From contig CM102284.1 of the NCBI GenBank assembly GCA_046563655.1, forward strand, positions 3,224,001 to 3,288,000: a stretch of DNA of 64,000 nucleotides. Direction: 5' to 3'. The notes beneath the pieces are model-generated. The model saw nothing but the letters and a program-made list of their open reading frames with translations. It did no database searches and was not told where the DNA came from. The translations under genes were made by a program, and so were the position numbers. The stretch comes from Yuukianura sp. NJ FZ-2021. Lineage: Eukaryota. This document shows, piece after piece, positions 1-64,000 of the stretch (the first letter of the stretch is position 1; every line of letters begins with the position of its first letter).

Positions 1-2
1 GG

Positions 3-4585
<4,583 letters not shown>

Positions 4586-7211
4586 GAAATCTCTGTGGGG
4601 AGTTATGGATTAACACGGCCAGCGCGATAAGTCACAAATTCTAATTTGGACTCGGAGTTCGCCACGAGAAGGCCTTACAACTTCAAAGCTGATCTGCAAT
4701 GTCCACGGGAAAGAATGACAGACTGAAACTTTGGTCTGAAACAGGAGAACAGCCAAGGGCTGACGTTGCGTGGAACAAGCGTTCTAAATTGTATAATCAA
4801 TCACTAACAGTCAATCGGACTCATTAAATTTACTCTTCCACATTTTCGAAAACGTACTAACTACTACTCTACGAAATGAAGACGGAATTTGGATACTTTT
4901 TCCTACAAACTTGGCCAAAATGTGTAAGTTGTCTAACGTCCCCCCTCTAAAATTCTCGTATGAGAAGACGTTTAGTTAGGACGTTTTAACACGACTTCCG
5001 ACTTACGTAAATCCTTGTTCCACGTTTTTCATGCAATTATAATTATTTTGAACTGTTCTCTCAAAGTGAGTCCCGTTGCTTGATCTTTTCGTGATTTTAG
5101 CACTTTAGTTTTTCAAAAGCTCATTTTTTTCGACTGACATTTGTTTAAACAATTTTTTACAAAGGTAGTTAGGAAGCACTAATATAAAATTAGTTTAGTA
5201 TTTACGGTGTACGAGATACAGTAGCGGATTAGCAGATAAAATAACTAAAAATTTCTCAATTGATAGAACTTATTTGAACAGTTTTAGGTTAGTTAAGCTG
5301 AATATTAGTATGAATGGATTTGAATCTTACTCTAATAATATACCCTCTGCTGTCGTTCTCGGACTATCCCTTATTTCATTGAACAAAATTTAGCATTTAT
5401 ACCAATTCACTCCCTTCTCGATGTTTCTTCGTAATTCATGTAGTATTAGTGTTTTATATTAATTCATTCAATTGAGAATAAAGATCTCGTATCTGTGGTG
5501 TCTATTGTTCAAAAACAACTTTGCATATGAAGATTATCTTATTACAACTTAAGTACGACTCGCTTTGACTTTGTCCATTTCAGAACCTATAGCTATTTCC
5601 TTTAAAAAAATGTGTTTTATGAGATGCATTTGATACATGAAGATACAAAATTGTGCAGGAATCGGACGGATCTTGCTAATCAATTCCCCTCATGGTCCGA
5701 CGCCGGCAGTGCTTCAAAATATAATGTTTGGCGACATTTCCAATGATATGTCAAACTACGGTTTCATAATTGCAACTTCCCATTTCTCCTTCAAATCTAA
5801 TGCGAATGTACAATGTAAATGTCTTCTCTAGGTTTTCCGAGCGCAGCGTCCGTCACGAGTTAAACTCGCTTCTTTTTACAGGACTCTACTGTGCGAAATT
5901 TAACGTTAGGTGAAATGCATTCAAAAGTCCTGCTTATTAGTAATTGATGAATGACTAATGGGTTAATCCGGTACTACAGCAGTAAACATACAATTTGCAG
6001 CAATCTTATACAATCATGTCTCAATTGATTCATAATGTATCAAAATGGTCATGGGTTACGCTGTACTACGTCCAAAAGGTGTTGCTGGTATTCCCTGTTG
6101 CTACATTTAAAGCACTTTCATTTCCACATCCTTGTTCGAGAAGAAACATCCTCTCCAAATAGAAATACCGTAAATACGCACATAATGCCACTCCTGTTTA
6201 ACTATCGTTTTAAATTTTCGCTTCACGAAAACTAGATAGAAACTGGGTCACCACTCGCGCCCTTTCGTCTGGGCTAATTTCTGTGGAAGTGCAAAAACTG
6301 TTCAGAAAATAACATGCGGTTGACATAATTAAGTAAACTCTTTATCCATCAGGGGAAGAATTAGCGAAGACGAAGTTGATGTATTTGTAAACTATTGCTG
6401 CATCGATGTCTAATTTCAACTTATTCTTATTCCGTGTAGATAATTTTAGAGCAGTTAGATTGATTAGAAACCCTAGGTTATGTTTCTATACTATATTTTT
6501 ACATTGTATTTTTACGTTATGTTTTGATGTTATAATTATGTATTGGCGGCGTATCGTTAAGCTGACGCCGATGCACGTATTAGGCCTGACTTCGGTAGCA
6601 CTCCTACCTCTTAAACGAAGCTGATACCAAGGGTACATAGGAGTTTAACAATTTGTATATTATATTTAATTGTCTCAGACAAATATATTTAAATTGAAGG
6701 CTGCAAGTTGAGCTTTTACGGTAATACGTATAACAATAACTCTCAGTTTTTCTGAGTCACTTACACTTGAGAACGTTTGACAATAATAAACGTCATACCA
6801 AGGCACGCACGCCATGGCCCTTCTTAATGCTAAAAGTGAGAAACCGTCGTTAACAACAAATTCAGTCGAATAACGAAGATGATTTTTACAACCCCTTAAG
6901 TCATAATCAGTTTCACCCCCTTAGTAGGTCATGAGTGGGAAACAGAGTGTCAGAGTGTCACTCTATTCAGTTGAGATTGGAAAGCAAACGAAACACTACC
7001 AACATCCCTTTTCGATCAGTGTTAGAAATTTACTCGCTTTATTAGAAATTTACGCCTAGTGTTAGAGCGTCTAGAAATTTCTTTGGAAATGTTTTTTAAT
7101 TAAACGCCATTTTTGCTAAGCCAGTCAAACGTGACACGTTGCGTAAACAACCTAAGACTAGAGATGACATTTCGGGAAACGGCACATTTAGTGTAAGGTG
7201 CATACGGCGTC

Positions 7212-10200
7212 ATGTCACAGAAATTTCAGTCAATGACTGAAATAGTAGCACTCTTTCTTGTTATAACCTTCATTCTGACTTTCGACTGGAGACCGGCTGA
7301 GTGCGACCATATTTATACTCAACAGCGTCAACATCACGCGCCATTAGTGGTGCCGGCAAGCGGTGAGTTTCCTCTGTCACAACTTTTTTTTTTATAAATG
7401 AAATATTGCATGCCTTTTCATGGTAAAGTGATGTGCAAGATTCCCTTCCACGCTTATATCTTTTGGAAATCCTTGTTGCTGCTGTTTCATACGTTTTAAC
7501 TTCCAAGACTAATTTCTTATAACTCATTTTCTGAATTATATTCTAATAGTAAAACATATTTCATATAAATTTTGGCGAAATGAGAGCATTTCGATGCATT
7601 TAGTAAATTTTTTGGCAAAAGCGCTGAAAATAAAATTAGGGTAAAATAAGGGTTTTCAATTTCAATTTTATTTTCATCTTTTTTAGATCTACAACATTAT
7701 CGTCGTGAATGGTCACCACAAATTCCCACAAGAGATGAAGCAGATTCAAGGGGCTTCCCCACACAACCATCATTGTTGTCGAAAATGGGCCTTTGGCCCC
7801 GATACGTCAACCTGCCGTCAAGGTCAAAGGTATCGGAGACGCTAGGTGCTCTAAATGTACTTGGAGGGTACTTTTTGCGAAAAACAATAATGGCCACGCC
7901 TAACCAAAATGTCGAACAGCATGAGAAATTTACACAAAACAATCCAGAAAACGAAGATGAAGAAGAAGACGAAGACCCACTGAGCGCCGAGTTAAGTGAG
8001 CAGCAGAATGTCGTCACCCAAGCTCCAGTATTAACTGTTCGCCCAGAGCATGATGAGAAATTACGTCAAGCATTGTATACGCTGGGACGAAATGTTCTAG
8101 GACAGGTAACAAACTAATCCTGTGATAATTTCATTAAGAACATACTAGCGTTAGTGCATAATTTCAGTAGCCATGTTGAATTGCAACATCAATCGTTGTT
8201 TTCAACCAATCAACCAGTTTTTTTTTTTTTTTTGGATAAATGTTAAAAAAGCTTCGGTACTTGGAATAAATAGCCTGCTCAAATCAATCATAAAAGTTTG
8301 GGTCTGTCAAAAATTAGGAAAACTCCCATAAACTACTATTAACAAAAATTTCCCATTGCTTTCCACTTTAGAGGAAAAATTTCTTCTGATTCGATTTTTC
8401 GAAGACAGAAAACTTACAAAACGTTAGTATTCGAGCTAACTCCAAAAACGAAGTTTCAGAAACCCTGGAAAAACTAATATATACTGATAGCGATCATTTA
8501 CTATATTCGGTGTTATTTATTTACAGAACGTGACTGACTCACTAGTTCCCGTAGTTCAAACGGTGAATCAAATTGGAAAATTCCTTCCTCCATTAGTTTA
8601 TCACGATGGTCGAATTATTCTTGGTAGTGGAGCCAACTCTACCAAGGATGGAGGCCCAATCCGAGATGTCGTTTGCACCACCCCTTCAGGCGGACCGGGG
8701 AAATGCCTTGACCTTTCCGGATGCCCCTCTTTGCTGTTTGACCTCAACAATCTCCGGAAATCCCTTTGCTTCAAGGCTCTCTTCGTTCCAGGCGTCTGTT
8801 GCGCAGATGAGGTCAATCAGAACTTAAATCCTAGCCAGACATTGGTTACCAAGCGTCCAGCGCCGATTCCGAAACCAACAACGGCAAAACCAAACCAAAT
8901 TGTTACGAGAACACCGATCCCCACCAATGACGTTCGAGTTCCGCCAACATTTGAGACGCCGGTAAAGAGTCCGTCTGATGATGAACAATGTGGTCAATAC
9001 GAGGAACCTTCATTTCGAATCGTCGGAGGAGCCAAATCGGTTCCAGCATCATGGCCGTGGATGGCGGCAATTTTTCTCCACGGTCCGAAAGGAACGGAGT
9101 TCTGGTGCGGCGGCACGCTTATTTCGAAGCAATACATCTTGACAGCGGTAACTTAATGCCATTCTTTAATTACTGGGTTTATTTGGCTAAGATTAGTTTA
9201 AACTATTGAAATTCAACTCTTTTTAAATTTTGGTAGGCACATTGCACTAAAGATCAGAAGCAAAAGTCGTTCACCCCACGCCAGTTTTCAGTACGACTTG
9301 GGGATTACGACCTGGTAAAAACAGACGACTTTGCAGAGCCTGCTGTCTTTCGAGTGGCAGAAATAATTCCGCATCCAGATTTTAGCGGAATGGGTTTTTA
9401 TAATGACGTGGCGCTACTTCGGTTAGATCGAGATGTAACATACAGCAGATTCATCAAACCTATATGCCTTCCAACTGGGCCGGCAGCTAGAAATACGTTT
9501 GTTGGTACCTTTGCAACGGTCATCGGATGGGGTACGGACAAATACGGCGGACGAGAAAACAATGCTCTACAAGAGGTTAAGCTGCCCGTTTGGTCAAATG
9601 CAGAGTGTGACAAAACGTACTTCCAGCCCATCACCGACATCTTTCTATGCGCTGGGCTACCATCAGGAGGAAAGGTTAGTGAATACATTGCTATCAAACT
9701 TATTGGAAGCGGTGGTTTGATCCGTGTTTCCTGAGTACGCCAATGCGTTCAGTAGCTGCTTATTACACTAATGTATGTCAGCGCTTGATTAAATGGGAAT
9801 TTGATTTTCAGGATGCGTGTCAAGGTGACAGCGGAGGTAAGAGCAGTGTTTTCGACAATTTTTTTTCTCAAAGTGATGACCACATTGCTTATACAATCCC
9901 ATTTTCAACATTATTTTAATTTCAGGACCTTTGATGCTGGAACTGGAAACAGGAAGGTGGACGCAAATTGGAATAGTTTCGTTTGGAAATCGATGTGCTG
10001 AACCCGGCTGTAAGCAATTTAATAAAAATTTAAACAGAATTAATCCGGAACTTGTATAACTTACTGTATGTTTTGTGGAATTCGCAGATCCTGGGGTTTA
10101 TACTAGGTATGCCTCTCCGTCAAATCCGTCTGAATTTCGATACTCTAAACCGATACTTTATTTTATAATTTCAGATTAACAAAATTCACATCATGGATTA

Positions 10201-10217
10201 AGGATAATGCCATATAA
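7212..10217 (+). CDS. Clip-domain trypsin-like serine protease (proclotting-enzyme-like), secreted
   Basis: Signal peptide in exon 1; clip domain CTTPSGGPGKCLDLSGC...SLCFKALFVPGVCC; activation site R-IVGG; catalytic triad LTA|AHC, DVALL, DACQGDSGG|P; exons about 7212-7362, 7688-8105, 8527-9147, 9237-9673, 9812-9836, 9926-10009, 10088-10106, 10175-10217. Confidence 0.95.
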
Positions 10218-10458
10218 ATGTACCAACTGATTGAGTTGAAAACAAGTTCCCTCACCAAAATGGTGGTAAGTGTAAGTCTATTGTGGCGCTCCATTTTCAT
10301 GTAGATGTCACTCCAAATTCGACAGATTTTGATTCGGTCGTAATACTTCTTCTCATGCTATTTACTATTCCAATCTACTATTTGTAACATGCTTCTTCAA
10401 AATATCGAGCGGTGAGTCGCCATAAAAGCCATGAACGTTGTTCTGTTACATTCCTTTT

Positions 10459-12323
10459 TCAATTGACGAACGGGTTTTTCTCCATTGCGATTTTTACGGC
10501 CCGAATGAGGATGATTTGTACCCCATACTGAAGAATAAGGGCTCCAAAGCCTTTGAAGAGCCCAGAAATTCCTTCTTCTTGTACCGTTGTTCGGAAGCAG
10601 TGAAGAACACCTTCGTATCCAGTAATAACTGGAATAACTTCTACTCCGCAGTCTAAATTGTCTATAATTGTACGCGTTCCTTGAAGGTGGAGTCTAGAAG
10701 GATGAAGTCATAGTCAACGTTGAATCACGGGGAACAAAATGCAGCAGGGTAGTATAGAACAGATTTTATAACCTGTTCAAAATTGTTTCCAGAGGGAACA
10801 GTAAAATGTCGGCAGTGGCATGTCCTACGAGGGATGCAGTTATCTCAGCATAAAACGGCATTTCTGAGTGTTTAGACAATGCTCCCTAAGTAAACGGTAA
10901 CAGATTGATAATTTGATATTTCGGTGTCCGTCTACAAAAAGTGCATACCTGCTTGCGTTCTTTGGCCTCTCTCACACGTCGAATCGTTGCAAGTGACACT
11001 GACTTAATTCCGATGTAAATCAGATAAGATAACAGTCCATGAATTACGGTCGGTACAAGTAGGACATGAACTGGAACAAGTCTACCTAAAAAAAACTAGC
11101 ATAAGTCGAGGGAAAACGTAATTTCGTAATATGTAATCAAAAGGTATAACCACCACCAACAATAATTGCTTCCGGGGCACTATTTGGAAAACGGTATGTA
11201 CTACCATGTATAGTAAAAATCAGAGCATTTATATTTACCTGTATTTGTCCAGTTGGTGATGCGTCGAATACCCTCAGTGAAGACATCTAACAGCCCAGGA
11301 GACTCGCTGAGTGTGACAACTTCGCTTTGAACTGTTTCCACAATATTAATTGAATAAAACGGTGTAACTACGGCCAAACTGATGCTAGACATACATTAAC
11401 ATAATTAGTGCTTAGCCTGGAACTATTTTTAAAACATGAAGGCTGGATATGAGCGAATAGTTAGCGGTGCGTTCTCTGAACTGTCGAGCAGCATTTTATT
11501 CATGATGTCGATGTCGGGAAAACTTCAAAAGCGTTTAAGGAGCGCCGTTCATAAGAGTAGCATGGCGAACCATTCGCACATAACTCGGCCTTTGAACTTG
11601 CATGCATACGAACTATAGGATACGACCTCACCCTTTGAGAAGCATGTGTTGACAAAAAGATTTCATGCTGCTATGTCTCGTTACTTCACTGCAAATATTA
11701 AAAGAATTTTAACGTATTTAAATCAAATTTAAAATCATGAGTATTCTTCGATGGCTTGTGAACGTGAACCTGAACGTGAACCGTAAAACTTCAAAAAGTT
11801 CTACTGAACCCTTGGGCGTCTGCTTATTTTTTAATTTTTACGAACTGGCTATAATGTAAAATGTAATCAAATCACTCAGGAATCTCGCCCCAAGATACTC
11901 GATCTGGACGCTTCCTTGCTGCAGCCATGTTTAATAATCCATAAAAATGTACAGTACTTACTTGGGTAATGTCGACACTTTGGAACCGAGATTTTCTATA
12001 AACATAGTCATGCCCCTGACAAGCAGGCTGCTACCAAGTCCTTTCCAAAGAACCACACAACCCTGTCGTTGGCACATACGAAACACGGGCCTGATGAGGC
12101 CCAGGGGCGATATGTGATAGCTTTTGGAATCAACATGGACCTGGAAATTCATAATTACATGAAATATTTTATCATCCGGACGGCCTAAGTGGATCCAAGT
12201 TTAGAATTAATTTGATTGGCAATTGTTCAACACGCTTACTTGACATTGCCTCCGTAAGACTAGAAATGGATGACTTAGAAAGTTCTCAGTAAAGACTGAA
12301 ATCGCTGCCGCGTTTTGATGCAT
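10459..12323 (-). CDS. SLC25A46: Mitochondrial outer-membrane carrier SLC25A46 homologue (start codon tentative)
   Basis: Spliced translation gives FTENFLSHPFLVLRRQCQ|VHVDSKSYHISP...LWKGLGSSLLVRGM, SFCQHMLLKG, PFYSINIVETVQSE, LHLQGTRTIIDNLDCG...GLFKGFGALILQYG; TGA at 10459-10461. Confidence 0.9.
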
Positions 12324-13608
12324 TTGAATATCGTTTTCAAAAGGCTTGTCGGCTCGTCACTGTCACTCGTTACTCTGGTACTGGGTTAGGTACACTTATT
12401 GTCACTGATTGTTAATCCCACTCATGTAACAGCTGATTATTACCGCTCACGTCAAGCATTGTTGTAATATGGCTGCGGTAACGTTTAATGCCCACAATGT
12501 ACCCGCCAGAGATTTGTCCAAGCGTAGAGCAATTTAATGCTGCCACACACTAACTTCAGCCAGGATAAAGTAAATATGTACACAAATATGTATAAAACCG
12601 CTACTGACATTGCTACACAAGCGTCGCCGCCACTATGGCAGCCATAGAAATGGCTAGGAGTGCCTTAAGCGTTGAATGTAACATGACGTTCGTCCATCCT
12701 TATGTTCACCATACTTTCGTAAGTTCACTAATCCTAGGAATCTCACGAATCGTGAGTCACGATTCAAGTGAGTCAAAATCAAAAAGGACTCTCGCTCAGC
12801 ACTCACAAAAGAAAGGTAGCAAAAAAAATACACAGAACGCACAAATAGCTGAAACGGAGTATAACTAGGTAACATTAACTACTAACAGTACTAAAGTGAA
12901 CGATCAAAGTGACCTAGACGACTTTATAATTCATAATTTTATTTTGCTTATAAATCTTTCTTTTATGCACAAAAAAAGCATTGAAAGGCTCTAAAAATTC
13001 GGAAAACGATGCCGCAAAAAATGTATGTTGGCATCAAATTCGGCCATAAATTTGTGGTTCAATGCGGTTCAATGCATTAAAAAATCGAGCATCCCCACCA
13101 GGTTTACAATCATATTTTTAAAAAAATAGATTAAGTATTAAAGTAAATGTGTATAAAAAAATAACAAAAAAAAAACTTAGAGTTTTAGTTATCAATCAAT
13201 AAACTTGATACTGAGTATCTTTCACTACTTTGATGCTGAAACAGTTCATAGGGTAGGTAGTTAGTACGTCACGTACGTCTGTGTAATGTAAGGGACATAA
13301 TTAAAGCTTCGGTCAGAGACTGGCAAAAAGGGATCTTGGGAGGTGGATCAATTTGAGAGACGTCGGTGGTAGTAAGCAGCTGCTGCGCTTACTACCATTT
13401 TACACAATTTGTTTTTACGGGTTTAGGTGAATTGTGAGTCTGTCAGTTCGTTCTGTCTTCCGCCCTATTTCGTCACCTGTGCCGAATGCTTATTTATCAT
13501 CGATTCAAAGGTCAAAGGAATAACCACTAGTAATCCCGCAAGAGATATTTGAAGACAATTCGCAGGCATCGACACCAAGAGCAGTGTCAAACTCAGACTC
13601 TTATTACC

Positions 13609-15304
13609 ATGTCAAAAAATAAACTCAATTTGACACTACCCACGGCTGCAACAAGTTCCAATGGAACCGTCGAACCATTGTCTCCAAGACACACCAATGA
13701 GTAAGGTTATTTAATATCGTTCGTATTATATAATCTAGTACAGATTCTTATCCAACTCAACCTTGTCAAAACTTATTAAGTTACTCCTTTCGTTTATGGA
13801 ACCTCTGCGTTACGTTCTTGCGAAATGTATTTGCCAACAACTTAATTTGATTACCGTATTGATTTGATAATTTCTTGACTTCACAGAGTTGCTTCATTGG
13901 AATCGCTGGAAATGAAGTTAGCTGAACTAGAGCTAGACGACCAACAGAAGCAGCGAATGCGGTTCTTCCTACTCTCCAAGCAAAAGGTACGGGATCTCTG
14001 TGACGAAGACTTTGAAAAACTGGGAGAACTTGGATCTGGAAATGGAGGAGTCGTTACAAAAGTATTGCACCGCACATCGGGCCTTATAATGGCCAGAAAG
14101 GTAAATGATTTCCAGTTTCCACCCCGTGCTTTTCATATTATCGTTACAATAAGTCCATTACATTTCATTCTTATGTTGTAGATGATTCATCTGGAGGTGA
14201 AACCCGCAGTGAAAAAGCAAATTGTCAGAGAACTCAAAGTCCTGGATGAATGCAATTCTCCCTTCATAGTTGGATTCTACGGAGCCTTTTACTCGGATGG
14301 AGAAATTTCTATATGTAACATAACAAGTTACGTTCAATATTCCCAACGGTTTCTAAGACTTGTGCCCTTTTTTTATTAGGCATGGAGTATATGGATGCCG
14401 GTTCTCTGGACTTGGTATTGAAACGATGTAACGCAATTCCTGAAAACATTCTCGGTAAAATCACGTCGGCAGTACTGAAAGGTCTAGCATACCTCAGAGA
14501 TAAGCATAACATCATTCACAGGTGAATTTCATCAGGTTTTTCTTAATCGTTTATTTTCTTGTCATGATTTTTTTTCGTTCGCTTGGGATTTCGATTCGAA
14601 TAAGGAGAGTTTAATTGATTCTGATTTGCAGGGATGTGAAGCCTTCAAATATTTTGATAAGTTCAAGAGGTGAAATCAAAATTTGTGATTTTGGAGTTTC
14701 CGGTCAACTTATTGACTCTATGGCAAATTCCTTCGTGGGTACCAGGTCATACATGTCGGTAAAGTTCTTAGAAACAGTTTCCCGCTGTAAGATAATTTTA
14801 CTGTTTTAATCATTTTAATTTGTTTTTGTTACTACAGCCTGAAAGGTTGCAAGGGACGCATTACAGCATAAGTTCGGACATATGGAGTCTCGGATTGAGT
14901 CTTGTAGAAATGGCACTGGGTGTATATCCCATACCGCCGCCTAACCATTCCAACAGTGTTAAAGGTTTGAATTAATTTTTCATGTAATTCGAAGACTTAT
15001 TCGTTGTTCAATAGACGTGTTTTTTCACTTTGCAATAGGCGGCGCAAGTTCTGGCATGGCGATCTTTGAACTTCTCAACTACATTGTCAACGAGCCACCT
15101 CCAGAATTACCAAACGATGGACAGTTTACTCCCGACTTTGTTAATTTCGTATCTAGATGTCTACAGAAGGAACCTACTGCTAGAGCTGACTTGAATTCCT
15201 TGATGCAGCACCCGTGGGTGAGGAAATCGGAACAAGAGAATGTAGACATTGCTGGATGGATTCAAAAGACAATGGAAACCCCCACACCTTGCGATAGTAA
15301 TTAA
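13609..15304 (+). CDS. MAP2K1: MAP kinase kinase MEK1/2 (Dsor1 orthologue)
   Basis: [12 protein letters not shown]-terminus; [74 protein letters not shown]; 7 coding exons. Confidence 0.97.
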
Positions 15305-17375
15305 TTAGCCTGCACTACCACATTTCGTCGTTCAATTCAGTTCTGGGTAGCCCATGTAGTGGATTTCTAATCGCATGCATGTTACGGTCACAATTAGTTT
15401 AATTCTTTGTGTTTCTTACTTGTTACAAAGAAAGTGAATCTGTGCTCTGCTCTGTGTGGATTTTTGGAATTAAAGTATTGTTAAAGTTCAGACCCAGACG
15501 TTTGTACGGGGGTTACTACTTTGCTTACTAACCTAAGCAAAGTACAAACTTTGCTTAGAGACGAGGGAGGAGTTGACAGTACGCAAGAGAATTGAGAATC
15601 GTTTAGTGGTGATACGCTGCCGAGTGGCGTCCCGCAATGTCACAATAAAATCAATCAGTCAATGTAGTAAATCCTGATGTACGATAAACCAGCGAGATGC
15701 GTGAGATGCATTAACCTTTGACCCAGACAAGGTGCGCATAGCTTTGAAGATTTTGTACATGGTTTTGGAACGGCAAGACAAAAAGAATGACTCGAGCTTA
15801 CCTAGGGTGACAACAAAGAGTAAAATGTGTTGCTCTCGAGAAGATTAATAATTGACCTTCAGATGCGACTAGGAAGGAGTTGTCCTGCCGGGACCATATT
15901 CAATGGTGAACGTCCGCGGGGTCCTAGGTGTAAGTAAGTTTTGACTCGTGAAAACGTATCGGGAAGTGTTGAGCCTTTCCCGGCTGTAGCTGCTGGACAA
16001 CGTCCCCAAACAGACACAAGGTTAGGCGTGAAGTTTAGCTTGCGCGTACTTTGAGCTTTTTACTCTAACCCTATGGTGTATATGTTTTGAAGCTGTCGCG
16101 GTAGAAATTGCATCCTTAAACCTACGGGCATCATACCTGTATTGTAACCATCATGAAAATCAGAAAATCATCGGTTCTTCAGATCATCTTCAAGTGATTA
16201 CCAAATTTAAAAAAAAAACCCTAGAAACAGTTGTTCTGCCACCCATTTGTAACCACTTTATGTTATAATTTATAATTTCTAAATGTGGTGGCCGAAGTGT
16301 GCCTTTTCGCTTTAAGAAACAACAGAGGTAATTCTGGCTTTACCTAACCGGAAAACTCATAAAAGCCTAGTCTGGCCTTTTAAAGAGAAGAGACGAAAAT
16401 AAGAAAAACAGAGTTTGCTTTTGTTTATTTTATTCAATTTGAGTAAAAACATTAAATTAATAAATCGTAAAGTCTTGAAATCTGGCTGACTGGATTACAT
16501 TTACTCAGGCGATGATAGCGAGGCAAGCTACCACGGGGAAGTACGCTGGAAGTTGACCTAATTCTTAATTCACCAATTCAGCATCATCATTCTTCAATTA
16601 TACGTAGTAAGTTGACAATTCCAGTGGAAGTGTAATGGGAGGCATACATTATACATTTTCCTGTAAGTTAATTAACTGACATCTTAAGTAATCATATCGT
16701 ATGATTCATTATGTGAGGACGAGGAGGGATATGAATGTGATGTGTTGCACCCTAAATTAGCTTCTAACTACCTATTATAATACTATTATACCTTGGTTTG
16801 TTTAGTGATCGTCGGATTCGGATGGTCTTTACCGTAAACAAATTATCTCGTCTCCTATGCAGTGCACGCTGCACTGCTTCCTTCCGCCTTCCGCGCGAAA
16901 ATATCCTTCCAGTGAATTAGAAATGTGTGGATTTCTTGCTCCCTTTTCTGTAAGTTCATATTGAGTATGTAACATTTTGTTAAGTTTACTACACATACGA
17001 ATGAAAGCTATTCAGAATAAGCTAACTAACCACTCGAATTCTAGAAACACCTTCGTGACAAACAGGAGCTGAATGCTGAATCTGTGTACGTTTCTAACAT
17101 CTCGCCTGCCGTTCGTTAATCTACGGATTGTTCTATCCCCATCTTCTGTTCTTCCGGAAATAGCAACGAGTGGCGTTCAAACTGTTACGGAAGCTGATCT
17201 GGTCTAGCGCTGTCAGTTGATATATAATTGTTTAGTGGCATTTGCTTCAGTAGACAGTGGACCCTCAGGAAACTCTAAGCTATCTGTTATCTACTTTACA
17301 GGTTATCGTCATTAATACAAGCCAACAATTACTCCTGCTTTAAGAAGATAGAAGATATCTCGCAACTTTACCAAA

Positions 17376-20300
17376 ATGTCCCGGAAGTACAGTTACGGTA
17401 AAAGTAAGTCTCACGGGGGAGGAGCAGGTCTGCAGTTTGATAAGCTCCTCAAAGCTTGTAGCAACAGTAAGAAGCCATCAGTAACTAACACTACAGGAGC
17501 AGTGGGGCGTTTCGGGATCACATCCTTTACTTCAACCAGAAAGGCTGCCTTTGATGATTCAATCACCAGTAAGGCTTACTAACACCTTCAATTCAATTAA
17601 GTACTTAAGTTGAATTTTGGAAGAGGGTATTGATCGCTTAACTGCTTTTTATTGAATGTTATCGTTCTAGATGAGGAACAGACGTTTCCTCTTCCGAAGA
17701 GGCCTAGATTTGATGTGGATCGGAATTTGTCAGAACTCAATAGTGATTCTTATCCTTATGTGGAGAACTTTATGATGCCTTTTCGAACCGGTTCAAGTGA
17801 CCCACCTCCAGCTTCTGCTGTTATTATCAAGCCGAAGAAATTTTTTAAATCCCGAAACACAGACGCCGAACAAAGTCAAGGTACAACCGAAACTCCTCCA
17901 CCGTTACCAATGCCGATAAAAATTCCGACTCCACGCGTCCCTCAGACGAAGCAGATTAAACCAGCGGGGAGTAAAAAGCAAAATAGGAAGAAGTTGACAA
18001 CTAGCAGCGATTGCAGTAGTGAAACTGAAGGGAGTGTCAACACCAACAATGCCGGTGAAGTTGCTTCAGAAAGTAACACATCTTCGACAAGTCCTTCAAT
18101 TAAGCTTAGGATATTCAAGGACAAGAAAACGGCCAAGTTTGTTTTAGTTTCCGACACAACCCTGCCGCCAAAACTTGAGGCTCAAGTTCAGAAACAGGAG
18201 ATCGATTTTGTAGATACTCATCCGAAAAAACGTGGTAGGAAGCCAAAAACAGAGAGTGAAGTTGTTAAAACTAGTTCGAAATCAGCTAAAGTTCTCAAGG
18301 CAAAACCCATTCCTTCGCGAAGATCTGGACGTTTAACGAGGAATAGCTCGTCCTTGCGCTCGAATTCAATTGGAGACATGCCGGTCCTAACCGCCGCGGA
18401 AGACAGTCTGGAGAGTGACGAGGGTGACGACTTGGGCCAACCGTTTACGCCTTTGCCACGAACGGATACGGATGCCATCATTCAGCCGGAACTCCAAAGT
18501 CAAAGTGTTGAGAAGGTCGACTCAGCTGAACAGTTAGTACAACGACTTCAAGAGGAAGATGTGGAATTTCGAGAACTGAGTGCGATGCTGTCGTCCATGG
18601 AAGAAGTTCCGGAAAGTCAAAATGAAAAAGTTGAGGAAGAAAATGTTTTGGATTTGGCATTGGGTTCCGCTTCGCCCTTACCCCAAACAGAAACAAATAC
18701 AAATGAATTTCAAGAAAAAGTAACGCCACAGCCGTCGCCTATTGACTATTCAAGGAATGTTCCAGAATCTTGTCGAAGCCCGTCATTTTCGACTCAAATA
18801 ACCGTGGAAACTCAAGGCCCTAATCCAGAATCAGTGTCACGAGATTTCCGTACCATTCTGGAAGACGAATGGGATGAGACCTGCGAAGACGAATCTCCTA
18901 GACGCTCTTCTTTATCACCAACAAAAGTATCACGATTCGTAATGCCCGAGTTTTCCACAGAAAATCCATCGCCCTCACCGCCCTCTGGAAGACATTCTTC
19001 CAAGAACGAACATTTTTACGATTCGCCGAATTTTTCAACTCCAGTTCCACTTCCTGCTCAGCCGCCACTGAATTCTTCTTACTCCGTTCGAAATCTAATT
19101 TCGGAGATAACCAACTGCGAATCCGATTTTCAAACGAATTGCCCATCTACAGAGTACGGTGACATTCCTCTGGAATCTCGTTTGTATGGCAACGAAGAGA
19201 GTCGTTTGCCACGCACCCCGGAGAAACCAGTGACATCAAGAGACATAATAGGCTCAGCAAAGAAAGTTTCCATTTTTAAGAGTCGCATTAACCCTATGTC
19301 GAATCAGTCTGGATCAGCAATAAATCCGAAGAAACGCCTTGCGCTGTACAAACACAAATTTGGACAAGGTGCAGTTGACAAAGTGGACTTGGAGGGGCTG
19401 AATCCGAACCGTGCAGCGAATACTTTAGATGACGGATTCGGTGAGACACTGTTGGATTCGTCGGAACCGCTGAGTCTAAGAAGAAGCAGAACCGGTGAAG
19501 ATGGAAATGAACTGGAAAAGGGCTCTTCCAAGGTGTACTGTTCTCAACAGACGAAGAGGTTGTTCACGGTTGTTCGGAATGTCAAGGCAGTTCATGAGCT
19601 TCAGGAGTCCGGAGAGGTCCATGAATTCGATGGTGATATCTGGTACATTTTAGAGGACTTGAAACAATCCAACCCGGTATCCAGCAGGTAACTTGTAACT
19701 TATAACAGTCTGGATCCAGAGGAAATATCAAATGGCATTTGATTTATAATGACAATTTCAATTTATGAATTTTGTTTGCCCGATATGTCAATAGGTGCCT
19801 GTCCGCAATAACTTTAGCTACGAGGTGTATGGAACCAGCATTTAGAATGCATTTACGAGCACATGGAACTGTCGCTGAATTTTCCAAAGAACTCCGAGAT
19901 GCCCCCAATAATATACCGGTTAGCCATGTTAACCTTAATAAGAGTTTGTCATTTTGTGTTTCCCGATTACGGGAATAGCATTTATGTATTGTTAATATTT
20001 GCTGGTTTTAGGTTTTAGCATTAGCTGCTGCAACGGTTTTGTTTGTCTTGAGTCAAGACAGACTAAATATGGATTTAGATACAGAAAGCTTTCTACTCAT
20101 CCTCGCCTTGGCAAAAACTGAACAGAACTCCCAACTCTTAGACGAGAACCCTGAGCTGATTAAGCATAAACAGAGGATTATTGACCTTGTTCAAGAAATG
20201 AAGAACCGAGGTCATGCTAAGCACATCAAGGTTGAAAAGATCACGGTGAGTTTGATTTCCGATTCTTAGAAACCGAAGTTCAAGAGAATTGTGGTGTTGT

Positions 20301-21911
20301 TGTTTTGGTCGTCTTTGTTGATGTGAGTGACAAGACTGACAATCACCCTTAACTCTTTGATTAATGTAATTTTGGTGATACTGTGTTCTAGGCTTCCGAG
20401 TTGGCTCTGGAAACACTACTTTTTCTAACTTCAAAACGAGCTGGAGAGTGGGTGAAACGAGAACTTCGAACACTGGGTGGTTTGGACTACATTGTGACTG
20501 AGGTTGAGAAATCGCTGAGCTTGTTGGAATGGGATATTGTGGAGAGGGGCTGGGGCGAGGCCCAATCTGATTTGTTATGGAAGATCGACCGGTGTCTCAA
20601 AGTTCTCCAGCAAGTCACGTTCAACCATGAAGAAAATCAGAAGTATCTACTGGGATTAACAAATCCCACGACCGACTTACCGCCACCACTACATTCACCA
20701 GAACTGTTTGTTCGTTTGTTCCGGTTTCTCAGTCATCATGTATCATATCAAGCAAAAGACTCCGACCACTTCCTTGCTCTGCAAGAGGTTCTCTTTTCCG
20801 TGTTGCGAGTGTTGGTGAACCTGACACATGATTATCGTGGAATTGGTACGCTCACTTTTAAGCAGAATGTGTATGAGACATGATGCTAACTTTTATTTAT
20901 ATTGTAGTTCTTGGCAGCGAAATATTATCCAGTCACGAAGGATTCCTCTACTTGACTCTCCACTCTATTTTCAAACTATCAACGTCATTTGTGGATGGAA
21001 AAGGTTTTGATCTCATGATGCATGTAAGTCCAAGGAATTCATTTGGGTTTTGGTTGAACCTTACGATGTAATTGATTTATAGTCACTGTGCATGCTGTTG
21101 AACATTGTGGAACACAGCAGAAGGAACAGAGAAGTTGTATTGGGAATGAAAGTTCAGCTACAACTAGAGGCGTCCTCAGGAGGAGATGCTGAGTCGTTCC
21201 AGGAAACGTCGACACTTGACGCCCTCGTACAGTTCTTTTTCAAGAAGGAGAGCGAAGCGCAGAAGGAAGAAGCGTCGACGGACGACATTCTAACGAACAG
21301 CACTGAAAAGAAAGACAGTCAAAGTAGTCAGGCATCCGGAGACTCCCAATCTTTATCCCAGGACAGCAAAGACGGAGAGAATTCTTCTGTCCAAGACATA
21401 ATTGACAAGCTCATTGAGACCGCTGGAAAGCATATGGAAAGCAGCATGATTGCCGCTCACATTTCTCTACTCATCGCCTATCTCGTCATGCACGATTCTG
21501 TAAGCCAAAATAAGTTGTTTTTTTTCCTCGCTGTTTTTATTGCCCGAATGGATTAACATTTTGATGTAATTTCTACAGGAGGCAACATCATACTTGATAA
21601 AAGCTATGCCCAATTCGAGACTCTTGCCCCTGATGATTTTGCTGAAGAAGTTGTTCAACTTTATGAGTATCACCACGTCGGTATGGGATTTAATTGTTTT
21701 ACAGTAAAACCCCGCATTGCACAACACTTTCATCTATTAGGAGTTTTACTGTATTTCGTATTTTGGGTCACTTTTTAATTAATCCATTTGAAAATCATTT
21801 CAGACCGCCGGAAGCACAAGGGGCCTCAAAGCAACATCAGTTGCCTTGAAATTTTTTGAGCAGTGTGATCCCGAGTCAGCAACCGATCTGAAGCGGATCA
21901 TCCCCGACTAA
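17376..21911 (+). CDS. WAPL: Wings apart-like cohesin release factor
   Basis: Long disordered N-terminus (large exon 17671-19687), then the WAPL domain LQESGEVHEFDGDIWYILEDL...R|CLSAITLATRCMEPAFRMHLRAHG, LSQDRLNMDLD, RELRTLGGLDYI, VLVNLTHD, AGKHMESSMIAAH; TAA 21909-21911. Confidence 0.95.
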
Positions 21912-22165
21912 TTCATTACATAATATTAATAATACACTTATAAAATTCTGACGATCATGAGGAAACTGTAGTAAAACTAAGTATGTAAAATAATTCAATT
22001 TTAGTTGTTTATTATGCTGCATACTAAAGCAATTTTAATTATAATTTGATCTTTACCGACCCTGTAAAAAAAATACAAAAATCAGGTTGAATAAATTAGC
22101 GTAGAAACTTATATTCTCGTTGATGTCTAATATGCGCTAAAATAATTTCGTAAAAGTTGTATATT

Positions 22166-25100
22166 TTAGAACTCGTACGAGATGAAATTGAGGGTTACTG
22201 CAATAATTGTTAACATTGTGATGTGGTAGTGCTTCTCAGCTGAATTTACCGTGAAAATACTGATAGCGGCAAAATCTTCTGGAACAAATGCTTGACATTC
22301 CTTAGTGCTACCGGACGTGGGTCCTCCTTCTACTAAAAGCGCAGTTGATCTTATACAGATCGAGGTCATTCCTGGGACAGGCTGTAGTTGGGCACTTCGT
22401 ACGTTGTAGCTAAAAACTCTTGTCCAAAGACTTTGCTTCTTAGAGTCCTCCAAAGTAAGTTGGAATCCGGACATCTCAGCCTTTGAAGTAACGACACTCC
22501 AGACAATCTGGATAATATTTTGCCGGGTTTCCACTCTTCTGATTTCTAATTCCTTCTTTGGAGAAATAATCGGCGCAAGGTAGTCTGTATTGTCACAAAC
22601 AAGTTCCGAGTCTGATAGGCCCTGCAGTCGGATCGCTGCTTTACTAGTTTTGGAGATACATTCAGCCTGCAAGTAGTCTTTGTAGAACAATGCCGAGTTA
22701 TTGGACAGCTTCTGCCGGAATTCTTCGAAGAAACGAACCAATGGTACGAATCGACAGTCGCAAGCGATTGGATTCTGGTTGAGAAGGATTCTAGAGCCGT
22801 TTTGAATTTTTGTTACAAAAGCTGCATCCAGAAACGGAATGGCGTTCGCAGTCAAATTCAGCACCAGAAATGGAGCTTTCTGTAGCACTTCCACTGGGAA
22901 TTTGCGCAGTCGGTTCCCTTGTAGTTTTAGTTCTCGAAGATTTGGTGGGGGTCCTATTGCAGCGCTATCCAGGATTCCAATGTTATTGTAACTCAAATCG
23001 AGCGTAGCTAGGTTAGACAGATTGCCGAAGACACTTGGGCGTATGTCTGAAATTGTGTTGAAGCTGAGGTTGAGGTCAACTAAAGTCTTAGTGCCGCGGA
23101 GAAAGTCTTTGGTGATAGAAACAAGGAAATTGTGACTGAGGTCGACGTGCAACAGTCGATATGGAGTCCATTCTTTGGATGGAAATGTGAGTGCCTTCAC
23201 AGACGAAAAACGATTGTGTGAAATGTCCAATGTTTCTAGGGAAAGATTTTCTTCAAAAACACATTGGGTTCCGTTTTCTGTCCTTTCGATGAAATTGTGA
23301 GACAAGTTGAGAACTTTGAGCGACACCAAACTGCTGAAGCATCCGACGACAAGTGTAGAGATGTTGTTCCTGGAGAGGTTGAGAGTTTGAAGTTGAAGCA
23401 ATCCGTCAAAAGCTTTCTGTTCGATTGTGTCGACTTTGTTGTTAGAAAGGTCAAGGTTGAACAGAACCGGAAGCCGTCCAAAAGCAACTTTCTTCAGAGT
23501 AGTGATTGAGTTATCTGCCAAATCTATCCTTTGAACAATAGTCAGGGATGACAGGGCATCGATTGGAACCTGAACAAAATCAGTGTTTATATACCCGACT
23601 CATGAAATTAAACTTCGAATGTAACATCTTCTGCTCACTTCTGATAAGTTGTTTTGTTCCAGTTTGATTTCTTGGAGAGTCCCCAAACCACTGAAGGATC
23701 CCCCATCAAGATTCCCACCCAATTGATTCCCGTTAAGGTTGAGGCGAAGGAGAGCGTTCATAACTGGCCAAGCCTTGGCGAGTGAAGTAATTTCATTGTT
23801 TGACACATCCAAAGAACTTAGTGAACCCGAAATCTAGAATGCATAGTTTTAGTTTTGATAAAACGTAAGCGTCCAAGTTAGTATAATTCAAACTCGAAAT
23901 TACCACAGTAATTGAACCGAAGATTTTACCTGGAAAACTGATTTTAGCTTGTTGTCGCTCACATCTAGATGACGCAGGGAAGCCAATTGAGTAAAAGCGG
24001 CTGGACTAATAACTGAGATGACATTGTGTTTTAGTGTAAGGCCAATCAATGTCGGAATTGTTCCAAAAGTAGAACCTCGAACTTGACTCATATTGTTGAA
24101 ACTGCGCACACAGAAGCCAATGTTAGAATTTAAACTGAAAGACGTAGAACCCTAGGTTTAAGCAACTCCACGATTACCTCATGTCAAGGTGACGAAGACT
24201 GAAAAGACTCGTGAAAATGGCAGCGTGAACTTTCGAAATATTGTTATGACTCAGATCCAGAGTATGCAGTTCGTAAAGCTTTGGAAATGTATTCTTCGGA
24301 ACTTCTTCTAATTCGTTGTACGATGCATTCAGAATTTTCAGACCATGGAATGATTTCAAAGGAACGTTTCCAAGACTTGGCAAAAGATTGAACTCCAATC
24401 GCAATTCTGTTGGATAGGAAAAATCGTCGAATGTCCCACGCGTGAAATTTTCAATCCGATTGTGGCTGAGGTCAAGCACAGTGATGTTGACACAGTTGAC
24501 GAAAGAGTCTTTATCAAATCTTGATATCTCGTTGTGGCTCATATTGATGGCAACGTAGGACAGGTCCTTAAAGGCTTCCTTTTTGACGTCTGTGATTACA
24601 TTCTGTGACACGTCCAGGATTTCAGCCTGCGTAAGTCCAGAAAACAGTTGGTAATCGACCACACTTAGACGGTTTCTGCTGAGGTCAATTGTTCCGATTT
24701 TGTTGATGGCATCAAATGTTGAGCGACCAATCTGGAATTAAGTATAAATTAATTTTCAGTAGCTCAAAATTGATCAAGAGAGGATTGTTGCTACTAGTAC
24801 GTGTTTCATTACATCAACTATTAAATTGTCACTTAGGTAGAGACGCCGCAAGAGCCGCATCCCCCTTAGTGTAGTGGCATCCAGCTTTGAAATTTTGTTA
24901 TGCGTAAGGTGAATGACACGAAGGAAGTTATTTCTGGCAAATGCCCCACGCTTGAATTCTGGAATTTGGTTGTGTGATCCATTGAACCACGTTAGTTTGG
25001 TCAAATGATTGAAGTAACCCGGGTCCAACTTTGAGAACTTGTTGAACGAAATGTCAAAAAACTCCAGACTTTTTTGTTGCTAAAATCAAAAGAAATCAGC

Positions 25101-25967
25101 AACACAAGATTATTACAGTAGTCTTTTTTTAATGCTATTAAGTTCTCCTGATATCACCTGCAAAGCGTCCTTGGGTAGATCTGTGAGCTGGTTCGCATGC
25201 AAATCCAAACGCTGAAGTCCACGCAGTGACGAAAATGTCGATTTTGACAAGATGGAGACATTTCCATTTGATATCCGAAGAGCCTTCAGACCGTCCAGAC
25301 CGGTAATAGGAAGCGTTAGATTATAAATTTGATGTCCATCAAGGGTTAGTGACTCCAGATTTTTGAGAGCTTGGAACGCCGTGTTTGAGTATTCCTTGAT
25401 ATTTGAGTTGAGCAGTTGGAAATCCTATAACCAAAATTTTCAGCGTAAAATTGCTTGGAAATAAAAACTGGAATCAGGAAAGAAACGACATCCTGCTACC
25501 TTTAGCGTTTTCCGAATTTCGTACAAAAAATCCGACAGGATACGCGTAGCCGCAGTGTTCTCAATGACTAGCTTCGTAATGTTTTGATTCTCCAGCAGAG
25601 GTCCGAATAGGGTTTTAGCGTTAAGTTTCCGAATGTGGAGGATTTCAATTGGTGTTTGAGTCCGAGCAACGTGTGCGAGTCCGGCAGACAGCGTAGCAAG
25701 TGATACCTTTCACAAATAAAATACAATTGTAACACAATTACTAAATTTTAACAGCCAGCTGATTGAGTGTTTAGTTAGAACACTTACATCTTCACAGCGA
25801 AGACTGATACCGTTGTCGTTTGAAGACAGACAAACGCATGGCCATATTTGATTCAGCTTAGGGCATTTGAACTTTGGTCCCGGGGGGATGTAACCTCCGG
25901 TCACCCCGATTGAGATGTAACTGGAAATACTAACATTGACGAAAATGAAAAACAGCAAATTCCACAT
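22166..25967 (-). CDS. Large secreted or GPI-anchored leucine-rich-repeat protein (convoluted/ALS/chaoptin-like)
   Basis: Signal peptide MWNLLFF..., LRRNT YIPPGPKFKCP...PCVC, many LxxLxLxxNxL repeats over 8 exons, LRRCT NPIACDC...C...C, FN3-like segment and hydrophobic C-terminal tail. Confidence 0.9.
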
Positions 25968-28587
25968 TGTTTACGCTGCGGCTGCGAACGAGATTAGAGT
26001 TCTCGTTCCAGTTGTTCTAGTTTATGCGGAAACGGAAGGAAGCATACAAACGTTTTAGTAAACGAGTTCAACATTCAACAAATTAAGAAACTTTGACACG
26101 GTCAATTACAAAAATCGAGGGGTTGATCAATATATCTACTATCTACCACGTTGCCTTTATCACCTTATTTTTGAGACTTGTGAAAACGAAAGTTGTTTAC
26201 CTTGAGAGAGCTCAGTTTTGCCTCAGGCTAGAAGCCGTTTCTGTTTCTTCTGAAGACGAGTTCTCTATCCTCTCCTGCAGCATTTCAAATTCCAATTTTA
26301 TTGTCGTAATGAACAATTAATAATTAAAACATTTAAGTAGTAATTAGAACTGAATCCGACGGGAAGTTCATGTGTCCTCTCCGTCCTGGGAAACTAATGC
26401 TACTATTACATAGTACCGTAAACTTTCAAGACTACCCCGTCGCAATGCTGATCTTCCTCAAATTCTAAAATAAACCCCAAATCCAATCCTACGGCACGCT
26501 CTGGAAACTTCAGTGAAAGTATAAGTGAAAGCTTGCTGGTGCGAAGCGGATGCTATCCAGTAGCTTTCTTTCTAAATGATTAAGCTTAAAAATTCATGTA
26601 GTAATACGCCGGAATTGCAAGAATCTGAAAAAATAAAAACTGTAGGTGAAAAAAAAAATGCTTGATTTTAATTTTGTTAATTTCTTGTTCCTTGGTTGAA
26701 GATCATTTGTTAGTAAGATTAGTAGAATTCATAAACAATTTTGAAGTGACAGACGAAGGGAAGATACCAGCTAAGCTAACGTTATATCCTCCAATCTAAT
26801 CGTTTCCGAAAAGTCCGAAGCTTTTTACAAAAGTCTTAAATCGTTGATTCATTATGGTAGTAACTCAATTCAAGCTATGAAAAATCTACCCAGTGCAACA
26901 AATTTAACCCAATTCTAAAATACTTTCACTGATCAATGATTCCAGAATCTGACTCTAGTACAATTTGAACTTCCACCAAAGTTGCTTATTCATTTATTTT
27001 TGTCCACTTGTCATCGGAGCATGTGGGATTTGATTAAAAGTCTACTAGATTCAATCTTCACAAACAACTCCCAGTTCCAGCTTGCCAAGCATTCACTAAA
27101 CGCTGAAGTTTGGAAGTTCCCTAAATCCTATTAACTCATGCCCTTCGTTTGAACAAAAATTGGGAACAGAGTTCATCAAATTTATCATTCCGCACTGCAT
27201 CTAACTTTTCCGTTGTAACAAAAGGCGGGTTTTTTCGGTCTTTTAGACGCAACGCTTCCCCTCCTCCCCAAGTTACATGCGAGGAAGGGGGATGATTTTT
27301 TCCTCCGGTAATTCGTAGTCACTGCTCGTCCAGAAAAGAAGTCCTAACCTTACCCCCTGCTGCGACACATTACACACTGACTTTCACATTTTGTGGACCA
27401 TCTAAATTGATCCTAATTAGACTCTGGAGCTGGAGGGGAGGGGCCAGCACTCTTCCATGCCTGAGACAAGATCAATTTTTCATTTGGCCAACTTTCACCT
27501 GAAGTTGATCCAGGGGGACTGGAGTTGGAAGGGCTCCAAGATCTGCATTGAAGAAACATGATGTGTGGAATGATAAAGGAATTGTTGAATTTGAAAACCA
27601 TCTCTTTCCTTTCCGCTTTCTTCCTTCATTAACTCAATTGTTAGGGTAGTAGAGAGCAAAAAACGGAAAAACATTGTTCACTAGTATCCCTCTATGCCTT
27701 CTTCCCCACTTCCCACTTTATTAAAATCCAAACCATTATTCACAAATACACATCTACAGATCATCCTCACAAGTCAACCATTAAAAAACACAATCTGTCT
27801 ATCTCTTCCTCTTTTTTTTGCTTTAAATTTATCTGGAGGCTCATCTTCAAAGATGTATCTGATCATATCTTTTCAGATCTGAAATTCATATCTGAAATTC
27901 AATGATTTATTAATGCAATGCAGCTTTATTTAGTGAGCTTTATTTAGTGAAGTTTGGTTTGTGAGAAAACTTTGTAGGTTGAAATCGTAAAATAAAACGC
28001 CGTCTAAAATTTTGTAATTTTAGGCCTAGTGCGGTACATGGTGAATTTACAATGAAAAAAATATGAAATCTACCAACTGGCAGTTATGTTTGTCTCATTG
28101 TGCCATTTATAAAAAACCATTGGATAAAATGAGGAATTTTAAGAAACTTTTAGTTTCTACTTTATTTCCTATGATTTAGTTTAGCGAAACGTTGTGACTC
28201 GTGGAAATCCGGGCCTTAAAACAAAAACTACAGAAATTTTGAGAGAGAAATAATTAGGAAAGACGAAAGTTGAAAATGCGATATATTTTATTTTATTTGG
28301 GCTAATTTTATAATTTTTTGAGTTGATGATCCTAATTTAGGGTGCAGATGTCGCCAGCATTGGATGTGATTGGTGGTAGATTTTGATGATTAAGGTTGCC
28401 AGTAGTGACTCGACAGAAAGTGGGACTGTTCAGGTGAATGCGTAGAGCATAGTGAGGGGCGATGCTGAAGTTGAGTCGGAGTCAGACAATTGTGAAGATT
28501 TCTCAAATGAAGAATTCCCTGAAGAAATCATCAATCTATTTTTAGATCCGTGATCATTCCACTCTGTCACACTTTTCCCATTGTGTC

Positions 28588-30958
28588 TCAACCACAACCA
28601 AACACAAACGTCAAGTGGCATTTCCAAATGTGGTCGTTGACTGAACCAGGTACAGCATCAACACTGCTGCCGTTTCATTTCGGCCTTTTTTGCAGAGGTA
28701 CTGACGCGGAACCACCGCCATCGTCGTCAAATGACCACTTCAAAATCAAATGCCTTCCACTTGACCAATCACAAAACGTTAAAAAAAGAAAAGTGGTTAA
28801 AAGCGTTTTTCATCAGCCTCAAATTGTATTGGAAATTGGTTTAAATTTTAGCGGGTTTTTTAGATTTTTTTTTGTTCCAATCGCTTCATAACTCGGGTTT
28901 TCCTAAATCGGCGTGAAAAAACGATTGCATACCGTGAAGCGGCTGCAGACTAAAGGCACCTCCCTTCTTTTGTTTCGCCATGTGCTTCTTCTGCCTAGCA
29001 CGGGAGTTCTGGAACCAAACTTGGGTGACTCGTTTGGATAACCCAGTCATTTGAGCGATTCTTTCCAAATCCTAAAGTTCAAATACCAATGAAAAATTTA
29101 TAAAAACGAACTTTTTAGTAAAATTTTAGCAAACCTGGCCGTCTGGATTAGAATCGATTTGGAAATGTGTCTGTAGAGTTGCCAATTGTTCATCAGTGAA
29201 AGTCGTTCTAACGCGTTTTGTTTTGGATTTACTAGAAGATGAGGAAGATTCTCCATCGCAGCTATCTAGAATTAGTTTTACTTTTATATTAAAAAAAATT
29301 AGCCATCATTAATCAAGTCTTAGTTAAATGAACTCACCACCCTCATTTGACGATCGATCAGCTTCAAATATTTCCTGAAAATGTGATTTACAAAGGACTT
29401 TGTCATCAAGAAGAGCAAATTCTTCACCAGTTGACAACTGACGCTTGCATCCGTCGCAGGCAAAACAGGCTAGGTGGTACACTTGCTCTCGTGCACGGCG
29501 GACCCAGTCGGTGGGACTAATGAACCGACTGCACTTGGAACACTTTGTGCCAAACAGGCTAAAATTAAGAAAAAAAAAATAGAAAAGTTTAGTTCTCCGG
29601 GATAAAAAAAAACTTTTTTAGATGAACCAAAAAAAAAACTTTCTTTTTTGAAGCTGGTGAAAAGAAGTATTTACATAATTTGGACTCCTAATTTGTCTGT
29701 GTTGAATGATGGTTGTGAATTGGCGTGCTTACTAATTTTTCTCCCCGCAGCTTTCACCCCCTTTCTCCTCTGTGCGTCTACTGAAGTGGAAAAGGGAGAG
29801 AATTATCCCTCCTATTCAATATATCCCTCATGTTTCACACACAATTCAAACGGAACAATAAAAATTCAAATACAAATCCAATTCCTTACTGCTACACTTT
29901 CAAACTTTCCTCTTTTCCAAAAAAAAAAATGTTTCTAACTTCCACATTTCAAGTAGTTTTCCATTGCTCAGTTGTTGTGCAAAGAAAATATTTTCTCCAC
30001 ACTTTTTGTAATATTTTCATTATTTGGGTCCTGGCGTTCGAAAATTCTTGTTTTTGAAAATCGTATTAACTTGGAAGATGTGCATTGAAGGGGAAGTGTT
30101 GAGGCGAGAATATAAATAGAGCCACTTTGAAAATTTCCTGGAAGCTGTAAGTTTATTTGCTGGAGGGTGGTTCATATTTACAGTTTGTGTTGGTGGGACT
30201 TCGGAATACTGCGGATGTCCCTGGGCACTTCGAAGCATGTATGAAATTGGATTACGTAGGGTTGGGGTGAGTTCAATAGGTGTTGATTATTTGTGTAATT
30301 CCATTTGTTGATTGATACAAAACTACAAATACAACACAAGGCACACAACGAACTTTTAAATGGGAGAGTTTTTCCTTTTGCTAAAAGAATTAAGCAGACA
30401 CACGGGCAAAATAACAAAAGAATGTGAAAACAAGTGTTTTCCAATTGGAAATAAAATTTTTAATACCTACGTTTGAAAATGTATTCAATGTGTAGTTTGT
30501 CTTTGCTTTTCAACAAATACACGGCGATCCAGTTTTTAAAAAATATAAAAAAAAAAAAATTCTCCTGATCAGTCATCAACAACAGGCATAATTTTGTATA
30601 TGTAATGTGCTTATGCTTGATGTTGGCTTTAGTTTACAGGCAAATGGAGAAAGTACTTACGCTTGGTAGTCAGTTTTGCAGTAAACTTGTGAATTTCTGA
30701 GGTAGCACAGGGATTCGTTTTCTAATGGAATGTGACAGTCTGTGCATTTCAGACACTTGGAGTGATAGGGCAGTCCACTCACTTCTAAGATGTACCTATC
30801 CAGAATCACTACGTTGCATCCAGTACAAACAATCCCTTCGCAATGCATCTAAATCAAAAAATCAGGATATCAAAACAGTTTTTCAATAAAAGTTTGAATT
30901 TTGAAATTTTTACCTTCGGTGTATCGCTTCCAAGTGAGCTGCAACTCCTACTGTCCAT
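28588..30958 (-). CDS. Awh: LIM-homeobox protein Arrowhead (Lhx6/8 group), paralogue 1; 3' terminal exon uncertain
   Basis: Exons 30958-30914, 30848-30661 (LIM1), 29558-29338 (LIM2 [18 protein letters not shown]), 29265-29135 and 29071-28933 (homeodomain [48 protein letters not shown]). The stop is at 28886 if unspliced, or near 28588 via a tentative last exon. Confidence 0.92.
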
Positions 30959-33900
30959 CTTTCGCTTTCTCCACTTTCACTTTCTCTTTAACCAAAAAAT
31001 CAACTGCTACTCTGTTCCAAGTTAAGTCGATGACAAATTCATCATTACAGCAATTTTTTAACTTTCCAGTTTTTTGTTCAACAAAACAATTTTTTTGAAG
31101 TGAGTCTGAAAAAACTGTCCCGAAAAAAAAGTTGAAGATTGAAGTAGCAGCGAAAGGGGGTTTGTGCGCCGTTGGATTTTGTGGTAGGTAGCGGTGGATC
31201 TGGTCCTATGTTCCTCTGTGCATTGGGATTACATCTTGTTATGTTTTGTATTTGAGGCGGAGCGCATGACTTGTCTCCGCTTCCATCACGATTCAGCCCA
31301 GGTGAAATGACGAACACCGCCACGGCCACCCCCACAGTCACCGCCACCAACGCCCTTTCTCCTCCAAAAATATTTCACTCGATGCACGCAACAATGCACT
31401 CGAAACAACTTGCTACGAGTTTCGATTTGGAAATACACCAATCTACTATTGAATTGTTTTTAGGATGTATTTTCACCAAGTCCGAAAAGTAACATATTTT
31501 CTGTCGTAATTTTTAGGAAAGATAAAATGAAGAGAAAATGCTTCCTCGAAATTGAAAATGTTTGAAAATGGACAAAGTAGAAGCCGAAACGTCTAAAACT
31601 GATGGCGGAAAGTCTGTGAAATGCAAAAGATGCCATATTCAGAATGCGTACCAATGTTTTTTTTTTTTCAAAATCAAATTGTAATTCTGTCATTTGGGAG
31701 GGTATGATATGGCATATTGCACGAGAACGCGTTATGTGCGAGAAAATACGGTAAATCAACTGCTTTCACTCGAATTTCTTGACTTTAAAAAAGTCTGTCG
31801 TCCAAATCAATTTGAAGCAAATGATTGTGGCTTTAAGCGTTGCTGCTTTCCTCAATGTCATAAAATTTCCAACGTTCTGAGAAAGTATTTGATGTTTTGT
31901 TGATGAAGTGTAATGATACGGTTCGTTCTTCACTAAATCTGCCCCACTCGGTCTAATTTGAAGGAAGCGGAAGGGGTAAACAGTAATCATGTTTGTGTGG
32001 GTTCGTTACAGAAAGTTTGCTAATTATAATTGTAGGTTATGAACAAGGAGACTTAATCATAACCCGCTCACAACAACTTAGAATGGCTGCTTGATGAAGG
32101 TATGGTTCCTTAGCAGCCCTAAATCATCATGATATCCAACAATCAAGAATTAAACCGGATTCTCCTCCATCTTTATTTCCTTCATCAACGCAAACTCTAC
32201 TGCCAATCAGTGTTTGTTAGGCCTAACCGATTATTTCATGTAAAGTGTTTCAAGGTTTTCACAATGTTTTGCTTCGTAATTGCAAAACAGCTTGAGGAAA
32301 GCTACTCGCAACATGCACAATTCCAAAAAAATGTTGCAATCAAGGCTAGGTACAAATGTTTTAGATGATTAACAAAAATCAACAACTGAACTTAAAAATC
32401 ATTATTTCGAATTCATTAAAAAAGTGTGGTTTTACACCATCAGAAGTTTGCTGGTGCTCGAAAACGAAGTCCCGGAGGCACCTCCCAAACTATTTTCTAA
32501 GTTGAAAAGAAGCGCCTTCGGTCTTGAAAGAAGGGAAGATCAATGGACTTCATAAATTGTTCGGCCGAACTGAAGAAGATCCAGAAGACTGCTGCAGCAT
32601 CACAAGCATCCAGCTCTTCCCATCGATTTTTTGTGAGCGTCTTTTGGAGTTCTGGAGATGAAAATCCAATGTCAATAAATGTCACAGTTCATCTTGGGAG
32701 GGAGGGTCTAGACAAGAAGTAATTTGGAGAAACCTTGTCTTAATTAAAACCAACAGAAATCAACACCTATCCTATTTCACGACTTTTGGAATTCATGAAT
32801 TTTAAGTAATAACAAACGAAACAAAATGCGAACAAAAACTTCGAAATTTCAATGTAAGATAGCTGGGATTAAACCAAAACTTTTTGAACTGGCGTTGAAA
32901 TCTTACAAAATCTCAAAATCCAAAATAGCTTCAACTTTTTTCGCAGCCATCTATCGTAGCTGAAATTTCCAAAACAAGTGGAAATACAAGTGTATGAAGA
33001 CCATTTTTTTATAAATTGTGTCCAATGTCGTGTGCCAACGTCGCTTGTTGTGACAATAGGAATTGTGAACCACTGAGGTCTTTAAAGCTAAAGTTGTGAA
33101 GTGAAGCGGCAGAGAGACAATGGATGGACAGCGTCTGCGTCATGCGTCGTGCCTCCAGCCCTATTCTTGAATTCTTGACGCAATCCTAGTATAGCTTAAA
33201 TGGGTAATTGGTTTGAGCTTCAAGGAGCACGGGGTCACGTGTCGCCTTCAACTGTGTGAATAAGGCTCTCTGACATATTGTTGTCACTGCTCAAAATTCC
33301 ACTTCAACAATAAGGTCGCGTGTGGATTTCCAGCCCATGAGACTTTGACTAATTTATTTAAGCTGAGAGCCAAGAATTGATGAATCCTAAATGAATTTCT
33401 AAAAACAAGCTTGCAATTCCACGTAATTCTGTTTCTGGCAAAACAATTTTCCTAAAGTAGAATTTTTTTGTTCGAAATTTTCAGATTCTCAAAAAAATGT
33501 TGCTCTATCTGAAGCCAGTTTCTTCACATAGAATTAGTTGAGCGGCAATTCCTAGTAAGGGACCCTTAGAAACGGAGACTTTGTGGAGTAAGTGCCCAGC
33601 CTACGTCGTGTGAAGGTGTCCTTTGATCTAAAGAAAGGGAGAGTGAAGGGTGCGGTTGAGGTCAATAAGTTAGGTCAATGGTCATCTCCTGTGTCCAACC
33701 TCTCAATTCCAAAGTCCTTCGGCCTTTCTCAGAAATTCAAACCGAAAGTGAGAGTGTATCAGCGGGGAGCCGACAGTTGAACAAAAAGTGGACAAAGGGG
33801 TTAAGACAAACCGTTTTCCCACAACGCGCTCTTCTTTTCTCCAGTGTTCTTCAGAAATTTCGAAATTTTGACTTTGTTCTAAATTCCATGGAAACCGAGA

Positions 33901-34037
33901 ACAAGGATTCTTCACCCCAAACCAATTTGTAAAAACGGAGACGTTCGCAGAACCACCACTATTACGGCTCGTTACGACGACGCTCATTCTGCGGAGACAC
34001 AAAATTGTGCTGCCAAATTCAGAATTAAAATTGAAGA

Positions 34038-34476
34038 ATGTCGTTGAATGAGGAGCAGATCAGTAATTATGACGACTACAAGGAGCGTGTAGCTGCTCTG
34101 GAGAGTGCAGGACCAACCAAGGACCGGATCGTTTTCTTGTTTCGGCCAGCCGAAGGGGGGCCCATTGTCTCCGCTCTGGAAGGAGTGAGGAAGAAGGGCG
34201 TCAATGGGACACTTATTCACGTTCTCATCACTAAGAAGGAATTCGCAGATCGCGACTGTCCTTACAAAACTGACGCCAAGTTCAAGGTCAGTCTCTGGCT
34301 AACATTCTAACTTGAAGGGAAAAATTTGACCTGAAGTGTACCTGCTGTAGGTGACTGACCTTCCGTTTGGAGTGGTGTTCAACAACAAGTTGACCTTGGG
34401 TCGCAACATGGTCCACAAAAAGATTGTGGGAGAAGCTGCTTGCACTGAACTCAAAATTGCGGATTTGTTCAAATGA
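34038..34476 (+). CDS. Thioredoxin-fold TXNDC17/TRP14-like protein, 124 aa, lacking the CxxC motif
   Basis: Exons 34038-34286 and 34351-34476 (GT-AG, phase 0), AATAAA near 34598. The C-terminal half EFADRDCPYKTDAKFKVTDLP...KIVGEAAC..IADLF resembles TRP14 (WKDP.CPFR.D..LK.T.VP...L.E.EC...V.MLF) by eye. Confidence 0.7.
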
Positions 34477-37400
34477 AGCACTTAGCTGCTCGTCCAATAC
34501 GCTTCGACTCGAGTCAAATTTGCATTTTTTTTTTTCAAATTCTATAGCCTAGCTTGAATAGTTCAAAACTTTTAAGGAAGCTTTTCCAAAGCTTTGAATA
34601 AAAATTAAAGAATCCTAAACAAAACATATACGCGACCATTTATTCTTATGAAATAATTTGTAGGAAAAATTAGCAAGCTTTTGTTTATTCGTTTGACGAA
34701 GGAAATCCATGGAGGTTTTCATCCATCCATTTTCATCCATCATCCATCCAGAATCAGATTTTCAAAATTTCAGAATCAGAAGTTCAGAAACAACAGCACT
34801 GAATACTTATGTAATCCGACCTTACAAATGACATAAACCTAAGGTTTAAAGAAGCTAAAATGTAATGGAATTTCTACTTTCACTTCTGTTTGGCCCAATA
34901 TTTAGTACTAATTTGAGACGATGAAACCAAAAAGTTGACGATTTGCTCACCGCAAACATAAATTCAAACGGATCCAAGGTTTATTTTTGCCAATTCTGAT
35001 TCCGTTCCTATTGCAGTGATCTTTTGAATAGGAACAATGGGAAGTTGTTTTTGGAAGGGAAGAGACGTTTACATTGTGTGTTCAAATGGAGGCTGGCACA
35101 AGCGAGGTCCCATAGAACCGCCCCTATTCCTTCCACAGCCACCAATGGAAACATGGCAATCTCGCAGGTTAGGTTACCCTAACATAACACTGCATTCTAC
35201 AGAGATCACACAAGGAAATGGAAGATTCAAGAGGGCTTTGGCACTTTGGACAACGAACAAGACCCCAGAGAGTCAATCACTTCCATATTCCAACAATCAC
35301 CAATTGTTCTTGATCCACTCGGAACAAACTCTAATCCGCAGAGTTGTTCACAACACAATGGAAATTCTTCAAGAGTGACCAAATCTCAGTTTTTATGTTA
35401 GAAATACCAAACAACTATAAATTCTAAAAGTGTGGAGTGAAAACATTTCATCGCAAAGAAAATTTAGAATCCAACTGAAGAACTGAAGAATTGAGAGAGA
35501 GAGAACTTTGCGAAGTTTGACAGTTTCGTGCGAGTGAAAGTTGAGCTTCAACGCCATTAAACACAACTTTTGAATTTGGTTTGACAATTCATCAAATGAA
35601 TATGAAGGTACGCCATTCTCGATGTTTCTGTTTAAAATTTCAATTTTTTCATGTCCTGCTTATGTTTACAAGGAAAGATTACTTTGAAAAGAAATGTAAG
35701 CCTAGTGTAAAAAATTGTTCAACGCTTAGAAAGTTCTTCTGAATAGTTTCGAATTAAAAATTAATGACATTGATGGTGACGTATTTTCATTTAAAATTAA
35801 GAATTTCATATAACTAATGCGCTTTCCTGCAGATTTGCCGGTACTCTTTGTCTTAATTTATACTAAATTTTATGTTACTAAACTAAAAAGAAGCTGAAGC
35901 ATTTCGCGAGGTTAGATTTTAGTGTTTTTGGTCCCATAAATCCACTGCAAATAAATGACATATATGGTATTGAGCATTACCATTGACATCGGTATGATGG
36001 GAAAGTTGTGAAGGTAGACAATGGAGGTGACATGGTTACATGACGATTCCATGTAGCCCTTAAGTGCGGGGCTGCTTTTCATCGGAACAAAGTGAACAAC
36101 ATCAACTACATTTCCATTGACACCCCAACAAGCACTGCAAAAGTCAAACAAATCCGGCGGAGCAGATGCACAGTTCACTATTTCTAGGTTTTTGAGGTTG
36201 AAGGCCTCCCTTGAACAAGAAAAGCCTCTGTCATGCCCCAAATTTGTGAAGGGCTCTGGTTCCCAAGTGACCAAAAATTGACTTTTTACGGAAGTATCAT
36301 GACCCTACCCACAGGATTCCAAGTCCCCTTGGTCCTTTGTCCCAATGGACTGGAGGACAATTGCTGTGGAGTGGAGGGACTTCATAAAGGACTGCTTGGA
36401 TAATGGGCCACAGGGTCACGTCCCTTGTCACCTCAAGGGCCATGTCACCTCTATGACACACTGCCCAAATCCATTGTAGGATGGGAAAGATCAAAGGGAT
36501 TTGTGTGAACGAGGGTTTTCAAGGGCTGGAGCCCTTCGTCCTTAGTCTAAATAGGTTCTCAAAGGGATCTATTGATCCTACGCCCCATTTCTACATTTTG
36601 ATTCATAGCAGAGATCTCTGATCTTATTGTACTTCGTTCTGTTTTTCATGGATCATTGACCACTTCACCATTCGCACGCGATCATTTCACTTCTCACTCC
36701 ATTGTTCCACCGAAGTCAAAAAAAAGTTGCACTTCTGTCGAAATTTTCAAGGAGCCAAAATCTACGATGTTGTACACCTCAAGGGTGAAACTGAACGAAA
36801 AAGAACAAAAAAATTGGTCCATCGATGGATTTTAACGTAGTAAATCCCACTTCTGATCAAGGTTCCTTGACAATCGAAATACAACAAATTGCATTTCCTA
36901 CAGCAGGTTGTCCAATACCTCACGATTTCCAAAACTCTCTTACTCCAAAGAGCACCAATTCTGCACCAATCCCATTTACATTACACGTAAAAAATTACCA
37001 TAGACAGCCAGATTTTTTTAGACAAATTTTAAAACTTCCAGTTATTGGACAACCTGGTGTAGAAAAAGTCTTTTTTGTTTGCGAACCTTAGTTCTGATTT
37101 TCTTCTGTCGATTTCTTCCAGCACTGGGATGCCAAAAATTCTTTATCGCGTAGATTTTGATTTGATTTTTTTACAACACTTAGATTTTAATTTCATTTTT
37201 TTTGAGAAAGTTTAAATTAACTTCTTCAATTGGATTAAGTTCTGGAGTGTACAAGATTTGAGAGGATGGCCGTGAGGGATTTAATTTAAGAAGACAAAGG
37301 GCGAGCGGTGTGTGTTCCGAAAGCGGCTCCCTTGGACTCCACAGTGATTAATTGTTGATCTCCAATTAATATCGCACGTTGAGTCCACAGCTCTCGAGGC

Positions 37401-38042
37401 ATCAAACACCAAAACAATGGAAGAACAGTGTGAAAATGAAGGCAAACGGAGACAAGCCAGGAAGATTAGATGCGATGGATGCTACCGAATGCGTGTAAAT
37501 TGCCGCACATCTCGCACTGGTCAGCAGGGGAGATGGAGCCGACAGATGGAAATTAACAAAAAATCAATTAATAAATTTCGTGAATTAGATGATCATACAC
37601 TCATGCTTTGGTTGTCCTGCTGCGACAGACGAACGTGTGAATATTATGGTGTGAAGTACTCTCAATATTTTGAGGGCCCCCTTCCTTCCTCAAGTCCAGA
37701 CGCGTGTACTGGACTGATGGAAATGTGAAGGAGGGGGTCCTTCAGCCGCTTACACGCAACATCACTTCAACAATGAAGATGAGCTACTTCCAACAATCCC
37801 AAAGTCTGTAAACCAATATGCCCAGTACTTTAGATTTTAACTTCTCCAAGGGAGGTTTTAAGGGCCCAGTTATTTGGAAAATTATTAAAATTTACAAATC
37901 AAGGGCCCTTGTAAAGCTTTAAAGGGCTGAAAAACTCCAATGCTACGCTAGTTAATTTTTATTTAAGCTTGGGTCGATTTTTTGCATCTACATTTGAAAA
38001 ATTTCACTGACAATTTTTGATTTTTTTGTCTTGCGGATTTAG

Positions 38043-41000
38043 GTTGATGCAAAGTGCTCAACTTGCTTGGAGAAAATTTCAGACAGATTTTTGCTACAGG
38101 TAAATTTTACAAAAAAAATTTTCAGCGTCAGTTTGACATTTGACTTGTGACAGGTCAACGGGATGCAGTATCACACTGATTGCCTTTGCTGTTTCATCTG
38201 TTGCACAAATCTTCAGTCCGAATCCAGCTGCTTCTTCAGAGAAGGCCAAGTTTACTGTAAAAATGACTACTACAGGTAAGCAATTGTCATTTCAAAACTA
38301 CTTTTTAATGGGCATAACTCAATTTAGTTACGGACTTGAAATCTTGGAAAGTAGAAATCTCCAAAGTTTTGAAATTTGATCGAATCGCTTTCAGCCTTAA
38401 AAAGGTTTTTCCAACTTTTGTCAAGCGTTTGTTGTTGATTTTAACAATGGAGAGCTCTGAAGTGGTTGGAGTCGCTTTATTATTCCCTCGTTGCTTCTTT
38501 GAGGAAGCGGTGTTTTGATTGTCGTAAAAACATTTTGATAAATGAAGATTCCAGCCACTGCGACAATGAAACGATGAAGGGGTGGTTGGAAGGACTAAAT
38601 GTTGTTGATGGAATAATGCACTCCGAATAGAAACTCACCTGACACTCCGAACTTCCATTGTGACCAACATGGTTTATGGGCCAAGTGACCTCCAGAGGTC
38701 AAATCTGGGCGCCGGAATGCTCAAGTGTGAAGTATGGAGAGACTTGGTCACAATTCAAAGCCATCTTGATGACACTCTGCTCAGCGGACAGTTTTCACAA
38801 CTCTTTCAAGGGCTTCTTTTCAATTTTGGTTTTCAAAAGGAGAAAGAGCACAATGCACATTCCTCGCATTTCTTCCCGGAGTGACACTTTTGTTGCGAGT
38901 GGTTTTATTGCATAATTCCAAATATGAAAAATTAGCCTAACAATGGAGTCATATTTGCTCACAAACATTTTTCATGACTGTAAAAACTGGTGAGGGGGAC
39001 GGACTTTTTTTTGGATTTTCAAAAAACATTTAACACAAAATTTTTTTTTGAATTTTGCGATGTGTCACTATCACGCTTGCACAAATTTTCATATTTTCTG
39101 TTCCAAATTGTAAAATGTCGATGCCATTCAAAATTTTCGGTTTGTCTACCCTAAAGTTTTCGACTTTTTTGCATGTCAGTGAGATTGCAACAACTTTTGA
39201 ACGGAATTGAACTCGTAAAAAACATTTCAAAAATTCTATCGCCTGAAAAGGAGAACGTGTAAGAAAAAATGCGGCGTATGGTGCGAAATAGTTTTTGAAC
39301 GGGAAATACTGCCAATGTTAAAGTGAAATTCTAAATGTTGATTGGCATTTGAATTGAGTGGACAAGGATCCCTTTGGTGGTTGACAACCCATCCCTGCAG
39401 AGTAGTCACGGAAATGGTTGACTTGGCACAAATGACTTTCAAATCAATTCGCAAGATGTTGTACAACACCATGCTGCCTATTACATGTCTCTGACCTTTG
39501 ACCTCGAATGTTTGTCGTGGTTAGGCTAGGCGGAAGGGTTGTGTGGTTGCTATGTTGGTAGCTGTCGTTGATGAGGGTTCGGAAGCCTTCGGAATGAGTG
39601 ATGATGTTGCTTTTGACACCCATTTAGACACGCTACCTTAATAACCGTCCTGGGACACCAACACTCTCCCTTCATCACGCACATCTTCGTACTACTATCA
39701 AGGGACCATCTATTGACTTCCAAGTATCTTCAAACCACACCGCAATCACAACCGTATCCAGGAAATCAAATGAAGGGACTCGGGATGTTCATAAATAATA
39801 AACTCCGCGACTAATCACTCCCGGGACACAAGGGCTCCCTACTTTTAAGGGATTCTCGCTTCATTCTTAAAAAAAAAGTTCTCTTCATTTTTAAATATGC
39901 ACAGTATGCATGTAAATTATTCGGAAACGCATTTTCGAGTTTCATTTTGAAAACGCGTTAACTATAGTAATTCCACTACATCGTATCTACTAAACTAACT
40001 TTCTAAGCTAAATAGTATTACTTTCACGCTCAACTTCTGCGAACGGTGTAAAAAGCTGTACAAGCACAATGATCAAAAAAGAATTCAATTTCAAAATCGG
40101 TTTTCGTGCAAAGTTTTTAGAAGTTGAATGGAAACAAGATGATTGTACGGATGTATCCAAGTGACAGCTACATGTGTAATGACATTTGTAGCCCTTGGAG
40201 AAACACTATTTACCTTGTCATTTGGTAGTGATTCGGAGGGGACTTTGTTCAAATAGCACAAGCACACATGGGCCCTTAAGTCTATTAAACCAGTGTTCAG
40301 TTGTGCACAAAACACACAGTATACACTAATGGAATCAAGGCAAAAAGCTCCTACTTTCCCCATTTTGGAAAATTCTAACTTTCTCCCTCTCCCTACTCTT
40401 TCTAAAACTTCCTCCGTTTGTTTCCGTTCCACCGCACATTTATTCTGCTGCTGCTGGGTTTTGTGCTGCATTTGGTTAATTTGTGATAAAGGAGTAGTTG
40501 TGCTGAATCTGCATAATTGGATCAATTGGTACAAATACAGCAGATCGCTCTGTTCAAACCTAATCCACTTTCACTCAAACAGCAAACCCCATAAACAGTT
40601 TCAGCCTCCATTTCCATCAGATTGTCAAAGGAATCTCTGAATAGACACAAAACATAGTCTCATCCTTTGTCCAATCAAAAAGTAGCACACAAACCCTCCA
40701 AATCCTCAATCAAAAATGATTTCATGATTTTTTTTAGCTTGAAGAGTCGTAAGTACCCAACTGTTGCCTTCTCTATTCTATGTAAAGAAAATGATCAAGT
40801 GGTAAACTGATCCATTTGGGGAACTTGTGTTCTGTTGGACAATAATAAATTGATTGTCATTACAACACAAAAATTCGGTTCTGAAGGTGTAGGGTGACAC
40901 TAAAACCTTAGTGTGTCACTGTCTTTGACAAAAAAAAGCATAGGTGACCTCCCACAACGACGCTGCTGCAGCGTCATCCACATAGGGGAGGGGACTTGGG

Positions 41001-42935
41001 GTCATCGAAGAGCATGGTGATTCACTAAAAAAAATTTGAAACCTTGATCCAGGAAGAATCAGAGACACCATATAAATCCGTGGTCACTGTTTCTTCTAGT
41101 CACCAAATCACAAAAGTGTCTCTTCATCAAGGGACATAAGGGACATGGATAGTTTTTTTTTCACATCTACCAGCATGATGTTGCAGCTCTTTTTCCCCCG
41201 TCAGTCTCTGGTGTCAAATGACGACTTTGACCTCAGAGGTCAAACTGCAGCAAAAATTCTTGGCTCTCAGGGTGTCACCTGAGTCATCGTTTTTCCATAG
41301 AAAATGTCTCTATTCACTAACTTCCATCGGAGCATAAGGGCCTGCTTGTTGCACAATTTCAGGACAATGCATAGTCTATTCTTCAACGCCAGCTATTTCT
41401 ATTTCCATTTTAAACCTGATTCTCATTGGGTCGAAGTGTGAAAAAACAGCATGAAAGCTAAACGGTGTTCAGTTTATGCAAAATGTATATTTTTTGAATT
41501 CTGTTTTCAGGACGTTTGGTACAAAGTGTTCCAAATGTACACGCTGGATCACTTCCTTGGATTGGGTTAGGCGTGCCCGAGATTCGACTAGCCTGACGGA
41601 ACAAGTATATCATTTGGCTTGTTTTGCCTGTGAAGTATGTGCTCGGCAGTTGATCACTGGGGAGGAATTTGCGCTGTTTGATCAGCGAATTCTGTGTAGA
41701 ACTGACTACCAGCGACTGGTGGAGGGCATATCAGATGAATCAGATGGTAAGGATAGGGAATAAGTTGTAATTGAGTTACGTCGACTTTCTCCTACTTCCG
41801 CCTCAGTGAACTCTGTTCCTTTCCCCTCCAATGAAAAAATGAAAAAAACAAACAGTCTAGATGTAAGTTTTGTTCAAAATGGATGTTCATGTTTTGCAGA
41901 CAGTACGAATGAGGCTGACCCCAGCAGTGGAACTTCCAAATCCAAGACGAAACGCGTTAGAACAACATTTACGGATGAGCAGCTACAGGTTCTTCAGGCG
42001 CAATTTAGCATGGACTCCAATCCCGACGGGCAGGTGAAAGTCACAAACTTTTCTCAAAGTTTACCTGCGAAAAGCTGAAAATTTCGAAAAACAAAGGTTC
42101 AGTTGTTGCTTTCTTTTGCAGGATTTAGAAAGGATAGCACATATCACTGGACTTTCGAAACGCGTGACACAAGTTTGGTTCCAGAACTCCAGAGCTCGAC
42201 AAAAGAAAAACAACAACACACATAAGAAAAGTATGCATTTTTTTTTTACTTTCACGTCCTTTGTGGCATCTTTCTTTTAAACTTTCCAAAAAAACTAGCA
42301 AAGTGTAGCTTGTTACCATTCGAATTCATTGAGTTGAATATGGATTTAGTTGTGTGGAAATTGTAATCCTTTAAGGATTAGTTGGACCACGATGATGATG
42401 GTTTTAAATTTGAAGGGACCACGTCCCTGCGTTTATGAAAATGTTGGCCACCCGAGAAGAATGTAACCGCAGGGGCCCTTAATTCTGCAAGGATGACTGT
42501 TCCGTCCCTTCCTCATTAAGTACCCCATTGTCTGTCCATATCCACCTACACTGTAAATTCTATTATTTCCATAATCCACACAACCAACACCAACATAACT
42601 ATTATGTTATGTATTTATACAATAATATAATATGTATGATATAAAATAGCTTTCTTCGGTTTAAACTTACTGATGCGTTACAAGAGCACAAAGGATAAAA
42701 AATGAGTGAAAGTTGTTTCTATTGTCAATTTCAGGTGCAGCCCAGCCCTTCAGAAGACAAATCAACCTCAGGCTTACTCCTGGATTTACGGGTACTATTT
42801 TATATCGGAAAATCAAGAATTATGACAATGTGTACAGATGAAATGCATTGATTATTTTCAGATGTTTGCATGGACATCAGTTCATCTACATCACCGTATA
42901 ACCCGCATTCGGCCCTCTGCATCTCAGAATCCTGA
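38043..42935 (+). CDS. Awh: LIM-homeobox protein Arrowhead, paralogue 2; start exon not located
   Basis: Exons 38043-38099 ([16 protein letters not shown]), 38154-38275 ([11 protein letters not shown]...YCKNDYY), 41511-41746 (LIM2), 41900-42033 and 42122-42230 (homeodomain), 42735-42791 ([10 protein letters not shown]), 42862-42935; all phases join in frame. Confidence 0.92.
39492..39504. promoter_or_regulatory. Perfect DR1 nuclear-receptor element TGACCTtTGACCT in Awh paralogue 2 intron
   Basis: Exact consensus match; function not demonstrated. Confidence 0.4.
41226..41244. promoter_or_regulatory. Palindromic everted nuclear-receptor half-site pair TTTGACCTCaGAGGTCAAA
   Basis: Perfect 9-bp arms around one base; a similar TGACCTccagAGGTCA occurs at 38686-38701. 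Confidence 0.35.
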
Positions 42936-43252
42936 ATCCAAAATCATTTTCAAAATTAATCCGTTGGTTAAACGCGATAGAATATTTATAGCCTTAAATT
43001 CCCCGAAATTCTGTCAACGGCTTTAACTTGCTAAAAAAAATCGTGTACTATTGAACGGTAGTGTAAATGTTGGTGAACAGTTCCAAAATGAATACTTTAG
43101 CTAACAGTTAATATTGATATGAACAGTACTAAATACTTAATAAATATGGGCTTGCACACTCATGTTGTAGTTTGTTGTTAATAATAATAACAGCGCTGAT
43201 TACCGCAGGCATATTAAACGTTTACTCATCTTGAACGTTTTAACCGCACCTT

Positions 43253-43687
43253 CACACCTTGTAACTTTCAACAGAAGGACTTTTGGAAAAAGTCAGCATT
43301 AGGCTAACAAATTCACTATAGTGCATTTTCCTTTTTTATGGAAGTTTAAAAAATTCCAAAATATTGATTTTTCAAAACACCATCACACCTTCTAACTTTC
43401 TACAGAAGGACTTTTGGAAAAAGTCAGTATTAGGCTAACAAATTCACTACAGTGCGTTTTCCTTTTTTAAGGAAATTTAAAAAATTCCAAAATATTGATT
43501 TTTTAAAACACCATCACAACTTCTAACTTTCACAGAAGGACTTTTGGAAAAAGTCAGGATTAGGCTAACAAATTCACTAAAGAGCATTTTTCTTATTTAT
43601 GGAAATTTAAAAAATTCCAAAATATTGTTTTTTCAAAACACCATCACAACTTCTAACTTTCCACAGAAGGACTTTTGGAAAAGGCAG
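43253..43687. repeat. Tandem repeat, ~131-bp unit, ~3.3 copies
   Basis: Units begin at 43253, 43384, 43515 and 43645 (CACA.CTT.TAACTTTC..CAGAAGGACTTTTGGAAAAAGTCAG...). Confidence 0.95.
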
Positions 43688-44001
43688 ATTTTAGTTAACA
43701 ATTAACCGTGACAGCACGATATAAAAATCGACTTCCGGTGAAAGCGTTACCTTATTTTCAGGCTCCCTGTATTCTTTACAAGTAGAATTTGTTTCCAAAT
43801 TGTTTCAACTGTTGTCGCAACATGTAGTTTCCGTTCACAACCGCTTTTTCAATCATTGACTTCTGTTTTCAGTTTTCAAACAAAGTGTTTGCAAACGTAA
43901 CGTTTTTGAGCAGTTTGTTTGGCAGGAACTGTGGATCCACGCGTGGATCGATCGAGCAACACCCTTTTATTTTTGCATTTCAAAGTGGATCAAATGTCAA
44001 T

Positions 44002-45859
44002 ATGAAGTACGGTATTATCGATGTGGAATTGGAGCAAGAAGTGTCACAAACTGACAAATTAGCAGCAGTGGATAGTAAGTTTGAGCTTAAAAAAGATGCT
44101 TTTTTTTGGTTTTCGAATTTTGAAAATGGAATTTTGGTTAGGCGAGGGTGGAGCAAAGAGGAAAGCCAGCGTGTTGGAGGCTTTAAATGTCGACGTTTGG
44201 CTGTCGACTGAAGTCGTTCGTGACGACTATGTAATGCACTGGAACATCGAAGACATTCGTAATGCCGGAAGCCCCGACGTCATCAAATCACCACTTTTCA
44301 AAGCAGGGCGCCAACTCCAGCACATTTGGCAAGTGGAGGTCACTCCAGTTCAGGAAATCGAAGGTGACAAGTACCTCGGGGTTAGAGTGGAGCTGGTTGC
44401 CTTTGCTAACGAATCAGAGCATGACGCTGGGCGACAATTGAAAGTCTCCCTGGAGGTTCACGTTGTGGACAAAGACGAAAAAATCTGTTATGGACTCGAA
44501 GGGTTAGAGAAACATTTGAAATTTTAAGCTCAAACTCCCTTTTTCAAAAAATGTTTCTCAGTTTTTGAAATTTTGTTTAGCACTGACTATATTGGTAAGG
44601 GCGGCACCCTTGGATGGCCTCAGTTTCTCAAGGCCAATGACCTTGACTGCGTCCTTCAGAAGAACGGCGATCTTCGCCTCTTGGTTGGCATCACAATTGA
44701 AATGGACACGCACCTTCAAGGTAAAGGTGCAGAGGTCACCAAGGTCACGTCATGCCAACCTCCGCCATTAAAGAAACGCTGCACCAGTAAGGCGATTGAC
44801 CTCGAATCGTTCAAAACAACGGAAACTGCTGATAAGTCATCCGAGGAGCCAAGCTACGTCTGGAAACTGGGTGACGAGGCGCCAGATTTTGAAATTGTTA
44901 CGACAGAAGATGGCGTCGACAGTCGTATGAGAGTTCAGAAATCTGTTTTGGCGGCAAAGAACATTTTTTTCAAAAAACATTTCGAATCGGGTCCAGCAGA
45001 TGAACAGGAATCAAAGTACTTTGGAAATGTTTATCCAGAAGGAATGAAAATGGTTTTGGACTTTATTTACTACGGAGACCTCGATGAAGAATTAATTCAC
45101 CTAAATCCAACGTACATGTTTGAATATGGCACACTATTTGAAGTGCCTGAAATCAAAGACTTGGCTGAAGCTGTGTTGGTGGACAGCGTTTGCGCTGAAA
45201 ATGTATTTCGGCTTTATTGGAGCGCTGAAAACTTCCATGGAGCTAAGCTGCTGGCAAAAGTCATTGAGTTTTTCAAAAATCACTCGGATCAAGTGTCACC
45301 CCATGACAGAATACTGCTGGAAGATGAGTTGCACCTTGGGGATCCACCGATCACTGAAACACTGTCGTTTCGGCATTTCCAAGACCCGACAGACTACGAA
45401 ATTGTCTGTTCCAGTGTTAAATTCCTCGTTCACAAGTCCGTTTTAGCAGAAAAGAGCAACATTTTGAAACAAATTGTCAATTATGGAACTTTATCTGAGC
45501 AGAAGTCATTGTACATGTACTGTGCAGGTTCAGAAACAATCAAGACAGTTCTGCAGTTCATGTACACTGGAAAGGCCAGTGAAGATGACCTTGAGAAGTG
45601 CAAGAAAAACCCTGAGGAAGTCTTTCGACTTGCGGAGTACTGGGAGTTGCCGGAATTCAAAACTTTGTTTGAAGAATCCCTGTTGCACAACTACATCTGC
45701 GCAGAGAACGTGTTCAAGTGTTACTTTGTGCTTGGAGATATCGCTCCGAAACTGAGGGTTCAAGCATCCGAGTATGCACAGAACCATCCAGCACAATTCA
45801 CCACTGCTGTGCTAAAGTACTTTGATGACATTCACACGAGCAATTCCTCCAGGACCTGA
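44002..45859 (+). CDS. MATH-BTB-BTB protein (SPOP/TDPOZ-related Cullin-3 adaptor-like)
   Basis: Exons 44002-44074, 44142-44502, 44581-45859; MATH (MHWNIEDI..IKSPLF..WQVEVTP..YLGVRVEL..LGWPQFL..GDLRL) followed by two BTB domains, each with KSVLA.K, VL.F.Y.G and CAENVF. Confidence 0.85.
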
Positions 45860-46662
45860 AATTTTGAAAACTGATTTCTAAAAACATTTTTCATAACAAG
45901 AAAACAAGATTCTTACAAACTACTGTTAAGGTTTAGAAAACCTTGTTTTTCAAAGAAAAAAATAAGTAAAAATAAAAAAGTGGTAAAACATATTCATCTA
46001 TGTAGTTTATTTTATTCTAGCACAAAACTTAATATGCCTGCAAAACTTGTGCTTAAAACTTCTGTGAAACGCTTTTTAAAATCGCGTCATGTTGAAACTT
46101 ACTCAGATATTTCTCGGTTAGTGTATTATAAAATGTGGGAATCTTGAAAGTGAAAAAAAAATAAAAGATAAAAAAATATGAATTCACTAAATTAACGACC
46201 AAAGCAAATGTCAAAGAAATTGAAACAAATTCAAATCAATCAGTTTTCCGTTTTCGCTAATCGCCGTTCCTGCATCCTACCTTACCGTACCGTAACCTTC
46301 CGCTTCCAGACTCCAGAGTGACCTTCCTACATTTGCATTCTGGAATTCATTTCGATCAGCTGGAGAGGGGTTGAAGAAAATATCGGAACGGAAAAACGGA
46401 ATAGCATCAGAGAAAAACTATTTCTGAAAGATTTAATTATAACCGTAGGCAGCACAAGCAGGTAATCAATCCGCAAACTTAATTGCATTTCTCTTAACCT
46501 AATTAAACTTATGAGTTACAATCTTTATGTGAATATGAGCTACTGTCATCTGATCTGTATAATTGTAATAAATTGTGTCATTACAATTTTAACTGCCATT
46601 CTTTCTCTTTCTATCCTATAGGTCCAGTAACCCGGACCTTCCTGCTGTCCGATTTTGAATCC

Positions 46663-47600
46663 ATGGCAACCGCTTCACTACCATCGACAGACGATAAAAG
46701 TGGATCACCTGCTGGAGGCAGTCAAGGTTCTGCAGAAGATCAGGACAGCTTCGATCTCACCGGACATCATCCCACTCGAGATACGTTAGCCGAAGGGATC
46801 GTATCACTTCTATCTCCGACCCTGAAAACTCTGGACGAAGGGGTTCTCGCTACAAAGTATGATTGTTTTAAAACCAAGGGAGCTATTTAGATAAAATACT
46901 CTGAACTATTTCACTCATATTTAATACTATGCTAAGTCTGATTCTGAACTTTATTTTAGGAGAAGTCAAGAGGATTTAGCTGAACAGATTGCATTGTTAA
47001 CAGAGCAGTTACAGTCCATCGCAGCGGAACAATCTTGTCCAATCGACTTGAACGGGTATGCTTACTAAACGATAGAAATACTTGTCTAAAATTATCTTGC
47101 CGCGCTCTTATTGAATATGAGCTAAATCTAAACATTAAGGTATGTAACGAGGCTTGGAGACATCAAGGGAAAGATCAACGTAATTTCTTCCGTGCTGCAT
47201 AGTGCACAGGTAAGACACCTTTTTAGACTGTAACATCAAAGTTGACGTGAATCATTTACGCCAAAGTGTATTACTCATTCACTGTGTGAATGAATAGCAA
47301 TTTCGGTTTGTTTCAGAATCCTCATCTTAAAACTTATTTTTATTTTAGGATCGGCTTAACAGAGTGCACGAACAAGCATTGAGAGAAGCAGCGCGTCGAA
47401 AGCCTTTGCTGGAACCTGCGCCATCTACTACATCTGGCCTTTCTTCCAACGCTAAGAAGCCCTTTGTATCCTCTGACGAAGACTCGGATACAGAACAACC
47501 TTGCAAGAAAGGTGGAGGAGGTGAAGTCGCTGCTGAAGCGGAAAGGACAATTCCATCTCCCTTAACTGATCCCTTGACCGACTCATCTCCTTCTTCTTAA
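46663..47600 (+). CDS. SNAPIN: SNAPIN (BLOC-1/BORC subunit), 203 aa
   Basis: Exons 46663-46856, 46960-47055, 47140-47209, 47349-47600; PTRDTLAEGIVSLLSPTLKTLDEGVLATK|RSQ...CPIDLNG|YVTRL...SAQ|DRLNRVH matches Snapin. Confidence 0.9.
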
Positions 47601-47676
47601 ACCTTAACCACCGGAACACAATAACTAATTACGCTTACGAACTCTTATTATTCCACCGAGTCCATTCCCGGAAACG

Positions 47677-48466
47677 ATGACTGAAACCGAAGAGCCCTTC
47701 ACAATCCGAACCCCAATCATACCAATGAACACTCCTTGGAACGCACAAGTATACGAACCAGCTGAAGATTCATTCCTCCTGCTAGACGCCCTACAAATGG
47801 ACATTGGCCGCCGACTGAGTGAATTGGACCAATTCGCGCCGGTACTTTGCCTTGAGATTGGTCCGGGTATGTTTCTACTATTATCACAAGGAGCTCATAC
47901 ATGTTACAACAGTTGTGACTAATAAATGTCATTGGTTTTCAGGTTCTGGAGTAATTTCGGCTGGACTTATGTCGACTAAATACTTCGGAGAACACATCCC
48001 CCTTATTTTCACACTGGATATTAACCCAAATGCCTGTCTTCTCACTCAGAAGACTTCGGAGACAAATAACTGCCAAGGAAGGGTGGAATGCATCCGTGGC
48101 AATGGACTCGAGGCCTATTTGACATTCCGAAATCGTTTTGACTTCATCATTTGGAACCCACCCTATGTGCCCACCCCACCGTCGGAACTCGAATCGTCAG
48201 AAGAGAATGCTTGGCTACGAGAGTCCTGGGACGGTGGCCAAGATGGGAACAAACTGATTCTCCCTTTTATGAACATGATTCCAAAGCTACTGCATGCAAC
48301 AGGATGTGTGTATATGGTCCTCAGTAGCTGGAACCAGCCGGAAGAGCTTATGGAGTCTGTGCTGCCTCCGCTTGGGCTGCAAGGGCATCCAGTCCTTAGA
48401 AGAGCCGCAGGCCGTGAACGACTCAGTGTCTGGCGAATTGAATATGTGAAAGAACAGAAACCTTAA
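47677..48466 (+). CDS. N6AMT1: HemK2/N6AMT1 glutamine methyltransferase (eRF1)
   Basis: VYEPAEDSFLLLDAL, SAM motif CLEIGP|GSG, DINP, WNPPYVPT, SWDGG.DG, GRERLSV; exons 47677-47866 and 47943-48466. Confidence 0.95.
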
Positions 48467-49003
48467 ACTGTGGCTTTTGTATTTAGAACCGACTGTTTAA
48501 CTGTTTGTGAGATTATCCACTTGTGTACGCTTTGTTCCATAGATCTAGCCTTGTAGTAGGTACTACAGTGAAAGTGTTCACGTTTAGCACTCAATGTAAG
48601 ACACAAAATCATAGCTGCTAACTAGTACTGCTAGCACTAGTTGCCTCTAGGTTACTACTGGTTCCAGAACTTTAAGAACAGTGTTGCCTAACTGTGCTGA
48701 CCGATTTTCCTTGTGATTCGTGCCTCTTGTGTAATTTGTTAACCAATTTGTGGCAATGACTTTAAGATAATTGTCGCTAAATGTCGCTTCAACAAGTGTC
48801 GGAATTGTCACAGTAGTAGACGCGGTATCATCTAATGTGATACAATTCAGAAGTTAGTATTGTGTACGTATCAATGTACCCATAAGTAAAAAGACAGTAA
48901 TTTGGTCAATGTTGTTAATTTACACATTTATTTCATTATAATGCTGCAGATTAATTTGACTGGCACTCCGTAGAATGTGTGTAACTTATCCAAAAAGCAT
49001 TCA

Positions 49004-49176
49004 ATTCAGGCAGGGGTATTTTGAATTTTGAGGAAATCCGGAAAACATGCTTTTTGTTTGTTTTTTTTAATCACTGAATAACTAATTGGATTGAAAAGAT
49101 GCTGGAGAAATCGTAACGTTACTTTTAATTGACCGTTTCTAAAGCAAGACTATAAATGCCGGGCGTCGTCATCTAC
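49004..49176. repeat. Dispersed direct repeat copy A (paralogous to the CCDC47 stop/3' UTR at 50043-50188)
   Basis: Colinear blocks CAGGGGTATTT, GGAAATCCGGAAA.CATGCTTTTTG, ACTGAATAACTA, ATTGAAAAGATGCT, AATCGTAACGTTA, CCGTTTCTAA, CGTCATCTAC are shared. Confidence 0.92.
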
Positions 49177-49200
49177 TAAAATGGATGTTGAATTAGTTGA

Positions 49201-49659
49201 CTATGCAAACATTCCGACTGCGGCCAGTAGAATAGGGACAATTTTACTGCATGTCTGTTTTGCAGGTGTATCGTCCTTCACGGATTCTGGATTTCCTATT
49301 TCAACCGTAGGCTCCTCGTTCACAATTTTCTCGATTTCAGCATCCGTGCACTTGGTTAGCGTGGAGACTCTCCCATCAGTCTTCACGTCACAGCATTTGT
49401 CTTTAATCTTCTTCGCAATAGCAAGGTAGCTGAGCCCTACTTCTTTCGGAAAAGGGCTTGGCTGGCCCTTTTCATTCACGCCAGTCTCAAACATTTTCTT
49501 CATGTCAGCAGTGAAGTTTGGAATGTAATTTTGGCAATCAACGGTAGCAACGTCTTGCACGTACTTCAGTTTGTTCAATCCATCCTTAGGTTGAGCTGAT
49601 TGCCCATTGCAAAAACTGACGACACTGGAGAAAAGAGCGGCACGCAGAAGCCAGCTCAT
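49201..49659 (-). CDS. Secreted protein of unknown function with an intronless CDS, 152 aa
   Basis: MSWLLRAALFSSVVSFCNG signal-like N-terminus, five Cys in the mature part, hydrophobic C-terminus; AATAAA on the minus strand at 48927-48932; no family recognised. Confidence 0.65.
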   Translation of the reverse strand: MSWLLRAALFSSVVSFCNGQSAQPKDGLNKLKYVQDVATVDCQNYIPNFTADMKKMFETGVNEKGQPSPFPKEVGLSYLAIAKKIKDKCCDVKTDGRVSTLTKCTDAEIEKIVNEEPTVEIGNPESVKDDTPAKQTCSKIVPILLAAVGMFA

Positions 49660-50042
49660 TTTTAGGATTGAACCACGTGACGTCCAAATTCTCCAGAGTA
49701 GGGCATGACCCTTAGTTTCAATTCTTCCGATCAGCAAATCGCAACCTTCAATGTTTGCACCTAAGAAAGTAAAACTGTGACAAAAACGAGTTGAAGAATG
49801 GTTGTTATTGTGCTGTAAAGTTCAATTACCAATGCAGTTGCTAAACAGCCCGCGAAGATTCCGAAAACAATCAAAGTTTAATGGAAGTTTGAAAAGGTTG
49901 AAGTCCAGAATTTGGAGCAAAGATAAATTGGCGTCAAACAACAGAAAGTTAGAGTTCCCGGGCATCCCGCGATATTGTTTTAATAAGTGTGGGTGATTTA
50001 AACGAGGTAACACGTTTTCATGGAAACCAGGTCGTTGGTTAT

Positions 50043-50188
50043 ATTCAGCAGGGGTATTTGGAATTTTCCGGAAATCCGGAAAGCATGCTTTTTGAATTAC
50101 TGAATAACTAGTTGTATTGAAAAGATGCTAGAGGAATCGTAACGTTATTTTTAGTTGGCCGTTTCTAAGCATTGTCGGCGTCATCTAC
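50043..50188. repeat. Dispersed direct repeat copy B (CCDC47 stop codon and proximal 3' UTR)
   Basis: Aligns by eye with 49004-49176. Confidence 0.92.
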
Positions 50189-52332
50189 ATTGCTTTGACC
50201 TTCATTTGTTTCATCTTTGGCTGCTTTCGTTTCTTCTCTCGTTTTTGCTCCTTCTCTTCCCACCGTCTTTGTTTTTCGGGATCGTCTTCCTGCAACGCAC
50301 AGAAAAACGTAAATATTGCGGCAGTATTTAGTTGTAAACTGAAGGAATGAGAAAGAGCTAGTTCTGACCTGAAGAATTCGCTCCTTGATTGCACGTCGTT
50401 GCTCTTCCTTCTTCGCAGCAAGAGCTTCCGCTCGGGCAGCGTGTGTTTGTTTCATAAATGCCTCTTCAACCTTTGCCCTGTTCTTCTCAGCTTTAGCTTT
50501 GCCCTAGTGAAATGAATTTAATTAATTGAGATTTAAACACTTAAAATTAGTTACGTCGTGACTTAGGATATGCTGCTCACCTCCTTTGACAAATGTATCT
50601 TTCGAATCCGGTCGATCGTGTGGAAGACGAAGGGAAGTAAATTCTGAGTATCTTCGATAGCCTGTTCGACGTTGTTACCAGTCAGTGACAATGGCAAGAC
50701 AAATGTAAAGATAAGAAGACGCCTTGGCTCGGGTGCTTTAACTAATCCGTCTTTAGTTAATTCACTAAAATAGAAAATACGAAGTTGTTGGGCAATGTAC
50801 AATGCAATAAGTTATGTTTATAGACTCACGGTTCTGCAGCTTTAGTGCCGGTAAACTGATCGGTGAAATGAATGGACTCTATGAAAGGGGCGCACTTATT
50901 TATCACAGAAATGGTCTTGGAGTCCAGTGCAGCAGAAATTACTTCCGTCAGTTCCGACAGGACGACGAACTGGCTCGGGAGACCGAACTTGTCGCCTGGC
51001 TTCTTGTCTGGGCAGTACTGGATCAAGTCGTTGTATTCTTTAGAGATCTTCACGGCAGACTTCTTAGTGGCCACTGCAAAAACGACTGATTCCATGTCTT
51101 CCTTTGCCAACTCAACTGTACACCGAAATATGTCCTTTGACGGTCGGAACATGTTGGAGATGAGGGCCACGATGTCTTGTCTCTGTTAGCAAAAAAATCG
51201 GTGCGATTAGTTTTTTTTTTTTTTTTTGTGAAAGTTTATGTCAATTTATGACTTACTTTGAGCAGCTTGAGCTCAACCAACATTCCCTCGCAACAGATTC
51301 TACCAGAACACCACATCTGAAACAACGAGTCCGACATTTTGTTGTACTGTCGCTTCCCGATTTCATCTTCTACTTTGGTACTGTTGTCTCCAAGAAAGTG
51401 AAAATTTTCTTCTAGCAATGGCCAGTGCATGTCAAAGAATGTTTGGGCTATCTTTTGATTCCTATGATGAAATAATAACTTTCATCAGTAATTATCACTT
51501 CGAAGAATAGAATTTGAACGTATTAAATCACTTGAGTAATTACTTGTAGCGACCCATGACATAGTTAAGAAGGTAAACGGTAACTATTTGAAAAACCACA
51601 ATAAAGATTAAGTTCGTGGTACACTGACACCAGCATCAACTTCGACATTTATCCCACGATAACTTACTTCCCATAAGCATGAGCAGTTCTGCCCAGTAAC
51701 CTTGCCATCCTCTCATTGGCATCGGAACAGAACTGATCGTCAGCTTTGGAGGACCGGGTTCTCGTTTCCTTGCACTGGCACCTTGATCCGATGGTTCGTC
51801 TTCAAAGTCGTCATCGTCTATCCCGTCAAAATCGTCTTCCTAACAACAATTTCGAAATTGAAAGGGTGCGAAAAAAAGTTAAGGGTTAAGTACCACAATA
51901 GTTATTCTACTTACTTCAACAACTACTTCGTCGTCATCATCGACGATGACTGGTTTTGGAGTTTTGGCCTCATGCACATCTTTACCAACTACTTCCTCTT
52001 TTACTTTTTGGGGTTCCTCTTTCACACTTGCTTTTTCTAAAAGACAGTACAAAGACAGTGAAAACAATCCAACGTCCTGTCATGGTCGGTATTCAGTTGC
52101 CCGATTCAATAATTTATGTGTTTAAACTGTGAATACCTCGTTCCTGGCGTTTCTTCCTAAAGGCTAAATCTTCGTCAATGTCATCATCAAATTCTGCGAA
52201 GTCATCGTCTTCAAAATCTTTAGCACCCCCTGCAGCTTCAATTCTCGTGATGATAACAGTCCCCACAAAAATGACAGCAAGAATTCCGAACAGGATGGTC
52301 ACATTGGTTCCAAACCGGAATTGAGACCTCAT
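50185..52332 (-). CDS. CCDC47: PAT complex subunit CCDC47 (calumin)
   Basis: Signal peptide, DDDFAEFD acidic lumenal part, TM helix, WCSGRICCEGMLVELKLLK, SIHFTDQFTG, KAEKNRAKVEEAF, C-terminal PKMKQMKVKAM*; about 9 exons. Confidence 0.95.
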
Positions 52333-52650
52333 TGTGTTTCTTTCGAGAATTCCTCCACTTGAATCACCTTGATAGCTTACTGCATCGATCAATCTAAGTT
52401 TCAGAGTGATCAAAAATCAAATCAGTAAACCAAGATTATAATTAATAAGATGCAGAATTAGATGTTTGAAATCGGTGATAACTGTACCGTGTTAAGCCGG
52501 TGAAAGTTTCAAATTGAAACGTCGAAATGGATGCAGTGAAAGCGAATGCGAAGCTACTAACGAAACCAAGTGTGTTAAGTAAACGTGTTCCAGGCAGGTA
52601 GGCAGGTTTCGTGATTGATTACTTATTTAGGAATAGTTACACATTATGTC

Positions 52651-52792
52651 CGTGAATTTGGACCGCGGTATAATCGCGGTATGGAAAATGGGACTAATCC
52701 TCAGAATTGTGATGCTTACCAAACCTAACCTAGGTTACTGAGGAATAGTCGGTCCAACCTATACCGCGGTTAAACCGTAGTCTAAATTCACG
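52651..52792. repeat. Imperfect inverted repeat (possible MITE remnant) in the divergent promoter region
   Basis: CGTGAATTTGGAC/ACCGCGGTATA pairs with TATACCGCGGT...GTCTAAATTCACG; the spacer contains AAACCTAACCTAGG. Confidence 0.4.
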
Positions 52793-53599
52793 CAGGTTTA
52801 CACATTTAGTCAACCCACAACGGGTTACGGGTTCCTTCAGGCGGAAGTATGGTTGTTGTAACCATGATATTATCGTAGTAGCCAGCGCCAACGCAAAGTT
52901 ACGGTAAATTGTAGCACTCATGCGCGAACAAAATACAAAATAATGCTTGACGCATTTTATCATCGTATGGATGCCAATTGTCATCAGTGTCGCGTAACTT
53001 TAATCTGACAAACCTGCGGTGTTTAGAAATGAGTAACAACGTTTGCATTTCTGTTGTACGTCAACGCTTAAATGACAAGTAACGCAGAAGTGCAACCGTT
53101 GGAACCATTCGTCTTGCCACTACCGCCGCAATATTTGTGTTCCCTCCGTAGTTAAAATAAAATTGAAAAATTTAAATATTTAAAATAAAAAATGGTTAGC
53201 TTTTCTTTTCAGTTTTTTCCATTGTTACATACCCACCTAATTGCAGCTAACACTTATGCTGTAATAACCCGTTCTGTACACTGTGGTTACAATGTATGCA
53301 AATCCAGTTTAACTAACCCCAAAATTCACTGTGTCTCAGATTTGTTTTATTTTGTGTAGAAGAGTGGACGAGTCGACGAGTGGAGGAGGTGGAGGAGACG
53401 GACGTTTTTTACAGTGGACACGGACAGTGGAGGAACCATCAGCCAGCAGCGGTACTACTCAACAACAGTTAAAATATTTAAAAACAGTTAAAAAGCCTTG
53501 TTCTTTCGTACCATTATCATCACTTGCTTATAAGAAGAGTACGACTTCACGTTCAGTCTTCCCAGTTCCCATCCCGTCCCGAGATAGGTCCTGGAAGAC

Positions 53600-54612
53600 A
53601 TGGAGAATGGGCGGCAGTTGATGCGATCCAGTCGTCGAGTTGATCAAGAACTCCCGAAAACGAAAAGGCATATTCACGTTGTTCGGAGTGTGAATAAAAC
53701 ACCATCTTTTACCGAAACGTTCAATGGTGAGTAAACATTTTGATTCAGCACTTCGGTGCTAGCCTATATTTCAGACACATCAGAGTCATTTTTAGTTGTG
53801 ATTGGGTGTAATGAAAAGGGAAAGAGAATGGTTTGTAAATGGTAAACTTTTATACCTGTATTGTTTGACACAGGTCGCCTTGCCTGGAAGGGTAAACATT
53901 GTGAATATCCAATGACATCAACACCTATCCGGGCAGAAAAGTCTGGCTTAGAGCATAACTCAAACCGCTGTCTACTTGCCAACAATCGGGAATCGAATTT
54001 GACAATTCTGTCACCTATACGGAATCTCGAAACGGAAAACACCCGAAAACTTCGTTCAGAGCAACGGCCCACTTCGACTTCAGTGTCACACACAAAGCCA
54101 CTTGTAAACCATACGAGACAAACCAAGCAAATACTACGTATCATGCCTGAAAATGTTTCAAAAGAAAATGAGGATGTCATAGTTGTGACGGAGGCAGAAC
54201 CAATTCGGGATTTCAAAGCGTTGGTAGACAAATATGGCGATGTCGAAGACAAAGGAGACAACGGGGAACAGTCGGATCTTCGCATTCACCTTGAACCTGT
54301 ACACGTCAAAACATATAAAGCCGTTAAGCCACCCGCACCAGAGAGAAACGCTGTAAGTTTCCCTTGTATTATCAGTATCACACTAATTCCAATGAACTGT
54401 ATTTGTATTTTATTAGTCATATGTTGGTAATTGTCTAGGACATTGAAACCGATCGACTTCACAATCCACTCACTGGAGAGAAGCGAAAAGCTCGTCAAAA
54501 TGGAACAACATTAAGCAAATCCAGATTGGAGAGGAGCAAACGTAATGTGGCCAGGGGATGTGACGTAGGAACTATACAAAAATGCCTGAAATTAAAATCA
54601 GTTAAAACTTAG
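53600..54612 (+). CDS. Hypothetical basic, probably disordered protein, 259 aa
   Basis: Exons 53600-53726, 53874-54352 and 54439-54612 join in frame through strong GTGAGT/GTAAGT donors; no family recognised. Confidence 0.6.
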
Positions 54613-55480
54613 GTAAGCTACTGTCGAATTAATACTTTCAATGTACCAACAAGTTAATCGACTAATCCTCTGCTAGTATTTATTAACCCGTAGTCACCCT
54701 TTATTCATTTGAAACAGTTGCCAAAGTTGGATGCCCATGCAATTGATTGGATGCGAGAAAAACCATTATGGAGTTGGAAGAAGTTTCAAAACATGATCTT
54801 ATTGTGGAGTAAGCATTGAATTGAAATCCACAGTGCCTTGTACACGTCTCTTCATCTGTCGCTTTCATTCTTGATTTAAGAGTCTCCAGCAAAAATATTG
54901 CGAAGTTTCTAAATCAAGCGGACTAGTCATACGTAACTAGTATTCAATGCCTAACCTCGAACTGTGTAACTGACTTACTATTTTTTGTAATATTGACATC
55001 AAAAATTTTCACCGAAAGTGCATTGAAATTCAAATAAATGCCTACATTTTTTGGACTCTCTCACTTCCAGACAGTTTCATAGAGACTGCATTTTTGAGAA
55101 CGGTAACACCACCGTTTTCTTCCATTTCGTACGTGAAACCGCACTACTAGTCGGAAGTAGACCTTGGCATTGTTGTTTCAGGTGCTAAGTTAGTATCGTA
55201 AGTTGTAGTCTAGTAACTTACTCGGTGTACATTTCCGATTTCTGTGAAACAACAAACAAGTTGCTACACCAACCATTCATAACCTCCAACAACCTGTTCA
55301 TTTGTTAATTTGTACATAAGCTAAAGAACTTGAAAAGATTCAGGGATGCAATGAGTTAACTTTCACTTCAGAGTTCCAAAAAGTCTCCCGCTTCCGTTGC
55401 GTTGTTGGTTCAAAATTTCACCCTCAAAATTTTCTGACCAGAGAAATAAAGAAGCCCGGCAAATCTTTTTACTATAAGCA

Positions 55481-56605
55481 ATGGCGACCAACACAAATGC
55501 GGAGTCTACCTCACCTAAGCCGAGTTCCATCCAAACTGAATTTGTGGCCTGCGACCCCCTTGTGCCCTTCCCACCGATAGCCCAATTGGACATTGCTGAC
55601 TTAATTCATGACCCAGGTCAACGGCAGTGGGTGGCTCCATTCACGTTCGTCGTGGTGGCTGACCCACAATTTGGACTCATTGAAAAATACTACATGCATA
55701 GAGAGAATCCACGGTGGGACGTAGAAATCAAAGTCACCACAGACGCCATTCTCGCAATCAACAAACTCACGCCGAAGCCAAAGTTCGTTCTGGTCTGCGG
55801 GGATATGCTGGACACACGTCCTGGAACTGACGAAGAAGTGGCTCTCCGAGAAGAACAGTACAAAGACTTCATGGCCACAATTTCACTTCTGGAGGACATC
55901 AAGGTTGTCTTCTGTGGTAAGACAAAGGTCAAACGAGGTCAATCTAAACTGAAGTTTTTAACAGATTTTTGCTTTCTTAGCTGGAAATCACGACGTTTGT
56001 GATATCCCAACGCCTGAAGCCGTTTCCATTTACCATCGGCAGTTTGGCCCTGACTTCTTTTCATTCTGGGTCAACGGGGTCAAGTTTTGTGTGCTGAACT
56101 CTAGTTACTGGAAGAGCCCTGCTACAATTCCGAGTGAATACAAGAAGCAGGAGCAGTTCATGGAAACTTTAAAGGATCCAGAAGCCAAACATTTGGTTAT
56201 TTTCCAGCACATTCCGTTCTTCGTGTCGCATCCAGATGAAAACGACGTCGGTTTTTTAAACATTGAAAAGGAACAGCGTTTTCGAGTGTTGGATTTCTTC
56301 GAATCCATTGGTAAAAATTAGTTTTCGAATCCTCTGAAAGATCATATTGTTTCAGTTTCGCCATTGTGACTGATGTTTTTATTTTTGAAGGCGTTCGCTA
56401 CATTTTTTGTGGCCACTACCATCGAAACAGCGGCGGATTCTACAAAGGTGTGGAACAAATTGTGACCTCTGCTCTTTGTAACCCCTTGGGAAATGATCCC
56501 TGTGGATTCAGACTCGTGACGGTGGAACAAGACAAAATCACTTCAGAGTTCATTCCAACAGGATATGGAACAACAGGCGCCATGCCACTGTCTTCAAAAA
56601 AATAA
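55481..56605 (+). CDS. CPPED1: Calcineurin-like metallophosphoesterase CPPED1 homologue
   Basis: ADPQFG, PKPKFVLVCGD, GNHD, FGPDFFSFWVNG, VLNS, FQHIP, FCGHYHRN, VTSA motifs; exons 55481-55916, 55981-56310, 56391-56605. Confidence 0.9.
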
Positions 56606-56618
56606 GCTTTTCTAAAAT

Positions 56619-56810
56619 AAGCTCTGGCTTCCCCTCAATCTTCTCAAAATTCTTAGAAAAAGCTCCACTTTCCCCTGATTCTTCTCAAAATTTCAAGAAA
56701 AAGCTCCACTTCCCCCGAATCTTCTCAAAATTTCAAGAAAAAGCTCCATATTCCCTCAAATTTTTCAAAATTTCTAGAAGAAGCCCAGCTTTCAAATCGT
56801 CTCAAAATTG
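56619..56810. repeat. Minisatellite, 40-41-bp unit, ~4.5 copies, in the CPPED1 3' UTR
   Basis: AAGCTCCACTTCCCC..ATCTTCTCAAAATTTCAAGAAA units at 56619, 56660, 56701, 56741 and 56781. Confidence 0.9.
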
Positions 56811-57318
56811 GAGCATGAAATCGAATAAAGAAAAAGCGAACGCCGAAATCTAGTTACTTTTGTTTTTGAAATTTGATCCACTTAAAAAATAATTCTATAA
56901 ACATGACAAATCCTGTTGCTATCTTCTTCTTTTCCCTTGTTTCAAGAGAAATGTGTGTTTTGGGAGTGATCTTTGTAATTCCTATGTAAGTTTTGGTCCA
57001 AGAATAGAAAATCAATAGTTCATTTCCCATGTCCCAGCAGAGCCATGAGGCATGGTTAGGTTGGCGTAATTGGTGAAAGGCCACTTTCTCCTTCCGTTTC
57101 CTCTCACTTTTGTACGACTTCCCAGTTGACACAAAGTATCTCTTTGCGCAAAAGCAGCCATATGTCAGCCTACCAATTCCAGCCATATTTCTAACAAGGA
57201 CACACTTCTTCCTGCACTTGTTGATTTCAACCAGCAGCCTCCGTCAATTCATATCAATCTCTGCCTCAAACTAGCACCAGCACAATTATTCTCAAACGCT
57301 TTCTTAAAAGTAGCAACA

Positions 57319-58003
57319 ATGAGCAACGCAGAGAAAATTAAAATTGTTGTCTACCTCAACTTTGTAAGTTTCGAAAATTTGAAATTCAGTTTCTCATTTG
57401 TTTTAAAGTGTAAATTGTGTGTCAATTTAATAGTTGCTGCTGGGCTGTGCTCTGGTTTATGTGATATACACGACTGTCCTACTCCATCGAGCTTTGCCGT
57501 CTGACACGGACGCCAAGTACCCTGAGGAGTACAGACGTGTCAAGCACCGAATTGTCGTAGCGGCCATTTCTTGGAGTTAGAAAACAAAATTTCATAATTT
57601 TTATAGCTTTTCAAAAATTTTCAAAATGCATTTTTTGTTTCAATTTTGATGTAGCTGTTGCCGTCCTCATCACTGTTCTTTTTAATACAATTTTGCTTCG
57701 GGGAGTCAATCAGGTTCACCTAAAAACACTCAATTTCAAAGTTGTTTTTTTTCGGAAACTGTTTTGATTTGTTGTTTTTAGCGGAGTTACAAAAAGTGCA
57801 TGATCTGGTTCGTGTTCTGCTGCGTGGGCACTACAATCCAAATTTACAAAATCGTCATGTCCTTTGTTGGACACGACTACTTCGAAGGGGTTTACTTGCT
57901 GGTATGGACGAGCTTCAGTCTCTACGCTTTGTATATCGTCAAATCGTTCATGACGGAAGTCAAAAGCGATTCGTCGCTTCAACCGCTGACCAACAAGGAG
58001 TAA
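57319..58003 (+). CDS. Small four-transmembrane protein (DUF4728/LAPTM-like), 155 aa
   Basis: Exons 57319-57363, 57434-57575, 57655-57713, 57782-58003 join in frame; four hydrophobic segments, LLRGVNQRSYKKCMIW motif. Confidence 0.75.
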
Positions 58004-58786
58004 ACTTTGCATCCTCCAGTGTCCAGCGACATCAACTACGATTGTCTCAATTTTGTTCGTTCGCTCCAGTCAAGTTCCTTTGGTCCATGTGCTCATGTCC
58101 CACACCTAAAGCTGCTTCCGTGTGTCTCCTAAGCGTCACTTAATAAAATGTAAATTGTAATCTCGAAGAAAATACAGCGAGGAAAGTCACGTTTTATTAA
58201 ACGGTGGATAAACAAGAGTTCTCTTACGTACTATTTCCACTTTTGACATTTCAATTTTTTTCAAAATTTTATTCTTTCTAGCACAAATTCTTATTAAAGC
58301 TTTACACTCCTAATTGTTTTCCGCATTCAGTAGGAATTCAAAGAAAAAATTAAATCGAGTAGAGTTAAAATCGATTTTATTTATCGTTCTGCAGGATATT
58401 TAGCAACAATAGATTTTTAAACTTCAAAATTTTCTGCCATTGTTTCATCTGATTGTTGTTTTCCTCTGTACAAAAATTTATGCAGAATGGAGTTTCATAG
58501 TCAACTGCAAAGGTTAAATCCACTTCCGATTATTTTCTGCTACTACAATCAAAAATGTTATCCGCGTTAAATGCCGGTTTGTTGAAATGAAAGTTTTTGC
58601 TAAACATTGTAATTTGGTTTCAATTTAACTGAAACCAATAATTTAAACAAAAACGTTTCATTTCTAAAACTGAATAATTTCCAAGTACTCACTGAAGAGT
58701 ATAAAAGGAAAATGGAAAACTCAGCTAAAATTCTCACATAATAAAACAAATAATTTCAAAAAAAAAAAATCTTTAAGTAAAGAATT

Positions 58787-59709
58787 ATGTTGAAAGTAAT
58801 CTTGCCACTATTTTTCACAGCGCTGTTCCTTCTTCTTGTGGTAAGTACACGAAGTATTCAAAGTATTAAGATCGCAATAAGCATTTGCACTAGTTTCTAA
58901 AACATCTTTAATTTATTAACAATAGTTATTAATTAGATATTAGTATTTATGTAATTAATTATGGATTTTTGAAATAGGAAGGACAAGATAAACCTTCAAA
59001 TCCAGGCGAAATATTGCCGACTTGCGCAGCGCTCATGATGAGAATGGCTAAAAAGCAAATTAAATTATTCGGAGAATGCAGCAAAGAATTGAGATCCATT
59101 GTTGTAGATCACAATGAATTTGGAAACAAAATTCAGGTGAAAATTTTGTATTTTGGGAAACAACAACTTCTGAAAACTTTTAGCATTTGAATGCTGATCA
59201 GTGCTGTTCTTTTGCCTGATTTCATTTTAGTGCGTTGTGAAATGTGTTTTGGATAAAGGTGGAATGGTAAGTAGAAAGTTAAATATTTTTTCGAAATCAT
59301 TCGAAAATAACAACTTTTTATGATTTTGTCTCCTATTATATTTAAAATTTGTTTCAAACTGTGATTGCAGCTGAATGACGAGAAGAAAGTGACAAGAGCA
59401 TCAATGCAACAGTTTATGGACAAAAATGTTCCGGAACTGTTTCACTCCGTTTCCCATGAACTTTTGGAGCACTGTATCGACGAATTCGGTAAAGAAAAAT
59501 TAGGTAACAAAGGCACAGATTTATATTACATTTTGACTACTTTTAGGGCCTCAAATGGACCACAGTGAGGAACTGTGCACAGTATATGGAGACTATGTCA
59601 AGTGTGTCCAGGATGTCGTCGCCAACGTAAGAAATTCTATTTTCTAAGCTACGTTATCCAAGACTTGAATTAATCAATCATTGTCATTAATTGTTTTTAG
59701 ATTTGTTGA
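58787..59709 (+). CDS. Odorant-binding-protein-like secreted protein, 151 aa
   Basis: TATAAAA at 58700; exons 58787-58840 (signal peptide), 58978-59136, 59231-59266, 59371-59488, 59547-59626, 59701-59709; Cys spacing C-x19-C-x3-C-x41-C-x14-C-x8-C plus two extra Cys. Confidence 0.75.
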
Positions 59710-60103
59710 AACCGGACGCATTAGACGCTAGCGGAGGAAAATAAATTCTAAAACTAAATTTTAAACTTCAGTTTCCAAGAATGAATTAAAATTCTTTTTT
59801 TTTATTATATAAAAGGGCATTCTTACTTTAGAAGAAAAACCAATTGCTTAAACTTCCTTCAGATTAAGACAAAAGGAAAAAGCGGTTTTGCGTTTTTGGA
59901 AATGCAACTCACTTTCACTAACAAACGTGACCGCAGGTTCTGAAAACCGAAATAAGGTGGAATTTCTGCAATTTTCCTATAAATGCTATTCGAAATTTTC
60001 CCAGAGGTTCATGGCCAGAAGTTTTTCAGTCTCAGAAACGAAGATATCACTCTGGCGAATCCGTTCCTAATTTTTGTTCAAAATTTAAAACTTTCTATTA
60101 GCA

Positions 60104-60660
60104 ATGGCTAACTTCTTCTTCCGGCTTGTCGCGGGACTGTGTCTGATTGTTCTGGCGACTGCTCAGTTCAAAATGGCTGGCCATGGGAAGCCATGTTTAG
60201 ACTACAGCCCGTTTGAGCCCATGCGCGTCTGTGAAACGGACAAGGGACTGGATTGTCTGGGCACATCTACTAAATACGATCGCGTTTGCTCCTGCTACGG
60301 AACTTTCGTTTTCGACAAGGTCAGAATTCATAGAATTCGAATAAATATTTTGATTGAGTTTGGAAATATAGAATTTTATTGTTCTTTCACCAGAAAACGC
60401 AAGAGTGTCGACGAAAAGTGGGCGATGTCTGCCAGCCCTTCAACGAGAGAACGGAACCCAAGCGACTCTGGAACGAAAAGTGCCAGGGAGACGCTGAATG
60501 TTCGGACAAGGGAGTATGTGTCTGTAAACCGGGATACGTCAAATCACCATTTTCCTTCAGTTGTGTACTTCCAGGGTACCTAAGGGAAGCTAAGAAGGCT
60601 AAGGTCTCTTCTCAAAAACTTAAATTTAAACTTAAAAAGTACAAGTACGACTTCAGTTAG
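60104..60660 (+). CDS. Secreted cysteine-rich EB-module/EGF-like protein, 160 aa
   Basis: Signal peptide; two repeats of C..C..C..CxC..C; Lys-rich tail; exons 60104-60319 and 60394-60660; TATAAA near 59978, AATAAA near 60685. Confidence 0.8.
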
Positions 60661-61593
60661 ACTCCATTTTGTAACACATTGGCCAATAAACAATTTGGAA
60701 TTTAAACTTTGGAATTTAATTAGTTGTTAAACTCCTTATAACTGGACTAAACAAAAACGAATGTGAATTTGTCACCTGCAAAGCGGTACTTAAACGCTGA
60801 GTGGCAAAGCGATGTGCAAAAGTCTTAAGGTACTTAATTAAGAGATTTGAGGCTGACGGTAGTTATTAATACGGAATAACGATTGCTTATTCCGATGATT
60901 TCGAATTTTATGGAATTTCGATTGTTCATTCCAATTTAATCAAAGCCGGCAACAAAGAACATTTTGATGATTGGAACAATTTGTGCAAAATAAAAGGCCG
61001 TCGAAAATTTCGTCTCGAAATGCCACCCCAAAAAGCACTCACAAATTGAGTATTTTGTTTAACGGCTTACAGCATTTTCAATCATAAATTGCTAAGAATT
61101 TTGAAATTGCAATTGAAAAACTTTGTTTCATTAAAAAAAAACAAAGTGCAAAGTGATAGGGCTGATTCAATATGTTTAGTGATGTACTGGAACTGGAATT
61201 ATCTCTATTTCCAATTCCAGCACATAACGCTTTCTGTGTTTATTAAGCGAACATGGAACATGCCAGTTGTACTATGACTGAACCCCAAGCACTCACTACA
61301 CCTAGGTCCACTACTGCCTATTTGCAGTTTCTGCTGACAATATTGGATCAGTTTCAAACTATTTTTAAGTCAAAGTCATGTCAATGTATTCAATTGTCGC
61401 AAATAATTTTAAGGCGTCAATTTCTGAGTGTGCATTGTAGAGTATTTTGTTTGATGACTGGAGTGGCGGGGGAGCGTGCGGAATTAAACAAAGTTTTAAG
61501 TGGATGTTATCCTCAACATCGGCAAAGCAAGCAACTGCTGTGCTGTCAGTTCTGTCTTCTCAGTTGTCCTGTCATAGTTCGATCTCGATCGAA

Positions 61594-63191
61594 TATGGCC
61601 ACGTCACTTTTACTTAAATCTACGATTTTAATCGTTGCAGCTTTCCTTGTTTTCAATGTGAATCAAGGAAATGCACAGTCCAAAAAGAAGGAGGTGAGTT
61701 GATGAACCCCAATCAATATAAATTGTTTTCATTTTTAGCTAAAACAGACGGTCAGCCGGAGTCGAGCCGGCTATCGTTTTTGAATGGATTCGAATCTATG
61801 AGATGTTTGCTTTCTGTGTAATTTAGGTGAGTTCCATGACCCAGGCGGAGAGGGTCAAACAGCTGACTGACCTCAGTACAAGGAAACCCATCATCCGCAT
61901 GAACACACAGAAGTTCAATGATTTGGTCAAAGGGTCACCCAGGAACTACTCCGTCATCGCCATGTTTACGGCTCTCTCACCGCAGCGGGGATGTGCTATT
62001 TGCGGGGCAGCCAACGACGAGTTCGCGATTGTTGCTAATTCGTTCAGATTCAATTCGCAAGTATACAGCGACAAAATCTTTTTTGCAATGATTGACTTTG
62101 ATGAAGCTGGGGCCATCTTCCAATCGGTATTCTTGTTTTAAATAGTTAACATATCATATCCTCGCATCATATTTCTACATTACTTAAAACAAATCTATTG
62201 TTTTTTTTAAGATGAAGCTGTACACTGCTCCCGTGTTTATCCACTTTCCAGCGAAGGGGAAGCCTTTGAACCAAGACAAGATGGACATTCAACGGTTTGG
62301 AGTAGAAGCTGAAGCCATTGCTCGCTGGATTGCTGACCGAACTGACGTTCAAGTAAGGCGTTGACGAATTGGTTCTTTACGTGAAACAAATTATATCGCA
62401 CGGGCACATAATGATGGATTCTTGTGTTGCAGATTCGAATCTTTAGGCCGCCAAGTTACTCTGGCACAATGGCGCTAATCATCGTTACTGTTTTGGTTGG
62501 AGGTCTTCTTTATCTCAAGAGAAACAATCTGGAATTTCTGTACAACCGACCGGCATGGGGAATTGCATCTTTGGTATGAGTTTTAACATCCTATTTACAA
62601 TTTAAGATGCGGATCTCTCTTTATCTTAACGTTTCTTAATTTTTTTTTCAGTTCATCGTTTTTTGCTTCACGTCTGGTCAAATGTGGAACTCTATCAGGT
62701 ATTTCAGTTCGCAGTTTTAGCAAAAACGTTAACTGAATTCGAGTATCACTTGTTCAGATCTTTCATTTCCTAATTTCATTTCACTAAATCTAACGTTAAA
62801 TTGAAACTTGATTGTTTTTAGAACACCGCCAGTCGTAAGCCGAACACAAAATGGTGGGATTTCCTACATTCACCGTTCCTCTCAAGGTCAATTGGTCATT
62901 GAAACTTACATCGTGTTTCTCTTGAGTAAGTAAAGCCATTCCAGATTCCAATATCACTACTATAGATAGTAATATTGCCACTTGATTATAATCTTCTTCT
63001 CCTTCACAGATGCAGCTATTACGCTCGGCATGATTCTGCTAATCCACGCTGGGAAAGGAAAGGGTGACATCCGGAAGCGGCGAATCATGGTCATCGTCGG
63101 ACTCGCTCTTTTTGCAATCATGTTTGGCATGCTTCTGTCCATCTTCAAGAGCAAAGCCTCTGGCTACCCATATTCCTTCATTATCAACTAA
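61594..63191 (+). CDS. TUSC3: Oligosaccharyltransferase subunit MAGT1/TUSC3 (OST3/OST6 family)
   Basis: [70 protein letters not shown]; 7 exons. Confidence 0.95.
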
Positions 63192-63383
63192 TTACTTACT
63201 ACAGTCCAGCTTACCATCATACTTATTCTTACGAATAAAACATCACCCACATTTTTAGAATAGTTAATTCCTTTTCCTTGTTTTTAAAGAAAAAGAAGTG
63301 ATTTGTGATGTTTAAATTGCGACATTTAATTATTGAATTGTACTTATTACATTATGTTACAGTTGGAACCATTTGTTTAGATC

Positions 63384-64000
63384 TTAGTAAATGTATGGGA
63401 TAATTGCCTTTCGGTTCTTCGGATACTCAGGAAACTTTCGTTTGTACCACAAATGGTTCATCCCACCAGCAGTAACCTTTGAACGAAAAATCAGCATGTA
63501 AATCATTTTATTTACATTTTACTTTACTAGTTGTGACTCACGACTTCTGACTTTGTGTGACTCTATTCGTGACATGATTTTCATTGAAATTCGATTCTTA
63601 CCTGATTTGCAAAAACCCAAAACAAAACTGCGAGCCAGCAGGAGTTCTGAAAAGACAGCATGAGGGCAAAGGATATGTAGATTAGGATTTCAGCAAAATA
63701 GTTCGGGCACGAAACGAGTTCAAAGAGGCCTCCGCGTGGGATTTGGTGATTGCGAGTGACGACCTTGTCACCTGAATAAATTAGAACAAAATTAGTTTAA
63801 ATTGTTCCGAGTTTTGACAAGCTACAACAGAAATTGCACAACAGGAATATGAATTAGTACCTTTCTTCCGTAAATTGGCGAAAATCACATGAGCTTTGTT
63901 TTGTTGAATGTTTCCATACAGGAATAAGACGATTCCCATCCACTGCGCAACTCCAAAATCGTTCCAGTTCCAAGTCCAAGTGGACATCACTACATAACGT
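63384..64000 (-). CDS. SRD5A3: Polyprenol reductase SRD5A3 homologue, 3' portion only
   Basis: QNKAHVIFANLRK, HQIPRGGLFELVSCPNYFAEILIY, WVFANQ, NHLWYKRKFPEYPKNRKAIIPYIY*; stop at 63384-63386. Confidence 0.88.

Follow-up and report, generated by a model that had tools for sequence, protein, structure and literature searches.

A probable springtail orthologue of the Drosophila snapin-HemK2 dicistron with an AUG-depleted first cistron

Description

The window analyzed here (64,000 nt; Yuukianura sp. NJ FZ-2021, assembly GCA_046563655.1, contig CM102284.1, positions 3,224,001 to 3,288,000) contains a Snapin gene followed closely on the same strand by a HemK2/N6AMT1 gene, and the locus is probably the springtail orthologue of the Drosophila snapin-HemK2 dicistron, with HemK2 reached by leaky scanning. 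Snapin is a subunit of BLOC-1 and BORC, and HemK2/N6AMT1 is the eRF1-glutamine methyltransferase. The snapin-HemK2 dicistron itself is not new, and the springtail locus is a further example of it; what is added is comparative evidence of selection removing AUGs, out-of-frame ones included, from springtail Snapin and not from HemK2. A basal-hexapod example thereby joins a published eukaryotic mRNA encoding two unrelated proteins, and five divergent loci (the window and four others) present a clean signature, in which the first cistron lacks internal in-frame AUGs and has few out-of-frame ones, and the second cistron is undepleted.

The dicistronic mRNA of Drosophila melanogaster (CG9958-CG9960) was described by Wall, Phillips and Kelly (2005, J Biol Chem 280:27670), who are cited for a second ORF reached via leaky scanning and a first ORF without in-frame AUGs. 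The initial annotation had pointed to this dicistron, and its existence is borne out by passages of four papers that cite Wall et al. (2005), namely a 2024 HemK2 preprint, a 2025 BLOC-1 paper, a paper on a silkworm tricistronic mRNA, and a green-algal paper (PMC11892635). ESTs carrying both ORFs are reported from Drosophila species, Lutzomyia, Bombyx, and Daphnia magna (Hayden and Bosco, 2008, BMC Genomics 9:61, PMC2276209), and the supplement of that study prints the snapin uORFs and HemK2 mORFs of three Drosophila species, Lutzomyia, Bombyx, and Daphnia. The earlier suggestion that the unit is ancient was therefore right, yet already published, with ESTs reaching out to Daphnia magna. In the parts of the study covered here, springtails are not treated (PMC2276209). 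They lie phylogenetically within its span from Drosophila to Daphnia. No treatment of the Snapin-HemK2 pair in springtails was found in the limited paper collection searched.

In the window as in Drosophila, Snapin precedes HemK2 on a single strand, the spacer is short, and access to the second ORF by leaky scanning is proposed; the D. melanogaster snapin uORF as printed also lacks an internal in-frame AUG (PMC2276209). The predicted Snapin is longer here, 203 aa vs 134 aa in Drosophila (PMC2276209), because of Met-free N- and C-terminal extensions. The window differs further in its introns, of which Snapin has three and HemK2 one, and in that its proposed dicistron is read from genomic sequence, whereas the Drosophila dicistron is an mRNA. 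The printed Bombyx snapin uORF has one internal Met, unlike the springtail gene (PMC2276209).

Gene models

The Snapin gene comprises four exons on the forward strand, at 46663..46856 (194 nt, start ATG at 46663, ending in phase 2 with the donor GT at 46857), 46960..47055 (96 nt, with homologous exons in the metagenome loci L001, L002, and L004), 47140..47209 (70 nt, housing the sole internal ATG of the first cistron), and 47349..47600 (252 nt, stop TAA at 47598-47600, encoding the last part of the coiled coil and an extended, Met-free tail of low complexity). Spliced from sequence, with all introns GT..AG, the model gives a CDS of 612 nt and a protein of 203 aa whose initiator is its only Met; the claim of the initial annotation that this protein has no internal Met was checked on the spliced sequence and held (0 internal Met). 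The Pfam Snapin_Pallidin profile aligns colinearly, positions 1-24 in exon 1 (residues 40-63) and 28-57 in exon 2, with exon scores of 14.3 and 16.1 bits that are each singly below the 29.6 cut-off. Colinear alignment of the spliced protein with Snapin of Allacma fusca, which carries PF14712, gives 67.6% identity over 179 aa, and the next named best matches, from a copepod and a firefly, are 47-48% identical. The predicted product of the first ORF is a Snapin orthologue.

HemK2 has two exons on the forward strand, 47677..47866 (190 nt, start ATG at 47677) and 47943..48466 (524 nt, stop TAA at 48464-48466), which together form a CDS of 714 nt encoding 237 aa. Exon 1 matches the HemK2 genes of the metagenome loci L001-L005 by tblastn, and exon 2 encodes a GSG SAM-binding loop and an NPPY motif and scores 25.3 bits against Pfam MTS (cut-off 23). 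A word-index search with 141 candidates returned 22 proteins at E <= 0.001. The named matches are from the springtails Orchesella cincta, Allacma fusca, and Folsomia candida (39-49% identity) and from two fishes (36-38%), with annotations of eRF1 methyltransferase MTQ2, N6AMT1, or HEMK2, and NPPY is invariant in 21/21 aligned sequences. The second ORF is, by its predicted protein, HemK2/N6AMT1.

The coordinates confirm that the HemK2 ATG at 47677 lies on the same strand as Snapin, 76 nt past the Snapin stop at 47600, as initially annotated. An in-frame Snapin-HemK2 fusion protein was considered and is ruled out, since the TAA that closes Snapin is followed by a HemK2 ATG in a different frame. 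Exon skipping would yield no in-frame fusion either, as the phases at the ends of the Snapin exons are 2, 2, and 0 and HemK2 exon 2 requires phase 1.

ATG content and related loci

Between the two start codons, the spliced Snapin sequence and the spacer (685 nt) contain a single ATG, at 47142-47144, which is out of frame and directly followed by TAA (47145-47147); the initial annotation had reported this lone ATG with its immediate stop, and the spliced sequence agrees. Dinucleotide shuffles (n=1000) average 7.5 ATGs (SD=2.1) and give one or none with a probability of about 0.001, synonymous-codon shuffles that keep the protein average 3.7 (P 0.014), and codon-order shuffles average 4.9 (P 0.018). 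The window-wide density predicts 11.4 ATGs per 685 nt, which roughly matches the earlier expectation of about ten, but the composition-corrected figure is the 7.5 of the dinucleotide shuffles. All 63316 contiguous 685-nt stretches of the window have 3 or more ATGs, and the HemK2 CDS has 17 in 714 nt. The depletion of ATG in Snapin in the window is not due to chance.

The HemK2 alignment, scanned against metagenome contigs, matched 37 stretches, five of which were confirmed as loci (L001-L005), and their gene models were built by hand after tblastn with the Snapin and HemK2 of the window. L003 reaches only about 30 nt upstream of its HemK2 start and was left out of the adjacency count; in all four informative loci (L001, L002, L004, and L005), HemK2 is immediately preceded by Snapin on its own strand. 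Their spacers of 82, 192, 111, and 54 nt, respectively, all lack ATG. Internal Met is likewise absent from all four Snapins (203, 192, and 186 aa, and 126 aa for the L002 Snapin, which is partial at the contig end). Intron content varies, L005 having none, L004 lacking intron 2, and L002 having intron 2 shifted by 4 nt, which indicates that the loci are well diverged.

The Snapin cistrons of L001, L002, L004, and L005 contain 3, 3, 0, and 4 out-of-frame ATGs, respectively, and with the window included all of them (11/11) start ORFs 1-35 codons long that terminate upstream of the HemK2 ATG. Against synonymous shuffles, these out-of-frame ATGs give P values of 0.014 for the window and 0.059, 0.004, 0.032, and 0.63 for the other loci (Fisher 2.8e-4, the P values being not fully independent because the loci are related). 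The value of 0.63 belongs to L002, where Snapin has no out-of-frame depletion, and this counts against the leaky-scanning reading. HemK2 served as an internal control in six loci (L003 included), and the same shuffles give P values of 0.25-0.92 (Fisher 0.86). The contrast between a depleted Snapin and a HemK2 that is not depleted is clear. The proposal of an operon-like leaky-scanning unit in the springtail lineage gains support at the level of sequence, in that the pair, its order, its strand, and its AUG poverty recur in 4/4 informative loci beside an undepleted HemK2.

Synteny is limited to the Snapin-HemK2 pair. The neighbours in the window are a BTB gene (44528-45856) and ORFs at 44063, 49204 (reverse strand), 53846, and 40091 (reverse strand), and none of these neighbours has a tblastn match in the loci. 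In the loci, the pair of L005 has a cortactin-repeat gene on its upstream side, and that of L004 is followed by CCDC47 and an ERV-family gene. Elsewhere in the window there is a fragment of a CLIP-domain protease, which fits an arthropod; with the best protein matches, it points to a springtail or a near relative as the most likely source.

Merged gene models and Met content of Snapin

The longest contig reported for Allacma fusca Snapin and for Allacma fusca HemK2 is 27749 nt in both cases, and this equal length by itself suggests that the two genes share one contig. Gene models that run Snapin into HemK2 are present in the beetle Asbolus verrucosus, the butterfly Parnassius mnemosyne, and the ostracod Darwinula stevensoni. 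A protein atlas cluster of 64 members, all Arthropoda, has Snapin_Pallidin in 100% and MTS in 98%; it is perhaps the query's own cluster and is treated as a lead, not a test. Merged models of this kind are most simply explained as gene-prediction artefacts of a tight same-strand pair. Because predictors merge or mis-split Snapin-HemK2, springtail annotations should carry two CDSs on one transcript. Counted over the first 120 residues, internal Met numbers 1 in the Asbolus model, 1 in the Parnassius model, and 2 in the Darwinula model, so freedom from AUG is not universal where Snapin adjoins HemK2.

Searched against 1.84 billion representatives, a Snapin profile retrieved 294 relatives at E <= 0.001; word-index searches yielded 2 proteins with the L005 Snapin and 19 with a 43-sequence profile. 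Met was counted in 151 proteins (P0023-P0173), 106 of which begin with M and are at least 110 aa long; among these 106 full-length-looking relatives, internal Met numbers 0 in 37, 1 in 26, and 2 in 20. The family is Met-poor overall and the absence of internal Met is only partly diagnostic. The Met-free Snapin that the initial annotation offered as evidence is thus real but weighs less than it seemed, 37/106 relatives being likewise Met-free.

In a small, non-random sample, named through cluster look-ups of 30 proteins of which many returned without a name, internal Met is 0 in the arthropods Allacma fusca, Condylostylus, Daktulosphaira, and Ixodes hexagonus, 1 in Hetaerina, Lepeophtheirus, Cyprideis, and Timema (N-terminus doubtful), and 2 in Aquatica. 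Outside arthropods it is 0 in Ciona and Styela, 1 in Ephydatia, 2 in Littorina, 2-3 in crinoids, 3 in a brittle star, 3-4 in tardigrades, and 6-10 in six nematodes. Arthropod Snapins are at the low Met end, matching the prediction of leaky scanning, and Met-freedom is not exclusive to arthropods. The Met-free tunicate Snapins (Ciona and Styela), known here from proteins alone, count against Met-freedom as a diagnostic trait.

Spacer and start contexts

The intercistronic spacer (47601..47676, forward strand, 76 nt) contains no ATG, lacks even the TG dinucleotide, and is G-poor (9 G). It also lacks AATAAA and ATTAAA, as initially annotated, but this absence loses its value as an argument for a shared transcript: only 0.10 sites are expected by chance in 76 nt, which makes the missing signal uninformative, and both hexamers are absent too from the 834 nt downstream of the HemK2 stop. 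Folding of the spacers revealed no structure beyond that of shuffles (z +0.64 in the window and +0.64 to -1.51 across all loci), and Rfam gave 0 matches in 45800-49300 at E <= 1. Each locus has a pyrimidine-rich stretch followed by AG in its spacer, at 3-36 nt from the HemK2 ATG; that of the window reads ctcttattattccaccgAG and lies at -18 from this ATG.

In the window, the Snapin start is gaatccATGG (T at -3, G at +4) and the HemK2 start is gaaacgATGA (A at -3). The initial annotation had read these as a weaker first and a stronger second start, which stands for the window (T vs A at -3) but not as a conserved trait: position -3 of Snapin in the four complete loci is T (window), G (L001), G (L004), and C (L005), with G at +4 in 4/4. 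The G at -3 in 2/4 complete Snapin starts counts against a weak first start as a component of the explanation, with the qualification that start-context strength was judged without a springtail consensus. HemK2 starts have a purine at -3 in 6/6 loci, A in four of these.

Access to the second ORF

We infer from the sequence that a single mature mRNA of this springtail contains both ORFs and that HemK2 is translated via leaky scanning. A single capped mRNA would carry Snapin first and HemK2 76 nt behind it; the majority of scanning 40S subunits would initiate at the Snapin AUG and a fraction would bypass it. With a lone AUG, the one-codon AUG-UAA, in the following 685 nt, the bypassing subunits could reach the HemK2 AUG with its A at -3. 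Selection would hold the first cistron AUG-free in all frames.

The alternative that survives best, though it is unlikely, is that HemK2 comes mainly from its own mRNA, transcribed from a promoter within Snapin or produced by splicing, in cis or in trans, onto a spacer acceptor, with the dicistron minor or absent. The pyrimidine-rich run and AG shortly before the HemK2 ATG in every spacer form a candidate acceptor, and many polycistronic pre-mRNAs are processed to monocistronic mRNAs, according to the background given by Hayden and Bosco (PMC2276209). This alternative, however, gives no reason for an all-frame AUG depletion that is specific to Snapin. To our knowledge, spliced-leader trans-splicing is unknown in hexapods, which also counts against it. 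Single ESTs or mRNAs that carry both ORFs in Drosophila, Bombyx, Lutzomyia, and Daphnia speak against it as well (PMC2276209).

Still less probable is a dicistronic mRNA in which translation of HemK2 depends on a spacer IRES or on reinitiation once Snapin has been translated. By vertebrate rules, leakiness would be limited in L001 and L004, whose Snapin starts have G at both -3 and +4, and the authors of the silkworm tricistronic mRNA paper, in the passage available, argue for an extra mechanism beside leaky scanning. Against an IRES, the spacers are short (54-192 nt), are dissimilar side by side, fold like shuffles, and have no Rfam match; with such unstructured spacers and no Rfam match, scanning fits better than an IRES. 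Reinitiation after a 200-codon ORF is inefficient, and an AUG-depleted first cistron is the hallmark of access that depends on scanning.

Coincidence, with separately expressed ordinary neighbours and a Snapin that is Met-free through the Met-poverty of its family, is strongly disfavoured and very improbable: the 37/106 relatives without internal Met and a missing poly(A) signal that chance would predict are in keeping with it, but the pair adjoins in 4/4 informative loci amid differing neighbours, only Snapin is depleted of out-of-frame ATGs, merged Snapin-HemK2 gene models are widespread in arthropods, and the dicistron is published in other pancrustaceans (PMC2276209).

Leaky scanning past an AUG-poor first cistron has parallels outside the snapin-HemK2 pair. 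Drosophila stoned (stnA/stnB), as cited, shares the AUG-poor first cistron and the leaky-scanning access, and its proteins are unrelated. In bicistronic loci of green algae, ORF 1 is depleted of AUG and begins in a weak context, and a short gap separates the two ORFs, according to the part of the paper covered here, which itself names stoned and Snapin as parallels (PMC11892635); leaky-scanning bicistronic loci of green algae are also the subject of a second paper (PMC7896298). The algal loci belong to a different kingdom, involve other gene pairs, and are of independent origin.

Age of the unit

A tentative and rather doubtful extension is that the unit of AUG-free Snapin and leaky-scanned HemK2 predates Pancrustacea and arose in the arthropod ancestor or earlier, chelicerates included, with selection acting on every frame ever since. 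Hints in this direction are the Snapin of the tick Ixodes hexagonus, which has no internal Met, the low Met counts of arthropod Snapins (0-2) vs those of tardigrades (3-4) and nematodes (6-10), and the 64 arthropod gene models that merge Snapin and HemK2. If the arthropod-ancestor origin were true, the pair would be among the oldest translationally coupled gene pairs of animals, with a cistron of about 600 nt under selection. Less clearly, the Met-free Snapins of tunicates may represent a still older or a convergent case.

Results

The Snapin cistron of the window contains a single internal ATG, which is part of a minimal start-stop (ATG TAA, 47142-47147). This element is not conserved, since the equivalent site in L001, a related metagenome locus with Snapin directly upstream of HemK2, reads ACG TGA. 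Across the Snapin cistrons of the window, L001, and two further loci of this kind, L002 and L005, all 11 out-of-frame ATGs show the NAT GNN codon pattern of the +1 frame, and the +2 frame holds none. This placement probably reflects amino-acid composition, as ATGs in the +2 frame would need Cys or Trp codons. Just 5' of the Snapin start, inspection by eye suggests a possible 5'-UTR intron (46462-46621), with a putative donor (ag|gtaatc) at 46462 and, at the 3' end, a pyrimidine tract and candidate acceptor (ctatag|) whose last nucleotide is 46621. Three ATGs (46511, 46527, and 46535) fall inside the putative intron, and the stretch 5' of it (46211-46461) has no ATG.

The intron content of the Snapin-HemK2 pair differs between relatives. 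In L005 (5218-6504), Snapin has no intron and HemK2 reads as a single open reading frame, and in L004, another related locus, no intron separates Snapin exons 2 and 3 (5247-5412). The exon 2/3 intron is present in L002 (168-250), displaced by 4 nt and in phase 0 rather than phase 2. In the window, the donor of the exon 2/3 intron and the beginning of exon 3 share the 5-nt sequence GTATG. The L002 contig opens with ~45 nt (1-45) that resemble an Illumina adapter in reverse-complement orientation; this contig end would then be adapter contamination and not genome sequence.

In Lepeophtheirus salmonis (salmon louse, a copepod; protein P0187), the 142-aa Snapin falls in the same 90% cluster as a model of 978 aa that is named TTC7. 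The N-terminus of the model matches Snapin, and therefore the predictor merged Snapin with TTC7, not with HemK2. The Snapin-HemK2 pair may thus be broken or otherwise arranged in this species.

On the 3' side of HemK2, neither AATAAA nor ATTAAA occurs in window 48467-49300, where the only poly(A)-signal variant is an AGTAAA at ~48885. The HemK2 3' end is faced by a converging minus-strand open frame of 206 codons (49201-49821), which has no match in Pfam or in the related loci. Upstream of the pair, the window contains a plus-strand CLIP-domain/trypsin protease fragment (8491-9153), a long plus-strand open reading frame (17634-19688) whose end is the start of a WAPL domain, and two minus-strand leucine-rich-repeat open reading frames (22169-24737). 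A BTB/POZ protein is encoded on the plus strand (44528-45856) and ends ~800 nt 5' of Snapin.
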